From the NCBI GenBank assembly GCA_964392085.1, contig CAYMOV010000001.1:3566-67565 (forward strand): 64,000 bases of DNA, in the 5' to 3' direction. The stretch comes from an uncultured bacterium. Lineage in GTDB: Bacteria > Oederibacteriota > Muellerivitia > Muellerivitales > Muellerivitaceae. The position numbers and the translations under genes are program-made. The notes below the pieces were generated by a model. That model saw only the letters and a program-made list of their open reading frames with translations, was not told the DNA's origin and ran no database searches. Shown piece after piece: positions 1 through 64,000 of the stretch. Within the stretch, counting starts at the first letter, position 1, and each line of letters opens with the position of its first letter.

Positions 1-204
1 CAAGGGGACCGTATGGGGGAAATGGAGCCATTAGTCAGAAGGCGCGGACAACTATATCGGCGCTTTCAGACCTTGTCAATTAACCGACAACACCTCCAAA
101 GGTGCGGGTTGAACATTCAACTCTTTCGACCCAGTGACAAGGCATTCGTTCCAAACTGGATGAGGAAGCTTCACTGAATCTTTACGGTTCCAGTCCTAAA
201 AACG

Positions 205-235
205 TTGCAACCGAAAGGGATTCCTATGTTATATT
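205..235 (+). promoter_or_regulatory. Candidate sigma70-like promoter for the outer-membrane barrel gene at 317 (TTGCAA at 205-210, 18 nt, TTATAT at 229-234).
   Basis: Hexamers read directly from the sequence. GGAGG lies 9 nt upstream of the ATG at 317. Confidence 0.3.
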
Positions 236-316
236 CCCGCATGGATTTGGATGCCGCCTGCCATCCCGATCCAGCCCGCTTGACGGCGGACATTTCGGTC
301 GGGGAGGACCCTACCA

Positions 317-1300
317 ATGAAGTCGATGTTCAAAATGATCGCGCTATCCATCGCTGTTTCCTCGATGTTTGTCTCGCCCCGGTTCTCGCAGGCCGCGGCC
401 CAAGGAGATTACACAAGTGAGGTTCTAGCCATCGGCGTGGGTGCCCGTGCCTTGGGGATGGGCGGGGCCTTTGTGGGCGCCGCTTCCGATTGTACGGCCG
501 CCTATTGGAACCCGGCAGGCCTTTCCTTGATCGACAACGTGGAAATCGCCACGATCCACGCTACGAAATCCTCGATCCAGACTTACGACTTTTTCAACGT
601 GGCGTTCAATACGGGGAAGAGCGGAAGCTACGCCATCAGTTATATTCGCCTCGCGGTGGACGACATCCCGGTCACTGGACCTTCAGGCCCAACGGTTCTT
701 TCCACGACCTCCGATGTGGAACAAGTCGCGTTGCTTTCCGGCGGTTGGCGCGTCGCGAAAAAGCTGGCCCTCGGAGTCAGCCTGAAGTTCCTACGGACCG
801 ACGTTTTCACGGCGTCCGCCACGGGGTTCGGCGCTGACTTGGGCTTGATCTACAAGCCGGTCAAACAACTTGGGATCGGCTTGAGCTTCCGGGACTTCAC
901 CGGCGGATCCTATGTCCAATGGAAGAATACCCCGACCGACCCCCTCCAGAAGATCGCCCCCAGCTTCAAAATCGGGGCTTCCTACACGACTGAATTAGGG
1001 AAAAGGGTCCAAACCCCCGGGACGAAGATTCCTGTCAGCACCTTATCCGTGAATTTCGACGCGGATACCCTCTATATCAGCAAGGGGTTGAACACGTACC
1101 ACTTCGGCGCCGAATATTGGTACCGGCAGTTCGTGGCCGTTCGGGGTGGGTTCGAAACGAACGGGTTCAAGTTTGACAAGGACTCCTTCGCCCCGGCCGT
1201 CGGGATCGGGGTTTGGGTCTACCTCTTTGAGATCGATTACGCGTTCGTGAACTACGAAATCTCGCCCACCCACTACTTGTCGACCATCACCCGTTTCTAA
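317..1300 (+). CDS. FadL/PorV-superfamily outer-membrane beta-barrel protein (327 aa), paralog of 10532..11494.
   Basis: N-terminal signal peptide. Gly-rich N-terminus followed by an A-x-x-D-x-x-A-x-Y-W-N-P-A-G-L motif, which is the NPA hatch signature of the FadL/TodX/PorV superfamily. Alternating amphipathic beta-strand pattern. The protein ends in Phe, a typical OMP C-terminus. Too short for canonical FadL, so PorV/PorQ-like is more likely. Confidence 0.7.
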   Translation: MKSMFKMIALSIAVSSMFVSPRFSQAAAQGDYTSEVLAIGVGARALGMGGAFVGAASDCTAAYWNPAGLSLIDNVEIATIHATKSSIQTYDFFNVAFNTGKSGSYAISYIRLAVDDIPVTGPSGPTVLSTTSDVEQVALLSGGWRVAKKLALGVSLKFLRTDVFTASATGFGADLGLIYKPVKQLGIGLSFRDFTGGSYVQWKNTPTDPLQKIAPSFKIGASYTTELGKRVQTPGTKIPVSTLSVNFDADTLYISKGLNTYHFGAEYWYRQFVAVRGGFETNGFKFDKDSFAPAVGIGVWVYLFEIDYAFVNYEISPTHYLSTITRF

Positions 1301-1311
1301 GAACAGTTAGA

Positions 1312-1345
1312 AGGCCCCTGCCGAAAGGCAGGGGCCTTTTTTTGG
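1312..1345 (+). terminator. Rho-independent terminator after the barrel gene.
   Basis: 11-bp GC stem AGGCCCCTGCC / GGCAGGGGCCT with a GAAA loop, followed by T7. Confidence 0.75.
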
Positions 1346-1493
1346 GCCTTCATTCATCGGGACGGGTTCCCAACACCGAGCCGTTTATGATATTAGGGAG
1401 GCACCCCATCATTTAAGCCGGTTTTAGGCGTTTCGGGAAACGGTTGAAAAAGGGGAAGCTGGTTAAAAAAGCTCAAATTCATTAAAAAAAACG

Positions 1494-1521
1494 TTACCCG
1501 TAATTTGGCATCCTATATAAT
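1494..1521 (+). promoter_or_regulatory. Candidate promoter for the proline-rich protein gene (TTACCC, 16 nt, TATAAT).
   Basis: Perfect TATAAT at 1516-1521 inside an AT-rich tract upstream of 1619. Confidence 0.45.
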
Positions 1522-1618
1522 GCCTTAGTTTCAATTGGAAACCCCTACCCCCTTTCTCTTCCAGGGTTTCGAAGTCCGTTTAAGTGTTGATTCCACCCAT
1601 TCTCCTTCGAGGTACGGC

Positions 1619-4069
1619 ATGAAGCGGATTTCCCTCTTGGCCGCCTGCATCTTGACCCTTCCCGGTTTAGCCCGGGCTTATTACGCCGAATTCGTCAAGC
1701 CCTCCGCTCCGCCTCCCGTCGCCGAACAACGCCAAGATGAATTGCGGCCGATGTTCCATAAATCAACAATTTTGGGCGGACAGATCATCGCCCTGAAGGG
1801 CTCCAAAAATTCGTATTACGCGGAAAACCACATTGACGTCGGCGTCTTGGCCGGCGTCAAGTCGGGGGACATCTTCGCGGTCTATGACCCATCCGGCGAT
1901 CCGGTGGGGTTCATCCGGATCATCCAGCCGAATCGATATACCTCAACCTTTGATTTCGTGGAACTCACCATCCCCCCGTCGGAACACCTGATCGTCAAGA
2001 AAGTCCCCGCCTCGATCCAAGACAGCCTACCGGTGGGTTTGCGGGTGGAGCCCAAGCGCTTGGCCATGATCAAACATTCCGGGCCGAAACCTTCCTCGCC
2101 CGCCGTTCCGAGCGCTCCGGCGATTGGGTCTTCATCGAACGGTAATTTACCTCCCTTGCCCGGAAGCGAATCGAACGCCGCGTTGCCTCCTTTGCCGGGC
2201 TCAACGGATTCGGCCGCGTTACCTCCCTTGCCCGGTGCCGCCACCGACAACTCATTGCCTCCCTTGCCGGGTGCCGCCGGAAACGATAATTCATTGCCGC
2301 CTTTACCCGGCGCTTCGACCGACCAAACCCTTCCCCCTTTGCCGGGTTCCCCTGATTCGCAACCGGGTCTTCCTCCTTCGGGTGACTTGCCTCCGCTTCC
2401 CGGTTCGGAGCAATCCAAGGCCCCGATGCCGGAGTTGGCTTTGCCATCCTCCAAACCACCCCAGTCGATGGCGGATATCGGCGCCCTGCCTCCCCCGGAT
2501 TTTCCGTCGGGGGGTCCTGATCTTCCGCCTTTGCCGGGATCCGAAATTGGTTCGGGGACTCCTTCGGGCGGTGATATGGCGGCCTTGCCTCCGCTTCCGG
2601 GAGGCGGCCTTTCAGCCAGTCCGGCTTTGCCGGGTGAGCCTTCCGCCTCTCTTCCACCACTTTCCGGAGGCGATACGGGTGCATTGCCTCCGCCGATGAT
2701 GGAACAAGGGGCTTCCTTACCACCCTCGATGGACCTTCCCCCCGCGCCCGGTGAGCCGTTACCTCCCCCTTCAACGGGGGACTTAGCCATGCCGCCCTCG
2801 AAGGAACTCCCTCCCGCTCCTGGCGCGGAAACGAACGCTCCCGGTGCGATGGGCGACTTGGCGATGCCGTCTTCAATGGATATGCCCCCTGTGCCTGGCG
2901 AGGCGTTGCCTCCGCCTTCTTCGGGCGACTTGGCGATGCCGCCTGGGGTGGATTTGCCGCCCGCTCCCGGCTCTGCCATGCCTCCGGCTCCTTCGGGTGA
3001 TTTGGCGATGCCGCCTTCGATGGATTTGCCCTCCGCACCGGGCGAGGCGTTGCCTCCGGCTCCTTCGGGTGATTTGGCGATGCCGCCTTCGATGGATTTG
3101 CCCTCCGCACCGGGCGAGGCGTTGCCTCCGCCTTCTTCGGGCGACTTGGCGATGCCGCCTGGGATGGATTTGCCGCCCGCTCCCGGCTCTGCCATGCCTC
3201 CGGCTCCTTCGGGTGATTTGGCGATGCCGCCTTCGATGGATTTGCCCTCCGCACCGGGCGAGGCGTTGCCTCCGCCTTCTTCGGGCGACTTGGCGATGCC
3301 GCCTGGGATGGATTTACCGCCCGCTCCTGGTTCGACGACGGCTCCGGCCCCCACGGGCGACTTGGCCATGCCTCCCGGGATGGATTTGCCCCCAGCCCCG
3401 GGAGCTGAGTTGGCTCCTCCGCCTATGAACGACTTGGCGGCGCCTCCCGCCGCCTTAGGCGCCACAGCCCCTCCTCAGTTGGATTTACCGGATCTTCCAG
3501 GTTCCACTCCATCGGTGCCTTCGCCGATGTCGGGGGATTTGACCATGCCCCCTCCTGCGTCGGATATGCCGTCCGTCCCTACCGAGTTGGGAATGGCGGC
3601 CCCTCCCGCCGAGGGGATTCCTGGAATGGATTTACCTCCCGCTCCGGGTGATCAAGCCTCGCTGCCCCCGGCCCCAGCAGTGGGTTTGGGAACGATTCCT
3701 TCGATCCCCTCGGGACTGGATTTGGCTCCGCCGAGTTCGTCGGATCTCGCGGGTATGCCTCCCGCGCCGGCGGGCGACTTGACCGCGCCGCCTGCCTTGC
3801 CTGGTTCGGATATGCCGCCTTTGGCGGGGGACCTCATGGCCCCGCCGCCCGCATCACTGGGGGCGCCGCCTCCCGCTGATTTGGCGTCCCTGCCGGGATC
3901 CGGTTCGTCGGTTCCGCCCCTGCCGAGTGATTTGATTTCGGCTCCCGGGGGCTCTGCCCCGGTACTCGACAAACCCCTGGATTTGCCCTCCCTTCCGAGC
4001 GATGTCCCGCTTCGGGGGGATTCGCTCCAGGATTTGCCGACGCTTCGGAGCGGTCGCCCGAAGGCTTGA
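1619..4069 (+). CDS. Secreted proline-rich repetitive protein: about 150-aa N-terminal globular domain, then about 650 aa of LPPLPG / DLAMPPxMDLPxAPG repeats.
   Basis: The ORF track gives 1535..4069 from a TTG. The in-frame ATG at 1619 begins MKRISLLAACILTLPGLARA, a clean Sec signal peptide. The remainder is low-complexity and Pro/Leu/Gly/Asp/Ser-rich. Third-position GC bias is consistent with real coding. Confidence 0.7.
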   Translation: MKRISLLAACILTLPGLARAYYAEFVKPSAPPPVAEQRQDELRPMFHKSTILGGQIIALKGSKNSYYAENHIDVGVLAGVKSGDIFAVYDPSGDPVGFIRIIQPNRYTSTFDFVELTIPPSEHLIVKKVPASIQDSLPVGLRVEPKRLAMIKHSGPKPSSPAVPSAPAIGSSSNGNLPPLPGSESNAALPPLPGSTDSAALPPLPGAATDNSLPPLPGAAGNDNSLPPLPGASTDQTLPPLPGSPDSQPGLPPSGDLPPLPGSEQSKAPMPELALPSSKPPQSMADIGALPPPDFPSGGPDLPPLPGSEIGSGTPSGGDMAALPPLPGGGLSASPALPGEPSASLPPLSGGDTGALPPPMMEQGASLPPSMDLPPAPGEPLPPPSTGDLAMPPSKELPPAPGAETNAPGAMGDLAMPSSMDMPPVPGEALPPPSSGDLAMPPGVDLPPAPGSAMPPAPSGDLAMPPSMDLPSAPGEALPPAPSGDLAMPPSMDLPSAPGEALPPPSSGDLAMPPGMDLPPAPGSAMPPAPSGDLAMPPSMDLPSAPGEALPPPSSGDLAMPPGMDLPPAPGSTTAPAPTGDLAMPPGMDLPPAPGAELAPPPMNDLAAPPAALGATAPPQLDLPDLPGSTPSVPSPMSGDLTMPPPASDMPSVPTELGMAAPPAEGIPGMDLPPAPGDQASLPPAPAVGLGTIPSIPSGLDLAPPSSSDLAGMPPAPAGDLTAPPALPGSDMPPLAGDLMAPPPASLGAPPPADLASLPGSGSSVPPLPSDLISAPGGSAPVLDKPLDLPSLPSDVPLRGDSLQDLPTLRSGRPKA
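2903..3335 (+). repeat. Near-perfect tandem DNA repeats inside the proline-rich gene (144-bp unit 2903-3046, 72-bp half unit 3047-3118, 144-bp unit 3119-3262, partial unit from 3263).
   Basis: Identical nucleotide blocks seen directly. The 24-aa unit is SGDLAMPPSMDLPSAPGEALPPAP. Degenerate copies extend from about 2740 to 3440. Confidence 0.85.
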
Positions 4070-4097
4070 GCGCCCGTCCACAAAAACCTTTCGCATC

Positions 4098-4130
4098 GGG
4101 CCCCGGTCTTCCCGGGGCCCGTTCTGTTTG
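4098..4130 (+). terminator. Hairpin GGGCCCCGG-TCTTC-CCGGGGCCC followed by a GTTCTGTTTG tail.
   Basis: Perfect 9-bp inverted repeat read directly. The T-tract is weak. Confidence 0.5.
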
Positions 4131-4143
4131 AGGCCCCAGCGCG

Positions 4144-5298
4144 ATGCCCATCCTAATCCGTTCCTGCCTCACTTCCTTGATCGCGCCCTTTTTCCTGGCG
4201 ACGCTCTCGGTCCAGTTCTTCTTGAATCTCGCCTTTTACCTGCAGGAGTTTCTGGAGTACCTCTTGGTGAACCGGGTGGGTTGGTGGAACTCCTTCCGTC
4301 TTCTGTTGTTCATCCAACCCAGCTTCCTGGTCCTCACGCTCCCAGTGGCCTTCCTTTTCGCCCTGTTGCTGGTGATGGGACGGCTTTCCGCGGATCGGGA
4401 GTTGACGGCCCTGGAGTCCTGCGGGATATCCGGTTGGATGCTGTCGGGTCCGCTTTTGGCGGTGGGGCTGGTCTTCAGCGGGTTCATGGTCTATTTCATG
4501 GACCGGACCCTCCCCTGGGGAAACACCTCCTTCATCAAACTCCAATACGCCATCGTTTCCGAACAATCCGCCTTGGCCGTCAAGGAAAGGGTCTTCATCC
4601 GTGATTTCCCCGGGTACGAACTTTACGTGGGCCGCAAGGACGCCGGGGACAGGCTCCACAACGTCGAGGTGGCGTTGTTGGACTCGACCGGGAGCCCCGA
4701 ACGGCTGATCCTGGCCGAGGAAGGGGCCATCCGACGCGATCCTAAAACCTATAATGTCCTCTTGGAGTTGAGGACAGGCATCCTCCAGCAGGTGGGATGG
4801 GACAAGATTAAGGACCTTCCCAAGGAGAAGTTCCTCAACATGAACTTCGAAACCTGTTCCATCGACCTGGATCTCCGCCGGGCGCGTTCGGGGTTGGTGG
4901 ACACCAGCGGGGCCAATAATATCTCCGCCAAAAAACTTTATGAGCGGATCAAGCTTCGCGAATCCCGGGGGGAAAGACCCTTGGACGACGAGATCGGTCT
5001 CCAAAAGAAGTTCTCGATCCCCTTTTCGGCGTTGGCCTTCGCCCTCATTGGGGTCCCGATCGGCTACCGCAACCGGATGGGTTCCGTGGGCGGTGTGGTC
5101 CTCGCGATCCTCTTGATCCTGTGCTATTACCTGCTCCTGATGGGCGGTGAAATGCTGGCGCAGGACGGCCGGTTATCCCCGGCCTGGGCCATGTGGTCGC
5201 CGAATTTCCTGCTGGGTTCCATTGGGCTGGGCCTCTTATTTTGGGTCGTCCGAAGCCCGGTCCGTTCCTCGGCTGGGACTTTCGGGCGAAAAGGGTGA
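4144..5298 (+). CDS. LptF/LptG-family LPS export permease (YjgP/YjgQ), 384 aa.
   Basis: N-terminal TM helices, a large periplasmic loop, C-terminal TM helices, and a characteristic conserved N-terminus. Sits immediately upstream of lptD. Confidence 0.8.
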   Translation: MPILIRSCLTSLIAPFFLATLSVQFFLNLAFYLQEFLEYLLVNRVGWWNSFRLLLFIQPSFLVLTLPVAFLFALLLVMGRLSADRELTALESCGISGWMLSGPLLAVGLVFSGFMVYFMDRTLPWGNTSFIKLQYAIVSEQSALAVKERVFIRDFPGYELYVGRKDAGDRLHNVEVALLDSTGSPERLILAEEGAIRRDPKTYNVLLELRTGILQQVGWDKIKDLPKEKFLNMNFETCSIDLDLRRARSGLVDTSGANNISAKKLYERIKLRESRGERPLDDEIGLQKKFSIPFSALAFALIGVPIGYRNRMGSVGGVVLAILLILCYYLLLMGGEMLAQDGRLSPAWAMWSPNFLLGSIGLGLLFWVVRSPVRSSAGTFGRKG

Positions 5299-5356
5299 CG
5301 CCGTGACGACCCATCTCGCCCGCCGAAGGATTGGGAATCCCCGGTCTACCCTTGGA

Positions 5357-7450
5357 ATGCCTTTCGGGACATTCGCGACCCTCCTGCTCGTTTTCATTTT
5401 TGCCGCGCCGCGGGTTTCCGCTCAACCGGCCTTTGATTTAGGGTCGGGGGTGAAGTTGCAGGCCGACCGGGTCGAGTTTCTCCAGGACCAGGGCTTGATC
5501 CTCGCCCAGGGTAATGTGCACGTCCAACAGGAAGGAATCCATCTTTACGCCGACACCCTCCGGTTCGACCTGACATCGCAGCAATTGATCGCGGACGGCC
5601 ACGTCACTTGGCAACAGGACGGCCAGGAGGTTCAAGCCTCCAAAATCACCTACAACCTCGGGACCCACCGCGGGCACGCCAACGAGGTGAGGACCACCAC
5701 CCCCCCGTGGTATTTCACCGGTACGGACGTGGACCTGGAGCCGGGCTTGATCCGCTTGAGGAAGGCCCGTTTCACCACCTGCGATTACCCCACGGGATAC
5801 GAGCATTACCACCTCAGCGCGGGGACGATCCTCATCCGTACCGGCAAAAGCCTGTCAGCCCGAAACGTCGTCCTTTATATGGGTAAGGTCCCGGTCTTTT
5901 ACATCCCCTATTTCGCCAAGAACCTGAAGGATATCCGCGTCCCGTTCCAATTCGACACGGGCAGTTCCACCTATTTGGGGCGGTACGCGTTGATCACGGT
6001 CAACTATCTATTTAGCCCCACCAACTATGGTTCGGCTTACCTCGATTATTTCCAGAAAAAGGGCCTGGGTTTCGGGGTCCGACATGAGATCGAGTTGAAC
6101 AAGAATTCCGTCCTCTCACTTTACGGTTACTGGGTCCGTGAGAAAGACACCCATCAAACCCGTTGGGAGGGCCGGGTGAGGAACCTTTGGGCGGTTTCCT
6201 CGAAACTCCAGGGCCGGGTGGAGCTGGATGTCCCGGGGGACGGACTCTTCAGCCGGGACTACTCGATCGCGAGACGGGACCCCTCGCTGGTCTCCTCATT
6301 CCGCCAGTACGACACGTCCATGACCTGGAACCCCCGGGGGTTCACCTTGGGTGTTCTCCTGCGCCGTCAAGAGACGGCCTCCTATACGTCGTTAACCCAG
6401 ACTGTTTTCGATAAAAGCTACCTTGCCGCCCCCCAGGCCAACTTCAGCCTCTTCCCATTCACCATCCTGGGGTCGAAGGGTCCGAGGGCGGATTTGAGTT
6501 CGAATTTCACCCGACAATGGCTTTTGGCAAATGGGTACTACCAGCTGATCGGCTCCGCGGAGGGGGGAATCAGCCAAACCGTCAACCTGCGGAAGAGCCA
6601 GTCCCTTTATGGGCGGGTCGCACTCCAGGAGAATTACCTCAGTAAATCCGACCTGGGGGCCGATAACCATGGGGACCAACGCCATATGACCGGTCAGGCC
6701 ACTTGGACATCCAGGTGGCAAACGTTCTTGACGACCACCTTCGGGTTTAACTTCGCCCGGGCATTGTCCCACCTTCTTCCCACAGAGACCCCCCACCATG
6801 GGGTCACCCAAAAGCAATTGACCGCGTCACTGGAATATAACGCCATGCCGTTATTCCTTTCCCGGACCTCCACGACCTATGATTTCCTGGCGCAAACGGA
6901 CCACAACAACCAACGTTTTTCCCTCCTCCGGGAGGAGTTGACGGTGACGCCTTCCAAGACCTTCAACCTGGCCACGGTTGCGAACTTTTCCATCGTGGCG
7001 AAGGACCTGACGGACCTCAACCAGATCATGACCCTCCGGAGCCCCAAGGACATGTGGCGGATCAGCCTCTCGGCCAATTACGTCAACCCGGACGTCTCGT
7101 CCCAAGGGGTCACGGCCTCCGGATTGGACCGACAATTGAACATCACCACCGACATGTCCTTCGTCCTCTTCACCAATTACCGGTTGTCCGTGCTGGAATC
7201 CTATGATCTTGAGCGGGCGGTCTTCGTCAACCGGCAAGTGAGCCTTTATCGGGACCTCCACGATTGGGAGGCCCAGTTCAGCTATTCCCAGACGGAAGGG
7301 TCAGGCAGTCAAGTGTCATTCAGGTTGAACCTGAAGGCCTTCCCAGGAAGGCCCTTGACCGTCTCAAAGGAACAATTCGACCAATGGTCGGGGATGAGCA
7401 AGCAAAGCGCCGGTGAGTTGTCGCAAACAGCCGCCAGTGAGTTCCAATAG
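5357..7450 (+). CDS. lptD: LPS-assembly protein LptD (OstA) homolog, about 698 aa.
   Basis: Signal peptide MPFGTFATLLLVFIFAAPRVSA. OstA-like N-terminal domain (LQADRVEF...GNVHVQQEGIHLYADTLRFDL...), then a long beta-barrel region. The track ORF start at 5147 overlaps lptF/G and is an artefact of the open frame. Confidence 0.7.
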   Translation: MPFGTFATLLLVFIFAAPRVSAQPAFDLGSGVKLQADRVEFLQDQGLILAQGNVHVQQEGIHLYADTLRFDLTSQQLIADGHVTWQQDGQEVQASKITYNLGTHRGHANEVRTTTPPWYFTGTDVDLEPGLIRLRKARFTTCDYPTGYEHYHLSAGTILIRTGKSLSARNVVLYMGKVPVFYIPYFAKNLKDIRVPFQFDTGSSTYLGRYALITVNYLFSPTNYGSAYLDYFQKKGLGFGVRHEIELNKNSVLSLYGYWVREKDTHQTRWEGRVRNLWAVSSKLQGRVELDVPGDGLFSRDYSIARRDPSLVSSFRQYDTSMTWNPRGFTLGVLLRRQETASYTSLTQTVFDKSYLAAPQANFSLFPFTILGSKGPRADLSSNFTRQWLLANGYYQLIGSAEGGISQTVNLRKSQSLYGRVALQENYLSKSDLGADNHGDQRHMTGQATWTSRWQTFLTTTFGFNFARALSHLLPTETPHHGVTQKQLTASLEYNAMPLFLSRTSTTYDFLAQTDHNNQRFSLLREELTVTPSKTFNLATVANFSIVAKDLTDLNQIMTLRSPKDMWRISLSANYVNPDVSSQGVTASGLDRQLNITTDMSFVLFTNYRLSVLESYDLERAVFVNRQVSLYRDLHDWEAQFSYSQTEGSGSQVSFRLNLKAFPGRPLTVSKEQFDQWSGMSKQSAGELSQTAASEFQ

Positions 7451-7544
7451 GGCCGTTGGGACCCACCCGAAAGGTGACGGGTCTTGCGGTTTCCGCCCGC
7501 TTCTTCCTATAGTGAAGGTTTCACTCCCAGCCCAAGAGGCCAAA

Positions 7545-10475
7545 ATGCCGTTGGATAAGATCGTCGTGCGCGGCGCGCGCGAGCATAACCTGAAGAACGT
7601 AACGGTGGAGATCCCCCGGGACCGCTTGACCGTCCTCACGGGGGTCTCGGGGTCTGGGAAATCCTCCCTGGCTTTTGACACGCTCTATGCCGAGGGTCAA
7701 CGGCGCTATGTGGAGTCCCTATCGGCTTACGCCCGGCAGTTCCTTGGACTCATGGAGAAACCCGACGTGGATTCGATCGAAGGCCTTTCACCGGCCATCG
7801 CCATCCAGCAAAAGGGGGGGAGCCGGAACCCTCGGTCGACCGTGGGCACCACCACAGAGATTTATGATTACCTCCGGCTCCTGTTCGCCCGCGCCGGTAC
7901 GCCCCATTGTCCCCAATGCGGAGCCCCCATCACCCGGCAGACCCCCCAACAAATGTCCGACCGGATCTTGGGACTTCCGGCCGGGACGAAGATCCACCTT
8001 TTGGCCCCGTTGGTTTCCGGACGTAAAGGGGAATACAGGAAGTTGTTCGACCAGGCCCGGAAGGATGGGTTCGTCCGGGTCCGTGTGGACGGGAAAATCC
8101 AGGAGATCGGTGATGAGATCCCCTTGGACAAGAACCGGAAGCACGATATCGAGGTCGTGGTGGACCGACTCGTGGTGAAACCGGACCTCCAAAAGAGGCT
8201 CGCGGAATCCTTGGAGACCGCCCTCAAGCAGGGACAAGGGGTGATCAAAGTCCTGGTCCAGGGCCCCGGTTCCCGTGAGGATGAACTTCTTTTTTCCGAA
8301 CGCTCGGCTTGCGTGGCTTGTGGGGTTTCCTTGGAGGAACCCGCCCCCCGGAACTTCTCGTTCAACAACCCCCACGGGGCCTGTCCCGCCTGCACGGGAA
8401 TGGGTTTCAAGATGGAGGTGGATGAGTCCCTGATCATCGATCCCGAGAAGTCCATTCGGACCGGGGCCGTGGAACCCTACGCGAACCCCAAGGCCGCCTA
8501 CTACCAGGGGCTCTTGGCAGGCATTTTGGGCCATTACAAATGTTCCCTCGATACGCCGTTCAAGAAACTCCCGCCGAACGTCCAAGAGGCCATCCTGAAG
8601 GGGACCACCGAGGAGATCGAGTTCCGGATCCAGAAGGGTAGCTACCAACATAAGTTCTTCGGGGGTTTTGAGGGGGTGGTGGCGAACCTGGAACGCCGGT
8701 TTCATGAGACCGATTCCGAATCGATCCGGGAGGAGATCGAGCGGTACATGGTGATGAAACCCTGCCGGGCCTGCAAGGGCGCCCGGTTAAAGCCGGAATC
8801 CCTGGCGGTGACGCTTGGCGGCAAGAACATCCTGGAGGCCACCCAATTCTCGGTGAAGGATTGTTTGTCCTTTTTCAACTCGCTCCAACTGGATACCCGA
8901 GGTCTGGCGGTCGCCGGGCCCATCTTGAAGGAGGTCCGGGCGCGCCTCGAGTTTCTGATGGATGTCGGCTTGGACTACTTGACGTTGGACCGTTTGACGG
9001 CTTCGCTCTCGGGTGGGGAGGCCCAACGGATCCACTTGGCGACCCAGATCGGGTCCGCCCTCATGGGGGTCATGTACATACTCGACGAACCTTCCATTGG
9101 CCTTCACCAGAGGGACAACGAACGGCTTTTGGCCACGCTCCGGCATCTCCGTGACATCGGCAACACCGTGGTGGTGGTGGAACACGACGAAGACACCATC
9201 GAAGCGGCGGACCATGTGGTGGACATGGGCCCGGGGGCCGGGATCCTGGGTGGGGAGGTCGTCGCGTCCGGCCCTCTCTCCAGCATCCTGGATTGCCCAG
9301 GTTCAATCACCGGGCAGTACCTTACGGGAGTCAGGAAGATCCCCGCCAACCACACACCCCGGAAAGGGAAGGGGCAGGAACTGGTGCTCCAGGGGGCCGT
9401 GAAAAACAACCTTAAGAACTTGACGGTCCGTTGGCCACTGGGCCAGTTGATTTGCGTGACGGGGGTGTCGGGTTCGGGCAAAAGCACCTTGGTGATGGAG
9501 ACCCTTTATCCCGCGGTCATCCATTCCCTCTACCGTTTGAGGATCAAACCCGACGGGTTTGACCGGATCGAAGGGGTCCAGCACCTGGATAAGGTCATCG
9601 AGATCGACCAATCCGCCATCGGCCGGACCCCCCGGTCCAACGCCGCCACCTACACGGGCGTCTTTACGCTGGTCCGGGATCTTTTCGCCGCCTTGCCGGA
9701 GTCGCGGGCCCGGGGGTACAAGGACGGCCGGTTCAGCTTCAACGTCAAGGGGGGCCGCTGCGAGGCCTGCGAGGGGGACGGGGTCCTCAAGATCGAGATG
9801 CATTTCCTGCCGGACGTGTACGTGCCCTGTGAGTCCTGCAAGGGGAAACGCTATAACCGTGAGACTTTGGAGGTCAAATACCGGGACCGAAACATCGCGG
9901 AGGTTCTTGAGATGAGCGTGGACGAATCCCGGGACTTTTTCTCGGCGATTCCCAGGATTAAAAAGATCCTGGAGACCCTTTATGACGTGGGCCTGGGCTA
10001 CCTGAAACTGGGCCAAAGCGCCACGACCCTCTCGGGGGGGGAGGCCCAAAGAATCAAACTTTCCACGGAACTAGCCCGCCGGTCCACGGGTCGAACCCTA
10101 TACATCCTGGATGAGCCCACCACAGGCCTCCATTTTGCGGATGTCGACCATTTAATCACGATCTTGAACCGCTTGGTGGACGCGGGGAATACGGTCGTGG
10201 TCATCGAGCACAATTTGGATGTGATCAAGACCGCCGACCACGTCATCGACTTGGGCCCGGAGGGCGGCGCGGAGGGTGGAAGGATCTTGGCCGCGGGTTC
10301 GATGGTCGAACTGGCCGCCCGGCGGGATTCCCATACGGGACTGTTTTTGGCCGAAAAACTGCGAAAAGACCAGTCCCGGATGGGCCGAATCCCCGAAAAG
10401 AAGGAAGAAATCCGGCCAAAGCAGTCTAAAATACGTAAGGGGAAGATTTCCCCGGCGGTGAAGTTGGTTCGTTGA
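7545..10475 (+). CDS. uvrA: Excinuclease ABC subunit A.
   Basis: MPLDKIVVRGAREHNLKNV..., two ABC ATPase modules (GVSGSGKSSL, GVSGSGKSTL), zinc-finger Cys clusters, LSGGEAQR signatures. Start chosen at the ATG at 7545. Confidence 0.95.
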   Translation: MPLDKIVVRGAREHNLKNVTVEIPRDRLTVLTGVSGSGKSSLAFDTLYAEGQRRYVESLSAYARQFLGLMEKPDVDSIEGLSPAIAIQQKGGSRNPRSTVGTTTEIYDYLRLLFARAGTPHCPQCGAPITRQTPQQMSDRILGLPAGTKIHLLAPLVSGRKGEYRKLFDQARKDGFVRVRVDGKIQEIGDEIPLDKNRKHDIEVVVDRLVVKPDLQKRLAESLETALKQGQGVIKVLVQGPGSREDELLFSERSACVACGVSLEEPAPRNFSFNNPHGACPACTGMGFKMEVDESLIIDPEKSIRTGAVEPYANPKAAYYQGLLAGILGHYKCSLDTPFKKLPPNVQEAILKGTTEEIEFRIQKGSYQHKFFGGFEGVVANLERRFHETDSESIREEIERYMVMKPCRACKGARLKPESLAVTLGGKNILEATQFSVKDCLSFFNSLQLDTRGLAVAGPILKEVRARLEFLMDVGLDYLTLDRLTASLSGGEAQRIHLATQIGSALMGVMYILDEPSIGLHQRDNERLLATLRHLRDIGNTVVVVEHDEDTIEAADHVVDMGPGAGILGGEVVASGPLSSILDCPGSITGQYLTGVRKIPANHTPRKGKGQELVLQGAVKNNLKNLTVRWPLGQLICVTGVSGSGKSTLVMETLYPAVIHSLYRLRIKPDGFDRIEGVQHLDKVIEIDQSAIGRTPRSNAATYTGVFTLVRDLFAALPESRARGYKDGRFSFNVKGGRCEACEGDGVLKIEMHFLPDVYVPCESCKGKRYNRETLEVKYRDRNIAEVLEMSVDESRDFFSAIPRIKKILETLYDVGLGYLKLGQSATTLSGGEAQRIKLSTELARRSTGRTLYILDEPTTGLHFADVDHLITILNRLVDAGNTVVVIEHNLDVIKTADHVIDLGPEGGAEGGRILAAGSMVELAARRDSHTGLFLAEKLRKDQSRMGRIPEKKEEIRPKQSKIRKGKISPAVKLVR

Positions 10476-10500
10476 CAGGGTTTTTGTCGCGGCTATAATT
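10472..10500 (+). promoter_or_regulatory. Consensus sigma70 promoter TTGACA-17-TATAAT upstream of the second barrel gene.
   Basis: TTGACA at 10472-10477 overlaps the uvrA stop. TATAAT at 10495-10500. AGGAGG RBS before the GTG at 10532. Confidence 0.55.
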
Positions 10501-10531
10501 CAGTTGAATTTCTCAAGGCCAGGAGGCCGTC

Positions 10532-11494
10532 GTGAAAATCAAGCGTTGGTTGGGCAGAACCTCCCTCGTCCTTGGGATGTTATTGGTGGGTCGGGCCGTC
10601 CAGGCCGGTGACCCCGGCACGACCGGCGCCGTGGAATTGAAGATTCCAGTGGGTCCCCGCGCCATCGCCATGGGGGGGGCATTCGGAGCCGTGGCGGATG
10701 ACGCCAACGCGATCTATTGGAACCCGGCGGGCCTTCGCCAATTGGGCGGGGTTCACCTGACGGCCCAGTACACCAACTTCATCGATACCATTAAATACAA
10801 TTATATCGCGGCCGCCATGCCCATGAGCGGCGGCAAGTACGCCTTGGGGCTCGCGGTCAAGATGCTTTCCACGGGTTCCACCGCTGAAATCAACGCCTTG
10901 GGCAATGACACGGGAGCCTCCATCAGCGAAAACTATATGGACGTCAATCTGGCGGGCGCCTTCAAGATCAACTACAACATTGATTTCGGGGTCACCGTCA
11001 AATACATCTCCAAGAGCCTCAAGAGCAGCAATTCCCAGAGTTCCTCGACCTTCGCGGGGGATTTGGGACTCCTTTATCATACCCCGGTCAAGCATTTGGT
11101 GGCGGCCTTGGTTTTTCAAAACGTCGGGCCCAGCCTTAAGTTCAACGACGCGGCCGACCATCTTCCATTTAACGTCAAGGTCGGGACGGCTTATAAGCTC
11201 TTCAACAACAATTTTACCGTGGCTTTCGACATGAACTTCCCGAACGACAACAAGCCCGCGGCCAGTTTGGGCGGCGAATATTGGTACAAGGACCGTTTGG
11301 TGGGCCGGTTCGGCTACCAATACCAGGGGGCGTTGGACCAGAATGACTTGGGCGTGGGTGGCATGGCCGGGCTGTACATGGGCGCGGGCCTGAAGTTCAA
11401 GGCTATGGGGACCACCTTAGGATTGGATTACGCTTGGTCCACCTCGGGTTTCCTCGGGACCGTGAACCGTTTCGCCCTCAACGTTTATATCTAA
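10532..11494 (+). CDS. FadL/PorV-superfamily outer-membrane beta-barrel protein (320 aa, GTG start), paralog of 317..1300.
   Basis: Signal peptide. AIAMGGAFGAVADDANAIYWNPAGL hatch motif. C-terminal GGEYWYKDRLVGRFGY block matches paralog 1. Ends in an aromatic-X-hydrophobic pattern. Confidence 0.7.
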   Translation: MKIKRWLGRTSLVLGMLLVGRAVQAGDPGTTGAVELKIPVGPRAIAMGGAFGAVADDANAIYWNPAGLRQLGGVHLTAQYTNFIDTIKYNYIAAAMPMSGGKYALGLAVKMLSTGSTAEINALGNDTGASISENYMDVNLAGAFKINYNIDFGVTVKYISKSLKSSNSQSSSTFAGDLGLLYHTPVKHLVAALVFQNVGPSLKFNDAADHLPFNVKVGTAYKLFNNNFTVAFDMNFPNDNKPAASLGGEYWYKDRLVGRFGYQYQGALDQNDLGVGGMAGLYMGAGLKFKAMGTTLGLDYAWSTSGFLGTVNRFALNVYI

Positions 11495-11564
11495 TTTAAA
11501 CGGGATCTAACCGGAGGTACTTGGGCCAGGCCAAGGATTAGCCCGGTTGATGTCCAAATTGCTT

Positions 11565-11590
11565 GAAAGGGCCCTCTTGGGCCCTTTTCA
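11565..11590 (+). terminator. Rho-independent terminator (AAGGGCCC-TCTT-GGGCCCTT then TTCA).
   Basis: 8-bp GC stem with a short T tail, read directly. Confidence 0.55.
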
Positions 11591-11625
11591 TCGGGTGGAC
11601 GGCCTTTTGGGACGGCCTCCTCGCA

Positions 11626-11653
11626 TTGACACCCCCCCCCCTTCCGCTATAAT
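11626..11653 (+). promoter_or_regulatory. Near-consensus sigma70 promoter (TTGACA, 16-nt spacer containing a C10 homopolymer, TATAAT) for the Crp/Fnr gene.
   Basis: TTGACA 11626-11631, C run 11632-11641, TATAAT 11648-11653. GAGGA RBS before the ATG at 11690. Confidence 0.5.
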
Positions 11654-11689
11654 CCAAACACCAACTTCTACACAAACCATGAGGATTCC

Positions 11690-12346
11690 ATGAGCTCCGA
11701 ACAGGAAATTTTCGAAAAATACGGTCGGGTTTATAACGCTGGCGACATCATTTTCCGGGAGGGGGATGTCGGCGTCGAGATGTACATCCTCCAAAGCGGC
11801 AAGGTCAAGATCACCAAGGTCGTCAAGGGCGGCGAGGAGAAGACCCTTGTGATCCTTGGTCCCGGTGATTTCTTTGGTGAAATGGCGGTCATTGACAAGG
11901 AACCCCGTTCGGCCAACGCGGTCGCCATGGAGCCTTCACGCCTCATCTCTTTGGATGAGGAAGTCTTTGAGATGCACATGCAGACCAACCCTAAGATCGT
12001 CAAGAAAATCCTCAAGAACCTCACCTCCCGTCTCCGGGACGCGAATCAGCAGATCGCCAACCTCATGATCCGGGACGCGAACCGCCTGGTGGCGAATACC
12101 ATCCTCCTGGTGGTCCATAAGCACGGCGATGCCGGCGCGGACGGCATCGTCATGAACATCGAGTTCACTACCCGTGAACTCGCCAAGATGTGCGGGGTCG
12201 ACTTCGACAAAACCACCGAGATCGTCGACAAGATGGCCAAGGCCCGGGTCCTTAAGCACGTCGGGGATAGTCTGGTGGTCACCAGCCTGGAAAGCCTTGA
12301 AAAATGGATCAAGTACCTCGAAATGAAGGAACAATTCGGCGAATAA
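11690..12346 (+). CDS. Crp/Fnr-family transcriptional regulator (cNMP-binding domain plus C-terminal HTH), 218 aa.
   Basis: GDFFGEMAV cNMP-binding motif. C-terminal helix-turn-helix (TTRELAKMCGVDFDKTTEIVDKMAK). Confidence 0.85.
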   Translation: MSSEQEIFEKYGRVYNAGDIIFREGDVGVEMYILQSGKVKITKVVKGGEEKTLVILGPGDFFGEMAVIDKEPRSANAVAMEPSRLISLDEEVFEMHMQTNPKIVKKILKNLTSRLRDANQQIANLMIRDANRLVANTILLVVHKHGDAGADGIVMNIEFTTRELAKMCGVDFDKTTEIVDKMAKARVLKHVGDSLVVTSLESLEKWIKYLEMKEQFGE

Positions 12347-12356
12347 GATCGGATCT

Positions 12357-12388
12357 GACCGCCCCCCGACCGGGGGGCGGTTTTTTTA
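12357..12388 (+). terminator. Rho-independent terminator after the Crp/Fnr gene.
   Basis: CCGCCCCCCG / CGGGGGGCGG stem followed by T7. Confidence 0.8.
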
Positions 12389-12474
12389 TTGGACCCCTTG
12401 CGCTTGTGAACTCCGGAATCCTTCGGTTAGAATGCGCCCGTTTCCAACCAACCTCAAGTGAACTCGACCCGACC

Positions 12475-13449
12475 GTGCAACTGACCCGAATCACCGGACC
12501 CATCCAAGATGACCTCGATCGAGTCGAGCGGACGATCGCGTCCTCACTCCGGACGGATAACCTCTTCATCCGCCAAATGGTTGAATACCTCGCCCATGGA
12601 AGCGGCAAACGCCTGCGGCCCGCTATGGCGATCCTATCCGCCAAAGCCTTTGGTGAAGTCGGCGAACCGGTCATCGCCTTAGCCGCTTCCATTGAGATGC
12701 TCCATGTCGCGACCCTCATCCATGATGACATCATCGATAACTCCCAGGTCCGCCGGAAACAAAAGACCCTCAATTTCAAGTGGGGAAACGAAATCTCGGT
12801 CTTGATGGGGGACTACGTTTTCGCATCCTCGTTTTATTTAATGGCCCAGAACCTTCCCAAGGACGTATTGGAGACCCTCTCCGACACCACGAACATCATT
12901 TGCCGGGGGGAAATCTCTGAAACCTTCCATCGTTTCAACCCGGATTTGACCGAGGACCAGTATTTCGAGGTGGTGCGGGAAAAGACCGCGAGCCTGATCG
13001 CCGCTGCCTGCCAAACCGGAGCCATGTTGGCGGGGGCCGACGGAAAGATCGTGGACGCTTTGTACCGGTTCGGCCTCGGCATCGGGATGGCTTTCCAGGT
13101 GATCGACGACGCGCTTGATTACGAGGGCCAAAAGGACTTGGTCGGGAAGCCCGTTTTGACCGATTTTAAGGAGGGCAAGTTGACCCTTCCGGTGCTCCAC
13201 CTGATGAAGTCCTGCAAAACGGCGGAACAAAAGAAAATCCGCGCCTGGATCCTCAAGAAGGTGAAGTCCGCGGCGGACCTGAAGGGTCTCACGGGACTTT
13301 TGGCGAAATATGGCTCCGTGGAATATTCCAGGAGAAGGGCCGAAGGTTTCGCCACGGAAGCCACCCAAGCCTTAGCGGTGCTCAATGGGAATCCCCTGAA
13401 AAAAGACCTTCTTCAATTCGCCGAATTCTTCGTTCGTCGTGACTACTGA
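12475..13449 (+). CDS. Polyprenyl diphosphate synthase (IspB/HepT-like trans-isoprenyl diphosphate synthase).
   Basis: Two DDxxD motifs (LIHDDIIDNS, QVIDDALDY) and a GKRLRP motif. The track start at 12304 overlaps crp and its terminator. The GTG at 12475 gives a 324-aa product typical of the family, but the start is uncertain and the GTG at 12406 is also possible. Confidence 0.75.
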   Translation: MQLTRITGPIQDDLDRVERTIASSLRTDNLFIRQMVEYLAHGSGKRLRPAMAILSAKAFGEVGEPVIALAASIEMLHVATLIHDDIIDNSQVRRKQKTLNFKWGNEISVLMGDYVFASSFYLMAQNLPKDVLETLSDTTNIICRGEISETFHRFNPDLTEDQYFEVVREKTASLIAAACQTGAMLAGADGKIVDALYRFGLGIGMAFQVIDDALDYEGQKDLVGKPVLTDFKEGKLTLPVLHLMKSCKTAEQKKIRAWILKKVKSAADLKGLTGLLAKYGSVEYSRRRAEGFATEATQALAVLNGNPLKKDLLQFAEFFVRRDY

Positions 13450-13627
13450 CGGCGGTCAGGTTTTTCGCCGTCGCCTGTAACGCGTCTCGGCCTTTCAGGG
13501 AACCATCAAGCCGGGGCGTTTTTTAGCCCCGCGGTCTTGTATCCGTTTAGGCGTTCCACTATATTGTGCCGGCTTTCAAAGACACCCCACTAAAGGTAGT
13601 TCCCGCGTCCTTTTAAGGAGTCGCGTC

Positions 13628-14008
13628 ATGTTGGAACAATACGGTTACGTCCTGGTTTTTCTTCTGGCGGGCTTTGTGTTCATCCTGGGGGCCTTCCTGA
13701 CGGGCTGGGTTTTCAGCCCCAACGGTCTCCTGGGGTTGAAACACAAGTACCGGATGGAGATCCAGGAGGACACCTATGAGTGCGGTGTGGACAGCATCGG
13801 TTCCGCTTGGATCCGGTTCAACGTAAATTTCTACCTCTACGCCCTTCTCTTCGTCCTGTTCGACATTGAGACGGTTTTCCTCTACCCCTGGGCGGTTTCA
13901 TTCCGTGCCTTGGGATGGCCGGGTTTCATTGAAGTCATCGTTTTCGTCTTGGTCCTGATGGGAGGCCTGGCCTACGCCTGGCGGAAAGGTGCCTTGAAAT
14001 GGGAATGA
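13628..14008 (+). CDS. nuoA: NADH-quinone oxidoreductase subunit A.
   Basis: 126 aa, 3 TM helices, conserved NuoA/ND3 sequence. GGAG RBS. Confidence 0.9.
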
Positions 14009-14535
14009 CCGGGATTTCAACTGAGGAGCTCCGGGTCCTGGAGGAGCAATCCAAGGTTCCCGGTTTGTGGACCTTGGAAAAGGCCGTGGAATTCATCTTT
14101 AAGTGGGCCCGTAAAAATTCCCTTTGGCCCCTGCAATTCGGCACCGCTTGCTGCGCCCTGGAGATGATGGCCACCGCCGCCGGACGGTATGACATGGCCC
14201 GTTTTGGGGCGGAGGTTTTTCGGGCTTCCCCCCGCCAGGCTGATTTGTTGATCGCCGCCGGGACCATCACGGAAAAGATGGGTTACGCCCTCAAGCGGCT
14301 CTACGAGCAGATGCCGAAGCCTAGTTGGGTCATCGCCATGGGAAGTTGCACCATCGCGGGCGGGCCTTATTATTACGATTCCTACACGGTCGTGAAGGGG
14401 ATCGATTCCTTCATCCCGGTGGACGTTTACGTCCCTGGCTGCCCTCCCCGGCCCGAGTCGCTGATCCACGGCTTGATGGCCATCCAACGAAAAATCGAGG
14501 ACGAGCCGATTTTCCGCCGCCGTCGGTCCGAATAA
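13999..14535 (+). CDS. nuoB: NADH-quinone oxidoreductase subunit B.
   Basis: [25 protein letters not shown] and VPGCPPRPE Fe-S ligand motifs. Confidence 0.95.
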
Positions 14536-14561
14536 GCCGGGAAGATCGGAGAAACGAACCC

Positions 14562-15035
14562 ATGAACCCCGAAGAACTGAAGTCTTCCTTGGAACGCGAC
14601 TTCGCCGGCTCCCTGGCATCGGTGGCGGTGACGCCCCAAAAGGAAGTCCTGGCGGTCGTGAAGGCCGAATCCTACGTGGACTTCTGCCGGTCCCTCCGGG
14701 ACCGGAAGGATTATGGCTTCGGCCACCTTTCCTGCCTGACAGCGGTGGATTACCCGGCGGCGAACAAGATCACCGTGGTCTGCCACTTTTGGTCCTACGA
14801 GCATCGGCACCAACTGACGGTCAAGTTGGATGTGGACCGTGGCCAGCCGAAAGCCCCGAGCTTGGACGGTTTGTGGAAAAGCGCCGATTGGTTCGAGAGG
14901 GAAGTGTTCGACCTTTATGGGGTGGTCTTCGAGGGGCACCCCAACCTGCGTCGAATCATGATGCCGGACGACTACAAAAAGTTCCCACTCCGCAAGGACT
15001 TCACCGATGACGGATTTATTGTTAAGCCAAATTAA
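14562..15035 (+). CDS. nuoC: NADH-quinone oxidoreductase subunit C (157 aa).
   Basis: NuoC/30-kDa subunit motifs (ADWFEREVFDLYGVVFEGHPNLRRI). Start at the ATG at 14562; the track ORF begins upstream without support. Confidence 0.9.
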   Translation: MNPEELKSSLERDFAGSLASVAVTPQKEVLAVVKAESYVDFCRSLRDRKDYGFGHLSCLTAVDYPAANKITVVCHFWSYEHRHQLTVKLDVDRGQPKAPSLDGLWKSADWFEREVFDLYGVVFEGHPNLRRIMMPDDYKKFPLRKDFTDDGFIVKPN

Positions 15036-16152
15036 GCTGGGTGACGAGTCCCCGTCGGGTACCGACGAGTACGTGGTCAACCTGGGGCCGCAGCACCCGG
15101 CCACCCACGGGGTGCTGCGGTTGGTCGTCAAACTGGACGGCGAATCGGTGATGGAAACCATCCCCGTGCTGGGCTACCTGCACCGGTCCATCGAGAAGAT
15201 CTGCGAAAACAGGACCTTTCCCCAGGGCATCACCTACACGGACCGGGTGGATTACGCCTCCGCCATGACCGTCAATCTGGCCTGGAGCCTTGCCTCCGAG
15301 CGCCTCTTGGCCATCGAGGCCCCCGTCCGGGCCCAGTGGCTCCGCATGATTTTCACCGAACTCCAACGGATCGCCAGCCACCTCCTTTGGTTCGGCGCCT
15401 TTGGGGGCGATCTGGGGGCCTTTACGCCCTTTCTCTATGGTCTCCGGGAACGGGAACGGATCCTCGACCTCTTTGAGATGACCTGCGGCCAGCGACTGAC
15501 CTACAACTACATCCGGATCGGCGGCGTCATGATCGACGTCCTCCCAGAATTCGTCCCGAAATGCCGGGCCTTCCTGGATTATTTCGAGCCCAAGATTGAC
15601 GAGTACGAAAAGCTCATGACGTACAACCCGATCTTCCTGGAGCGTACGAAAGGGGTGGGGATCATTCCCGCCGAAACGGCCGTGAATTGGGGAATCTGCG
15701 GGCCTTCCCTCCGCGGGTCGGGAGTGACCTGCGACGTAAGGAAGCAGACTCCTTACCTTTTCTATGACCAGGTAAAGTGGGAAGAACCCTTGGAGTATGG
15801 GGCGGATTGTTGGAGCCGTTATAAAGTCAGGATGAACGAGCTTCGCCAGTGCGTTTCGATCATCCGGCAAAGCCTCGATCGCCTGGAACCCGGGCCCGTG
15901 GAAGCCAAGATGCCGCCGATCCTGAAGGCGCCCAAGGATTCTGAGGTTTATTTCAGGACCGAATCCTCCCGGGGTGAGATGGGCATCTACCTGGTAGGGG
16001 ATGGGACCGCCAAACCTTGGAAGAGCAAGTTCCGAACGGCCTCCTTCAGCAACCTGGCGATCCTCGACAAGATCACCCGGGGATGGAAAGTGGCGGACAT
16101 CATGGCGGTATTGGGAAGCCTCGACATGATCGTTCCGGAAGTGGATCGGTAA
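15007..16152 (+). CDS. nuoD: NADH-quinone oxidoreductase subunit D.
   Basis: NLGPQHPATHGVLRL start and conserved 49-kDa subunit sequence throughout. Overlaps the nuoC end by 29 nt. Confidence 0.95.
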   Translation: MTDLLLSQIKLGDESPSGTDEYVVNLGPQHPATHGVLRLVVKLDGESVMETIPVLGYLHRSIEKICENRTFPQGITYTDRVDYASAMTVNLAWSLASERLLAIEAPVRAQWLRMIFTELQRIASHLLWFGAFGGDLGAFTPFLYGLRERERILDLFEMTCGQRLTYNYIRIGGVMIDVLPEFVPKCRAFLDYFEPKIDEYEKLMTYNPIFLERTKGVGIIPAETAVNWGICGPSLRGSGVTCDVRKQTPYLFYDQVKWEEPLEYGADCWSRYKVRMNELRQCVSIIRQSLDRLEPGPVEAKMPPILKAPKDSEVYFRTESSRGEMGIYLVGDGTAKPWKSKFRTASFSNLAILDKITRGWKVADIMAVLGSLDMIVPEVDR

Positions 16153-16223
16153 GTCGCGGCCCTTTGGTTGGGGGGGCGTTTCAAGTGGGTTTGGATTTCA
16201 TCCGGTGGATCAGGAGCTAACAC

Positions 16224-17312
16224 GTGAGCGGCGCTGACATCCTCATGACGGTCAAGGCACTCCTTCAACCCGTTTTCCAGGCGTTGGGGCTTTCCCCGAC
16301 CCTGCAAACCGTGGTTTACGCGGCCCTCTCCGCGGCCGTGGTCTTCAACGTGGCGGCGGGATTGACCACTTTCCTGGTCTGGATGGAGCGGAAGGTCTCC
16401 GCCCACATGCAAAGCCGCATCGGACCCAAACGGGTCGGACCTTTCGGCCTGCTCCAAACCGTTGCGGACGCCATTAAGTTGACGATCAAGGAGGATGTCC
16501 GCCCAGCACATCGGGACAAGATCCCCTATTTTTTGGCCCCCATCATCGGTTTTGTGGCGGCTTTCATGGGTCTCGTGGTCATTCCCTTCGACAGGGGTTT
16601 CGTGGTCGAGGACCTCAACGTGGGTATCCTTTACGTGGTGGCCATCACCGGCTTCAGCGTGATCGGGATCTTGATGGCGGGTTGGAGTTCCAACAACAAG
16701 TTCTCGCTTTTGGGGGGGTTCCGTTCCGCGGCCCAGATCGTCAGCTATGAAGTCCCCCTGGTGCTGTCGGTCATCCCGGTCATCATGGTGACGGGGACCC
16801 TCAGCCTCCACCACGCGGTGGAATACCAGGCGGTCAACGGCTGGTGGTTCACGAGCCTCCGCTACGCGGTCCCCATGGCCGTCGCCTTCATGGTTTTCCT
16901 GACCTCCGCGACCGCTGAGGCCAACCGGGCCCCCTTTGATATTCCCGAGGCCGAATCGGAGTTGGTGGCCGGGTTTCACACGGAATATTCGGGCGTCAAG
17001 TGGGCCATGTTCTTCCTCGGGGAGTACATCGCCGTGGTGGTGTCGTCCTGCGTGGCGGTGTCACTCTTTTTGGGAGGTTGGCTTGCGCCCCCGGGGGTGG
17101 ACGCGCTGTTTGGGATGATGCACCTACCCTTCCTGCCGGGCTACCTCTGGTTCCTCCTGAAGTTGCTAGTGATCATCTACTTCATCATGGCGTTTCGCTG
17201 GACGTTTCCCCGATTGCGGGTCGACCAACTGATGGACTTCGGCTGGAAAGTCCTGATCCCCATCGCGGTTTTAAACATCCTATTGACCGGCCTTTTGGTG
17301 TTGGGCGCCTGA
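16224..17312 (+). CDS. nuoH: NADH-quinone oxidoreductase subunit H.
   Basis: MERKVSAHMQSRIGPKRVGPFGLLQ signature, 8 TM helices. GTG start 72 nt after nuoD, so nuoEFG cannot fit between them. Confidence 0.95.
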   Translation: MSGADILMTVKALLQPVFQALGLSPTLQTVVYAALSAAVVFNVAAGLTTFLVWMERKVSAHMQSRIGPKRVGPFGLLQTVADAIKLTIKEDVRPAHRDKIPYFLAPIIGFVAAFMGLVVIPFDRGFVVEDLNVGILYVVAITGFSVIGILMAGWSSNNKFSLLGGFRSAAQIVSYEVPLVLSVIPVIMVTGTLSLHHAVEYQAVNGWWFTSLRYAVPMAVAFMVFLTSATAEANRAPFDIPEAESELVAGFHTEYSGVKWAMFFLGEYIAVVVSSCVAVSLFLGGWLAPPGVDALFGMMHLPFLPGYLWFLLKLLVIIYFIMAFRWTFPRLRVDQLMDFGWKVLIPIAVLNILLTGLLVLGA

Positions 17313-17340
17313 AATCAGCCGGTTTGGAGAGGGGGAGAAC

Positions 17341-17892
17341 ATGCTGGGTGTTTTAGCCAAGTACGTGATGGACATCCTGAAGGGGTTCTGGAACCTGGTC
17401 CTTGGCCTTTCGGTCACGATCAAGTACTTTTTCCTGAAAACCAACACCTACCAATACCCGGATGAGCGCCTCCCCCTGCCGGAGCGCAGCCGAAGCATGA
17501 TCAAGTTGATTTACGACGGCGAGAAGGACCAGTTCAACTGCGTGGCCTGCATGATGTGCGCCAAGGCCTGTCCCAACAGCTGCATCAAACTCGAGGGTGT
17601 GCGGGGCGCCGACGGCAAGCGCCGCGTCACGACGTTCCAATTGGACTTCTCGACCTGCATCTTCTGCGGGTATTGCGTCGAAGCCTGCGGGTTCGACGCC
17701 CTGACGTTCGTGTCGGAGGAATACGAGAATTCGGTTTACCACCGCGGGAGCCTCTTGCAGGACGAACAGGCCATGAAATGGGTCCGGCCGTCGCACCTGT
17801 CCCCCCCGAAGGAAGAAAAACCGGTCGTGGCGGTTCCGTCGGCCCCTTTAGGAGCGTCTTCGGTACCGCCGGCCCAGGGAGCGTCCGCCTGA
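17341..17892 (+). CDS. nuoI: NADH-quinone oxidoreductase subunit I (2x[4Fe-4S]).
   Basis: Two CxxCxxCxxxCP ferredoxin motifs (CVACMMCAKACP, CIFCGYCVEAC). Confidence 0.95.
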   Translation: MLGVLAKYVMDILKGFWNLVLGLSVTIKYFFLKTNTYQYPDERLPLPERSRSMIKLIYDGEKDQFNCVACMMCAKACPNSCIKLEGVRGADGKRRVTTFQLDFSTCIFCGYCVEACGFDALTFVSEEYENSVYHRGSLLQDEQAMKWVRPSHLSPPKEEKPVVAVPSAPLGASSVPPAQGASA

Positions 17893-18407
17893 TGTCCAAC
17901 GCGATCTTTTACGTCCTGTCAGCGATCGTCGTTTTGTCCGCCCTGATGGCGGTCACCCAGCGCAACCTTTACCATTGCTCGCTTTACCTGGTGCTGTCCC
18001 TTTTCGGGACCGCCGGCGTGTTCCTTTACCTGGGGCAGGAGTTCCTGGCCGCCGTCCAGATCCTCATTTACGTGGGGGCCGTCACGGTCCTCCTGATCTT
18101 CGGGATCATGCTGACCCGACAGGTGATGGACGCACGGGTGAAGACGATGAACAAGCAGGTAGGGATGGCCTTCGTGGTATCCGCGGGGATGGTCCTGGCC
18201 ATGGTCAAGGCCTTCGGACACGGCGTCCCGAGGATGACTTCCTTGGGGAGGGGCCAAGGCGCCGGTTGGGGCGGTGATGTCGGTTCCCTGGGGTTGGCAC
18301 TCTTGAGGCCCGACCAGGGGTTCGTCTTCGCCTTTGAACTGCTTTCCTTCCTCCTCCTTTCGGCCTTGGTGGGCGCCATCGTGGTGGCCCGAAAGGAGAA
18401 CGACTGA
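17892..18407 (+). CDS. nuoJ: NADH-quinone oxidoreductase subunit J (171 aa).
   Basis: MSNAIFYVLSAIVVLSALMAV... ND6-like. The ATG overlaps the nuoI stop (ATGA). Confidence 0.9.
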   Translation: MSNAIFYVLSAIVVLSALMAVTQRNLYHCSLYLVLSLFGTAGVFLYLGQEFLAAVQILIYVGAVTVLLIFGIMLTRQVMDARVKTMNKQVGMAFVVSAGMVLAMVKAFGHGVPRMTSLGRGQGAGWGGDVGSLGLALLRPDQGFVFAFELLSFLLLSALVGAIVVARKEND

Positions 18408-18721
18408 TGGACTCGGGCATTCCGATGGAACACTTCCTGGTTTTGGCCGCCCTTCTGTTTGGGATCGGCCTTTTCGGCGTCCTCGCCCGCAAGAACGCGA
18501 TCGCGGTTCTGATGGGCATTGAGTTGATGCTGAACGCCGTCAACATCAATTTCCTGGCGTTCGCCCGGGAGTGGGGCGGCGGCATGGCGGGGACTGTTTT
18601 CGTGGTCTTTGTCATCGCCGTGGCTGCGGCCGAGGCGGCCGTCGCGCTGTCCATCATCATCGCCATCCACCGCCGGTTTAAGAGCGCCAACGTGGACGAA
18701 GTCGATCACCTGAAGAACTGA
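18407..18721 (+). CDS. nuoK: NADH-quinone oxidoreductase subunit K.
   Basis: 104 aa ND4L-like, 3 TM helices. 1-nt overlap with nuoJ. Confidence 0.9.
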   Translation: MDSGIPMEHFLVLAALLFGIGLFGVLARKNAIAVLMGIELMLNAVNINFLAFAREWGGGMAGTVFVVFVIAVAAAEAAVALSIIIAIHRRFKSANVDEVDHLKN

Positions 18722-18751
18722 CCGTGGACCCGTTACTCCTGGAGGATTCGA

Positions 18752-20668
<1,917 letters not shown>

Positions 20669-20675
20669 GGAACCC

Positions 20676-22286
20676 ATGACCTCCCAAGCCATAAGCCTTC
20701 CCGATGAAAGCCGCGCGACCCTGTTGGCGGGATCCCTGATCCCGGGGTTGCTCGGTTATTTCCTTTTGCCCCGCCCCGAGGCGGGACAACTGGCCGTACC
20801 CCTGTTGTCGTTTTTCGTGGTCCTGCCCATGCTGGTCTCGTTCCTCATGATCGTGGCGCCGGGAAAGAGCTACCGGTGGCTGGGCCTCGCGGTGAGCGCC
20901 TTGACCGTCGGGATGTCGATCCGCCTTTTCGGCTTCTACGGGCAGGCCCCCGCGGGTTTTCAATTCACCGAACAGGTGCCTTGGCTCTCCAACCTCGGGA
21001 TCAACTACATCGTGGCGGTGGACGGGATCAGCGTCCTGATGGTGATCTTGACCTCCGTGATCTATTTCACGGGAACCGTGACGTCCTGGAATATGGAGCC
21101 CCGCGGAAAGGAGTTTTTCGTCCTCTTCAACCTCCTGGTGGGCGGGGTTTTCGGGGTTTTCGTGAGCCTGGACCTCTTCTTCTTCTTCATGTTCTACGAA
21201 CTTGCCGTCCTTCCCATGTACCTCCTCATCGGCATCTGGGGCTCGGGCCCGAAGGAATACGCGGCCATGAAGCTGACGCTGTACCTCCTGGCGGGCTCGG
21301 CCTTCATGTTGGTGGCCTTCATCGCCATGTATTTCGGCTCCGCGGTCCATACCTTTGACCTGCGGGTCCTCATGGACCCGGTGAGGACGGCCTTCAGCTT
21401 TGGGTTCCAGAAATTCTGGTTTCCCTTCCTTTTCGTCGGGTTCGGCGTGATCGGGGCCCTTTGGCCACTCCATACCTGGTCCCCGGACGGCCACTCGTCG
21501 GCGCCGACCTCGGTCTCCATGCTCCATGCCGGGGTCTTGATGAAACTAGGCGGTTTCGGGATCATCCGGGTCGCCCTCCCCTGCATGCCCGACGGGGCGC
21601 GATATTGGCTGCCGCTGTTCGCACTCCTGACCATCGTGAACATCCTTTATGGCTCGATCGCCGCCCTGAAACAGACGGACCTCAAGTTCGTCACGGCCTA
21701 TTCCTCGGTGTCCCACTGCGGGTACGTTCTTTTCGGCATCTGCACGATGGATAAGATCGGCATCAACGGCGCCGTGATGCAGATGTTCTCCCACGGCATC
21801 ATGACGGCCCTGTTCTTCTGCATGATCGGTTTCATCTACGGCCGAACCCATACCCGGGACATCCCGAAGCTGGGGGGCCTGTTGGCGGTTTTCCCCCTGG
21901 TGGGATCCCTTTACATCGCGACGGGCATGGCTTCGGTGGGCTTGCCGGGGATGTCCGGGTTCGTGGCGGAATTCATGATTCTAGTCGGGGCCTACCAGTC
22001 GGGATATCAGCATAACTTCGGGTACTTCAAGATCCTGTTCCCCATGGCCATCCTGGCGGTGGGGGTGACGGCCATTTATGTCCTTCGGGTGCTACAAAAC
22101 GTGTTTTACGGCCCCGTGAAGGACCCCCACTACAAGGGTCTCCCACAAGCCCGGTTCATCGAGTATTTCCCGATGGCCCTGTTGATGGGGGTCATCCTGA
22201 TGGTGGGCTTGTACCCTAAACCCTTCGTGGACCTCGTCAATACCGCGGTGGGACCCTTGATCGACCACGTGGGAGGCTTTAAGTGA
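20676..22286 (+). CDS. nuoM: NADH-quinone oxidoreductase subunit M.
   Basis: 536 aa ND4-like antiporter subunit. Confidence 0.95.
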   Translation: MTSQAISLPDESRATLLAGSLIPGLLGYFLLPRPEAGQLAVPLLSFFVVLPMLVSFLMIVAPGKSYRWLGLAVSALTVGMSIRLFGFYGQAPAGFQFTEQVPWLSNLGINYIVAVDGISVLMVILTSVIYFTGTVTSWNMEPRGKEFFVLFNLLVGGVFGVFVSLDLFFFFMFYELAVLPMYLLIGIWGSGPKEYAAMKLTLYLLAGSAFMLVAFIAMYFGSAVHTFDLRVLMDPVRTAFSFGFQKFWFPFLFVGFGVIGALWPLHTWSPDGHSSAPTSVSMLHAGVLMKLGGFGIIRVALPCMPDGARYWLPLFALLTIVNILYGSIAALKQTDLKFVTAYSSVSHCGYVLFGICTMDKIGINGAVMQMFSHGIMTALFFCMIGFIYGRTHTRDIPKLGGLLAVFPLVGSLYIATGMASVGLPGMSGFVAEFMILVGAYQSGYQHNFGYFKILFPMAILAVGVTAIYVLRVLQNVFYGPVKDPHYKGLPQARFIEYFPMALLMGVILMVGLYPKPFVDLVNTAVGPLIDHVGGFK

Positions 22287-23731
22287 TCGCAACCGCCGCC
22301 TTTTCCGTCGAACTGATCCTCCTGGGGACCTCCCTCCTGGTCCTGGGCTGGGACCTTTTTCTGAAGGAAGGGTCCAAGAAGGATATCCTCTACATTCTCG
22401 CCTTCCTGGGGACGGGGGCCGCCACCCTCCTGGTGTACGACCGTTGTCCCTGGTCGACGGGCACGGCGTTCGCGGGTTTTCTCGTGACCGACTCCCTGGC
22501 CCTGTTTGGGAAGGGAATTATTCTCATCGCGACGCTCTATACTTTGGCCATGTTGGTCCGGTACTTGAAGAAAGCCGGCGAGCGATACGCGGCCGAGTTC
22601 ATCGGGATACTGCTCATCGCGTCGGCCGGCGCCACCGCCCTTGCATCGTCCCGTGAGATCATCACGCTTTACATTTCCCTGGAGACTCTGACCATCTCGA
22701 GCTATCTCTTGGCGAGTTTCGCCAAGAAGGACGCCGCCAGCAATGAGGCCGGGATGAAGTACCTGTTGTTGGGGGCCTTTTCGACCGCCCTGCTCCTCTT
22801 CGGCTTCAGCTACCTTTATGGCTTGACTGGGACCACCATGATCGAGGAAATGGCCAGCCGCCTCCGGTTGATGCCCCCGGGGCCCTTGGGGGTTTTCGCC
22901 GTGATCCTGGTGGTGGCCGGATTGGCTTTCAAGATCGCCCTGGTTCCTTTCCACATGTGGGCCCCTGATGTCTATGAGGGGGCGCCGACCCCCGTCACGG
23001 CTTACCTGTCGGTGGCCTCCAAGACGGCGGGATTCATGGCCTTCATCCAGCTATTCGTCTTGGGACTGACAGTGCCGGGGTTGGAGGAGGTTTGGATGGG
23101 CCTCTTCGGGGTGTTGGCCGTCCTCACCATGGCGGTCGGGAACCTCGCCGCGATCCCCCAGACCAACATCAAGCGCATGATGGCCTTCTCATCCGTGGGG
23201 CAGGCCGGTTACATCATCCTGGGGATCTTGGCGGCGGATAAGCTGGGGATCACCGCGGTGCTTTATTACCTCTTCCTTTACGCTTTCACCAACTTTGGGA
23301 TTTTCTACTCGATCCAGCTGGTTTCCCATAAGACCGGCAATGACCTCATCGAGGATTACGCCGGGTTGTCCCGCCGGCAACCCCTGATCGCCGCGACCTT
23401 CCTGGTCTGCCTGTTGTCCCTCGCGGGCGTCCCGCCCTTGGCTGGGTTCACGGGGAAGTGGTACCTCTTCTCCGCGGCGGTCCAGAGGGGTTATGTCATC
23501 CTGGTCTTCTTTGGCATCCTCTTCTCGGTCGTCTCGCTTTATTACTACCTGCAGGTGATCCGGAAGGCCTACATCACCGAGCCGAAGGACGCCTCCGAAA
23601 TCCCAGTCCACCCCATGGAAAAGGCGATCCTGCTCTTCTCCATCGTGATGACCGTGGTGCTGGGCGCCTTCCCGGGCGCCTTCATGCGTTTGGCGGAAGC
23701 CGCGGCCTCCACCTTCCCGGCCCTCAACTAA
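22283..23731 (+). CDS. nuoN: NADH-quinone oxidoreductase subunit N.
   Basis: 482 aa ND2-like. Overlaps the nuoM stop. Confidence 0.95.
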   Translation: MIATAAFSVELILLGTSLLVLGWDLFLKEGSKKDILYILAFLGTGAATLLVYDRCPWSTGTAFAGFLVTDSLALFGKGIILIATLYTLAMLVRYLKKAGERYAAEFIGILLIASAGATALASSREIITLYISLETLTISSYLLASFAKKDAASNEAGMKYLLLGAFSTALLLFGFSYLYGLTGTTMIEEMASRLRLMPPGPLGVFAVILVVAGLAFKIALVPFHMWAPDVYEGAPTPVTAYLSVASKTAGFMAFIQLFVLGLTVPGLEEVWMGLFGVLAVLTMAVGNLAAIPQTNIKRMMAFSSVGQAGYIILGILAADKLGITAVLYYLFLYAFTNFGIFYSIQLVSHKTGNDLIEDYAGLSRRQPLIAATFLVCLLSLAGVPPLAGFTGKWYLFSAAVQRGYVILVFFGILFSVVSLYYYLQVIRKAYITEPKDASEIPVHPMEKAILLFSIVMTVVLGAFPGAFMRLAEAAASTFPALN

Positions 23732-23739
23732 ACCGCCCG

Positions 23740-24195
23740 ATGGGGGGCCCCCTTTTCCCGGTTTTCCTCGACCTGCGTGGGAAGCGCTGCCTGGTGGTCG
23801 GGGGGGGGAAGGTTGGGCTCCGTCGCGCGGGGAAGCTCCTGGCCGCAGGGGCTTGGGTCCGCCTGGTCGCCCCGGTCCTCGGTTCCAGTCCCCCAAAAAC
23901 CTCCGCACGATTGACGGTTCACCGCAGGCCCTTTCGGCCCTCCGACCTGAAGGGAGTGCGGTTGGTATTCGCCTGCACGAATGATCCCCGGGTCAACGCG
24001 GCGGTCGTCCGACGGTCCCGTCGTTTGGGCCTCTGGGCCAACCGGGCCGACGCGAGGGATTCGGATTTCATCCTCCCGGCCGTGGCGACGAGACGGGGCG
24101 TGATGGCGGCCTTTTCAACCTTAGGGCGTTCGCCTTCGTTGGCGCGCCGTCTTCGGATAGAATGGTCCCGTCCCCAACGGCGGACCAAAGACTAA
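23740..24195 (+). CDS. Precorrin-2 dehydrogenase-like protein (siroheme synthase N-terminal NAD-binding domain, SirC/Met8-like), 151 aa.
   Basis: LRGKRCLVVGGGKVGLRRAGKLLAAGA Rossmann motif and VFAxTNDPxVN block typical of the CysG N-terminus/SirC. Shorter than full SirC, so it may lack the ferrochelatase part. Confidence 0.6.
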   Translation: MGGPLFPVFLDLRGKRCLVVGGGKVGLRRAGKLLAAGAWVRLVAPVLGSSPPKTSARLTVHRRPFRPSDLKGVRLVFACTNDPRVNAAVVRRSRRLGLWANRADARDSDFILPAVATRRGVMAAFSTLGRSPSLARRLRIEWSRPQRRTKD

Positions 24196-24213
24196 ATACC
24201 CAGGGAGCGCCCC

Positions 24214-25047
24214 ATGGCTTGGTCCGGCTGGATCCTTGTTTTAACCGCGGGTTTTTACCTGGGGGCGACCTGGTCCGCGATGGGTTATTTCCGTAATTGG
24301 AACCTGGCCCAGGACGTGGCGGCCGGACGGTTCTTGGCCATGGGCATCACGGCACATATCGTCTTCCTGGGGATCCGCTGGGTCCAGACCGGTTTCATTC
24401 CCCTCACGGCCTTTTCCGAGGTCCTCGCGGTTTTGGGCCTGTGCCTTTCCATCGGGTTGGCCTTGACTCGGATGCGGGTGCGCATCCCGGTGCTCTCCTC
24501 CCTGTTCCTTCCCCTGATCGTTCTTTTCACCCTGGCCTCCCTCGCGGCGGGTCCCACCCCCGGGCCGGAGATCCAGCCCCAATTTAAAACCACCCTCCTG
24601 GCCGTCCATATCCTTTGCAACCTGTTGGGTTATTCCTACTTCACCCTGGGGTTCTTCACGGGTTTGGCCTTCTACATCCAGGAAGGCCGGCTGAAGGAGC
24701 ACAAGATCCAGGCTTGGACCTTCCATCTTCCTTCGCTTGAGACCATGGACGGATTGACGGTCCGGTTCACGGCCTGGGGATTCGTCTTCTGGACCTTCGG
24801 CATCGCCCTGGGGATCCTCAACGCGGTCAAGACCGAATCCAAACTGCCGGCCTACGACCCGAAAATCATCAGCGCCTGGTGTGTCTGGGGGCTTTACGCC
24901 CTGTACTTCGCCCTTCGCTGGGGCCTCCGCATGCGCGGCAAGAAGGCTTTGGCTTTGGCCGTGGCGGGATACCTCCTGTCCTTGTTCACCTTCTTCGGGG
25001 TCAAACTCCTCATGACGACCCACCACACCTTCGGATTGGGTTCATGA
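24214..25047 (+). CDS. HemX-like cytochrome c assembly-family membrane protein (277 aa).
   Basis: 8 predicted TM helices. Size and position immediately upstream of hemA match Bacillus-type HemX (CcsA-like family). Confidence 0.6.
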   Translation: MAWSGWILVLTAGFYLGATWSAMGYFRNWNLAQDVAAGRFLAMGITAHIVFLGIRWVQTGFIPLTAFSEVLAVLGLCLSIGLALTRMRVRIPVLSSLFLPLIVLFTLASLAAGPTPGPEIQPQFKTTLLAVHILCNLLGYSYFTLGFFTGLAFYIQEGRLKEHKIQAWTFHLPSLETMDGLTVRFTAWGFVFWTFGIALGILNAVKTESKLPAYDPKIISAWCVWGLYALYFALRWGLRMRGKKALALAVAGYLLSLFTFFGVKLLMTTHHTFGLGS

Positions 25048-26327
25048 AGGACCGGTTCATTGTTTTCGGCCTGAACCATTCCACCACCCCGGTGGAGGTG
25101 CGCGAGAAATACGCGCTTCCGCCCGAAGAGGCGCGTTTGGTCGTCGAGTCGCTGAAACCGGACGCCGCCGAGGCCGTCTTCCTTTCCACCTGCAACCGGG
25201 TGGAGTTTTACCTTCGAACGGACCGGGCTGAGGAAGCCATCACCCGGGTGCGGACCGCCCTGAACGCCAAGCACAAACTCAAGGATTCCGACGCGGCCAA
25301 GTATTTTTACCGGCACGACGGGGTGGACGCATTCCGGCACCTGTTCCGTGTCGCCGGTTCCCTCGACTCGATGGTGGTGGGCGAGGCCCAGATCCTCGGG
25401 CAGGTGAAGGAAGCCTACCGGTCCGCGGTGGAAGCCGGGACCGCCGGGCCGTTCCTCAACGGAGTTTTCCAAAGGGCCTTCTCGGCCGCCAAACGGGTCC
25501 GCAGCCAGACCGACATCGCCCGGCTCCCGGTTTCCATCTCCTCGGTGGCCGTGGACCTGGCTCTCAAGATCTTCACCCGCTTGGATGAGCACCGGGCGCT
25601 GGTTTTGGGCGCCGGGGAAATGAGCGAGAACACCGCCAAGCACCTGGTGGCGGCTGGTGTGGGGAAGTTTTGGGTCGCCAACCGGACGGTCGAGAAGGCC
25701 CGCCTCCTGGCCCAGAACCTGGGAGGCCAAGCCATGAGCCTCGCGGAGGGCCTGGAGCGGCTCCATGAGGCTGATATCGTCATTTCTTCCGTGGGCGGGG
25801 ATCAACCCACCCTCACGTCCGAGGTGGTCCGATCCGCCATGGCCAAGCGGCGGGGAAAGCCCCTGTTCCTCATCGACATCGGAGTCCCGCGAAACATCGA
25901 GCCCGAGGCCGGTCGGGTGGACTCGGTTTACCTCTTCAACATCGACGACCTGTCCCAGGTGGCCCAGGCCAACCGGGACGCCCGGTCCAAGGCGCTTTCC
26001 CAGGCCGAGACCGTCCTGGACCAGGAGATGCGGGAACTCCTGGCCTGGCTGAATAACCTGGCCCTGGTGCCCACCATCACGGGGCTGCGGGAAAGGATCG
26101 AGTCCCTCCGATCCCATGAATGGGAGGAATTCCTGAAGAAAAACCCGGACCTGGCCCCCAAGGACCTGGAAAGGTTGGAACGCCTGACCCGATCCATGGC
26201 CGCCAAAATGCTCCACGAGCCTACGGTGCGGTTGAAAGGCCTGGAGGACGAGTCGGACCGTTTTCTTTACGCCAAGGTGCTCAGGGAGCTATTCGGCCTG
26301 AACCCCCCGCCGGGGTCCGCGTCATGA
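25044..26327 (+). CDS. hemA: Glutamyl-tRNA reductase.
   Basis: MKDRFIVFGLNHSTTPVEVREK..., STCNRVEFY active-site motif, NADPH-binding GAGEMSE. ATGA overlap with the upstream gene. Confidence 0.92.
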   Translation: MKDRFIVFGLNHSTTPVEVREKYALPPEEARLVVESLKPDAAEAVFLSTCNRVEFYLRTDRAEEAITRVRTALNAKHKLKDSDAAKYFYRHDGVDAFRHLFRVAGSLDSMVVGEAQILGQVKEAYRSAVEAGTAGPFLNGVFQRAFSAAKRVRSQTDIARLPVSISSVAVDLALKIFTRLDEHRALVLGAGEMSENTAKHLVAAGVGKFWVANRTVEKARLLAQNLGGQAMSLAEGLERLHEADIVISSVGGDQPTLTSEVVRSAMAKRRGKPLFLIDIGVPRNIEPEAGRVDSVYLFNIDDLSQVAQANRDARSKALSQAETVLDQEMRELLAWLNNLALVPTITGLRERIESLRSHEWEEFLKKNPDLAPKDLERLERLTRSMAAKMLHEPTVRLKGLEDESDRFLYAKVLRELFGLNPPPGSAS

Positions 26328-27268
26328 GCGGTCCGATCCGCATCGGCACCCGCGGCAGCGCCCTGGCCCTGGCCCAGGCTGAGGTGGTACGCGCCCAAGT
26401 GGCGGCGTTGGTCCCCGACCGGGGCGCGGTCCTCGAGATCTACAAGACCTCCGGCGACCGGTTCTCCATTGACGCTCCCGAGGCACCCCCCGGGCCCCAG
26501 GACGTCCAAGGCCTGTTCACGAAGGAACTCGACGAAGCCTTGTTGTCGGGGAAGATCGAGGCCTGCATCCACAGCCTCAAGGACGTCCCCACGACCTTGA
26601 CGCCGGGGATCGCCTTGGCGGCCGTCCTGGTCCGCGAGGATGTTCGCGACGCCGTGGTGGCTGCCAACGGCGGTTCCTTCCGGGACCTACCCAACGGCTC
26701 CCGCATCGGGACCAGTTCGCCACGCCGCACGGCGCTCCTCCGCAATTCCCGGCCCGACGTCACCGTGGCGCCTCTCCGGGGAAACCTCGATACCCGCCTC
26801 CGCAAGCTCCGGGAGGGCCATTACGACGCCATCCTGGTGGCCACGGCGGGCCTCAAACGATTGGGCCGGGGCTCCGAGGCGACCGGCTACCTCGATCCCC
26901 CGGAGTTCCTCCCCTCGCCGGCGCAAGGCGCCCTCGGGTTGACCGCCCGATCCCGCGATCCGGAGACCCTGAAAATCCTCTCGGCCCTCAACGACCCGGA
27001 CACCCGCGCCTGTGTAGAGGCCGAACGCTCCTTCCTCCGGGCTCTCCGGGGCGGTTGTTCGGTCCCGGTGGGGGCCTACGCGAAACGCGAGGGCGACCGA
27101 ATGACCCTCTGGGGCGTGGTGGCCTCCATGGACGGCAGTGAGGCGGTAAGGCGGTCCGTCGAGGGCGAACTGTCCCAAGCGGTCCGAATGGGCGAGGATT
27201 TGGCCGACTGGTGCCTTTCCCACGGAGCCGATGACATCCTGCGGACCGTCCGGAAGGACCGGTCGTGA
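26324..27268 (+). CDS. hemC: Porphobilinogen deaminase (hydroxymethylbilane synthase).
   Basis: IRIGTRGSALALAQA start, conserved HemC domains. ATGA overlap with hemA. Confidence 0.92.
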   Translation: MSGPIRIGTRGSALALAQAEVVRAQVAALVPDRGAVLEIYKTSGDRFSIDAPEAPPGPQDVQGLFTKELDEALLSGKIEACIHSLKDVPTTLTPGIALAAVLVREDVRDAVVAANGGSFRDLPNGSRIGTSSPRRTALLRNSRPDVTVAPLRGNLDTRLRKLREGHYDAILVATAGLKRLGRGSEATGYLDPPEFLPSPAQGALGLTARSRDPETLKILSALNDPDTRACVEAERSFLRALRGGCSVPVGAYAKREGDRMTLWGVVASMDGSEAVRRSVEGELSQAVRMGEDLADWCLSHGADDILRTVRKDRS

Positions 27269-28785
27269 AGCCGGGTCGTGTCTACCTGGTGGGCGCGGGT
27301 CCCGGGGATCCTGGTTTGTTGACCCGCCGAGGTGAACAGGTCCTGGCACGGGCCGACGTGGTGGTCTACGACGCCCTGGTCGGCAAACCCCTCCTCCGGT
27401 TGGCGCGGCCGGGCGCGCGGCTGGTTTCCCGGGCCCAATGGACCGGCCCGACGGGCCAAAGAAGGATCGAGCAGGCGCTGGTACGGGAGGCCCGGAAGGG
27501 CTTGACGGTCGTGCGGCTCAAGGGCGGGGACCCTTTCGTGTTTGGGCGCGGCGGGGAGGAGGCTGAGGCTTTGCTTAAGGCCAAGATCCCCTACGAAGTG
27601 GTGCCGGGCGTCACCTCAGCCATCGCGGTGCCGGCCTACGCCGGAATACCCGTAACCCATCGCGGCCACAACTCCTCCTTCACCGTAGTGACCGGCCATG
27701 AGGACCCGTTGAAACCCGGGTCCCGCATCGACTGGAGCCACCTCGCCAAGACCCAAGGAACCCTGGTGTTCCTGATGGGACTGAAAACCCTGGAGCTGGT
27801 CTGCGCCCGCCTGATCCGAGCAGGCATGGCCCCCGCCACCCCAGCGGCACTCATTGAAAAGGGAACGACCGCCCGGCAGCGCGTCTACTCAGGCACCCTC
27901 GCGACCCTTGCGGTGATCGTCCGGCGGGAAGGGGTCCAGCCCCCGGCCGTCTTGGTGGTGGGGGATGTGGTGGATCTGAGGAAGACACTCCGTTGGTGGG
28001 AAAAGAAGCCCCTCACGGGCCTCCGAATCCTGGTGACACGGGAACAGCCCGAGCATGATGTCACCCCCTTGCTGGAGGACGCCGGAGCCGAAGTGATCGG
28101 ACTGCCCGCGATCGAGCTTCAGTACAGCCGACTCGGGGGGGAAACCTTCCTGAAGGACCCGGCCTCCTACGATTGGGTGGTACTGTCCAGCGCCCGGGGC
28201 GCGACTTGGTTCAAATTGCGAATGACGGAATCCGGCCTGGACGCGCGCCGACTTGCGAACACCCGTTTCGCCTGTGTGGGGGAAGCCACCGCGGGGGTCC
28301 TGGGCGTTTTTGGGATCCGGGCCGACTTGGTCCCCAAGAACTTCAGTCAGGAGGGCTTGGTCCGCTCTTTCTCCCGGACCGACCTTCGAGGCAAAAAGGT
28401 GCTCTTGGCCCGCGCCCAGGAAGCCCGTGACGTCCTACCCCAAGCGCTGAAAAAAATGGGCGCGAAAGTGGAACTCTGGGATCTTTATTCCACCGGGATC
28501 CCAAAGGATTCCCGGCAGGCGGCCCGTCGCCTCTTTGCCCAAGAGGGCGGGGCCGACGCGGTCCTGTTCGGTTCCTCCTTGGCGGTGAAGAACTTCTACG
28601 GCTTCTTCAACCCCGCGCAACGTAAGAAATGGTTGTCGGACCTGGTCGTGGCCTCGATCGGACCCGTGACCTCCAAGGCAGTTCGGGCCCAAGGGGGCCG
28701 GGTGGCGGTGGAACCCAAGAAATACACCTTCCCGGCCCTGGTGGATTCCCTGGTGGCCTGGGCCCAAAAGCGGAAAAAATCGTAA
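27265..28785 (+). CDS. Bifunctional uroporphyrinogen-III C-methyltransferase / uroporphyrinogen-III synthase (CobA-HemD fusion), 506 aa.
   Basis: N-terminal SUMT (VYLVGAGPGDPGLLT, tetrapyrrole methylase fold) and C-terminal HemD-like domain. GTGA overlap with hemC. Confidence 0.85.
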   Translation: MKPGRVYLVGAGPGDPGLLTRRGEQVLARADVVVYDALVGKPLLRLARPGARLVSRAQWTGPTGQRRIEQALVREARKGLTVVRLKGGDPFVFGRGGEEAEALLKAKIPYEVVPGVTSAIAVPAYAGIPVTHRGHNSSFTVVTGHEDPLKPGSRIDWSHLAKTQGTLVFLMGLKTLELVCARLIRAGMAPATPAALIEKGTTARQRVYSGTLATLAVIVRREGVQPPAVLVVGDVVDLRKTLRWWEKKPLTGLRILVTREQPEHDVTPLLEDAGAEVIGLPAIELQYSRLGGETFLKDPASYDWVVLSSARGATWFKLRMTESGLDARRLANTRFACVGEATAGVLGVFGIRADLVPKNFSQEGLVRSFSRTDLRGKKVLLARAQEARDVLPQALKKMGAKVELWDLYSTGIPKDSRQAARRLFAQEGGADAVLFGSSLAVKNFYGFFNPAQRKKWLSDLVVASIGPVTSKAVRAQGGRVAVEPKKYTFPALVDSLVAWAQKRKKS

Positions 28786-28803
28786 TTAATAGGTCCCGAT
28801 TGA

Positions 28804-28840
28804 AACCCGTCGTTGGGATTGACGGGGTTGGTTTTATAAT
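28804..28840 (+). promoter_or_regulatory. Hairpin (AACCCGTCG...GACGGGGTT then GGTTTT) followed by a TATAAT, a possible partial terminator or internal promoter before hemB.
   Basis: Read directly in the 112-nt gap between cobA-hemD and hemB. Confidence 0.3.
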
Positions 28841-28897
28841 GTCCTCACGAAACTTGGACTTGAGTCCGGGTGAATGGCCGAACGAAAGAGGGATTCC

Positions 28898-29869
28898 ATG
28901 GCATTTCCTGTGACCCGACTGAGGCGACTTCGCCGAACCCCTCAATTGCGCGACTTGGTCCGAGAGACCCGACTCCACCCCTCGGATTTCATCCTGCCCC
29001 TCTTCATCGAGGAAGGACGGACCGCCCCCGTCGCCATTGGGTCCATGCCGGGGGTGCGACGCCATTCCATGGCCAGCCTCGTGCGGGAGGCCGAAATCGC
29101 AAAGCGGGCTGGTGTCCCCGGCGTCATCCTCTTCGGTATCCCCAAGCATAAGGATCCCCTGGCCAAGTCGGGTTATGCCAAAAACGGCGTGGTCCAACAG
29201 GCGGTGCGCCGCCTCAAGAAGGAAATCCCCGAATTGGTGGTCCTCACCGACGTCTGCGCCTGCGAATACACCAGCCACGGCCATTGCGGCATCCTGAAGG
29301 GCCAGGAGGTCCAGAACGACCCCACCCTCGCGCTCCTCGAGAAGATCGCCCTGTCCCACGCGGAAGCGGGGGTCGATCTGGTGGCCCCATCGGACATGAT
29401 GGACGGGCGGGTGGGGGCGATCCGCAGGGCGTTGGATACCCACGGTTTCCAGGACCTGCCGATCCTGGCTTATTCCGCGAAGTTCGCCTCGGCGTTTTAT
29501 GGCCCGTTCCGGGAGGCCGTCGACTCCACTCCGGCCTTTGGGGACCGCAAGAGCTACCAGATGGACGCGGCCAACCCGAGGGAAGCGATCAGGGAGATCG
29601 AGCAGGACCTCGCCGAAGGCGCGGACCTGGTGATGGTGAAGCCCGCCTTGACGGCACTCGACGTGATCACCCGGGCCAAGGAGCGGTTCAAGGTGCCGGT
29701 CTGGGCCTACCACGTCTCGGGCGAGTACGCCATGATCGAGGCCGCCCGCCAAAAGGGATGGCTCGACGGAGACCGGGCCCAGGCGGAAGCCCTGACCGCC
29801 ATCAAGCGGGCGGGCGCCGACCGGATCCTGACCTATTGGGCGGTCCAAGCGGCGAAGTGGTTCAAGTAA
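28898..29869 (+). CDS. hemB: Porphobilinogen synthase (delta-aminolevulinic acid dehydratase).
   Basis: MAFPVTRLRRLRR start, conserved active-site Lys regions. AGAGGGA RBS before the ATG at 28898. An alternative ATG at 28874 is possible. Confidence 0.9.
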   Translation: MAFPVTRLRRLRRTPQLRDLVRETRLHPSDFILPLFIEEGRTAPVAIGSMPGVRRHSMASLVREAEIAKRAGVPGVILFGIPKHKDPLAKSGYAKNGVVQQAVRRLKKEIPELVVLTDVCACEYTSHGHCGILKGQEVQNDPTLALLEKIALSHAEAGVDLVAPSDMMDGRVGAIRRALDTHGFQDLPILAYSAKFASAFYGPFREAVDSTPAFGDRKSYQMDAANPREAIREIEQDLAEGADLVMVKPALTALDVITRAKERFKVPVWAYHVSGEYAMIEAARQKGWLDGDRAQAEALTAIKRAGADRILTYWAVQAAKWFK

Positions 29870-29943
29870 AAACACGGATGGCGGTTGGCGTATAGCGGTT
29901 GGCCAAAACAACGAATCAACCTAAAGCATTAATCGGGGACAAA

Positions 29944-31251
29944 ATGGCACGCGGACCGAAACCCTTCTCGCTGAAGCAATCCGAACGGCTTTTCGCCGAG
30001 GCCAAGAAGCACCTGGTGGGTGGGGTCAATAGCCCGGTCCGGGCCTTCCGGGGCGTGGGCGGCAACCCCATCGTCTTCTCGAGGGGGAAGGGGCCCTACC
30101 TGATCGACGTGGACGGAAACCGGTACCTCGACCTCGTCGGGTCCTGGGGTCCGTTGATCCTGGGCCACGTCCAGACCGAGGTGGCGAACAAAGTCCGCCG
30201 GACCCTCCGCAAGGGATTCACCTTCGGGGCACCCAACCCGCTGGAGGTGGATTTGGCCGTGGAGGTGAAAAAGGCTTATCCCACCATGGAGAAGGTCCGA
30301 TTCGTATCCTCCGGGACCGAGGCGACCTTCAGCGCCATCCGCCTGGCCCGCGCCGCCACGAAACGCAAGCGGATCCTGAAGTTCGACGGCTGTTACCACG
30401 GCCACGGCGACAGCCTCTTGGTGGCCGCGGGCAGCGGTCCAGCCACCCTCGGACTGCCGGACTCCCCGGGGGTACCTGAGGAGATCGCCTCCCTGACCCT
30501 CAGCGTTCCTTACAATGATTTGGAAGCCGTCCGTTTGGCCTTCGCTCAATTCAAGGATATCGCGGCGGTCATCGTGGAACCCGTGGCGGGGAACATGGGG
30601 GTCGTCCCGCCGGTTCCGGGGTTCCTGGAAGGCCTCCGGGACATCACGAAGCAGAACGGCGCGCTCCTGATTTTCGACGAGGTCATGTGCGGATTCCGGG
30701 TGGCGATGGGCGGCGCCCAAGAGCTTTATCAGGTCCCGGCCGACCTCACCACGCTGGGCAAGGTGATCGGCGGCGGGTTCCCGGCCGCGGCCTATGGGGG
30801 CCGGTTGGACCTGATGTCGCTGGTTTCCCCCGAGGGACCGGTCTACCAGGCTGGCACCCTATCGGGCAACCCCGTGGCCATGGCGGCTGGTTTGGCGACC
30901 TTGAAGATCCTCCGCCGGACGAACGCCCATCAAGGACTCGAAGAAACAGGCGCTTTCCTGGAGGTGGGGATACGCAGGGCCCTGACCGCCACCCAAACCG
31001 ATGCAGTCCTCCAAAGGGTGGGGAGCATGGCGACGCTTTTCTTCCAAAAGGGGCCCGTCCGGAACTACAAGGACGCCAAGAAGAGCGACCGCGACCGCTT
31101 CTCCCGGTTCTTCTGGGCCATGGCCAAACGGGGCGTGTACCTCCCACCGTCCCAATTTGAGGCCTGGTTCCTGAACACGGCGCTGAAGAAGGAACACCTG
31201 AAGCGGATCCTGAAGGCCTTCACGGAAAGCCTGTTGGAGTCGAAGGCCTAA
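29944..31251 (+). CDS. hemL: Glutamate-1-semialdehyde 2,1-aminomutase.
   Basis: GGVNSPVRAF motif and PLP-aminotransferase class III sequence. The track start is a TTG at 29899; the ATG at 29944 is preferred. Confidence 0.9.
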   Translation: MARGPKPFSLKQSERLFAEAKKHLVGGVNSPVRAFRGVGGNPIVFSRGKGPYLIDVDGNRYLDLVGSWGPLILGHVQTEVANKVRRTLRKGFTFGAPNPLEVDLAVEVKKAYPTMEKVRFVSSGTEATFSAIRLARAATKRKRILKFDGCYHGHGDSLLVAAGSGPATLGLPDSPGVPEEIASLTLSVPYNDLEAVRLAFAQFKDIAAVIVEPVAGNMGVVPPVPGFLEGLRDITKQNGALLIFDEVMCGFRVAMGGAQELYQVPADLTTLGKVIGGGFPAAAYGGRLDLMSLVSPEGPVYQAGTLSGNPVAMAAGLATLKILRRTNAHQGLEETGAFLEVGIRRALTATQTDAVLQRVGSMATLFFQKGPVRNYKDAKKSDRDRFSRFFWAMAKRGVYLPPSQFEAWFLNTALKKEHLKRILKAFTESLLESKA

Positions 31252-31318
31252 GGGTCTGTTATAATCTTAACAGCGTCGTAACCCCACCCTTGGGGCGATT
31301 CGATTTCCAGGATGGTGC

Positions 31319-31987
31319 ATGGGACGACCCCTCTTACCTACGATTTCCGGGACTCTCCTAGCGGGGTTTTTCCTGTTGTCCGTTCCCGGGTGGGGCGCGG
31401 ATTTCATGGAAATCAACGTATTGCCTACCCCAAAATCGACGATCCCCAACGCCTCTACCGTCTCCAAGACCCCGACCCATCCAGCGACTGAAAAGGCGAC
31501 GGTCGCCCCAACCCAGACCGCGGTTCCCGACCCCACCGCCGATCAGGCGACCGAGGAGCCCACGGTTTCATCAGTTCCCAATCTGACGGTGACGCCCACC
31601 CCGACCGGGACCCCCATCGCGTCGGATTTCGCCACACCTGTTACGTCCCCTTCACCGACCCCTGTCTTGGTCCCCACCCCCGATGTCGTGAAGGGACAGC
31701 TGAAGATGAAGGACCTCTACGCGGCCGGGATGAAGGCTTACCGATCCAAGGATTACGAGAAGTCGATCCGTTTCCTGAAGCAATCCTTGGATTACCACGA
31801 CCCCTACACACCCAAATACTATTACGCCGAATCGAACGCCATGCTTGGCGTGATCTACCAATTCTATTTTATGGTGCCGGGCCATACCGCCTTGGCGCGT
31901 GATTATTACCAGGCCGCGTTGAAGATCGACCCGACCACCCAATCGGCGAAGTTGCATTTGAAGGAAGTCCAAGACGGGAGGGATTGA
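31319..31987 (+). CDS. Secreted protein: signal peptide, about 100-aa Thr/Pro-rich linker, about 95-aa C-terminal TPR-like domain (222 aa).
   Basis: Signal peptide MGRPLLPTISGTLLAGFFLLSVPGWGA. Linker rich in T, P, S, A. The C-terminal block (DPYTPKYYYAESNAMLGVIYQ...YYQAALKIDP) is paralogous to the C-terminus of the next gene. Confidence 0.6.
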   Translation: MGRPLLPTISGTLLAGFFLLSVPGWGADFMEINVLPTPKSTIPNASTVSKTPTHPATEKATVAPTQTAVPDPTADQATEEPTVSSVPNLTVTPTPTGTPIASDFATPVTSPSPTPVLVPTPDVVKGQLKMKDLYAAGMKAYRSKDYEKSIRFLKQSLDYHDPYTPKYYYAESNAMLGVIYQFYFMVPGHTALARDYYQAALKIDPTTQSAKLHLKEVQDGRD

Positions 31988-33108
31988 TGAAGAAATCCAT
32001 GCGAGTGTTGCTGGGATGCCTGCTGGTCTTGGGGGCGGTTTCATTCCCTAAGACGGTCTCCGCCCTCCCCAAAAAGCCCATTGCCTTCACCCTCCAAGGC
32101 ATCTACATATCCCCCATGAAGCCTGAGGCGGTGGCCGATGTCCTCAGCGACGGATGGGCGATCTTCGCCATGCCGGAATTTCAGGCGAACCCCTTTCTGG
32201 GTCTCGGAGTTGGTTATGAATATGACCACTTTTACCGGCCGGGCCGGGGCAGTATGAGGGCGGCCGATATGTTCCTGGCGGGTCGCCTCCATATGCCTGG
32301 CCGCTCGGGCGACAACATCCCCTATTTCCTGGCAACTCTCGGCGTGAACGACCTTCCCAAGACGGGCGACCATTGGCGTGGGACCACCCGAGCCTCCATC
32401 GGGTTGGGCACCCGCCTGGGGGTCGTGCCTGGATTTTCCTTCGACTTGGGCGTCCACCAGCATTGGATGCTCCCCAGGCCCTACAATATGCAATACGTTG
32501 AAGTCAGGTGGGGGATTGCGATGGAATTCGGCGAGCCCGAACCCCAGCCGACTAAGAAACCTACCCAAGCCCCGAGTCCTTCCGCCACTACAACCGTAAC
32601 TGTGGGCAGTCCCACGGCGACAACGACCGTTACCGCGACTCCGACGGCCACCACAACCCAGGGCATGCCGCCCGAGGTGCCAACCGCCACGGTGACCCCC
32701 ACCGCGACCTCGAACGAGTTCTCCAAGAACCCTTTGCCGACCGAGGAGACCTTCAAGACCATGCGGGAGTGCTATGAAGTCGGGATCACCGCCTACCGCC
32801 TAAAAGAATTCGCGAAGGCCGCCAAATACTTCAAGAAGTCCCTGACCATCAACGACCCCAGCACCCCTTACTGGTACTACGCCGAGGCGAACGCCATGAT
32901 GGGGGTCGTATACCAACGCTTCGGACGACTGCCTGACCATCTCCAGAAGGCTGAGTATTACTACCGGGCGGCCCTGAAGATCGACCCTGCCACCGAAACG
33001 GCCAAGAAGGGCCTTGTCTCCCTGGGCATCTCAACGGCGCCGGTCCACCATCGGGCGCCGGTCCATCATCGCGTGGCTCCCAAACCCGCCGCGACGCCGA
33101 GCGAATAG
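31984..33108 (+). CDS. Secreted/outer-membrane protein: signal peptide, about 180-aa OmpA/OmpW-like small beta-barrel-type domain, Thr/Pro-rich linker, C-terminal TPR-like domain (374 aa).
   Basis: Signal peptide MMKKSMRVLLGCLLVLGAVSFPKTVSA. The N-terminal domain shows an alternating hydrophobic-strand pattern. Linker TTTVTVGSPTATTTVTATPTATTT. C-terminal DPSTPYWYYAEANAMMGVVYQ...YYYRAALKIDP block shared with the upstream gene. ATGA overlap with the upstream gene. Confidence 0.6.
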   Translation: MMKKSMRVLLGCLLVLGAVSFPKTVSALPKKPIAFTLQGIYISPMKPEAVADVLSDGWAIFAMPEFQANPFLGLGVGYEYDHFYRPGRGSMRAADMFLAGRLHMPGRSGDNIPYFLATLGVNDLPKTGDHWRGTTRASIGLGTRLGVVPGFSFDLGVHQHWMLPRPYNMQYVEVRWGIAMEFGEPEPQPTKKPTQAPSPSATTTVTVGSPTATTTVTATPTATTTQGMPPEVPTATVTPTATSNEFSKNPLPTEETFKTMRECYEVGITAYRLKEFAKAAKYFKKSLTINDPSTPYWYYAEANAMMGVVYQRFGRLPDHLQKAEYYYRAALKIDPATETAKKGLVSLGISTAPVHHRAPVHHRVAPKPAATPSE

Positions 33109-33110
33109 GC

Positions 33111-33335
33111 GTGCCCCAGGACGGCTTTGAGATTGTCTTCGAGGGGTCGTCCTTCGAAGCTTCGGTGGTGAGGGGGAAGCTGGAGTCCGAAGGACTCCAC
33201 CCCCAGCTCTGGGACGACAACATCTCAAACCTCCTTCCCATGACCGCTGTTTCGCCTGGCCATTTCGGCGTGGTGAAGGTGGCGGTGCCATATTCCGAAG
33301 CGGATTCAGCCATTGATAAATTAAGCCGATTATAA
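33111..33335 (+). CDS. DUF2007-like small protein (74 aa; putative signal-transducing protein family, PII-like fold).
   Basis: IVFEGSSFEASVVRGKLESEGL...VKVAVPYSEADSAIDKL pattern typical of DUF2007. Starts 2 nt after the previous stop. Confidence 0.5.
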   Translation: MPQDGFEIVFEGSSFEASVVRGKLESEGLHPQLWDDNISNLLPMTAVSPGHFGVVKVAVPYSEADSAIDKLSRL

Positions 33336-33354
33336 AGAGAGCGCGGGGTTTTCC

Positions 33355-33717
33355 TTGGATGCATCCAGTCCAAACGAATTGGATTTCCAGAGTTATATAA
33401 CCGTTTATAAGGGCGTCGAATTCGAGGCTGATTTAATACTGGGCCGAATAAACGCCGAGGGGCTACGTTGCGTTAAGTTTGAGGAACCCGGACTAATTAA
33501 TCCGGGCAGAAGAACACTCAATACATTTTGTGTTTCCGTTCATCCAGACGATTGTCGTCAAGCGGAAGAGTTATTGGGTGATTCACTTGTACAACCGTTA
33601 ACTCATCTATCCGACGGGATGGATGGTGAAAGTCGCAATTCCCCGATGTTCATTGTCGTTTATCTGGCGGGATTGTGCTTGGCGTTTTTATTATATTTTC
33701 TGGTGTTCAGCCGTTAG
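33355..33717 (+). CDS. DUF2007-like small protein with a C-terminal TM helix (120 aa), in a lower-GC segment.
   Basis: ITVYKGVEFEADLILGRINAEGL pattern paralogous to 33111..33335. C-terminal hydrophobic helix MFIVVYLAGLCLAFLLYFLVF. Visibly AT-richer than the flanks. Confidence 0.5.
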   Translation: MDASSPNELDFQSYITVYKGVEFEADLILGRINAEGLRCVKFEEPGLINPGRRTLNTFCVSVHPDDCRQAEELLGDSLVQPLTHLSDGMDGESRNSPMFIVVYLAGLCLAFLLYFLVFSR

Positions 33718-33718
33718 G

Positions 33719-34504
33719 TCAATTAACTGTTTGCCGGATCCGTTCAATCTTTGTGGCCTTGCCGGTCAAGGGTTCCACCGACACCACCACCCCCTGGAAC
33801 CAGTAGGGAAGGTCCTCGGCCCCTTCGAAACGCGCCGGGGCGCTGGTGAGGAACCGTTTGATGGCGATCTCCTTCTTGACCCCGATGACCGAGGCGATGC
33901 AGCCCGTCATGCCGATGTCGGTCAAGTAGGCCGTGCCGCCCGGTAGGATCTCCTCGTCGGCGGTCATGACGTGGGTATGGGTGCCGGTCACGGAAGAAAC
34001 GCGCCCGTCCAGGTACCAGCCCATGGCCCGCTTCTCGCTGGTGGCCTCCGCGTGCATATCCACCAGGATGACCTTGGCCCGCCCCCCGATCTCCGCCAGG
34101 GCCCTTTCCCCTGCCTTAAAAGGGCAATCCAGGGGGAAGTTCATCCCCACCCGTCCCATAAGGTTCATGACGGCCACCGGGGTTCCCTTGCAGTCGAAAA
34201 CCCCCACGCCGGAACCTGGGTTCTCGGAAGGGTAGTTGTGGGGCCTGAGCAGGCGGGAGTCCTTGCCGATGATCTCGTGGACTTCCTTCTTGGCCCAAAT
34301 GTGGTTTCCTGTGGTGACGACGTCCACCCCCTGGTCGATCAGGAAGCGGAACTGGTCGGGTTGGATCCCCACGACTCCTGCCATGTTCTCGCCGTTGGCC
34401 ACGATGAAATCGATGGAATAGTCCGTCCTGATCTTCTTGAGGACTTGATGGACGGCGTGGCGTCCGGGCTTGCCGCAGATGTCGCCGATCAGGAGGATGT
34501 TCAT
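33719..34504 (-). CDS. ymdB: YmdB-family metallophosphoesterase (2',3'-cyclic-nucleotide phosphodiesterase-like).
   Basis: MNILLIGDICGKPGR..., GNHIWAKKE and other calcineurin-like metal-ligand motifs. Confidence 0.8.
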   Translation of the reverse strand: MNILLIGDICGKPGRHAVHQVLKKIRTDYSIDFIVANGENMAGVVGIQPDQFRFLIDQGVDVVTTGNHIWAKKEVHEIIGKDSRLLRPHNYPSENPGSGVGVFDCKGTPVAVMNLMGRVGMNFPLDCPFKAGERALAEIGGRAKVILVDMHAEATSEKRAMGWYLDGRVSSVTGTHTHVMTADEEILPGGTAYLTDIGMTGCIASVIGVKKEIAIKRFLTSAPARFEGAEDLPYWFQGVVVSVEPLTGKATKIERIRQTVN

Positions 34505-34833
34505 GGGGTTCCCCGGGTTGGAGTAAAAGCGGGCCTATTTAAGACGGGATTGAACGTCTTTACAAGGCTTCAACGTGATTTTCGAACACCTGGTTCACGA
34601 TGAAAAAGTGTGGATTTGGTTAAGTGAACCATTACTCCGGTCGCCAAAAACCATGCAACCCCATAGCGTATTTGAGATTAAACCTAACTTGGTGATCTTG
34701 AGTTTGGGGGTTTAACTTTTGTTTCAGTACCGAAGTTCTTTATGAACTTGGTGACCTTGGTGGTGAAAAAGTCTAGGGCTTTATTATGTGCCCGTCATTC
34801 TTCGTGTTCTTTGTAGTGAGGGGGCTTCTCCTT

Positions 34834-35418
34834 TTAAGCGCACATCCACAAACCCTCGTCGGTGAGGATCCAATGGACCTTTTGGTCCTTGGTCACCTGG
34901 GGCACCTCGTCCACCACCTGGAAGGCGTAGCCGATGCCGATCCGCTGGACCCCCGGACGGAACAGGGGGATGGATTGGTCGTAGAACCCCTTGCCGAACC
35001 CCACCCGGCCCCCCATGGGGTCGAAGGCCGTCCCCGGGACCAACACCAGGTCGATTTCCTTCTCGGACACGATGGGGGCCGTCGCGGGAGGTTCGGGGAT
35101 CCCGAAAGCTCCAGGCGTCAATGCGGCGAGAGTTGGGACCTCACAGAAAACCATGGACTGGGGGTCCCTTTGGGTACGTGGAAGGACCAAGGACCTTCCG
35201 GATTCCAGCAGGGACCGGAGGAGCGGTTCGGTCGGGATCTCACCCCGGGCCCCGATGAAGCCCGCGACGGTCTTCACGGCGGCCAAATTCGGGAACTTCT
35301 GGAGGGAAGGCCAGAGTCCCTTGGCGGCTTCCTCGGCTTTGGAGGGGCTGACGGCCAACCGGCGGTTGATCATTTCACCGCGGAGTTGGACTTTCCGTTG
35401 TTCAGGGGTTGGAGTCAT
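34834..35418 (-). CDS. 5-formyltetrahydrofolate cyclo-ligase.
   Basis: LVPGTAFDPMGGRVGFGKGFYD motif typical of the MTHFS/YgfA family. Confidence 0.8.
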   Translation of the reverse strand: MTPTPEQRKVQLRGEMINRRLAVSPSKAEEAAKGLWPSLQKFPNLAAVKTVAGFIGARGEIPTEPLLRSLLESGRSLVLPRTQRDPQSMVFCEVPTLAALTPGAFGIPEPPATAPIVSEKEIDLVLVPGTAFDPMGGRVGFGKGFYDQSIPLFRPGVQRIGIGYAFQVVDEVPQVTKDQKVHWILTDEGLWMCA

Positions 35419-36763
35419 GGCGAAGGTCCTTGGCAGTGGTGGGTTCCAGTTGCTTCAGATGTTCGAGCCATGACTTAATCTTCGCTTCATATCCCAAGGT
35501 GGTCGGGACGTAATAAGTCCCGGCCCCCAACATGTAGTCTTGTTTCACGTAGTGATCCGGATGGTCGTGGGCGTATTCGTATCCCTGGCCGTGCCCGAGG
35601 GTCTTGGCCCCGGCGTAATGGCCGTCCTGGAGGTGAGGGGGAACCTCGACGGTTTTGCCTTTTTTGACGTCCTCGGTGGCCTTCTCCAACCCTATGTAGG
35701 AGGCGTTGCTCTTGGGGGCGCAGGCCAGGTACACCGTGGCTTGGGCCAGGGGGATCCGGCCCTCGGGAAGGCCCAAGAACTCAAAGGCCTGTTGGGCGGC
35801 CACGGCGATCGGCAGGGCCTGGGGATCGGCGTTGCCCACGTCCTCGCTGGCCAATATCACCAAGCGGCGGGCGATGAAGCGGGGGTCCTCGCCGGCGTAG
35901 AGCATCTTCGCCAGCCAAAAAAGGGCGGCGTCAGGATCGGAACCCCGGACGCTCTTGATGAAAGCCGAGATGGTGTCGTAATGCTGGTCGCCGGTGCCGT
36001 CATAGGCGATGGACCGGCGTTGGATGGATTCTTCCGCGACGGACAGGTCGAACAGGATGGTCCCATCCTCGCCGGGGGGCGTCGTGAGGGCCCCGACCTC
36101 CAGGGCGTTCAACAGCGTGCGGCCGTCGCCTGAACAGGACTTCACGAGGTGGCGCTTGGCCTCGGGCGTGAGGGTGATCCTCATTTGGCCCAAGCCCCGC
36201 TCCCCATCCGCCAGTGCACGGTCCAACAACAGCTCCAGGTGCTTGTCCTCCAGGGGCCGCAATTCACAGACCCTGGATCGCGAGAGGAGGGCGCTGTTGA
36301 GCGAGAAGAACGGGTTCTGGGTGGTGGCCCCGACCAGGAGGATGATGCCCTGTTCCATTGAGGGCAAGAGGGCGTCCTGTTGGCTCTTGTTGAAGTGGTG
36401 GATCTCGTCGAGGAAAAGGACGGTGGGTTTCCCGTAGAGGCGGCGGTTCTCGGCGGCCTCCTCCAGGACCCGGCGGACCTCGGCGACCCCCGAGGTGACG
36501 GCGTTGAGGGGCGTGAAGCGCCCCTGGGTCAATCGAGCCACGAGCCGGGCGAAGGCTGTCTTGCCGACTCCGGGGGGGCCGTAAAGGACGAGGGAGACGA
36601 AACGACGGGACTCCAGGAGCCGTCTGAGGAGTTTTCCGGGACCGGTCAGGTGCTCTTGGCCCACGTACTCGTCCAAGGTCCGGGGGGACATCCGGATGGC
36701 GAGGGGCCGGTTAGGGCTGTCTTGGGTCGCGTTCTCGAAAAGGTCCATAAAAAAATTGGCCAC
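35402..36763 (-). CDS. rarA: Replication-associated recombination protein A (RarA/MgsA AAA+ ATPase).
   Basis: GPPGVGKT Walker A, LFLDEIHHFNKSQQDALL Walker B/sensor, conserved C-terminal MgsA domain. Confidence 0.9.
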   Translation of the reverse strand: MANFFMDLFENATQDSPNRPLAIRMSPRTLDEYVGQEHLTGPGKLLRRLLESRRFVSLVLYGPPGVGKTAFARLVARLTQGRFTPLNAVTSGVAEVRRVLEEAAENRRLYGKPTVLFLDEIHHFNKSQQDALLPSMEQGIILLVGATTQNPFFSLNSALLSRSRVCELRPLEDKHLELLLDRALADGERGLGQMRITLTPEAKRHLVKSCSGDGRTLLNALEVGALTTPPGEDGTILFDLSVAEESIQRRSIAYDGTGDQHYDTISAFIKSVRGSDPDAALFWLAKMLYAGEDPRFIARRLVILASEDVGNADPQALPIAVAAQQAFEFLGLPEGRIPLAQATVYLACAPKSNASYIGLEKATEDVKKGKTVEVPPHLQDGHYAGAKTLGHGQGYEYAHDHPDHYVKQDYMLGAGTYYVPTTLGYEAKIKSWLEHLKQLEPTTAKDLRHDSNP

Positions 36764-37006
36764 CGCCTGTGCCGGTTGGAAAGGTACTTTTTTGAGGCCT
36801 GACTATGTCAGGTGGGCGACCGCATGGCCGGTTCATCGACTCCCGCAGGAGCCACTCCCCGGAAATTAAAGCCGCCCGTTTAAAGTTATGGCTCAAAATT
36901 TCCCGCCCCAAGGTCGAGCACCGCAGAGGGCCGATGGATATTCTGGGGCGGTGCCCGAAAGGTGTCAAGTCGCTCCCTAACCGACAAAACCGTCGGGAGT
37001 CATGCG

Positions 37007-37038
37007 CTTGACAAATCATCCCGATTCGGGTTGTCAAG
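37007..37038. promoter_or_regulatory. Perfect 8-bp inverted repeat CTTGACAA-N16-TTGTCAAG in the rarA/glgP divergent intergenic region.
   Basis: Read directly. A related TTGTCAA...GACAA element occurs at 74-90. Confidence 0.3.
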
Positions 37039-37105
37039 GGTCCGGGCCTCGGTGAAAATATCAGGATTCCAAGGGCCGTTGTACGGCCGGGGGATGGGGC
37101 AGATG

Positions 37106-37363
37106 CCCATGATGGTACGTACCTTTCGTTTGCCCGGTTGGGCGACCTTTCTCCTGGTCCTGGCCGCGTTGGCCCTGATCCCAGTGGCCCTGGTCCTGGC
37201 GGTTGGGGTGGGGGCCTTGGCGTTGGTGGGTGGCGTCGTCGGGGCCCTGGTAGGGCCCAAGCGACGCGAAATCCCGCCTCCCCACCGAATGGACCCAGGT
37301 CAAATACCCGAACATTCCGGACAGGTACTCGAAGCCGAATACGAGGTCAAAGATGAACTTTAA
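37106..37363 (+). CDS. Possible small membrane protein (about 85 aa) upstream of and overlapping the glgP start.
   Basis: Hydrophobic Ala/Leu/Val-rich stretch of about 40 aa. GGGGATGGGG upstream of the ATG. No recognisable family. Could be a non-coding leader. Confidence 0.25.
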   Translation, partial: PMMVRTFRLPGWATFLLVLAALALIPVALVLAVGVGALALVGGVVGALVGPKRREIPPPHRMDPGQIPEHSGQVLEAEYEVKDEL

Positions 37364-39830
37364 GCTGATCGACGCCCTCCGGGGCAAGGCCGATTCCACC
37401 GTGGGTCCCCTGCGGATCCGGGACGCCTTCGTCAGCAACCTGAAGTACCGGCTGGTCAAGGAAGCCCAGACCGCCACCGAATACGACCGTTACCTCAGCC
37501 TCGCCTACGCCCTTTGGGAACGCCTGGTGGAGAATTGGCTGGCCACGCAAAAGACCTACCACGAGAAGCGGGCCAAGCGGGTCTATTACCTTTCGCTCGA
37601 ATTCCTCATGGGCCGAACCCTGGGGAACACCCTGATCAACCTGAGGGAATGGAACCACGCCACCCAGGCCCTGGACGAACTGGGCTTGAACCTTGAGGAG
37701 ATCCGGGAGATCGAACCGGACGCGGGGTTGGGCAACGGCGGTTTGGGCCGCCTGGCGGCCTGCTTCATGGATTCCCTGGCCACCCTCGAGATCCCCGCCT
37801 ACGGCTACGGCATCCGTTACGACTACGGCATCTTCCGGCAGAAGATCGTTCAGGGGAACCAGGTGGAGGAGCCCGACGAGTGGCTGGGCCGCACCAACCC
37901 CTGGGAAGTGGCCCGTCCGGAGTACACCTTCCGGGTGAAGTTCGGGGGCCGTTGCGCCAAACGGAAACACGCCGACGGCCGGGAGATCTGGGAATGGATC
38001 AGCGACGACGACGTCCTGGCGATGGCCTATGACACCCCGATCCCAGGGTACGGCCTCCGGACGGTCAACAACCTCCGGCTTTGGAGCGCGAAGGCCACCG
38101 AAGAGTTCGAGCTGGACTATTTCAACAAGGGCAACTATTTCGCGGCCACCTCCAAGAAGACCCAGACCGAAAGCATCTCCAAGGTCCTGTACCCCAACGA
38201 CAACAGCCCCGAGGGACGGGAGCTCCGGCTTAAGCAGCAATACTTTTTCGTGTCCGCCTCACTGCAGGACATCATGCGCCGGTTCAAGCGCGAGCGAAGC
38301 AACCTGAGGGAACTGCCGGACGCCGTGGCCATGCAGTTGAACGACACCCACCCCTCGATCGCCGTGGCTGAACTTATGCGCATCCTGGTGGACGAGGAAG
38401 GTTTGGCTTGGGACGTGGCCTGGGACCTGACCCAACGCACCTTGGCCTACACCAACCATACCCTCCTTCCCGAGGCCCTCGAGAAGTGGCCCCGGGGCCT
38501 CTTTGAGAAGCTCCTTCCGAGGCACCTGATCCTCATCCAGGACATCAACGCCAAGTTCCTGAAGGATGTGGCGGCCAAGTACCCCGGGGACACCGATCGG
38601 ATGCGCCGCATGTCCCTGTTCGAGGAAGGGCACGACCCCCATATCCGGATGGCGCACTTGGCCATTTTGGGGAGCCATTCCACCAACGGCGTTTCGGCGC
38701 TCCATAGCGACCTGTTGAAGAACTCCGTTTTGCCTGATTTCTACGCCATGTTCCCGGACCGTTTCAACAACAAGACCAACGGAATCACCCAGCGGCGCTG
38801 GCTCCTGAAGGCCAATTCGGGACTGGCCGCCCTCATCTCCTCCAAGATCGGGGAGGGTTGGATCACCGACCTTTCCCAGTTGTCGAAGCTGGTCAAGTAC
38901 TCGGAGGACCCCGACTTCCTGTCCCAATGGCGGGCGATCAAGCGGGAAAACAAGGTCCGGTTGGCCAAGGTCATCGGCGACGAGTTGCGCCAGGTCGTGG
39001 ACCCGGACTCCCTCTTCGACGTACAGGTCAAGCGTATCCACGAGTACAAGCGCCAACTCCTCTGCGCGCTCCATGTCCTGGCCCTCTACAACCGCATCAA
39101 GGCCGACCCGACGGTCCAGGTCACCCCCCGGACGGTGATGTTCGGCGGCAAGGCCGCCCCGGGTTATTTCAAGGCCAAGCTCATCATCAAGTTCATCGGC
39201 GCCCTGTCGGAGTTGATCAACAGCGACCCGGACATGAAGGGCAAGCTGACGGTCCTGTTCCTCCCCAATTATCGGGTGTCCCTCGCCGAGAAGATCATGC
39301 CGGCCAGCGACCTGTCCGAGCAGATCTCCACCGCGGGCAAGGAGGCCTCGGGGACGGGCAACATGAAGTTCGCCCTGAACGGCGCCCTCACCATCGGAAC
39401 CCTGGACGGGGCCAACATCGAGATCCTTGACGAGGTGGGGAAGGACAACATCTTCATCTTCGGCCTCAAGACCGAGGAGGTCGGGGCGCTCCGAAACAAG
39501 GGCTACAACCCGAGGGATTACATCGAGCGTTCCCCTGAGCTCAAGGGCGTGATGAGCCTGATCTCCAGCGGCTTCCTGTCCGCCGACAACCCGGGTCTCT
39601 TCGCCCCCTTGGTGGACGACCTGTACAACCACGATGAATACATGTTGATGGCTGATTTTGACGCCTACGTGGATTGCCAGGACAAGGTGTCCGCGGCTTA
39701 CCGCGACCAGGACCAATGGGCCAAGATGTCGGTGCTGAACGTGGCCCACATGGGATTTTTCTCCAGCGACCGGACCATCGCGGAATACTGCAAGGAAATC
39801 TGGGACGTCCACCCGATCCACATCGATTGA
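37353..39830 (+). CDS. glgP: Glycogen/alpha-glucan phosphorylase.
   Basis: 825 aa. Conserved EASGTGNMKFALNGALTIGTLDGANIE pyridoxal-phosphate region. Confidence 0.92.
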   Translation: MNFKLIDALRGKADSTVGPLRIRDAFVSNLKYRLVKEAQTATEYDRYLSLAYALWERLVENWLATQKTYHEKRAKRVYYLSLEFLMGRTLGNTLINLREWNHATQALDELGLNLEEIREIEPDAGLGNGGLGRLAACFMDSLATLEIPAYGYGIRYDYGIFRQKIVQGNQVEEPDEWLGRTNPWEVARPEYTFRVKFGGRCAKRKHADGREIWEWISDDDVLAMAYDTPIPGYGLRTVNNLRLWSAKATEEFELDYFNKGNYFAATSKKTQTESISKVLYPNDNSPEGRELRLKQQYFFVSASLQDIMRRFKRERSNLRELPDAVAMQLNDTHPSIAVAELMRILVDEEGLAWDVAWDLTQRTLAYTNHTLLPEALEKWPRGLFEKLLPRHLILIQDINAKFLKDVAAKYPGDTDRMRRMSLFEEGHDPHIRMAHLAILGSHSTNGVSALHSDLLKNSVLPDFYAMFPDRFNNKTNGITQRRWLLKANSGLAALISSKIGEGWITDLSQLSKLVKYSEDPDFLSQWRAIKRENKVRLAKVIGDELRQVVDPDSLFDVQVKRIHEYKRQLLCALHVLALYNRIKADPTVQVTPRTVMFGGKAAPGYFKAKLIIKFIGALSELINSDPDMKGKLTVLFLPNYRVSLAEKIMPASDLSEQISTAGKEASGTGNMKFALNGALTIGTLDGANIEILDEVGKDNIFIFGLKTEEVGALRNKGYNPRDYIERSPELKGVMSLISSGFLSADNPGLFAPLVDDLYNHDEYMLMADFDAYVDCQDKVSAAYRDQDQWAKMSVLNVAHMGFFSSDRTIAEYCKEIWDVHPIHID

Positions 39831-39982
39831 AACGGAAAAGCCCCGAATCAAAGCTGATTTGACCACGGAGGGCACGGGGTTCACGGAGTATTAATTTTAG
39901 CCAAGTCATCCTATCAACATGTGATTGGCTCCGTGACCTCCGCTTTCCCCGTGGTTCAAACGTTGTATTTCCGGAGTAGGAA

Positions 39983-40297
39983 ATGGATCCCAGCAAACTG
40001 CCCTTGATCCTCGAACTCCTCCAGGACGATCCCGATGACCCCGTCCTCTTATTGAATGCCGGTAAGATCCTCCTCCAAACCCAACAGGCCGAGGAGGCCT
40101 TGATCCACCTCCGGAGGCTCGCCGAGAAGCACCCCACGAACATGGCGGTCTACCGCGAATTGGGCGCCGCCTTCCTCGCGAGGGGGGAGACCCGATCGGC
40201 GAGGCAGGCTTTTGAGATGGGACGTCAGGTCTCGCTGGCCGCCCGGGACCCCTCGGCCGCCTCGGAATATGAATCCCTGATCGGCCAATGCGTCTGA
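39983..40297 (+). CDS. Small TPR-like protein (104 aa).
   Basis: Helical repeats (ALIHLRRLAEKHP, AVYRELGAAFLARGE, ARQAFEMGRQ). GGAG RBS. Overlaps the start of the downstream GT-C gene by 10 nt. Confidence 0.45.
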   Translation: MDPSKLPLILELLQDDPDDPVLLLNAGKILLQTQQAEEALIHLRRLAEKHPTNMAVYRELGAAFLARGETRSARQAFEMGRQVSLAARDPSAASEYESLIGQCV

Positions 40298-42399
40298 CCC
40301 CGGGCAGGTCCATGGGCCTCGCGTTCGCAGGTGTCCTTTTGGGCCAAGCGGTCCTTATGGGCTCATCGACCGTTTGGACCCTGTTCCCCGGCATATTTTT
40401 ATTTGCCGTCTCGGCTTATCTCCTTCACGGCCAAAGCACGGCCCCGGTACCGGCCCCACCCCGCTCGGTGGAGTTCATCGCATTCATCCTCCTGCTCATC
40501 GTTTCCCTGGCCGTCCACCTCAGCGCCCTCCAGCAACAACTCCCGCCTGGGCTCTTCCGAGACTTCGGGTTGACCGGCCTTTTAGCCCTGCGGGTCCTCC
40601 GGGAAGGATGGAACCCTTATGGGGTTTTCAATCCGACCTTGGTGGACTATCCCATCCTTTTCAGCCTCTTGGCCGGTTGGTTCAAATTCTTCCGCGCCGA
40701 TGTTTTTAATCTCCTGCTTTTCTTCCTACTTGCCGATTGGATTGGCTTGGCCGCCTTCTTCTACGTCTTCCGTCGCCTGGCGGGCCCCACCCAAGGATTG
40801 GCTGCGATGCTTCTCTTCGCCTTCATGCGGTGGCACCTCATTTTGGGTTCCACGGGGCACCCCCACCCCGTGGCCCTTTCCCTGGTCGGAATTGGTTTGG
40901 CTTTTGTCTTGGCGGCTGAGGGGAAGCGTTGGCCCCTCGCCCTGTTGGGAGGGATATCCCTCGGTATGGCTCCCTGGATCTACCAAGGCGCGAAGGCCGT
41001 TCCGATCGGGCTCGCCTTGTGGTTGGGTTGGGAAACTTACCGGGACAGGGGATTCCTGAAGCGGAACCAAAAGAGGTTCTTGGCGGCCGGGATCGGGTTT
41101 CTCCTGGTGGCCGGGCCCATGACTATCCGGTGGGTCGGGGAAGGGATCGTCGTGAACCGGGAAGGCCAAGTGGCCCTGGATTGGACACATCAGACTGCGG
41201 GCTCGCTGTTGGCCCACGCCGGATCCTATCTTTTGATGTTCAACCGCCTGGGCGACGCCAATCCCATGGAAAGCATACCGGGAAAGCCCCTGATGGACGC
41301 CATCGGGGGAGCCGCCTTCGCCCTGGGGCTGGGCCTATGGCTTTTTGCGCCGAAAAGACGGATCGCCGCCTGCGGCTTAATCGGCCTATCGGTGGGGTGC
41401 CTTCCCGGATTGCTGTCGAAGGACGCGGCCCATGCTGGTCGGACCTTTGAGATGGCCCCCTGGGTCGCCTTGGCGGCATCCGAGGGTTGGATGGCCTTTT
41501 GGCGGTGGGCGCGGGAGCGCAAGGTTCGCCTGCGCCAACTGGCGCAGGGAGGGCTAGTCCTATTATTGCTTGTCAGTGCCTGGATGAATTGGCGCCAATG
41601 GCGATATGAATGGGCGGGTCAGCCAGGCCTATGGGACCTATTTGACGGCGCCGAGACGAAGTTGGGCAACGACGTCGCCCAATGTCCAGTCGGCATGGAG
41701 TTTCGGGTGTCCAACCAATTCCTCCATCACTTCACCTTCAAGTATCTCGCCTATGACCTCCTCAAGGACTGCAAGCCCCTCGATCCATCGGATTTCCTTA
41801 ACCCGCCTGCTCCTGGTGCCCAAAGGGTCCGGTTCGTTTTGGATCCTGCCCAATCGGCCTATCGGGGCGTTTTATTGACGGAATTTCCGAAGGCGCTGGT
41901 CGAAAGCGTCAACAACCCCAAAGGCGAACCGATCGCGTATCAGATCGACGTGCCAAGCGGCGACTTCAAGCCTTTGAAAAAGGACTACTTCGGCCTTCGG
42001 GCCAGGTTCTTCCTCCGGACGCCCCAAGGGGACAGGTTGTTCTTGGACCGGGTGGACCGGGTGGTCAATTACACCAACGGGAACGACTTCCCGAGGCCGC
42101 CGGGGGAAGAAGGCGTTGTGGTGGTCCAATGGACCGGTTGGATCGACGCCCCAAAGACGGGGGACTACAGCCTGGGGGTGGACGCGACCGGGCCCTTCAA
42201 GTTGAAGGTGGACGGCAAAACCCAGGCAACTCCCGAAGGATTGGGGTTGATCCCTCTGCACATAATGAAAGGCAAGTATCTGTTTGAACTGGATTACTTG
42301 CCGAAAAGGGAGTGGACTGAAAAACTTAATCTGACCTTTGGAATTGTTGAACAAACTGGCATTGACGATTTAACGCTGATTGGGTTCGCCACAAAATAG
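40288..42399 (+). CDS. GT-C-fold polytopic membrane glycosyltransferase-like protein with a C-terminal PA14 domain (703 aa).
   Basis: About 12 N-terminal TM helices with an Arg/Asp first loop, resembling ArnT/PMT-type GT-C enzymes. The C-terminal roughly 150 aa carries a PA14-like block (VVVVQWTGWIDAPKTGDYSLGVDATGPFKLKVDG). The last roughly 50 codons are AT-rich. Confidence 0.55.
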   Translation: MRLTPGRSMGLAFAGVLLGQAVLMGSSTVWTLFPGIFLFAVSAYLLHGQSTAPVPAPPRSVEFIAFILLLIVSLAVHLSALQQQLPPGLFRDFGLTGLLALRVLREGWNPYGVFNPTLVDYPILFSLLAGWFKFFRADVFNLLLFFLLADWIGLAAFFYVFRRLAGPTQGLAAMLLFAFMRWHLILGSTGHPHPVALSLVGIGLAFVLAAEGKRWPLALLGGISLGMAPWIYQGAKAVPIGLALWLGWETYRDRGFLKRNQKRFLAAGIGFLLVAGPMTIRWVGEGIVVNREGQVALDWTHQTAGSLLAHAGSYLLMFNRLGDANPMESIPGKPLMDAIGGAAFALGLGLWLFAPKRRIAACGLIGLSVGCLPGLLSKDAAHAGRTFEMAPWVALAASEGWMAFWRWARERKVRLRQLAQGGLVLLLLVSAWMNWRQWRYEWAGQPGLWDLFDGAETKLGNDVAQCPVGMEFRVSNQFLHHFTFKYLAYDLLKDCKPLDPSDFLNPPAPGAQRVRFVLDPAQSAYRGVLLTEFPKALVESVNNPKGEPIAYQIDVPSGDFKPLKKDYFGLRARFFLRTPQGDRLFLDRVDRVVNYTNGNDFPRPPGEEGVVVVQWTGWIDAPKTGDYSLGVDATGPFKLKVDGKTQATPEGLGLIPLHIMKGKYLFELDYLPKREWTEKLNLTFGIVEQTGIDDLTLIGFATK

Positions 42400-42421
42400 G
42401 TTCAAGGAATATATTCAACAA

Positions 42422-42784
42422 ATGAAACCACCAATCATCCTTGATGAAAATGGGAATTTAATGTTTTTTAAATCCTCAGATTCGGTTGAAGCCTACATCG
42501 AATTAATTGACGTAAAGAATAACGAGTATCAAGTCTACGATTCGGAGGGCAAAACATTGGACTTATTTGTTGAGCTCTATAAAAGGAAATGGTTGGGAAT
42601 TACGCTCATGTCGTTTGAAATCGTTAAAATCAGGATGTCGACTTTAAATAACAACAGTCAAGAACAACTAAAACCAAAGATGCTGAAGCTTTTAAAAGAC
42701 GGCAGCCGGGATGCCGAAAAACTTGATGCTCTATCTTTTAAGGAATTGGTTGATCGGTGCTTTGAAAATTACCCAGAAAAGTGA
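42422..42784 (+). CDS. Orphan hypothetical protein (about 120 aa) in a strongly AT-rich island.
   Basis: Open frame with the ATG at 42422 (track ORF from 42380). Composition roughly 35-40% GC by eye against more than 60% for the flanks. No recognisable family. Confidence 0.5.
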   Translation: MKPPIILDENGNLMFFKSSDSVEAYIELIDVKNNEYQVYDSEGKTLDLFVELYKRKWLGITLMSFEIVKIRMSTLNNNSQEQLKPKMLKLLKDGSRDAEKLDALSFKELVDRCFENYPEK

Positions 42785-42851
42785 CAGGTTCGTAAAAACT
42801 ATTTAACGCGAAATAACATCAGGATTTATTCGTGGTCGCCATGGCGAATAC

Positions 42852-44024
42852 TCAACGCACTTCCAAGACCTGATCGATCTTGTGGAGCAGCGACTCCAGT
42901 TGGTCCGGCGGGGGGAGGAACGACAGCTGGGGGACGTCCACCTTGGCGGCGGTCACCTGGTCGCGCTTGAGCTCCTCCTGGAGCGACCTGATGGAGGCGC
43001 GGGACCGGTCCATCTCGGCCTGGAGGTTCTCGACGGCGCGGCGGGCCGATTCCATTTCCTGCTGGTTCCGCTCATAGGAATTCTTCATCGTGGCGGTCTT
43101 GCCGTCGTCCACCCGGCCTTGAAGTTCCTGGACCCGGGCCTTCAGGCTGTTGACTTCAGACTGGGATGCCTCCACCTGCAGTTGGACGTCCTTCTGCTTC
43201 AGCTGGTTCTGCTCGGCGGCCTGGATACGCTCCTCAGCCCTTCGTTTAGCGGTCTCGGCCGCCTTCTGGGCTTCCTCAATCTCCATCTTGGACAGTTCCA
43301 GGTCGTCGCTGAGGCTCATGGCCTTCTTGGCGGCGGCCTCCAGGGCGGATTGGCCCTCGCGGCGGACGCCCTCCACTTCCTGTTCCTTCACGCGGATCTT
43401 TTCGGCGGCGTCCCGGCGGGCGCCCTCGACCTCGGCCTTGGCGGACTCGGCGGCCTTACGGGACTCCTCCAAGTGCTTCTGGGAGGAGTTGAGCTGGTCG
43501 CGGAGGGATTGCAGTTCACGCGAGGAGGATTGGGTCAAGGTCTCGCGTTCCTTTTTCAGATCTTCCCGCAGGGCCTGGAGTTCCTTCTCGGAGGATTGCT
43601 TCAACCCCTCCCGTTCCTTCTGGATCTCTTGGCGGACGGAAGCGAGTTCCTGGCGGGCGGTCTCGAGTGCCTTCTTGGTGTCGGCTGTATCCTGGTCGTG
43701 CTTCTGGAGGGTTTCCTTCAGCTCGAGGGAATGCTTGAGGGAGCCCTCGGAGGACTTGCGCATCTCCAGGAGGTTGCGCTCGGCCACCTCCAGGAGCTTC
43801 TGGGCCTCCTCCCGCGCCTTCTCGGCGCGGTGGTACTCGTCGGCGATGTTCATGGCGGCCAGGATGGCCACCTTGGCCGCGGGGGCCGAGGACTTCTTGC
43901 CGATCTCGTTCATCTTGCCGTCGACGTACTTGGACAGGTCCGTGATGTAGTGGGGGTCGGCGTCGCCCTTGAGGGTGTATTCGTTCCCGTAAATGTTCAC
44001 GGTCACCGACTTCTTGTCGCTCAT
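42852..44024 (-). CDS. zapA: ZapA-domain cell-division protein with a long C-terminal coiled-coil (390 aa).
   Basis: N-terminal VTVNIYGNEYTLKGDADPHYITDLSKYVDGKMNEI...AILAAMNIADE matches the ZapA fold signature. About 290 aa of heptad-rich E/K/Q/R/A coiled coil follow. Confidence 0.7.
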   Translation of the reverse strand: MSDKKSVTVNIYGNEYTLKGDADPHYITDLSKYVDGKMNEIGKKSSAPAAKVAILAAMNIADEYHRAEKAREEAQKLLEVAERNLLEMRKSSEGSLKHSLELKETLQKHDQDTADTKKALETARQELASVRQEIQKEREGLKQSSEKELQALREDLKKERETLTQSSSRELQSLRDQLNSSQKHLEESRKAAESAKAEVEGARRDAAEKIRVKEQEVEGVRREGQSALEAAAKKAMSLSDDLELSKMEIEEAQKAAETAKRRAEERIQAAEQNQLKQKDVQLQVEASQSEVNSLKARVQELQGRVDDGKTATMKNSYERNQQEMESARRAVENLQAEMDRSRASIRSLQEELKRDQVTAAKVDVPQLSFLPPPDQLESLLHKIDQVLEVR

Positions 44025-44046
44025 CGGGGCCTCTCCAGGGGATAGG

Positions 44047-44295
44047 TCACTTCGGGGTGGATTCCAGGTCGTCGACCAGCGGCTTCATCTTCTTCAGGTT
44101 GTCCCGAAGCTGCCGCAGGTCCTCCAGGGCTTCCATGTACTTCAGGCGCCAAACGTCGTCGTCGGGGGAATCCTGGGGGAGCGAAGGCTTTTGCCCGGTT
44201 TGGAGCTTCAACTTCTGGTTTTCCCGCATCAACTGCCCGTTGGAGGACCGGAGCTTCACCACGATGTCCAACAGGCGTTGGATGCGGTCTTCCAG
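44047..44295 (-). CDS. Small coiled-coil protein, ZapB-like (start uncertain; the track ORF extends to 44382 and overlaps pheT).
   Basis: LEDRIQRLLDIVVKLRSSNGQLMRENQKLKLQ...ALEDLRQLRDNLKKM heptads. Sits between pheT and zapA. No ATG after the pheT stop; TTG/GTG candidates only. Confidence 0.35.
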   Translation of the reverse strand: MEDRIQRLLDIVVKLRSSNGQLMRENQKLKLQTGQKPSLPQDSPDDDVWRLKYMEALEDLRQLRDNLKKMKPLVDDLESTPK

Positions 44296-44329
44296 GCCTT
44301 CCCAGGCGGCCTGGGGGGAGTTCGACGGG

Positions 44330-46738
44330 TTATCGGAGGGCAACGGCGTACCTCTTCTGGAGGGTATCCACGATCCGCTCAACCTGCTCAGCCACTTCAG
44401 CGTCGGTCAATGTCCGATCGGGCGACTGGAACGATAGGCGGTAGGCCAAGCTGCGGCGCCCCTCCGGCAGGTTCTTCCCGCGATACAGGTCGAAGAGGAC
44501 CGTTTCCACCAGGCTCGGGCCCCCGGTCTCCCGGATCAGCGACTCGATCTCGGCGTTGGAGCGCTCATCCGGCACCACCAGCGCCAGGTCCCGACGCGCC
44601 TCCGGGAACTTGGGAAGCGGCGTCACCGTGACGCCCTTCCGGGCGGCGGCCCAACAGGCCTCGAGGTTGACCTCGACCGCGAAGCATTCCTGGGCGATAT
44701 CATAGGCTTTCTTGACCTTGGGGTCGAGTTCGCCGCCCCAAGCCAAAAGGGTGTTCCCGGGGCCCAGGACCCGGAAAGAAACGCCCGTACGGTAAGGGAA
44801 TCCTTCCTGGCCGTATTCCCAGGCCAGGGCGGCACCGGGGGCAAGTTCCGCCAAGGCGTCGGCCGCCAGGCCCTTCAAATCGAAAAAGTCCACGTTGCGG
44901 GATGGGTTCTCCCAACCCGTCCCAGCCGCCGCGCCCGCCAGGACGGCCCCGACCTGGAGCCGTTCCGTCAAGGTTCCCCCCGGCTGGGGAAGGAAGGCTT
45001 TGTTGACCTCGAAAAAGGCGGCGCCGTCCTGCTGGAAAGATAGGTTGAGTTTGACGTTCGCCAAAAGCGAGGGAACCAGGGTCGGCCGCATCACCGCTTG
45101 GTCCTCGGCGATGGGGTTGACCAAGACGTGGGCGGACCGGAATGGATGGCCAGGGGGAAGCTTCAGGCGATCGGCGAAATCCGGCGGGAGGAACGAGGTG
45201 TTGACGGCTTCCGTCAGGCCGTGGCGCTGGAACGCGCGCCGGGCGGATCGCAGGGGCCGTTGGACCTCAGGGAGCTTCGAAGGGGACACCCGGATCGGGG
45301 GTGCGGTCAGGGGAAGGCGGTCGTACCCGTTCATCCGGGCCACTTCCTCGATCAGGTCGATTTCGGCGTTGAGGTCCACGCGCCAGGTCGGCAGGGTCAC
45401 CTGGGCCGTATCGCCCTCGGGCAGGATCCGGCAGCCCAAGGCCGCCAGGAAGCCGTATTGCGCCTCGGCGGAAAGCTGGATCCCCAAAACCTTGTTGCAA
45501 CGGGCCGGCCGGAACACCACCGTCTTGGGTTCCAAGGGGCCTGACTCGGATAGCACGATTCCCTTGAGGATTTCCCCTCCCGCCACCTGTTGAATCAGGG
45601 CGGCGGCCCTGTCCAAGGCTCGAAGCACTCCGGCGTGATCGATGCCACGCTCGAAACGGTAGGAGGAATCCGTCGAGATCCCCAGGCGACGGGCGGTGCG
45701 GCGGACCAAGCCCGGTTGGAACAGGGCGGCTTCCAGGAGGATGTTCTTGGTCCCGGCCGAAACCATGGATTGGGAACCGCCCATGACGCCCGCGAGGGCC
45801 ACCGGTTTCCTCGAGTCGGCGATCACCAGGACGTCGGGGTTTAATTCCTTCTCGGTGCCGTCCAACAGGGGGATCCTTTCCCCGGACTTGGCCCGTCGGA
45901 CAACGATCTGGTGGCCCTCCAGGAGGTCGAAATCGAAGGTGTGGAGCGGCTGACCCAGTTCGAAGAGGATGAAATTCGTGACGTCCACCACGTTGTTGAT
46001 GGATTTTTGGCCGAGCCTCTCCAACTTTTCCTTCAGCCACCGGGGGGAAGGCCCGACTTGGATCCCCTCCAGGAGACGGCAGCTATAGAACGGGCAACCC
46101 GTCGGGTCCTCGACCCTCAGGCCGACTTTTAAGGAAGCCTCGGCACCGTTCTCAACCAGTTTCGGTTCGGCGGGGAACTTCGGTTCCAATTTCAGGAGGG
46201 CGCCCAGTTCACGGGCCAAACCGTAATGGCTGAGCAGGTCGGCCCGGTTGGGCGTCAGTTCCACCTCGAACAGGGTGTCGGGCAGGCCGAGATAGTCCTT
46301 CAGGTCGGCGCCAACGGGAGCGTCCTCGGGGAGCAGGTAGATGCCATCGGCGTCGGCCGCGAGACCCAATTCCTTGGCGGAACACATCATGCCGAAGGAT
46401 TCCACCCCGCGGATCTTGGCCATCTCGAGTCTGTCCAAGCCCGGAAGGGAAGCTCCCACGAGGGCCAGGGGAACCTTCTGCCCCGGCGCGATGTTTTTCG
46501 CGCCGCAGACCACTTGGAGGGTTTCGGAACCGGTGGAAACTTTCGTCAAGGAAAGGCGGTCGGCTTGGGGGTGTTTCGCCACTTCCATCAGTTGGGCCAC
46601 GATGACCTTCGAGAGGCCGGCTCCGGCTTCCTGGACGTTTCCCACTTCAATGCCGGCCGCCACGAGTTTCGGCAGGACTTCCTTGAAGGGCCCCTTCAGG
46701 GGAAGGTAATCGAGTATCCAGCGGGACGAGGCTTGCAT
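44330..46738 (-). CDS. pheT: Phenylalanine--tRNA ligase beta subunit.
   Basis: 802 aa with a tRNA-binding N-terminal domain, B3/4 and B5 domains, and a C-terminal anticodon-binding domain aligned to PheT. Confidence 0.92.
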   Translation of the reverse strand: MQASSRWILDYLPLKGPFKEVLPKLVAAGIEVGNVQEAGAGLSKVIVAQLMEVAKHPQADRLSLTKVSTGSETLQVVCGAKNIAPGQKVPLALVGASLPGLDRLEMAKIRGVESFGMMCSAKELGLAADADGIYLLPEDAPVGADLKDYLGLPDTLFEVELTPNRADLLSHYGLARELGALLKLEPKFPAEPKLVENGAEASLKVGLRVEDPTGCPFYSCRLLEGIQVGPSPRWLKEKLERLGQKSINNVVDVTNFILFELGQPLHTFDFDLLEGHQIVVRRAKSGERIPLLDGTEKELNPDVLVIADSRKPVALAGVMGGSQSMVSAGTKNILLEAALFQPGLVRRTARRLGISTDSSYRFERGIDHAGVLRALDRAAALIQQVAGGEILKGIVLSESGPLEPKTVVFRPARCNKVLGIQLSAEAQYGFLAALGCRILPEGDTAQVTLPTWRVDLNAEIDLIEEVARMNGYDRLPLTAPPIRVSPSKLPEVQRPLRSARRAFQRHGLTEAVNTSFLPPDFADRLKLPPGHPFRSAHVLVNPIAEDQAVMRPTLVPSLLANVKLNLSFQQDGAAFFEVNKAFLPQPGGTLTERLQVGAVLAGAAAGTGWENPSRNVDFFDLKGLAADALAELAPGAALAWEYGQEGFPYRTGVSFRVLGPGNTLLAWGGELDPKVKKAYDIAQECFAVEVNLEACWAAARKGVTVTPLPKFPEARRDLALVVPDERSNAEIESLIRETGGPSLVETVLFDLYRGKNLPEGRRSLAYRLSFQSPDRTLTDAEVAEQVERIVDTLQKRYAVALR

Positions 46739-47074
46739 GGGAACCTTGGGGGGCTTCGGCGGGTCTTTTCAGGTGAAAACGCCTAAAAAGTCCGAAACAC
46801 CATGAATTTTCGTGAGTTTAAGGGAGCCCTACGGGGCTGTCAACGTTTCCGGCGTTGGAACAACCTTGGAAACGCCCTTTTTAAGGTGATTTTTGGGGAA
46901 GGCCGTCGTATAAATGCGCCTCTTGGTTTGCTGAAACCCAGCCAATCATTGGTTTTGTCTGGATGTCCGGTGAAAAGCCCTTGACCAGTGGGCTTTCATC
47001 CTAATGAACCCCTATTCCGATCTGCCCGGGATCACCGGCTGGGTCGGTTTTCCATCCTTCGACGAAAGGTGGTG

Positions 47075-48176
47075 ATGGTTTTGGCGTTGTTTGAGTTGGA
47101 CGTCAAGGCCTTGGACCGCAAATTCACCGAAGTGAGGGATTACCTTTGACCCCGCTCACTACGGACGGGAAATAGAGGAACTCGAGGCGAACACCACCCA
47201 AACCGGTTTCTGGGATAGGCCCCAGGAAGCCCGGGAAGTGACCTCCCGGTTGGCCCGGCTGAAGGATGATTACGCCCTCTACCAGAAATTCGAGAAGGAC
47301 TACCAGGACCTACTGGCCTTTCATGAAGTCCTCAAGGACGGCCATGACGCCGCCCTGCTCGCCGAGTGCGAGGAGAACTTCCACCGATTCGAGGCGGAAT
47401 TCCACGAGTTCGAGCTGAAGCGAAACTTCACGGGGAAGTACGACTTCAATAACGCCTACCTGTCGCTCCACCCGGGCGCCGGCGGGACCGAGAGCCAGGA
47501 CTGGGCCGAGATGCTTCTTCGCATGTACCAGCGCTGGTGTGAGAACCACGGGTTCGAGGTCGAGACCCTCGATTACCAAGTGGCCGACGAGGCCGGGATC
47601 AAATCCGCCTCCCTCCTGGTCAAGGGACCCTACGCCTACGGGTACCTCAAGGTGGAGAAAGGGGTTCACCGTCTGGTTCGCATCTCCCCCTATGACGCAG
47701 CCAAACGACGCCATACCTCGTTTTCCTCGGTGGACGTCATGCCGGAAGTCGAGGACGTCGAGGTCGAGATCCGGGCGGACGACGTCAAGCTCGATACCTA
47801 CCGCTCCGGTGGGAAAGGCGGCCAGAACGTCAACAAGGTCGAGACGGCCGTCCGCCTGACCCACATGCCCACCGGCATCATCGTGGCCTGCCAGATCGAA
47901 CGGTCCCAGCAGAAGAACCGGGACCAAGCCATGAAGATGCTGAAGGCCAAGCTTTACCTCCATTTCCAGGCCCTGCACGACGCCGAATTGGCCCAAGTGG
48001 CCGGGAGCAAGAAGAAGATTGAGTGGGGAAGCCAAATACGGTCCTACGTCTTCCAGCCCTACCAAATGGTGAAGGACCACCGGACCGAAAAGGAAGTGGG
48101 GGACGTCCACCAGGTGATGAACGGGGAGATCGACCCCTTCATCGAGGCGGCCCTCAAGGCAAAATTGGTGGATTGA
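47075..48176 (+). CDS. prfB: Peptide chain release factor 2 with programmed +1 frameshift (join 47075..47146, 47148..48176).
   Basis: Frame 0 from the ATG at 47075 encodes [24 protein letters not shown] and stops at CTT TGA C (47144-47150), the canonical RF2 shift site, preceded by an AGGGAT SD-like element. The +1 frame continues as [13 protein letters not shown]... through SPF and GGQ motifs to 48176. The ORF track shows only 47238..48176. Confidence 0.88.
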
Positions 48177-48242
48177 GGGTTGTGCCGGCTCCGCCAAGTG
48201 GGGACTAATTTTGATAAAATCCACGGGTTTGTGAAACAAAGG

Positions 48243-50447
48243 ATGGACCGAGAAATGGAAGAAAAAGCCCTCAAACCCATCAGGGTTGTATTGGGATACG
48301 TCCAATATATTCTTCTGGCCGCCGGGGCCTGGTACGGCCTCCACGGCCAATGGTCCACGATGATCATCACCTTGGGCCTCAGCGCCCTGTGCCATCAGGT
48401 CCTGACCGCGCCCCCCGGACACCCTGACCGGCCAACGGAGCCCCTTCCGGCCTCCAGCCCGGTCCAGTGGGGATGGATCGCCGTGGCGCTCGTCGCCGTT
48501 TACTACGCGGCACCCCTCCTGCAGCAACCCGATTACAACTGGTTGATGGGGCTCCCCCTGTGGCTCTTGTCCGGCTGGGCCCTGTATCGAGCCTTTCCGG
48601 AGGGCCTTCCGGTCATGGATTCCCAGGACATCCCGGTCCGGCCCGTCCGGGGCCAGATGTCCGGGATCATCCTCGGTGTCCTCGTCCTCCTGACCTTCGC
48701 GGCCGTCAAAGTGGTTTTTTTCTTCAAGGGCACGAATGTCCCATTTCCCCTGGAGGCGGTGAAACCCGGGGTCTCGCTCATCTTTGGAACCGCGCTCGCG
48801 ATAATGCTTTTGAGGTGGAAACGCCCGGAGGGCAAGCCGGCCCAGGCCCTTCCCCGTGAAGCCCTTTGGGTCGCCCTTCTGATCTTGGTCGCGGCGCTCC
48901 TTCGCTACCCTTTCATCCACCACCTCTTCGCGGGATTCCAGGGCGACGAAGCCAACGACGCCTTTGACGGCGTCAATGCCATGACGATGTCGAACGGCGT
49001 GGATTCCCCCTTTAAGACATCCTGGGGCGGTTCCCCCTCCATGCCGTATTTTTTCGCCGCGGAGTTCCTCAAGGTCTTCGGGATCAACCTCATCGGTTAC
49101 CGCCTGTACACCCTGACGGCTTGTTTCATCTCGGTTTGGGTTTTCTTCAAGTGGGTCCGGTTCTATTTCAGCGCCAGGGCCTCCCTGGTGGCCTCCTTCC
49201 TGCTGGCCATCTCCTGGTGGCACCTATACAACTCCTTCGCGGTCTTCAACAACAACATCACCTTCCTGATGGAAGTGACGTCGTTCTATTTCCTGGAAAA
49301 GGCCCTCCGAAGCGGGCGCAAGGTCGATTTCTGGTGGACCGGGGTCTTTTTCGCGACCTCCGTTCAAACCTACATCTCCGGCCGTTTGGTCTCGGTCATG
49401 GGGTTCACGGCGGTCCTGGCCTGCGTCCTCATCGCCGGGCGCTGGACCTTCGTGAAGACCTATTGGAAGAACCTCCTTCTGGCCGCCCTGTCTTACCTGG
49501 TCTTCATTTCGCCCTTCCTCTGGTACATCCTCCATTTCCCCCGGGAATTCCTTGGTCGGGCCAAGTACCTGAACATTTTCACCGAAGTCCAACGTACCGG
49601 TGATCATTGGTTGCCCTTCAAGACCGGGGCCTTCACATTGCTGTCCCCGTTTTGGACGACTCCCAGCCCCGACCGGCGGTTCATGATCCCGGGGGATTCC
49701 ATGGTGGACGGCTTTTCGGCCTTCCTCTTCCTGACGGGTTTGGTCCTGGCGTTTTTCACCCTTCGCCGTCGGGTCAGTTGGCTGGGTTTTTGCGGGTTAT
49801 TCTTCGGCATGTTGACCAACGCCCTCGCGATCCAGGGTATGAATCCGGATACCGCCTACATCAACGCCATGCGCCTGTTCCTGGCGCTGCCCTTCATCCT
49901 TTTCCTCGCGGCTCGGGGAGCCGAATGGTACTTAGGGATGTTGGATTCCTACGGAAAAGCCGGCAAACTTTTGGTCCGCGTCTTCCTCATCGTGGGTTTT
50001 TCCATAGCGGGATATTACAACATCCACCTTTATTACTTTAGGCTCGAGGATCGGCCCTCGGATTGGTGCGCCGTGGGATACCACGAAGTGGAGTTGGGGA
50101 AGATCTACCAGAGGGACCTTCCTACCGCACATTTGATGATCGATTGCGACGCTTATAACGGTGTCGTCGATTTCTTCACGGGGCTTCGTCAGAAAAATTT
50201 CGACGTCATCACCGGAAACAAGGTGGACTTCCCGATCCTGTACCCGGTGACCCGCGACGTGGAGATCTTCATGCAGCCGAACAAGCTCAAGAACGTCCAG
50301 GACGACTGCCTCAAATGGTACCCCAAGGCGGTCTGGACGGATTACAAGAATCCCTGGGGGGAATTGTACGCCCGCAGTGTCCGGATCAGTCGAGAGGACA
50401 TCCAGGCCCTTCAAAACGGAAAGACAGTCGGGGATCCCCTCCCCTGA
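48243..50447 (+). CDS. GT-C-fold membrane glycosyltransferase (ArnT/PMT GT39/GT83-like), about 735 aa.
   Basis: Multiple TM helices. First-loop GDEANDAFDG acidic motif typical of PMT/ArnT-type GT-C enzymes. Large C-terminal soluble domain. Start ambiguous (TTG 48180, ATG 48243 or ATG 48255). Confidence 0.6.
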   Translation: MDREMEEKALKPIRVVLGYVQYILLAAGAWYGLHGQWSTMIITLGLSALCHQVLTAPPGHPDRPTEPLPASSPVQWGWIAVALVAVYYAAPLLQQPDYNWLMGLPLWLLSGWALYRAFPEGLPVMDSQDIPVRPVRGQMSGIILGVLVLLTFAAVKVVFFFKGTNVPFPLEAVKPGVSLIFGTALAIMLLRWKRPEGKPAQALPREALWVALLILVAALLRYPFIHHLFAGFQGDEANDAFDGVNAMTMSNGVDSPFKTSWGGSPSMPYFFAAEFLKVFGINLIGYRLYTLTACFISVWVFFKWVRFYFSARASLVASFLLAISWWHLYNSFAVFNNNITFLMEVTSFYFLEKALRSGRKVDFWWTGVFFATSVQTYISGRLVSVMGFTAVLACVLIAGRWTFVKTYWKNLLLAALSYLVFISPFLWYILHFPREFLGRAKYLNIFTEVQRTGDHWLPFKTGAFTLLSPFWTTPSPDRRFMIPGDSMVDGFSAFLFLTGLVLAFFTLRRRVSWLGFCGLFFGMLTNALAIQGMNPDTAYINAMRLFLALPFILFLAARGAEWYLGMLDSYGKAGKLLVRVFLIVGFSIAGYYNIHLYYFRLEDRPSDWCAVGYHEVELGKIYQRDLPTAHLMIDCDAYNGVVDFFTGLRQKNFDVITGNKVDFPILYPVTRDVEIFMQPNKLKNVQDDCLKWYPKAVWTDYKNPWGELYARSVRISREDIQALQNGKTVGDPLP

Positions 50448-50479
50448 CCCAATCGGACGCTGGGGCGTCCCGGAGAAAC

Positions 50480-51985
50480 ATGAACGAACCTAACGATTTC
50501 CTGCAAGTCCGCCTGGAGAAGCTCAAGGCGATCCGTGAGAAGGGGATCAACCCCTATCCCTCCCGATTCGACGTGACCCACCGTTCCGCCGACCTCCTGC
50601 AGGCCCATTCGGGCCTGGAGGCCGGGCAGTCCCGCGAGCCCGAGAAGGTCTCCGTGGCGGGGCGGGTCATGACCCTCCGCGCCCACGGCAAGAGCACCTT
50701 CGCGCACCTCCAGGATTCCCTCGGGAAGATCCAGGTCTACCTCAAGCTGGACGCGGTCGGGGCCGAAGCCTACGCGACCTTCGGCTTGGTGGAGATGGGC
50801 GACTGGATCGGGGTGACCGGTTATCCCTTCAAGACCCGGACCGGCGAGGTCACGATCCACGTGGAGACCTATACGATCCTCTCCAAGGCGCTCCATCCCC
50901 TGCCGGAGAAATGGCACGGCTTGACGGACGTCGAGGCCCGATACCGGCACCGCTACGTGGACCTGATCGTGAACCCGGATGTCCGCAGGACCTTTGAGAC
51001 CCGGTCCAAGGTGGTCTCGGCCATCCGCCGTTTGATGGACAGCCTGTCGTTCCTGGAAGTCGAAACCCCCATGATGCACCCGATCCCGGGCGGGGCGGCC
51101 GCCAAACCCTTCACGACGCACCACAACGCCTTGGACATGGACCTTTTCCTTCGGGTGGCACCCGAGCTTTACCTGAAACGCCTGCTCGTGGGCGGTCTCG
51201 AACGGGTTTACGAGATCAACCGCAACTTCCGGAACGAGGGCGTCAGCACCAAACACAACCCGGAGTTCACCATGTTGGAGGCCTACCAGGCCTTCGGAGA
51301 TTGCGGCACGGTGATGGATTTGACCGAGAAAATCATAGCGGCCGCCGCCGAGGGCGCCGGCAAGGACCTGCGCATGACCATCGGCGGGTTGGAGGTTGAT
51401 TTCACGCCGCCCTTCAAACGGATCCCGCTCCTCCAGGCCCTGAAGGAGATCGGCGGCGTCGACTACGACGCCATCTCGATCGAGGAACTCCGGAACCGCG
51501 TGAAGGAATCGCCCGCCAACGTGAAACACCTCGAGTCCCTGGCCAAGGCCGAATTGGCCTACCTGCTGTTCGGCGAACTGGTGGAATCCAAGCTGACGGA
51601 CCCGGTCTTCATCACGGACTTCCCGGTGGAGGTTTCGCCGCTCTCCAAATCCAAACCCTCCAACCCCGCGCTGACCGAAAGGTTCGAACTGTTCGTCCTG
51701 GGGCGGGAGATCGCCAATGGTTTCTCGGAGTTGAACGATCCGGTCGACCAGCGCCGCCGTTTCGAGAAGCAGGTCGAATTGCGCAAGGCCGGTGACGAGG
51801 AGGGCATGTTCCTCGACGAGGACTATATCCTGGCCTTGTCCTACGGCATGCCGCCCGCGGGCGGCGTGGGCATCGGCATCGACCGCCTGCTGATGCTCTT
51901 GACGGACAGCCCCTCGATCCGTGACGTCATCCTGTTCCCGCTGATGCGTCCCCGCGCCGACGAGGAACGGATGGTTTTCGAATGA
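50480..51985 (+). CDS. lysS: Lysine--tRNA ligase (class II).
   Basis: N-terminal OB-fold. Class II motifs (EVETPMMHPIPGGAAAKPF, NFRNEG, GGVGIGIDRLLMLL). Confidence 0.93.
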   Translation: MNEPNDFLQVRLEKLKAIREKGINPYPSRFDVTHRSADLLQAHSGLEAGQSREPEKVSVAGRVMTLRAHGKSTFAHLQDSLGKIQVYLKLDAVGAEAYATFGLVEMGDWIGVTGYPFKTRTGEVTIHVETYTILSKALHPLPEKWHGLTDVEARYRHRYVDLIVNPDVRRTFETRSKVVSAIRRLMDSLSFLEVETPMMHPIPGGAAAKPFTTHHNALDMDLFLRVAPELYLKRLLVGGLERVYEINRNFRNEGVSTKHNPEFTMLEAYQAFGDCGTVMDLTEKIIAAAAEGAGKDLRMTIGGLEVDFTPPFKRIPLLQALKEIGGVDYDAISIEELRNRVKESPANVKHLESLAKAELAYLLFGELVESKLTDPVFITDFPVEVSPLSKSKPSNPALTERFELFVLGREIANGFSELNDPVDQRRRFEKQVELRKAGDEEGMFLDEDYILALSYGMPPAGGVGIGIDRLLMLLTDSPSIRDVILFPLMRPRADEERMVFE

Positions 51986-52007
51986 CCCGGTCCCGGGGGA
52001 TCCGACC

Positions 52008-53261
52008 TTGAACATGCCTTTTGAGCTGTCCCTGGCCCTCCGCTACATGCGGTCCAAGCGCAAAAGGTCCGCCGTCTCCATCCTGACCTGGCTGTCCGTG
52101 GGCGGAGTGGCCATCGGGGTCATGGCCCTGATGGTGGTCCTCTCGGTCATGAACGGGTTCGACAACGACCTCAAGACCAAGATCGTGGGGCTCAACGCCC
52201 ATATCCTCATCATGCCCCACCTCCAACAGCCCTTCGACGACTACGCCAAGGTGGTGGAGAGGGTGAAAACCCTGCCCCATGTCATCGCCGTGGGACCTTA
52301 TGTGGACGGACAGGCTTTGGCCAAGTCCACGGAACGGTCCCTCGGCATCGCGGTTTGGGGCGTCGACCCGGACTCCCCCCAAGCCATCGCCGACCTGGAC
52401 AAGTACTTGTTTGAGGCCAAAGCCGTAGACCTCAAGCCCGAGATGGCGGGTAAGAACGGACGCCCTGAGAGGATCTTTCTGGGCCGGGAATTGGCCCGGC
52501 GGATGGGGGTCGGACTGGGTGACGACCTGATTCTTTTCCTCCCGATCCTCCAACAAACGCCCCTGGGGATGATGCCGACCTCCAAGAAGTTCCAGATCGT
52601 GGGGATCTTCTCCACGGGGATGTACGACTACGACGCCTCCTTCGCCTACGTGGCCCTGGACCAGGCCAAGGCCATGTACAACCTGGGGGAAGGGGCCACT
52701 GGGGTTGCGGTCAAGGTCGACGATGTGGATCGCGCTCCGGAGGTGGCCCGACGGATCCGGGAGGAACTCAAGGGCCGCTACCAGGTCCAGGACTGGCTCC
52801 AGATGAACCGGAACCTCTTTGTGGCCCTTGAGACCGAGAAGATGGTCATGGCGGTGATCCTCTCGCTCATCGTCCTGGTGGCGGCCCTCAACATCGTGAA
52901 TCCCCTGACCATGGTGGTGATCGAGAAAACGAAGGAAATCGGGATCCTGAAGGCCATGGGGGCCGCGGACCGCAGCATTGCCTCCATTTTCATCATGCAG
53001 GGACTCTTCATCGGGGTATTGGGCACGATTCTCGGGGCGGCCCTGGGATTCGGCATCTGCGAAATCATCAAGCAAGTCCCCATCCCCATGCCGGGGGGGG
53101 GGAGCGTCTATTACATCGACCGGTTGCCGGTGATGGTGGATCCCGTGCTGTCCTACGTGCTGATTCCCCTGGGTTCCATCCTGCTTTGCTTCGTGGCCAC
53201 CCTTTTCCCGGCGCGTCAGGCCGCGAAATTGGAACCGGTCGAGGCGATCCGGTACGAATAG
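52008..53261 (+). CDS. Lipoprotein-releasing system permease (LolC/LolE, FtsX-like).
   Basis: MacB/FtsX topology with 4 TM helices, a large periplasmic domain, and the N-terminal LSLALRYMRSKRK motif. Confidence 0.8.
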   Translation: MNMPFELSLALRYMRSKRKRSAVSILTWLSVGGVAIGVMALMVVLSVMNGFDNDLKTKIVGLNAHILIMPHLQQPFDDYAKVVERVKTLPHVIAVGPYVDGQALAKSTERSLGIAVWGVDPDSPQAIADLDKYLFEAKAVDLKPEMAGKNGRPERIFLGRELARRMGVGLGDDLILFLPILQQTPLGMMPTSKKFQIVGIFSTGMYDYDASFAYVALDQAKAMYNLGEGATGVAVKVDDVDRAPEVARRIREELKGRYQVQDWLQMNRNLFVALETEKMVMAVILSLIVLVAALNIVNPLTMVVIEKTKEIGILKAMGAADRSIASIFIMQGLFIGVLGTILGAALGFGICEIIKQVPIPMPGGGSVYYIDRLPVMVDPVLSYVLIPLGSILLCFVATLFPARQAAKLEPVEAIRYE

Positions 53262-53267
53262 ATACGT

Positions 53268-53344
53268 AATGAGGAAAGCTGGATTCGGAATGAGGAATTG
53301 GAAGTCCAGCCTTACATTCCGCGTTTCGCATTCCTAGTTCCTCA
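53268..53344 (+). other. Nested inverted-repeat element between lolC/E and lolD.
   Basis: AATGAGGAA (53268-76, repeated at 53291-99) pairs with TTCCTCATT (53336-44). Inner CGGAATG (53285-91) pairs with CATTCCG (53316-22). A small GCGTTTCGC hairpin lies inside. Confidence 0.3.
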
Positions 53345-54040
53345 TTGCCGGAGGTTTTCGTGGAGCTTTTCAAGCTACAGAACGTCTCGAAGAGCTTCGA
53401 GATGGACGGCCAGCAGGTCCAGGCCCTCAAGGGGGTTTCCCTGGGCTTGGACGCCGGGGACATGACCGTCATCCTGGGCCCTTCGGGCTCTGGAAAAAGC
53501 ACGCTCCTCACCCTCTTGGGGGGGCTCAGCCGGCCCTCGGACGGTCAGGTGTCCTACCGGGGGCAATCCCTCTACAAGATGCCAGGCGCCGAGTTGGCCG
53601 CCATCCGAAACAAGTCCTTCGGCTTTGTCTTCCAATTCCACCATCTGATGCCGGAATTGACCGCCCTGGAAAACGTCCAATTGCCTTCCCGGATCCTCCG
53701 TTTGCCCCCGGAGGAGTGTCGGGAGCGCGCCAGGTCCCTTTTGGAACTGGTCGGGTTGAAGGACCGCATGGACCACAAGCCCGGCGAGATGTCCGGCGGG
53801 GAACAACAGCGCGTGGCGGTGGCCCGGGCCCTGGTGAACCAACCGGAAGTCGTCCTGGCCGACGAACCCACCGGCAACCTGGACTTGAAGACCGCCGAGG
53901 GAATCCATGACCTCCTTTGGGATGCCTGCCAGAAGGACGGCCGCACCTTGATCGTGGTCACCCATTTCGAGCCCTTGGCCAAGCGCGCGGACCAGGTCAT
54001 CACCCTCAACGGCGGGCTGCTGACAAAAAAACGGGGATAA
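53345..54040 (+). CDS. lolD: Lipoprotein-releasing system ATP-binding protein.
   Basis: GPSGSGKST Walker A, LSGGEQQRVAVARAL signature, LADEPTGNLD Walker B. The start could be the TTG at 53345 or the GTG at 53366. Confidence 0.85.
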   Translation: MPEVFVELFKLQNVSKSFEMDGQQVQALKGVSLGLDAGDMTVILGPSGSGKSTLLTLLGGLSRPSDGQVSYRGQSLYKMPGAELAAIRNKSFGFVFQFHHLMPELTALENVQLPSRILRLPPEECRERARSLLELVGLKDRMDHKPGEMSGGEQQRVAVARALVNQPEVVLADEPTGNLDLKTAEGIHDLLWDACQKDGRTLIVVTHFEPLAKRADQVITLNGGLLTKKRG

Positions 54041-54073
54041 ACCCGGTACCCGTATCAATCCGCGGAGCGGAAC

Positions 54074-54664
54074 ATGTTGTGTCAAAAGTGCAACCAACGT
54101 CCCGCCACGGTGTTCATCACCCAAACCGTGAACCAAAAGACGTCCCAGGTCCACCTCTGCGAGCTTTGCGCGGGGGAACAGGCCACGCTGGGGGGCGGCC
54201 AACCCTTTACCTTGACGCTCGATCCCTCGGCGCTGTTGAAGGACTTTTTCACGAATTCCTTCCCGGGCTTCGAGCCGGGTCCCGGCGCCCCCGACACCGA
54301 TCCGCTCTCGTCCAGGAAGCCGGCGGCGGAATCCGAGGCGGAGTGCCAGGTCTGTGCCTACCCCTTTTCCCAATTCAAGCGGACGGGCCGTCTCGGATGC
54401 CCCGCTTGCTACGGCTCCTTCGCCGCCCTCTTGGCGCCGGTCCTGGCGAGTGTCCATGGGGGGGGCCACCACGTGGCGGAGCCGACGTCGGTGGACCTCT
54501 CCCGCCCGGAGAATTCCCCAGTCGATCCACACTCCACGAATCCCAATGAAGATCCACGTTTGTCCGAACTGCGCCGACGCCTCCAGGAGGCGGTGGCGGA
54601 GGAGCGGTTCGAGGAGGCCGTGGAACTGCGGGACGAAATCAAAAACATCAAAAACGGGTCCTGA
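54074..54664 (+). CDS. mcsA: McsA-like protein-arginine kinase activator (zinc fingers plus UVR domain).
   Basis: N-terminal CxxC...CxxC pairs (CQKCN...CELCA; CQVCA...CPACY). C-terminal UVR motif (LRRRLQEAVAEERFEEAVELRDEIKNIK). Immediately upstream of mcsB-clpC. Confidence 0.7.
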   Translation: MLCQKCNQRPATVFITQTVNQKTSQVHLCELCAGEQATLGGGQPFTLTLDPSALLKDFFTNSFPGFEPGPGAPDTDPLSSRKPAAESEAECQVCAYPFSQFKRTGRLGCPACYGSFAALLAPVLASVHGGGHHVAEPTSVDLSRPENSPVDPHSTNPNEDPRLSELRRRLQEAVAEERFEEAVELRDEIKNIKNGS

Positions 54665-54747
54665 ATCTCAGGCATTAAGCCTTATGTTTGGAATCGGAGA
54701 AATCAAAACTTAGAACTTGTGTGGAGGTTGTTGGAGTGTTTGAAGAG

Positions 54748-55791
54748 ATGCTTTCGTCACGGGACGACTGGTTCCTGAAGCCGGGTCCCCAATGGGAAGT
54801 GGCGGTCTCCAGCCGGGTCCGCTTCGCCCGTAATCTTGATGGCCGCCGTTTCCCGAACCACTCCGGGGCCCAGGAACAACGGGAAGCCGTCGAAGCCCTC
54901 GAAATGGCCTTTGCCTCCCTCCCGGGGGAAAACCTCCAGGTGGTCCCCCTGAAGGAAGTCGGGCCCCTGGACCGCCAATTCCTCGTGGAACGGCGGTTGA
55001 TCTCGGTCGAATTGGCCGCGGGGTTGGGCGAGAGGGGAGCCGTCTTCAACCCCTCCGAAGGGGTGGGCGCCCTCCTGAACGAGGAGGACCACCTTCGGCT
55101 CCAGGTCTTCAAGTCCGGCTTGAACCTCCAGGAGGCTCTCCGCCGGATCCGGTCCTTGGAGGAACCCCTCGCGGGGATCCTTTCCTTCGCGAAGGATCCG
55201 GTCTTGGGTTACCTCACGGCTTGCCCGACCAACCTTGGTTGGGGCCTGAGGGCCAGCGTCATGCTGCACCTCCCGGCTTTGGTCTACACGAACCAGATCC
55301 TGAAGGTCCTGGAGGGGGTCAACCAGGTCGGGCTGGTCGTCCGGGGTCTCCAGGGTGAATCCACAAGGGTCCAAAGCGCCTTCTTCCAAGTCTCAAACCA
55401 ATCGTCCCTCGGGAAACGGCCCGCCGAGATCGTGGAGCACGTGGAACGGGTCGCCCGCCAACTCATCGAGGTGGAATGGCAGGCCCGGAAGACCGTTTTT
55501 TCCCAGGAAGGGATGGCGGCCCAGGACCGGATCTGCCGGACCCTGGGCGTCCTGAAATCCGCGAAGTTGATGGTGTTGGAGGAGGCCTTGGACTCCCTTT
55601 CGGCCCTGCGGGTGGGCGTGGAAGGACGGATCATCCGGGACCTTTCCTTGGCGGACCTCAACCGTTTCCTCCTCGCGGTTCAACCCGCCCACTTGGCGAA
55701 GGCCGCCGGCCAAGAACTGGGGCCTGAGGATCAATTGGTCCATCGGGCGACCTATTTACGCCAAGCTTTACGGCAAACGGAGCCCGCCTAA
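54748..55791 (+). CDS. mcsB: Protein-arginine kinase (ATP:guanido phosphotransferase).
   Basis: SSRVRFARN, NEEDHLRLQ and CPTNLGWGLRASVMLHLPAL motifs of the phosphagen-kinase-like McsB. Start at the ATG at 54748; an alternative is the GTG at 54736. Confidence 0.82.
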   Translation: MLSSRDDWFLKPGPQWEVAVSSRVRFARNLDGRRFPNHSGAQEQREAVEALEMAFASLPGENLQVVPLKEVGPLDRQFLVERRLISVELAAGLGERGAVFNPSEGVGALLNEEDHLRLQVFKSGLNLQEALRRIRSLEEPLAGILSFAKDPVLGYLTACPTNLGWGLRASVMLHLPALVYTNQILKVLEGVNQVGLVVRGLQGESTRVQSAFFQVSNQSSLGKRPAEIVEHVERVARQLIEVEWQARKTVFSQEGMAAQDRICRTLGVLKSAKLMVLEEALDSLSALRVGVEGRIIRDLSLADLNRFLLAVQPAHLAKAAGQELGPEDQLVHRATYLRQALRQTEPA

Positions 55792-55979
55792 AGACCTCTC
55801 AACGGACCCGTCTCCACCCGCCCAAGACGGTTATTCTTTCGGGGACTCTTGCCTCCCGGAGGGACCTTTCTTATAGATAACCCCAGAGTAATAAAGGTAA
55901 AATCGCCTTCTCACGGCTTTTCACCCGTTTGGGTGGACAGCCGGAAGCGGGTCCCGGCCCCCAGGCCAAGGAGCATTTC

Positions 55980-58427
55980 ATGTTCGAGCGATTCACGGAG
56001 CGGGCCAAAAAGGTCATCAACCCCCTGGCCAAAGAGGAATCCCGCCGCCTCAACCATAACTTCATCGGTACCGAACACCTGCTTCTGGGTCTCATCCGCG
56101 AAGGCGGGGGCGTCGCCGTCGCGGTGCTCGAATCCCTCGGCGTGGACCTGGAAAGCGTCCGCATTGAGGTGGAGAACCAGACCACCCCCTCCTCCGATAC
56201 CTTGACGATCGGTGACCCCCAATTCACGCCATCGGCCAAGAAGGTCCTGGAGTTGGCGGCCGAGGAGTCCCAAAAACTCGGGCACAATTACATCGGCACC
56301 GAACACCTCCTCCTGGGCCTGATCCAGGAAGGGGAGGGTGTCGCGGCCCGGTCCCTCGAGAACCTTGGCATCACCTATGAGAAGTCCCGGGACATGGTCA
56401 TCAACCTCCTCGGGGGCACCTTCCCGAAATTCTCGAAGCAATCGAAGAAGACCAAGACCCCCGCCCTCGACGCCTTCGGCCGGGACCTTACGCAATTGGC
56501 CCGGGACGGAAAGCTGGACCCGGTCATCGGCCGCGACGACGAGATCGAGCGCGTCATCCAGATCCTCTCCCGCCGGACCAAGAATAACCCGGTCCTGATC
56601 GGGGAACCGGGGGTGGGCAAGACCGCCATCGCCGAGGGCCTCGCCCAACGCATCCGGGAAGGCAACGTCCCTGAGATCCTATTGGACAAGCGGATCGTCA
56701 CCCTGGACCTGGCCGCCCTGGTGGCCGGCACGAAATACCGGGGGGAGTTCGAGGAGCGCCTGAAGGCGGTCATCAATGAGATCCGGACGTCCGGAAAAGT
56801 GGTGATGTTCATCGATGAACTTCACACCCTGGTGGGGGCCGGCGCCGCGGAAGGCGCCATCGACGCCTCGAACATGTTGAAGCCCGCCTTGGCGCGCGGT
56901 GAACTCCAATGCATCGGCGCCACGACCCTCAATGAGTACCGCAAATACATCGAGAAGGACGGCGCGCTTGAGCGCCGCTTCCAGATGGTGGTGGTGGACG
57001 AGCCCACGGTCGAGGAGACGGTCCAGATCATGAAGGGCCTCCGGGACCGCTACGAGGCCCACCACCGGGTCCGGTTCACCGACGACGCCCTTGAGGCGGC
57101 CGCCACCTTGTCGCACCGCTACATCACCGGGCGGTTCCTGCCGGACAAGGCCATCGACCTCGTCGACGAGGCCGGAAGCCGGACCCGCCTGCGACTCACC
57201 ACCATGCCGACCGAGCTCCGGACCCTTGAGAAGGAAATCGAAAGGGTCAAGCAGGAAAAGGAGGAGGCCATCAAGACCCAGGAATTCGAGCGGGCCGCCG
57301 ACCTCCGGGACCGGATCAAGAAGATGCGCCAGAAGCTGATGGAAGAGAAGGAAAAGTGGGAGACCCAGAAATCAAAGGCCGAGGCCGTGGTCACCTGGGA
57401 AGACATCGCTTACGTGGCCTCCAAATGGACCGGCATCCCCATGATCCGTTTGAACGAGAAGGAATCCGAGAAGCTATTGCGCATGGAGGAGGGCCTCCAC
57501 AAGCGCGTGGTGGGCCAGGACGAAGCCATCGGGTCCATTTCCAAGGCCATCCGACGCAGCCGTGCCGGTGTCGGTAACCCCAAGAAGCCCATCGGTAGTT
57601 TCATGTTCATGGGCCCCACCGGGGTGGGGAAGACCGAGTTGGCCCGCGCCTTGGCGGAGTTCCTCTTCGACAACGAGGACGCGCTGCTCCGCTTCGATAT
57701 GAGCGAGTACATGGAGAAATTCAACGTTTCGCGGCTGGCGGGCGCTCCGCCGGGTTACGTGGGCCACGACGAGGGGGGCCAGTTGACCGAGAAGGTCCGG
57801 CGCCGCCCCTACAGCGTGGTGCTTTTCGACGAGATCGAGAAGGCCCATCCCGAGGTGTACAACCTCCTGCTCCAGATCCTGGAGGACGGGCGCTTGACCG
57901 ACAGCATGGGCCGGGTCGTGGACTTCCGGAATACGGTCATCATCATGACCTCCAACCTGGGGGCCCGGGAGATCGGCAACTCCAAGAGCATGGGATTCCA
58001 GCCCGACAACGAGTCGGTCTCCTTCGACAGCATGAAGACCAAGATCCACCAGGAACTCAAGAAGAGCTTCAATCCCGAGTTCCTCAACCGGGTCGACGAC
58101 ATCCTCATCTTCCATCCTTTGGAGAGGAAGCACATCGAGGAGATCGTGGATATCCAGCTCAAGGACGTCCAAAAACGGCTGCAGGCTAAGGACATCATCG
58201 TGACGTTGGACGATTCGGCCAGGACCTTCCTCATTGAGAAGGGGTTTGACCGGGTTTACGGGGCGCGGCAGTTGAGGCGCACCATCCAGAAGTACGTCGA
58301 GGACGCCCTAGCCGAGGAGCTCTTGAGGGGAAAACTGAAGGACCACCAGCAGGTGAAGGTCCACGCCGCGGGTGACAAGCTGGAGTTCGAGCCGGCCACC
58401 AACACGGAAAGCGCCACACCCGCTTAA
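55980..58427 (+). CDS. clpC: ATP-dependent Clp protease ATP-binding subunit ClpC.
   Basis: Two Clp_N repeats, two AAA+ modules ([16 protein letters not shown]), a short UVR-containing middle domain, 815 aa. Confidence 0.92.
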
Positions 58428-58456
58428 TATCCGCTGAATTGAACGTTCGGCCAACC

Positions 58457-58495
58457 CCCCGGGAAGCCCAGTAGGCTTCCCGGGGTTTTTTCTTG
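58457..58495 (+). terminator. Rho-independent terminator after clpC.
   Basis: CCCCGGGAAGCC-CAGTA-GGCTTCCCGGGG followed by T8. Confidence 0.85.
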
Positions 58496-58560
58496 TCGGG
58501 CCGCCCCGGGATGGAACCGGGAACGGGGGAGGACCGTCCTATCCTTTGGAGCCATTTCGC

Positions 58561-61500
58561 ATGTTGAAGCCCGTTCATTCCTGGACCCGACGCATCGTCT
58601 TCCTCCTCGCGGGGGTGGGCATGGTCGGTTTGGGGGGGTACTTGTGGCTTCAATTTTCATTCCTCAACGGCGGCATCAAAAGGGACGCCGAGAAGGCCTT
58701 GGCATCCGCCCTGAAGGGGACCGTCTCGATCGGTTCGGTTTACGCCGATTGGAGGACCCAGGTGGTTTTCGACCGGGTCGAGTTTTCGGTCCCCGGAAAT
58801 CCCTGGGAGGCGCGGGTGAAGGTTCCCCGGGTTTCCCTGGCCCTGAGCTACAGCGACCTCATCCTCCGGAAACGCCCCCTGGTGGAATGTCTCCGCCGAA
58901 TCACCTTCGACTCGCCTCAGGTGACCCTCGTCAAATCCTCCGGCCCAACGGCCGTTTCCACGCCCGGCTCCACGGCGACTCCGGTCCCTGAAAACCTGCC
59001 CCTGCCCATCCTCCCGGCGGGACAGGTTTTTTTAAATGGCGGGGAATTTTTCATCCAACGGAACGGGCCCGCCTTGCCGGTCCTTACGGGTTTGGATCTT
59101 CAGGTGACCCGCCAATCGTCCGGTTGGGACTTGAAGGGGTCCTTTCATCCCCCCGCCAAGGGCGCCGGAGGTTGGGCGAAACTCACGGGAAGGATCCTTC
59201 CGGAAAGCGGCGAGGTCCACGGTCGGCTGGAAACGAAGGATTGGCCCCTCACCACCCTCTCGCCCCTGCTCCAGGAATGGGCGGGTTTGATCCCCCAATC
59301 GGGATGGATCGACGGGGATATCCCGTTCCGGATCCGGGGAGGGGCTGCCCCCACCTACCAAGCACGTCTTCTTTTAAGGGATGGGGCCTTGCGGCCGGAG
59401 CGTTCCCAGGGCCCGGCCTTGACGGGTATCCAGGCTGTAGCCGGCGTCCGACCCGACGAGGTGCGCCTGCTCCGACCGGCGGAGTTCAAGACCGGGACGA
59501 CCCAATGGACGTTGGCGGGCGTCATCCCCCTCAACGGGCAACCTGTTTCGCTGGACGCCTTCACGGACCATCTTCACTTGTCGGATTTGGTCCACGAGAT
59601 CCTTCAGCAGCCCAAATTGGAGGCCGAGGGGGCTGGTCGGGCCCATTTCTCAGTCGCCGGGGCCTTGTCCCAACCGGATCTCCGGGGGGAGGTCCATATG
59701 GGGGCGGGACAGGTCGGCCCCTGGAAAATCGAATCCCTGGATATGAAGGCCCTGTATAAGGACGGTATCCTTCAATTGGAGAAGGCCGAGGGGAAACTTT
59801 ATGACGGTACCCTCAGCGCATCCGCCCATTGGAACCCCTCCGCCGGACCGGACGGCCCCCTGGCCGCGAAAGTGTCACTGAAGAAAATCAGGACCCAACC
59901 CCTGGCCGAGCTTTTGGGCCTCAAGGATTGGGAGGGCCGGAACGATTTGGACGTGGAACTTTCCGGGTCCTGGGCCAAACCCATCTTCCAAGCCCACAAC
60001 ATCTTGACCATCCACCGGGAAATCCAAGGTAAGAGCCGCGATTACCTCTTCAAGAATTCCGTCAAACTCTCCGATAACCGTTTGTCGGTCTCGACGTCCA
60101 TCAACGGGGATACTAAGTTCGAGTCCGAATGGGCCGACGTGGGCGATGCCTGGGAGCTTCGGACGCTTCATTTAAGCTACGGCAACCAATCGAACCGCCT
60201 CAAGGGCCAGGGCCGCTGGCCCAAGAACCCGGGGAACCCCCTCGCGGTCAATTTCGAGGGGACCGACCTCGACCTGGCCCGGATCCCGTTCCTCCAAGAC
60301 CAATTCCCGGACGTGGCCGGAAAGATCCACCTGCAGGGGCAGGTCACGGGCACCCGGAAATCCCCCGTGGTCCATCTCCTGATGTCCTCGCCGGCGCTTC
60401 GGCTCGGCAAGAGGGCCCCCGATCCCATGAAGTTCGAGATGACCTGGACCCCCCAAACCCTCCATCTGAACCGACTGGAATGGGGAAGCCTCCTGAAGGC
60501 AGATGGGACGCTTGGATTGGGGGAGAAAGGGGCGATCGACGCGAGGGTGGAGGCGAAAAAGGTGCCTTTGTCCCTGCTCGCGGGGCTCCTGGCCCCCGCC
60601 TCGGAAAGCTCCACCAAATGGGACGGTTCACTGACGGGCTCCTTGAAGTTGGAGGGGACCACGGATTCCCCTCTCCTGGAGGGACATGCCCGTTTAGAGG
60701 ACTTCCGGGCGGGGCCCTTCGCGGCTGATTCCGTCGAGGCGAAGCTCAAGATCGAGAGTGACCGGATCCGGATCGTGTCCTTAACCGCCCTCCAGTCCAA
60801 CCCCCTGGGAAGGCTGGACGCCGTCGGATACCTCCAGGTGGGAGCCTCCCCCTCCCGAAGTGAACTAAAGGTCGACTTGAAGAATTTCCGTTTGGCGGGA
60901 GGTCCGCCCCTGGAAGGCCGGTTGTCCTGGTCCGCCCAGACGGAGGACAATTGGTCAAAATCCTGGAACGGTAAACTCACGGCCCCTGAACTGAAATGGA
61001 ACGCCTCCTCACCGGTCAAGCCTGGGTGGGCCTTTCCAGCCCTGGAAACCGCCTTGGTCTGGAAGGACGGCCTGCTGACCGCCGATCTCAAGGTGGGCTC
61101 GGAGATCAAGGGGATGGTATGGCTGGATCGATCCACGGAAACGACCATCCTGGAAACCCAACTACACATCGGCCCGATGGACCTTTCGGCCAAGGGTTGG
61201 TGGAACGATTTCCTCCCGGAGGGCTGGAAGCCGGAGGGCCTCCTCCAGGGTTTGGTGGAGATCCCCCGGGGTCCGATCGACCAGCCGAAAATCCAGGGAA
61301 ACCTCACGTTACGGAAGGGCCAAATCCACGGCTACCATTACGACCAAGTCGATTTCACGTTCACCGGGGACCGGGAAAAATTGAGCCCCAAAATCGCGTT
61401 GGTCCAAGGGTCGGCCCATTACGAATTGGCGGGTTCAATCGCCTCCCCCCAGGGCTTTTGGAAACCCGAGGCCCAAGTCGCCTTGGAGGGACCCTTCCAA

Positions 61501-64000
61501 GATGAAACCTTCGGAAACCTCCTCACGCTCTTGGGGGTGGACACCCACGGAAAACGGGTGGAAGGGTCGGTTTCCGGGAGCTTCCAGGTCGCCGGCACAT
61601 TGGGGAACCCCCGATTCTCCCTGACCGGCCAAGGCGAAAACATCCGGATCGACCAGTTCCTGGTGCCGGAGGCCGATTTGAACCTCTCGGCGGAGAATGG
61701 GGCCCTGATTTTGGGACGGAGCCGTCTTTCCACCGAGGGTGGGGAAGCCGTCTTTCAACAGGGAAGGATCGCGCCGGACCCGGACCACCCGGGCGCCTGG
61801 AGCGTCAGCTTTGACGGGGAGGCCCACAACCTCCCCCTCTCGGCCTTCAAACTCAACGGCCGGCTATCGGCGAACGGCACCCTGGTTCCCGATCCCAAGC
61901 CCGGCGAGTCCACTTTCAGCGGCAAGGTATCCTTTTTGGACGACCGACCGGACTCCCCGGGCGAAGTGTCCACGCACCTCGACTACCGCGCCGGGGTCTT
62001 CCGGTTCCAACCGTCGGGAGGGACCGGGAAATTGGTGGGGGTAGTCGACCTGTCCCAAAAAGGAAGGCTGGTCTTCAAGGACCTCCGATTCACGCACCTG
62101 ACCAGTTCCGTCTCGGTGGACGGGGTCTTGGACGAAAAGGGCCCATGCCAACTGACCAGCGATGCCCAGGGCATCCGCCTCGACAGCCTGGGAAAATGGC
62201 TGAATCCCCATTTCCCGCTCTCCGGGACGGGGAATTACCACCTGCTCGTCGACGGCACCTTGGACGACCCCATCCTCAACGCGTCCTTCAACCTCACGGC
62301 CGGGAAACTCTACCGCCTGCCCTTCAACCTGTTGGACGGGACCCTCTCAATCCGGAAGAACATCCTGCACCTGGGGACGCCCGAGAACCCGATCGAATTG
62401 CGCCGCGCCGGGTCGTTCGCCTTCACCCTTTACGGGGACATTCCCGTCGCCTTGACCGCCGAAAGCCGGAAAAGGATCCAAAACGAGGAAATGGACGTCA
62501 CGGCGGCCATGCCCCAGGGGGACTTGGGCCTGCTTTTGTTGGCGGGATTCGCCAAATCCGCCGAGGGCCCGCTCGATTTCTCCGCCCACGTCACGGGGAC
62601 CCTGGATCGGCCGGTGGTGAACGCCGACCTGGACTTCAAGGGCGGCCATCTCGCGCCCAAGATCATCGCCGAGTCCCTGGACGACCTTCGGGGGCGGATC
62701 AAGGTACGGAACAACCTGGTGGTGATCGAGGACCTGAACTGCCGGATCGGTCAGGGGCGCGTGTTCATCTGGACGCCCGTCGCGGAGGACTCCAAGATGG
62801 TCCTGGACGGTTTCACCCCCAGGTACTACGACCTCCGGGTCCGGACCGTCACCGAAAGGGGTGTTCTCCTCAACATCCCGGCCATCATGCGGCCGGGGGA
62901 ATGGGGCGAGGTCCAGTTTTATGGAAGCCGGAGGGAGGATCCCCTGTTGATCGTGGGTCCGGCCAACGATTCCCACGTCATCGGGACGGCCCTTTTGGAC
63001 AGCGGCCATTACACCTTCCCACCGGTGGTGGCCAAGAGCGAGTCCGGCGAGGAGATCACCTATAAGGAACTGGCCAACGTCAATTTCGAGTTGAACCTCG
63101 TCTCGGGGCGCGATTGCTGGTACTCCAACGATTTCAACACGAACTACCTGGAACTGAAGGTGAACCCCGGCGACAAGATCTTCATCGGCGGGAAGGACTC
63201 CAACCGGAGAGGTGACCGGGCGGGCATCCAAAGTCGGGGATCGGCCGGAAGCCGGGAAGGCTGGCTCCGTTACCTGAACCGGGAATTCAAGATCCAACAG
63301 GCCAGCATGCACATCCCCAAGGGCGAGATGCCGATCCTCCAGGGGAGGGCCACGGACAAGCTGAAGGATGTCGACATCATCACGCCGGGCGGCTCCCGGA
63401 AATCCGACGTGGATCTCTGGGTGGATTTCAATGGGCCCATCGGAGGCGTCGACTTCAAGCTTGATTCGAATCCGCGATTCGCCTCCGGAAACGACGAGGC
63501 GGCCAACCAGCAACTCCTCCTCTCTTACATCTTGTTCGGGCGGGACATGACCGGGTACACCCGTGAGGACCTCAAATCCACCTACGAGCAGCAGGTGGGC
63601 CAGCAGGCGGAGAACGCCGTTTTGGAGGCCCTGGACCGGGTTTCCTCCGTGGAATTGAGCCGCCGGGTCCGGCGCCTCACCCGGGGACTGGGCGGCATCG
63701 AGATCAACGTCCGCTCCAACCTCATCCAGGAAGCCGCCGGGAGGAATTCCGGGAACAGTTCGGGCGGCTCGGGACTTCCGGGGGGCGGTTCCCCGGTCGA
63801 CCCTTCCGGCAACAGCGCCGCCACCACGAGCCGGTCCCTCGCCAGCGTGGAGCTGAAGAAATATCTCGACCAGCGGATGGCCGTGGTCTCGAACTTCGGA
63901 CTCCGAAAGGACGACCTGACCGACCGGGCCTCGTTCCAGAAGCAGTTGGGCCTGGATTATGACCTGTCCAAGGAACTGAGCCTCAACACCCGGGTCGGGG
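58561..64000 (+). CDS. tamB: TamB/AsmA-family translocation-and-assembly module protein, 5' partial (over 1810 aa and runs off the window end).
   Basis: ATG at 58561. N-terminal TM anchor (RRIVFLLAGVGMVGLGGYLWL). Long beta-rich repetitive body. C-terminal-region DUF490/TamB-like block (QQLLLSYILFGRDM). Not in the ORF track because no stop falls within the window. The frame was verified at several points. Confidence 0.75.
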   Translation, partial: MLKPVHSWTRRIVFLLAGVGMVGLGGYLWLQFSFLNGGIKRDAEKALASALKGTVSIGSVYADWRTQVVFDRVEFSVPGNPWEARVKVPRVSLALSYSDLILRKRPLVECLRRITFDSPQVTLVKSSGPTAVSTPGSTATPVPENLPLPILPAGQVFLNGGEFFIQRNGPALPVLTGLDLQVTRQSSGWDLKGSFHPPAKGAGGWAKLTGRILPESGEVHGRLETKDWPLTTLSPLLQEWAGLIPQSGWIDGDIPFRIRGGAAPTYQARLLLRDGALRPERSQGPALTGIQAVAGVRPDEVRLLRPAEFKTGTTQWTLAGVIPLNGQPVSLDAFTDHLHLSDLVHEILQQPKLEAEGAGRAHFSVAGALSQPDLRGEVHMGAGQVGPWKIESLDMKALYKDGILQLEKAEGKLYDGTLSASAHWNPSAGPDGPLAAKVSLKKIRTQPLAELLGLKDWEGRNDLDVELSGSWAKPIFQAHNILTIHREIQGKSRDYLFKNSVKLSDNRLSVSTSINGDTKFESEWADVGDAWELRTLHLSYGNQSNRLKGQGRWPKNPGNPLAVNFEGTDLDLARIPFLQDQFPDVAGKIHLQGQVTGTRKSPVVHLLMSSPALRLGKRAPDPMKFEMTWTPQTLHLNRLEWGSLLKADGTLGLGEKGAIDARVEAKKVPLSLLAGLLAPASESSTKWDGSLTGSLKLEGTTDSPLLEGHARLEDFRAGPFAADSVEAKLKIESDRIRIVSLTALQSNPLGRLDAVGYLQVGASPSRSELKVDLKNFRLAGGPPLEGRLSWSAQTEDNWSKSWNGKLTAPELKWNASSPVKPGWAFPALETALVWKDGLLTADLKVGSEIKGMVWLDRSTETTILETQLHIGPMDLSAKGWWNDFLPEGWKPEGLLQGLVEIPRGPIDQPKIQGNLTLRKGQIHGYHYDQVDFTFTGDREKLSPKIALVQGSAHYELAGSIASPQGFWKPEAQVALEGPFQDETFGNLLTLLGVDTHGKRVEGSVSGSFQVAGTLGNPRFSLTGQGENIRIDQFLVPEADLNLSAENGALILGRSRLSTEGGEAVFQQGRIAPDPDHPGAWSVSFDGEAHNLPLSAFKLNGRLSANGTLVPDPKPGESTFSGKVSFLDDRPDSPGEVSTHLDYRAGVFRFQPSGGTGKLVGVVDLSQKGRLVFKDLRFTHLTSSVSVDGVLDEKGPCQLTSDAQGIRLDSLGKWLNPHFPLSGTGNYHLLVDGTLDDPILNASFNLTAGKLYRLPFNLLDGTLSIRKNILHLGTPENPIELRRAGSFAFTLYGDIPVALTAESRKRIQNEEMDVTAAMPQGDLGLLLLAGFAKSAEGPLDFSAHVTGTLDRPVVNADLDFKGGHLAPKIIAESLDDLRGRIKVRNNLVVIEDLNCRIGQGRVFIWTPVAEDSKMVLDGFTPRYYDLRVRTVTERGVLLNIPAIMRPGEWGEVQFYGSRREDPLLIVGPANDSHVIGTALLDSGHYTFPPVVAKSESGEEITYKELANVNFELNLVSGRDCWYSNDFNTNYLELKVNPGDKIFIGGKDSNRRGDRAGIQSRGSAGSREGWLRYLNREFKIQQASMHIPKGEMPILQGRATDKLKDVDIITPGGSRKSDVDLWVDFNGPIGGVDFKLDSNPRFASGNDEAANQQLLLSYILFGRDMTGYTREDLKSTYEQQVGQQAENAVLEALDRVSSVELSRRVRRLTRGLGGIEINVRSNLIQEAAGRNSGNSSGGSGLPGGGSPVDPSGNSAATTSRSLASVELKKYLDQRMAVVSNFGLRKDDLTDRASFQKQLGLDYDLSKELSLNTRVG

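Follow-up and report, generated by a model that had tools for sequence, protein, structure and literature searches.

Ross et al. are said to have described, in 2019, acquired interbacterial defence arrays of Bacteroidales. Such acquired arrays are also treated in PMC12247911, and protection by orphan Rhs immunity proteins has been demonstrated, one stand-alone Rhs/T6SS immunity gene being SMDB11_2280 of Serratia marcescens Db10 (PMC10539506). In the CdiA-CT/CdiI and Rhs-CT/RhsI systems, C-terminal toxin/immunity modules are swapped (Poole et al., 2011, PMC3150448), and replacement flexible genomic islands, which clonal frames exchange by homologous recombination, have borders at which substitutions peak, most of them synonymous (Lopez-Perez, Martin-Cuadrado and Rodriguez-Valera, 2014, PMC4033161). 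We compared these systems with a low-GC islet found in a 64,000-nucleotide stretch of DNA (the window) from an uncultured bacterium. In our reading, the islet is probably a small strain-variable replacement islet that carries a horizontally acquired orphan immunity-type gene and has its left edge inside a PA14-domain gene.

The islet lies between two convergent genes. To its left, positions 40288..42399 (plus strand) code for a 703-aa membrane glycosyltransferase of the GT-C (PMT_2) type with a C-terminal PA14 domain, and to its right, positions 42852..44024 (minus strand) code for a 390-aa ZapA-domain protein (Pfam ZapA, E=4.9e-12). The GC content of the region 42245–42850 was 37.8% as compared with 60.6% for the whole window, and this region was the global minimum among 606-bp windows (mean 60.6%, SD 3.9%), about 6 SD under the mean. 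This clear deviation bears out the abrupt fall, from more than 60% to 35–40% at about 42245, that an earlier note on this DNA had claimed. The drop began at 42241–42270 (30-nt steps) and the recovery was observed at 42850–42900, at the convergent zapA gene as claimed. The end of the glycosyltransferase gene lay inside the island as the note had it, with the difference that the part concerned was the last 45 codons (42262–42396, a limit set by the breakpoint against the contig L001 described below) and not about 50. The low-GC spacer between the last ORF of the islet and the zapA stop (42785..42851) contained no terminator-like site and held the perfect 12-nt palindrome TCGCCATGGCGA, located at 42836–42847 and not at 42829–42840 as previously given (7 nt off); since the window contains 22 perfect 12-nt palindromes, this one is statistically unremarkable. 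The search for flanking direct repeats at 42240 and 42850, which the note had suggested, returned only matches of chance size, and a 10-nt inverted match at 42205/42935 was also of chance size. The island carried neither a terminator nor a promoter above chance, and no Rfam RNA family was matched in it or in the whole window.

The composition break coincided with the end of homology to a second allele. A seventh contig (L001) was about 100% identical to the window over 34521–40700, about 6 kb upstream, while nucleotide homology between the two ceased at 42262–42264. Beyond this breakpoint L001 was likewise low in GC, and the ORF that follows its glycosyltransferase gene codes for a small membrane-type protein, for which no homologues were found and which is unrelated to the 120-aa soluble alpha/beta protein of the window. 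Since L001 has a different low-GC tail and an unrelated small ORF past 42264, what varies here between strains is a replacement cassette, of which the island is one allele; the break is thus the swap point that had been proposed, and the alternative C-terminus that was to be sought in related loci exists. L001 reaches 441 nt past the breakpoint and the comparison covers the left junction, with two alleles known, both of which were found together in JGI sample 3300028800. A metagenome scan returned L001 plus one island contig and nothing else, and GTDB representatives yielded only homologues of at most 29% identity lacking zapA synteny. In the search for the alternative allele starting at zapA, no record matched the exact ZapA protein, and the 98-aa neighbour used as a query retrieved short or window-type contigs only.

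Divergence from L001 was not confined to the islet. A first diverged tract (40720..41520, plus strand) showed 84–86% nucleotide identity as compared with about 100% upstream (dS 0.47, dN/dS 0.12), and in a second one, in the PA14 domain (41920..42261, plus strand), identity decreased from 85% to 74% toward the breakpoint (dS 0.48, dN/dS 0.20). Taking the segments in order, dS was 0, 0.47, 0.04, 0.48 and saturated, the last value being that of the tail (pS 0.83). The variable region is a recombination mosaic that extends deep into the gene, over these two tracts, a feature that the earlier note missed.

To establish what the swapped segment codes for, we relied on domain matches and homologues of the 703-aa protein. 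Its Pfam PA14 match (PF07691) scored 29.8 bits (cut-off 24) over residues 587–645 and model positions 22–80, and its PMT_2/GT-C match of 22 bits was under the cut-off, which the homologues P0003, P0004 and P0006 exceeded; P0003–P0006 all carry both domains. The C-terminal third of the PA14 domain, which had no direct Pfam match in the 703-aa protein, aligned to P0005 and P0006, whose PA14 matches extend to model positions 145 and 139 of 147, respectively, and the last 45 residues aligned to the PA14 C-terminus of both. The haplotype-specific, low-GC segment at 42262..42399 (plus strand, the last 45 codons plus the stop) thus completes the PA14 domain, as had been claimed, and on these alignments the variable residues are the last PA14 strands, neither a toxin nor a free-standing tip domain. 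Both the reading frame and the domain run on across the left junction. The tail of L001 was collinear and 38% identical to that of the window (28 of 45 residues differ), and the two alleles have the breakpoint at the same codon and the same gene length. GC3 was 0.42–0.44 in the tails (0.44 in the window allele) as compared with 0.82 upstream. The tails are homologous (E=4e-9) and are each other's closest relatives, none nearer being found among 57 loci of distant homologues. A paralogous PMT_2 gene (48255–50447) was rejected as the donor of the tail, given that it lacks a PA14 domain and is 22% identical. When both C-terminal alleles were used in tblastn, only the in-gene copy was returned, with no displaced remnants, and the translations contained no DPxGL or VENN motif at the junction.

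As in CdiA-CT/CdiI and Rhs-CT/RhsI, the locus breaks sharply close to the 3' end of a large gene, and what follows, a C-terminus and a small downstream ORF of lower GC content, is specific to the allele. In contrast to these systems, its variable part is a 45-residue stretch of a PA14 beta-sandwich that is homologous between alleles and includes no toxin domain, neither a VENN or PxxxxDPxGL-type motif nor displaced orphan CT fragments are present, and the host protein is a GT-C enzyme rather than a delivery scaffold. The pattern of a C-terminal toxin/immunity cassette, suggested earlier, was therefore upheld on one side, relatives of the small ORF being found directly after Rhs toxin C-termini (see below), and failed on the other, the swapped tail consisting of homologous PA14 strands with no demarcating motif or displaced remnants.

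The ORF of the islet was present at 42422..42784 (plus strand) as previously described and codes for a 120-aa protein. It is separated from the glycosyltransferase gene by a 22-nt spacer (42400..42421, plus strand) in which AAGGAA is read at 42404–42409, and judging from the sequence it is likely to be co-transcribed with that gene; the one sigma-70-like match, at 42386–42415, was not above chance. A word-indexed homology search retrieved only the ORF itself, while an exhaustive HMMER search retrieved 457 homologous cluster representatives, the nine best of which matched at E=9e-15 to 1e-10. The view that the ORF was an orphan of no recognized family was correct as regards curated libraries, given that neither the ORF nor its family had a match in Pfam, NCBIfam or PADLOC, and has to be amended in that it belongs to a real protein family. 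The homologues align from residue 1 of the ORF, which supports its ATG start, and the protein is full length and keeps all the family-invariant positions (P4, G11, E27, D30, Y36, D40 and G43). The structure prediction that had been recommended gave a confident AlphaFold (AF2) model when the family alignment was supplied (pLDDT 94.5, as compared with 47 for the single sequence), for which no informative structural match was found in the PDB. No integrase or tRNA was found accompanying the ORF, and plasmids and phages (tblastn) as well as viral contigs (scan) contained no match for it, so that nothing points to an origin from a phage or plasmid.

In other genomes, members of this family were encoded directly 3' of an Rhs core and toxin CT, on the same strand, at loci L070 (with a 4-nt overlap), L071–73 and L074 (twice), and the upstream proteins in these loci matched TIGR03696 (Rhs_assc_core). 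The CTs are conserved (54% identity between L070 and L074, E=2e-24) and carry one uncharacterized toxin domain with the motif APFGNRT...PHYHRR...GQGIGRHRPW which, like the immunity family, is absent from Pfam and NCBIfam. One member (P0153) is fused to a following ...DPWGL-CT module. Rhs loci made up about half of the approximately eight contexts examined; copies with no Rhs partner were found at L075, L079 and L080, those at L079 and L080 being alone among housekeeping genes, and none of the contexts examined had a PA14 gene beside a family member. Family genes were lower in GC than their surroundings in nine of nine copies compared (by at most 2 points at L080/L081), and the nearest relatives of the window ORF were located in Rhs loci of 39–46% GC. 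Identity between the window protein and the Rhs-linked members was 30–40% (32% to the member at L074, pairwise E=3e-20).

Since its relatives lie directly after Rhs toxin genes, in the cognate immunity position and paired with one toxin domain family, the 120-aa ORF most likely represents a stand-alone immunity gene, whose product would protect against a rival's Rhs toxin. The upstream neighbour of the window ORF is the GT-C/PA14 gene, so the place immediately downstream of a toxin is held by its homologues and not by the ORF itself. Neither an Rhs core nor a toxin CT was detected in the 64-kb window (tblastn, E≤10), and no remnant of a toxin CT was present in the island in any frame; the ORF is accordingly an immunity homologue with no cognate effector within 64 kb, and the putative immunity function is drawn solely from homologues at 30–40% identity. 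Because immunity proteins are usually narrowly specific, the ORF may have ceased to match any toxin. It resembles orphan Rhs/T6SS immunity genes in being homologous to proteins coded directly after Rhs CTs, in lacking its cognate toxin, in its low GC content relative to the host and in being strain-variable. Unlike them, it is a single gene set between the glycosyltransferase gene and zapA: it does not follow an Rhs/T6SS locus, is not one of an array of several immunity genes and is not on a recombinase-bearing mobile element. Neither Pfam nor NCBIfam covers its family or the partner toxin domain, and its protective role is putative.

The reading that we favour is that low-GC DNA was the source of an islet set between the GT-C/PA14 gene and zapA, and that acquisition took place by homologous exchange between clonal frames through conserved flanks, a direction and mechanism that we infer. 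The left recombination junction lies inside the PA14 domain, and since it is there the last 45 codons would move with the islet while still coding for the final PA14 strands, the variation of the PA14 tip presumably being a passenger and not a selected trait. The orphan protein, probably co-transcribed with the glycosyltransferase, would bind and neutralize an Rhs toxin delivered by a competitor. Like replacement flexible genomic islands, the locus has non-homologous content at one site in near-identical strains (two alleles known), adjoins a glycosyltransferase gene for an exposed structure and shows raised, mostly synonymous divergence on its left flank (dS 0.47–0.48 and dN/dS 0.12–0.20, against dS 0–0.04 elsewhere), with a right flank that shows a SNP cluster only, among island carriers. 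Unlike those islands, it measures about 0.6 kb, has one immunity-type cargo gene and no multi-gene glycan cluster, and its junction falls within a domain. Several points weigh against the favoured reading: no toxin, Rhs gene, integrase or repeat lies near the ORF in the 64 kb, immunity proteins are usually narrow in specificity, and Rhs loci make up only about half of the contexts examined. In addition, both alleles have a homologous, collinear, low-GC PA14 tail, for which the acquisition of an immunity gene out of an Rhs locus does not simply account.

The locus is a small, clean case of gene content varying within a population of an uncultured bacterium from soil or wetland, with two co-occurring strains that are identical for kilobases and carry a different 0.6-kb cassette. 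The 120-aa family (at least 457 clusters, with a confident and novel-looking fold) and its partner Rhs C-terminal toxin domain are both new to Pfam and NCBIfam. If the immunity assignment is true, an orphan immunity gene outside any toxin/T6SS locus bears on how broadly bacteria gather protection against the toxins of their rivals, and the cut within the PA14 domain indicates that recombination can simultaneously reshape the tip of a surface enzyme.

The PA14 tip and the small gene might instead be swapped jointly as working partners, with the Rhs link reflecting a broader role of the family; for example, the tip may determine for which ligand or receptor the glycosyltransferase is specific, and the small protein may be its partner or add a further layer of defence. 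Consistent with this, each allele pairs its own PA14 tail with its own small ORF, both alleles beginning at the same codon and having the same gene length, the tails are low in GC as are their ORFs, and the 22-nt spacing suggests a single transcript. However, only two alleles are known, their small ORFs are unrelated (soluble alpha/beta as against membrane-type), family members examined elsewhere never adjoin a PA14 gene, and homologous exchange normally yields a junction within a flanking gene, and we consider such coupling unlikely. A stronger version is distinctly less probable again, namely that the PA14 strands and the immunity-type gene form one exchangeable two-part defence cassette, in which the tip would alter a surface glycan or receptor exploited by phages or by contact-dependent (Rhs-type) toxins, and the linked small protein would neutralize whatever still enters, the logic of polymorphic-toxin swapping having been adopted by the target side.

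A chance as small as that of simple coupling attaches to an old resident segment, that is, an ancient low-GC 3' end and spacer, inherited vertically in the clade, that either changes very rapidly or has long been maintained as a balanced polymorphism, nothing having been acquired horizontally in recent times. The start of low GC at the same codon in both alleles, the mutual closeness of the two tails among the distant homologues and the gradual climb of divergence toward the junction all agree with such a history, but evolution in situ would not be expected to leave a GC3 of 0.42–0.44 beside one of 0.82, the downstream ORFs are non-homologous and the nearest relatives of the window ORF belong to the 39–46% GC Rhs loci. 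It is about equally improbable that the small ORF has some other role, be it antitoxin or regulator, or is a decaying remnant, and gives no protection from Rhs toxins. The lone copies amid housekeeping genes, the uninformative structural search and the mere 30–40% identity to Rhs-linked members point in that direction, while the full length of the ORF with its invariant positions, its confident model and the repeated placement of the family directly behind toxin CTs, in independent loci with a conserved toxin domain, argue for the immunity assignment. Finally, a chimera of metagenome assembly or binning, in which low-GC DNA of unrelated origin was joined to a contig of high GC and which the evidently metagenomic source of the window and the sharp composition change at either end might suggest, is effectively refuted, since the same island sequence recurs in six independent assemblies, with both junctions reproduced in six contigs at 99.5–99.9% identity (ENA, JGI and Logan assemblies; different samples) and the frame and PA14 domain continuous over the left junction. 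Across these six contigs there were no SNPs inside the island, and the SNPs among them bunched in the 3' end of zapA, at 42921–43005.

The segment from 42245 to 42850 had a GC content of 37.8 % as compared with 60.6 % for the whole window, and in 606-bp sliding windows (mean 60.6 % GC, SD 3.9 %) it was the global minimum, lying about 6 SD low. In 30-nt steps, the GC fraction dropped from 0.60–0.67 to 0.40–0.43 at 42241–42270, ranged from 0.27 to 0.50 up to 42850 and was again 0.73 by 42901, confirming that the abrupt low-GC island reported in the earlier note is real and well drawn. The gene layout was also as described there: a GT-C/PA14 gene (40288..42399, + strand, 703 aa), a small ORF of 120 aa (42422..42784) and a convergent gene with a ZapA domain (42852..44024, − strand; ZapA match at residues 7–91). 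The 703-aa protein matched Pfam PA14 with 29.8 bits (cut-off 24), while its PMT_2 (GT-C) match was below the Pfam cut-off, which its homologues pass. Two weaker low-GC dips were observed in the window, one at 33300–33720 (0.44–0.46) spanning two small tandem ORFs, 33111–33335 (74 aa) and 33355–33717 (120 aa, with a hydrophobic tail), and another at 34500–34800 (0.40–0.46) that was intergenic by appearance.

Comparison with L001, a contig of a near-identical strain (JGI 3300028800), gave a gap-free alignment of positions 34521–42264, where it ended. In an ungapped profile, identity was about 100 % over 34521–40700, 84–86 % over 40721–41520, 98–99.5 % over 41521–41920 and 85 % falling to 74 % over 41921–42260, while from 42261 to the stop codon it was 50 % or less with the codons still collinear, and after the stop the sequences were unrelated. 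By codon, dS was 0 for 1–144, 0.47 for 145–411 (dN/dS 0.12), 0.04 for 412–544, 0.48 for 545–658 (dN/dS 0.20) and saturated for 659–703 (pS 0.83, dN 0.70), where 28 of the 45 residues differed. Between these strains, which have about 100 % identity over the 6 kb upstream, the GT-C/PA14 gene is a recombination mosaic. Its segments 40720–41520 and 41920–42261 (dS about 0.47) showed purifying selection and enclosed a near-identical 400-bp tract.

L001 was low-GC from the same codon as the window and its tail was identical in length, the GC3 of the last 45 codons being 0.44 (window) and 0.42 (L001), compared with 0.82 directly upstream. The two 45-aa tails matched each other (45 % over 38 aa, E=4e-9), and in an alignment of GT-C/PA14 homologues both aligned to the C-terminal strands of the PA14 domain in distant homologues with Pfam hits extending to model positions 139–145 of 147. 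Downstream, L001 carried a different small, low-GC ORF (L001:7895–8185), truncated by the contig edge before the right junction of that allele, and both alleles co-occurred in one sample, as L001 and the island-type contig L078. The breakpoint and the differing tails and ORFs indicate that the island represents one of the alleles of an exchangeable cassette consisting of a PA14 tail and a small ORF, with two alleles known, in support of the cassette idea of the earlier note. The cassette is low-GC and strain-specific, with its left junction within the PA14 domain. The L001 ORF, for which no homologues were detected in our search, could be another immunity-type gene; by eye, its protein (MKMDIQGFISGIVFSAIVLIY...) looks like a multi-pass membrane protein.

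A word-indexed homology search with the 120-aa ORF recovered only itself. Exhaustive phmmer against 1.84 billion representatives yielded 457 proteins at E≤1e-3 and 9 at E≤1e-10, so that the ORF is not the orphan it had been taken for. Most relatives had 110–125 aa and an alignment beginning at residue 1, and the consensus of 70 sequences was MKxPIIxDExGDxxxFxSxxxAExYLEPIDVxNxEYxAYDSEGRxL. With this alignment, AlphaFold predicted an N-terminal β-hairpin plus short helices, a long β-hairpin and a C-terminal helical bundle (pLDDT 94.5, pTM 0.85). The family gave no consistent match in Pfam or NCBIfam and none by sequence profile in the PDB, the model gave none by Foldseek, and no member of the family turned up in the collections of phages, plasmids and viral sequences that were searched. 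The ORF is a genuine gene, and its family is uncurated.

Among the 457 proteins, we inspected eight genomic contexts. At locus L070 there was a 4-nt overlap between the family member and the end of the upstream protein, which reads ...DPIGLVGGMNLYVYVGGNPVNAVDVEGL and then continues for about 110 aa; at L071–73 it lay 3′ of RHS/HYR proteins; and at L074 two members stood in an array of orphan C-terminal toxin domain (CT)/immunity modules located after a YD-shell Rhs protein of 1670 aa. The upstream proteins matched TIGR03696 (Rhs_assc_core) up to a DPxGL motif, and their CTs (L070:86–421, L074:7554–8000 and L074:9691–10599) were homologous between loci (54 % identity, 69 aa, E=2e-24), sharing the motif R[LF]APFGNRT...PHYHRR...PGQGIGRHRPW...F.DRF and having no match in Pfam, NCBIfam or the PDB. 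In one protein (P0153) a family member was fused to a ...DPWGL plus CT module lying after it, and another (P0024) was a triple tandem copy or fusion of the immunity-type domain. Cognate immunity proteins of polymorphic toxins canonically have this position and behaviour (Poole et al. 2011, PMC3150448; PMC10539506). Lone copies amid unrelated genes were found at L075, L079 and L080/81, and family genes were lower in GC than their surroundings in 9/9 copies compared, by ≤2 points in L080/L081. The two modules at L074:7554–8363 and L074:9691–10962 were nearly identical within one Rhs orphan array.

We infer that the window holds a putative orphan immunity gene within a small replacement islet, both of known kinds. 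Its product would neutralize an Rhs-delivered toxin of competitors, of the APFGNRT/GRHRPW type, and the gene would probably be transcribed by read-through from the glycosyltransferase gene, given the 22-nt gap and the AAGGAA 13 nt before its ATG. It would work like an orphan Rhs/T6SS immunity gene, but differs in its locus, adjoining no toxin, array or mobile element; no Rhs core or toxin CT was found in any frame of the 64-kb window. Divergence in the cassette flanks was mostly synonymous, and like flank divergence is known from replacement flexible genomic islands, which clonal frames exchange through homologous recombination (PMC4033161); the cassette shares the logic of such islands on a miniature scale. 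The family and its Rhs toxin domain, both uncurated, are modestly novel by-products.

The exchanged PA14 tail may be functionally relevant or a crossover passenger. Oddly, the tails of both alleles are homologous, low in GC and equally long, which keeps two further readings alive: tail and ORF may form a functionally coupled cassette, and the alleles may be an old balanced polymorphism. The toxin/immunity idea of the earlier note held in part, in that family members elsewhere follow Rhs toxin CTs, but not for the variable C-terminus, which is no toxin domain; for this reason, and as neither a demarcation motif nor displaced remnants were found, the cassette falls outside CdiA/Rhs C-terminal swapping despite its similar anatomy. 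An assembly artefact was ruled out, since six contigs, each of an independent assembly, carried the island and both junctions at 99.5–99.9 % identity (ENA ERZ27245399, ERZ27245408 and ERZ27245400; JGI 3300028556 and 3300028800; Logan SRR8465028).

The palindrome TCGCCATGGCGA sits at 42836–42847, slightly displaced from where it had been placed, and is unremarkable, the window having 22 perfect 12-nt palindromes. A perfect 10-nt inverted match, AAGGTGGACG/CGTCCACCTT (42205–42214/42935–42944), brackets the island about 40–90 nt beyond its edges and is probably a coincidence, since by chance a 900-nt stretch should contain about 0.4 such matches. The nearest GT-C/PA14 homologue in the genome collection had 28–29 % identity without synteny, and up to three tandem paralogues occurred in distant relatives (e.g. 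L005). A second PMT_2-type GT-C gene without a PA14 domain lay 6 kb away (48255–50447, + strand, 730 aa), with 22 % identity to the GT-C/PA14 gene over the C-terminal half. The ZapA-domain protein was unusually long (390 aa), its remainder being charged and coiled coil-like. Among the six island-carrying contigs the island had 0 SNPs, while a SNP cluster was found at the zapA 3′ end (42921–43005); a further cluster among strains lay within the same gene at 43620–43992.
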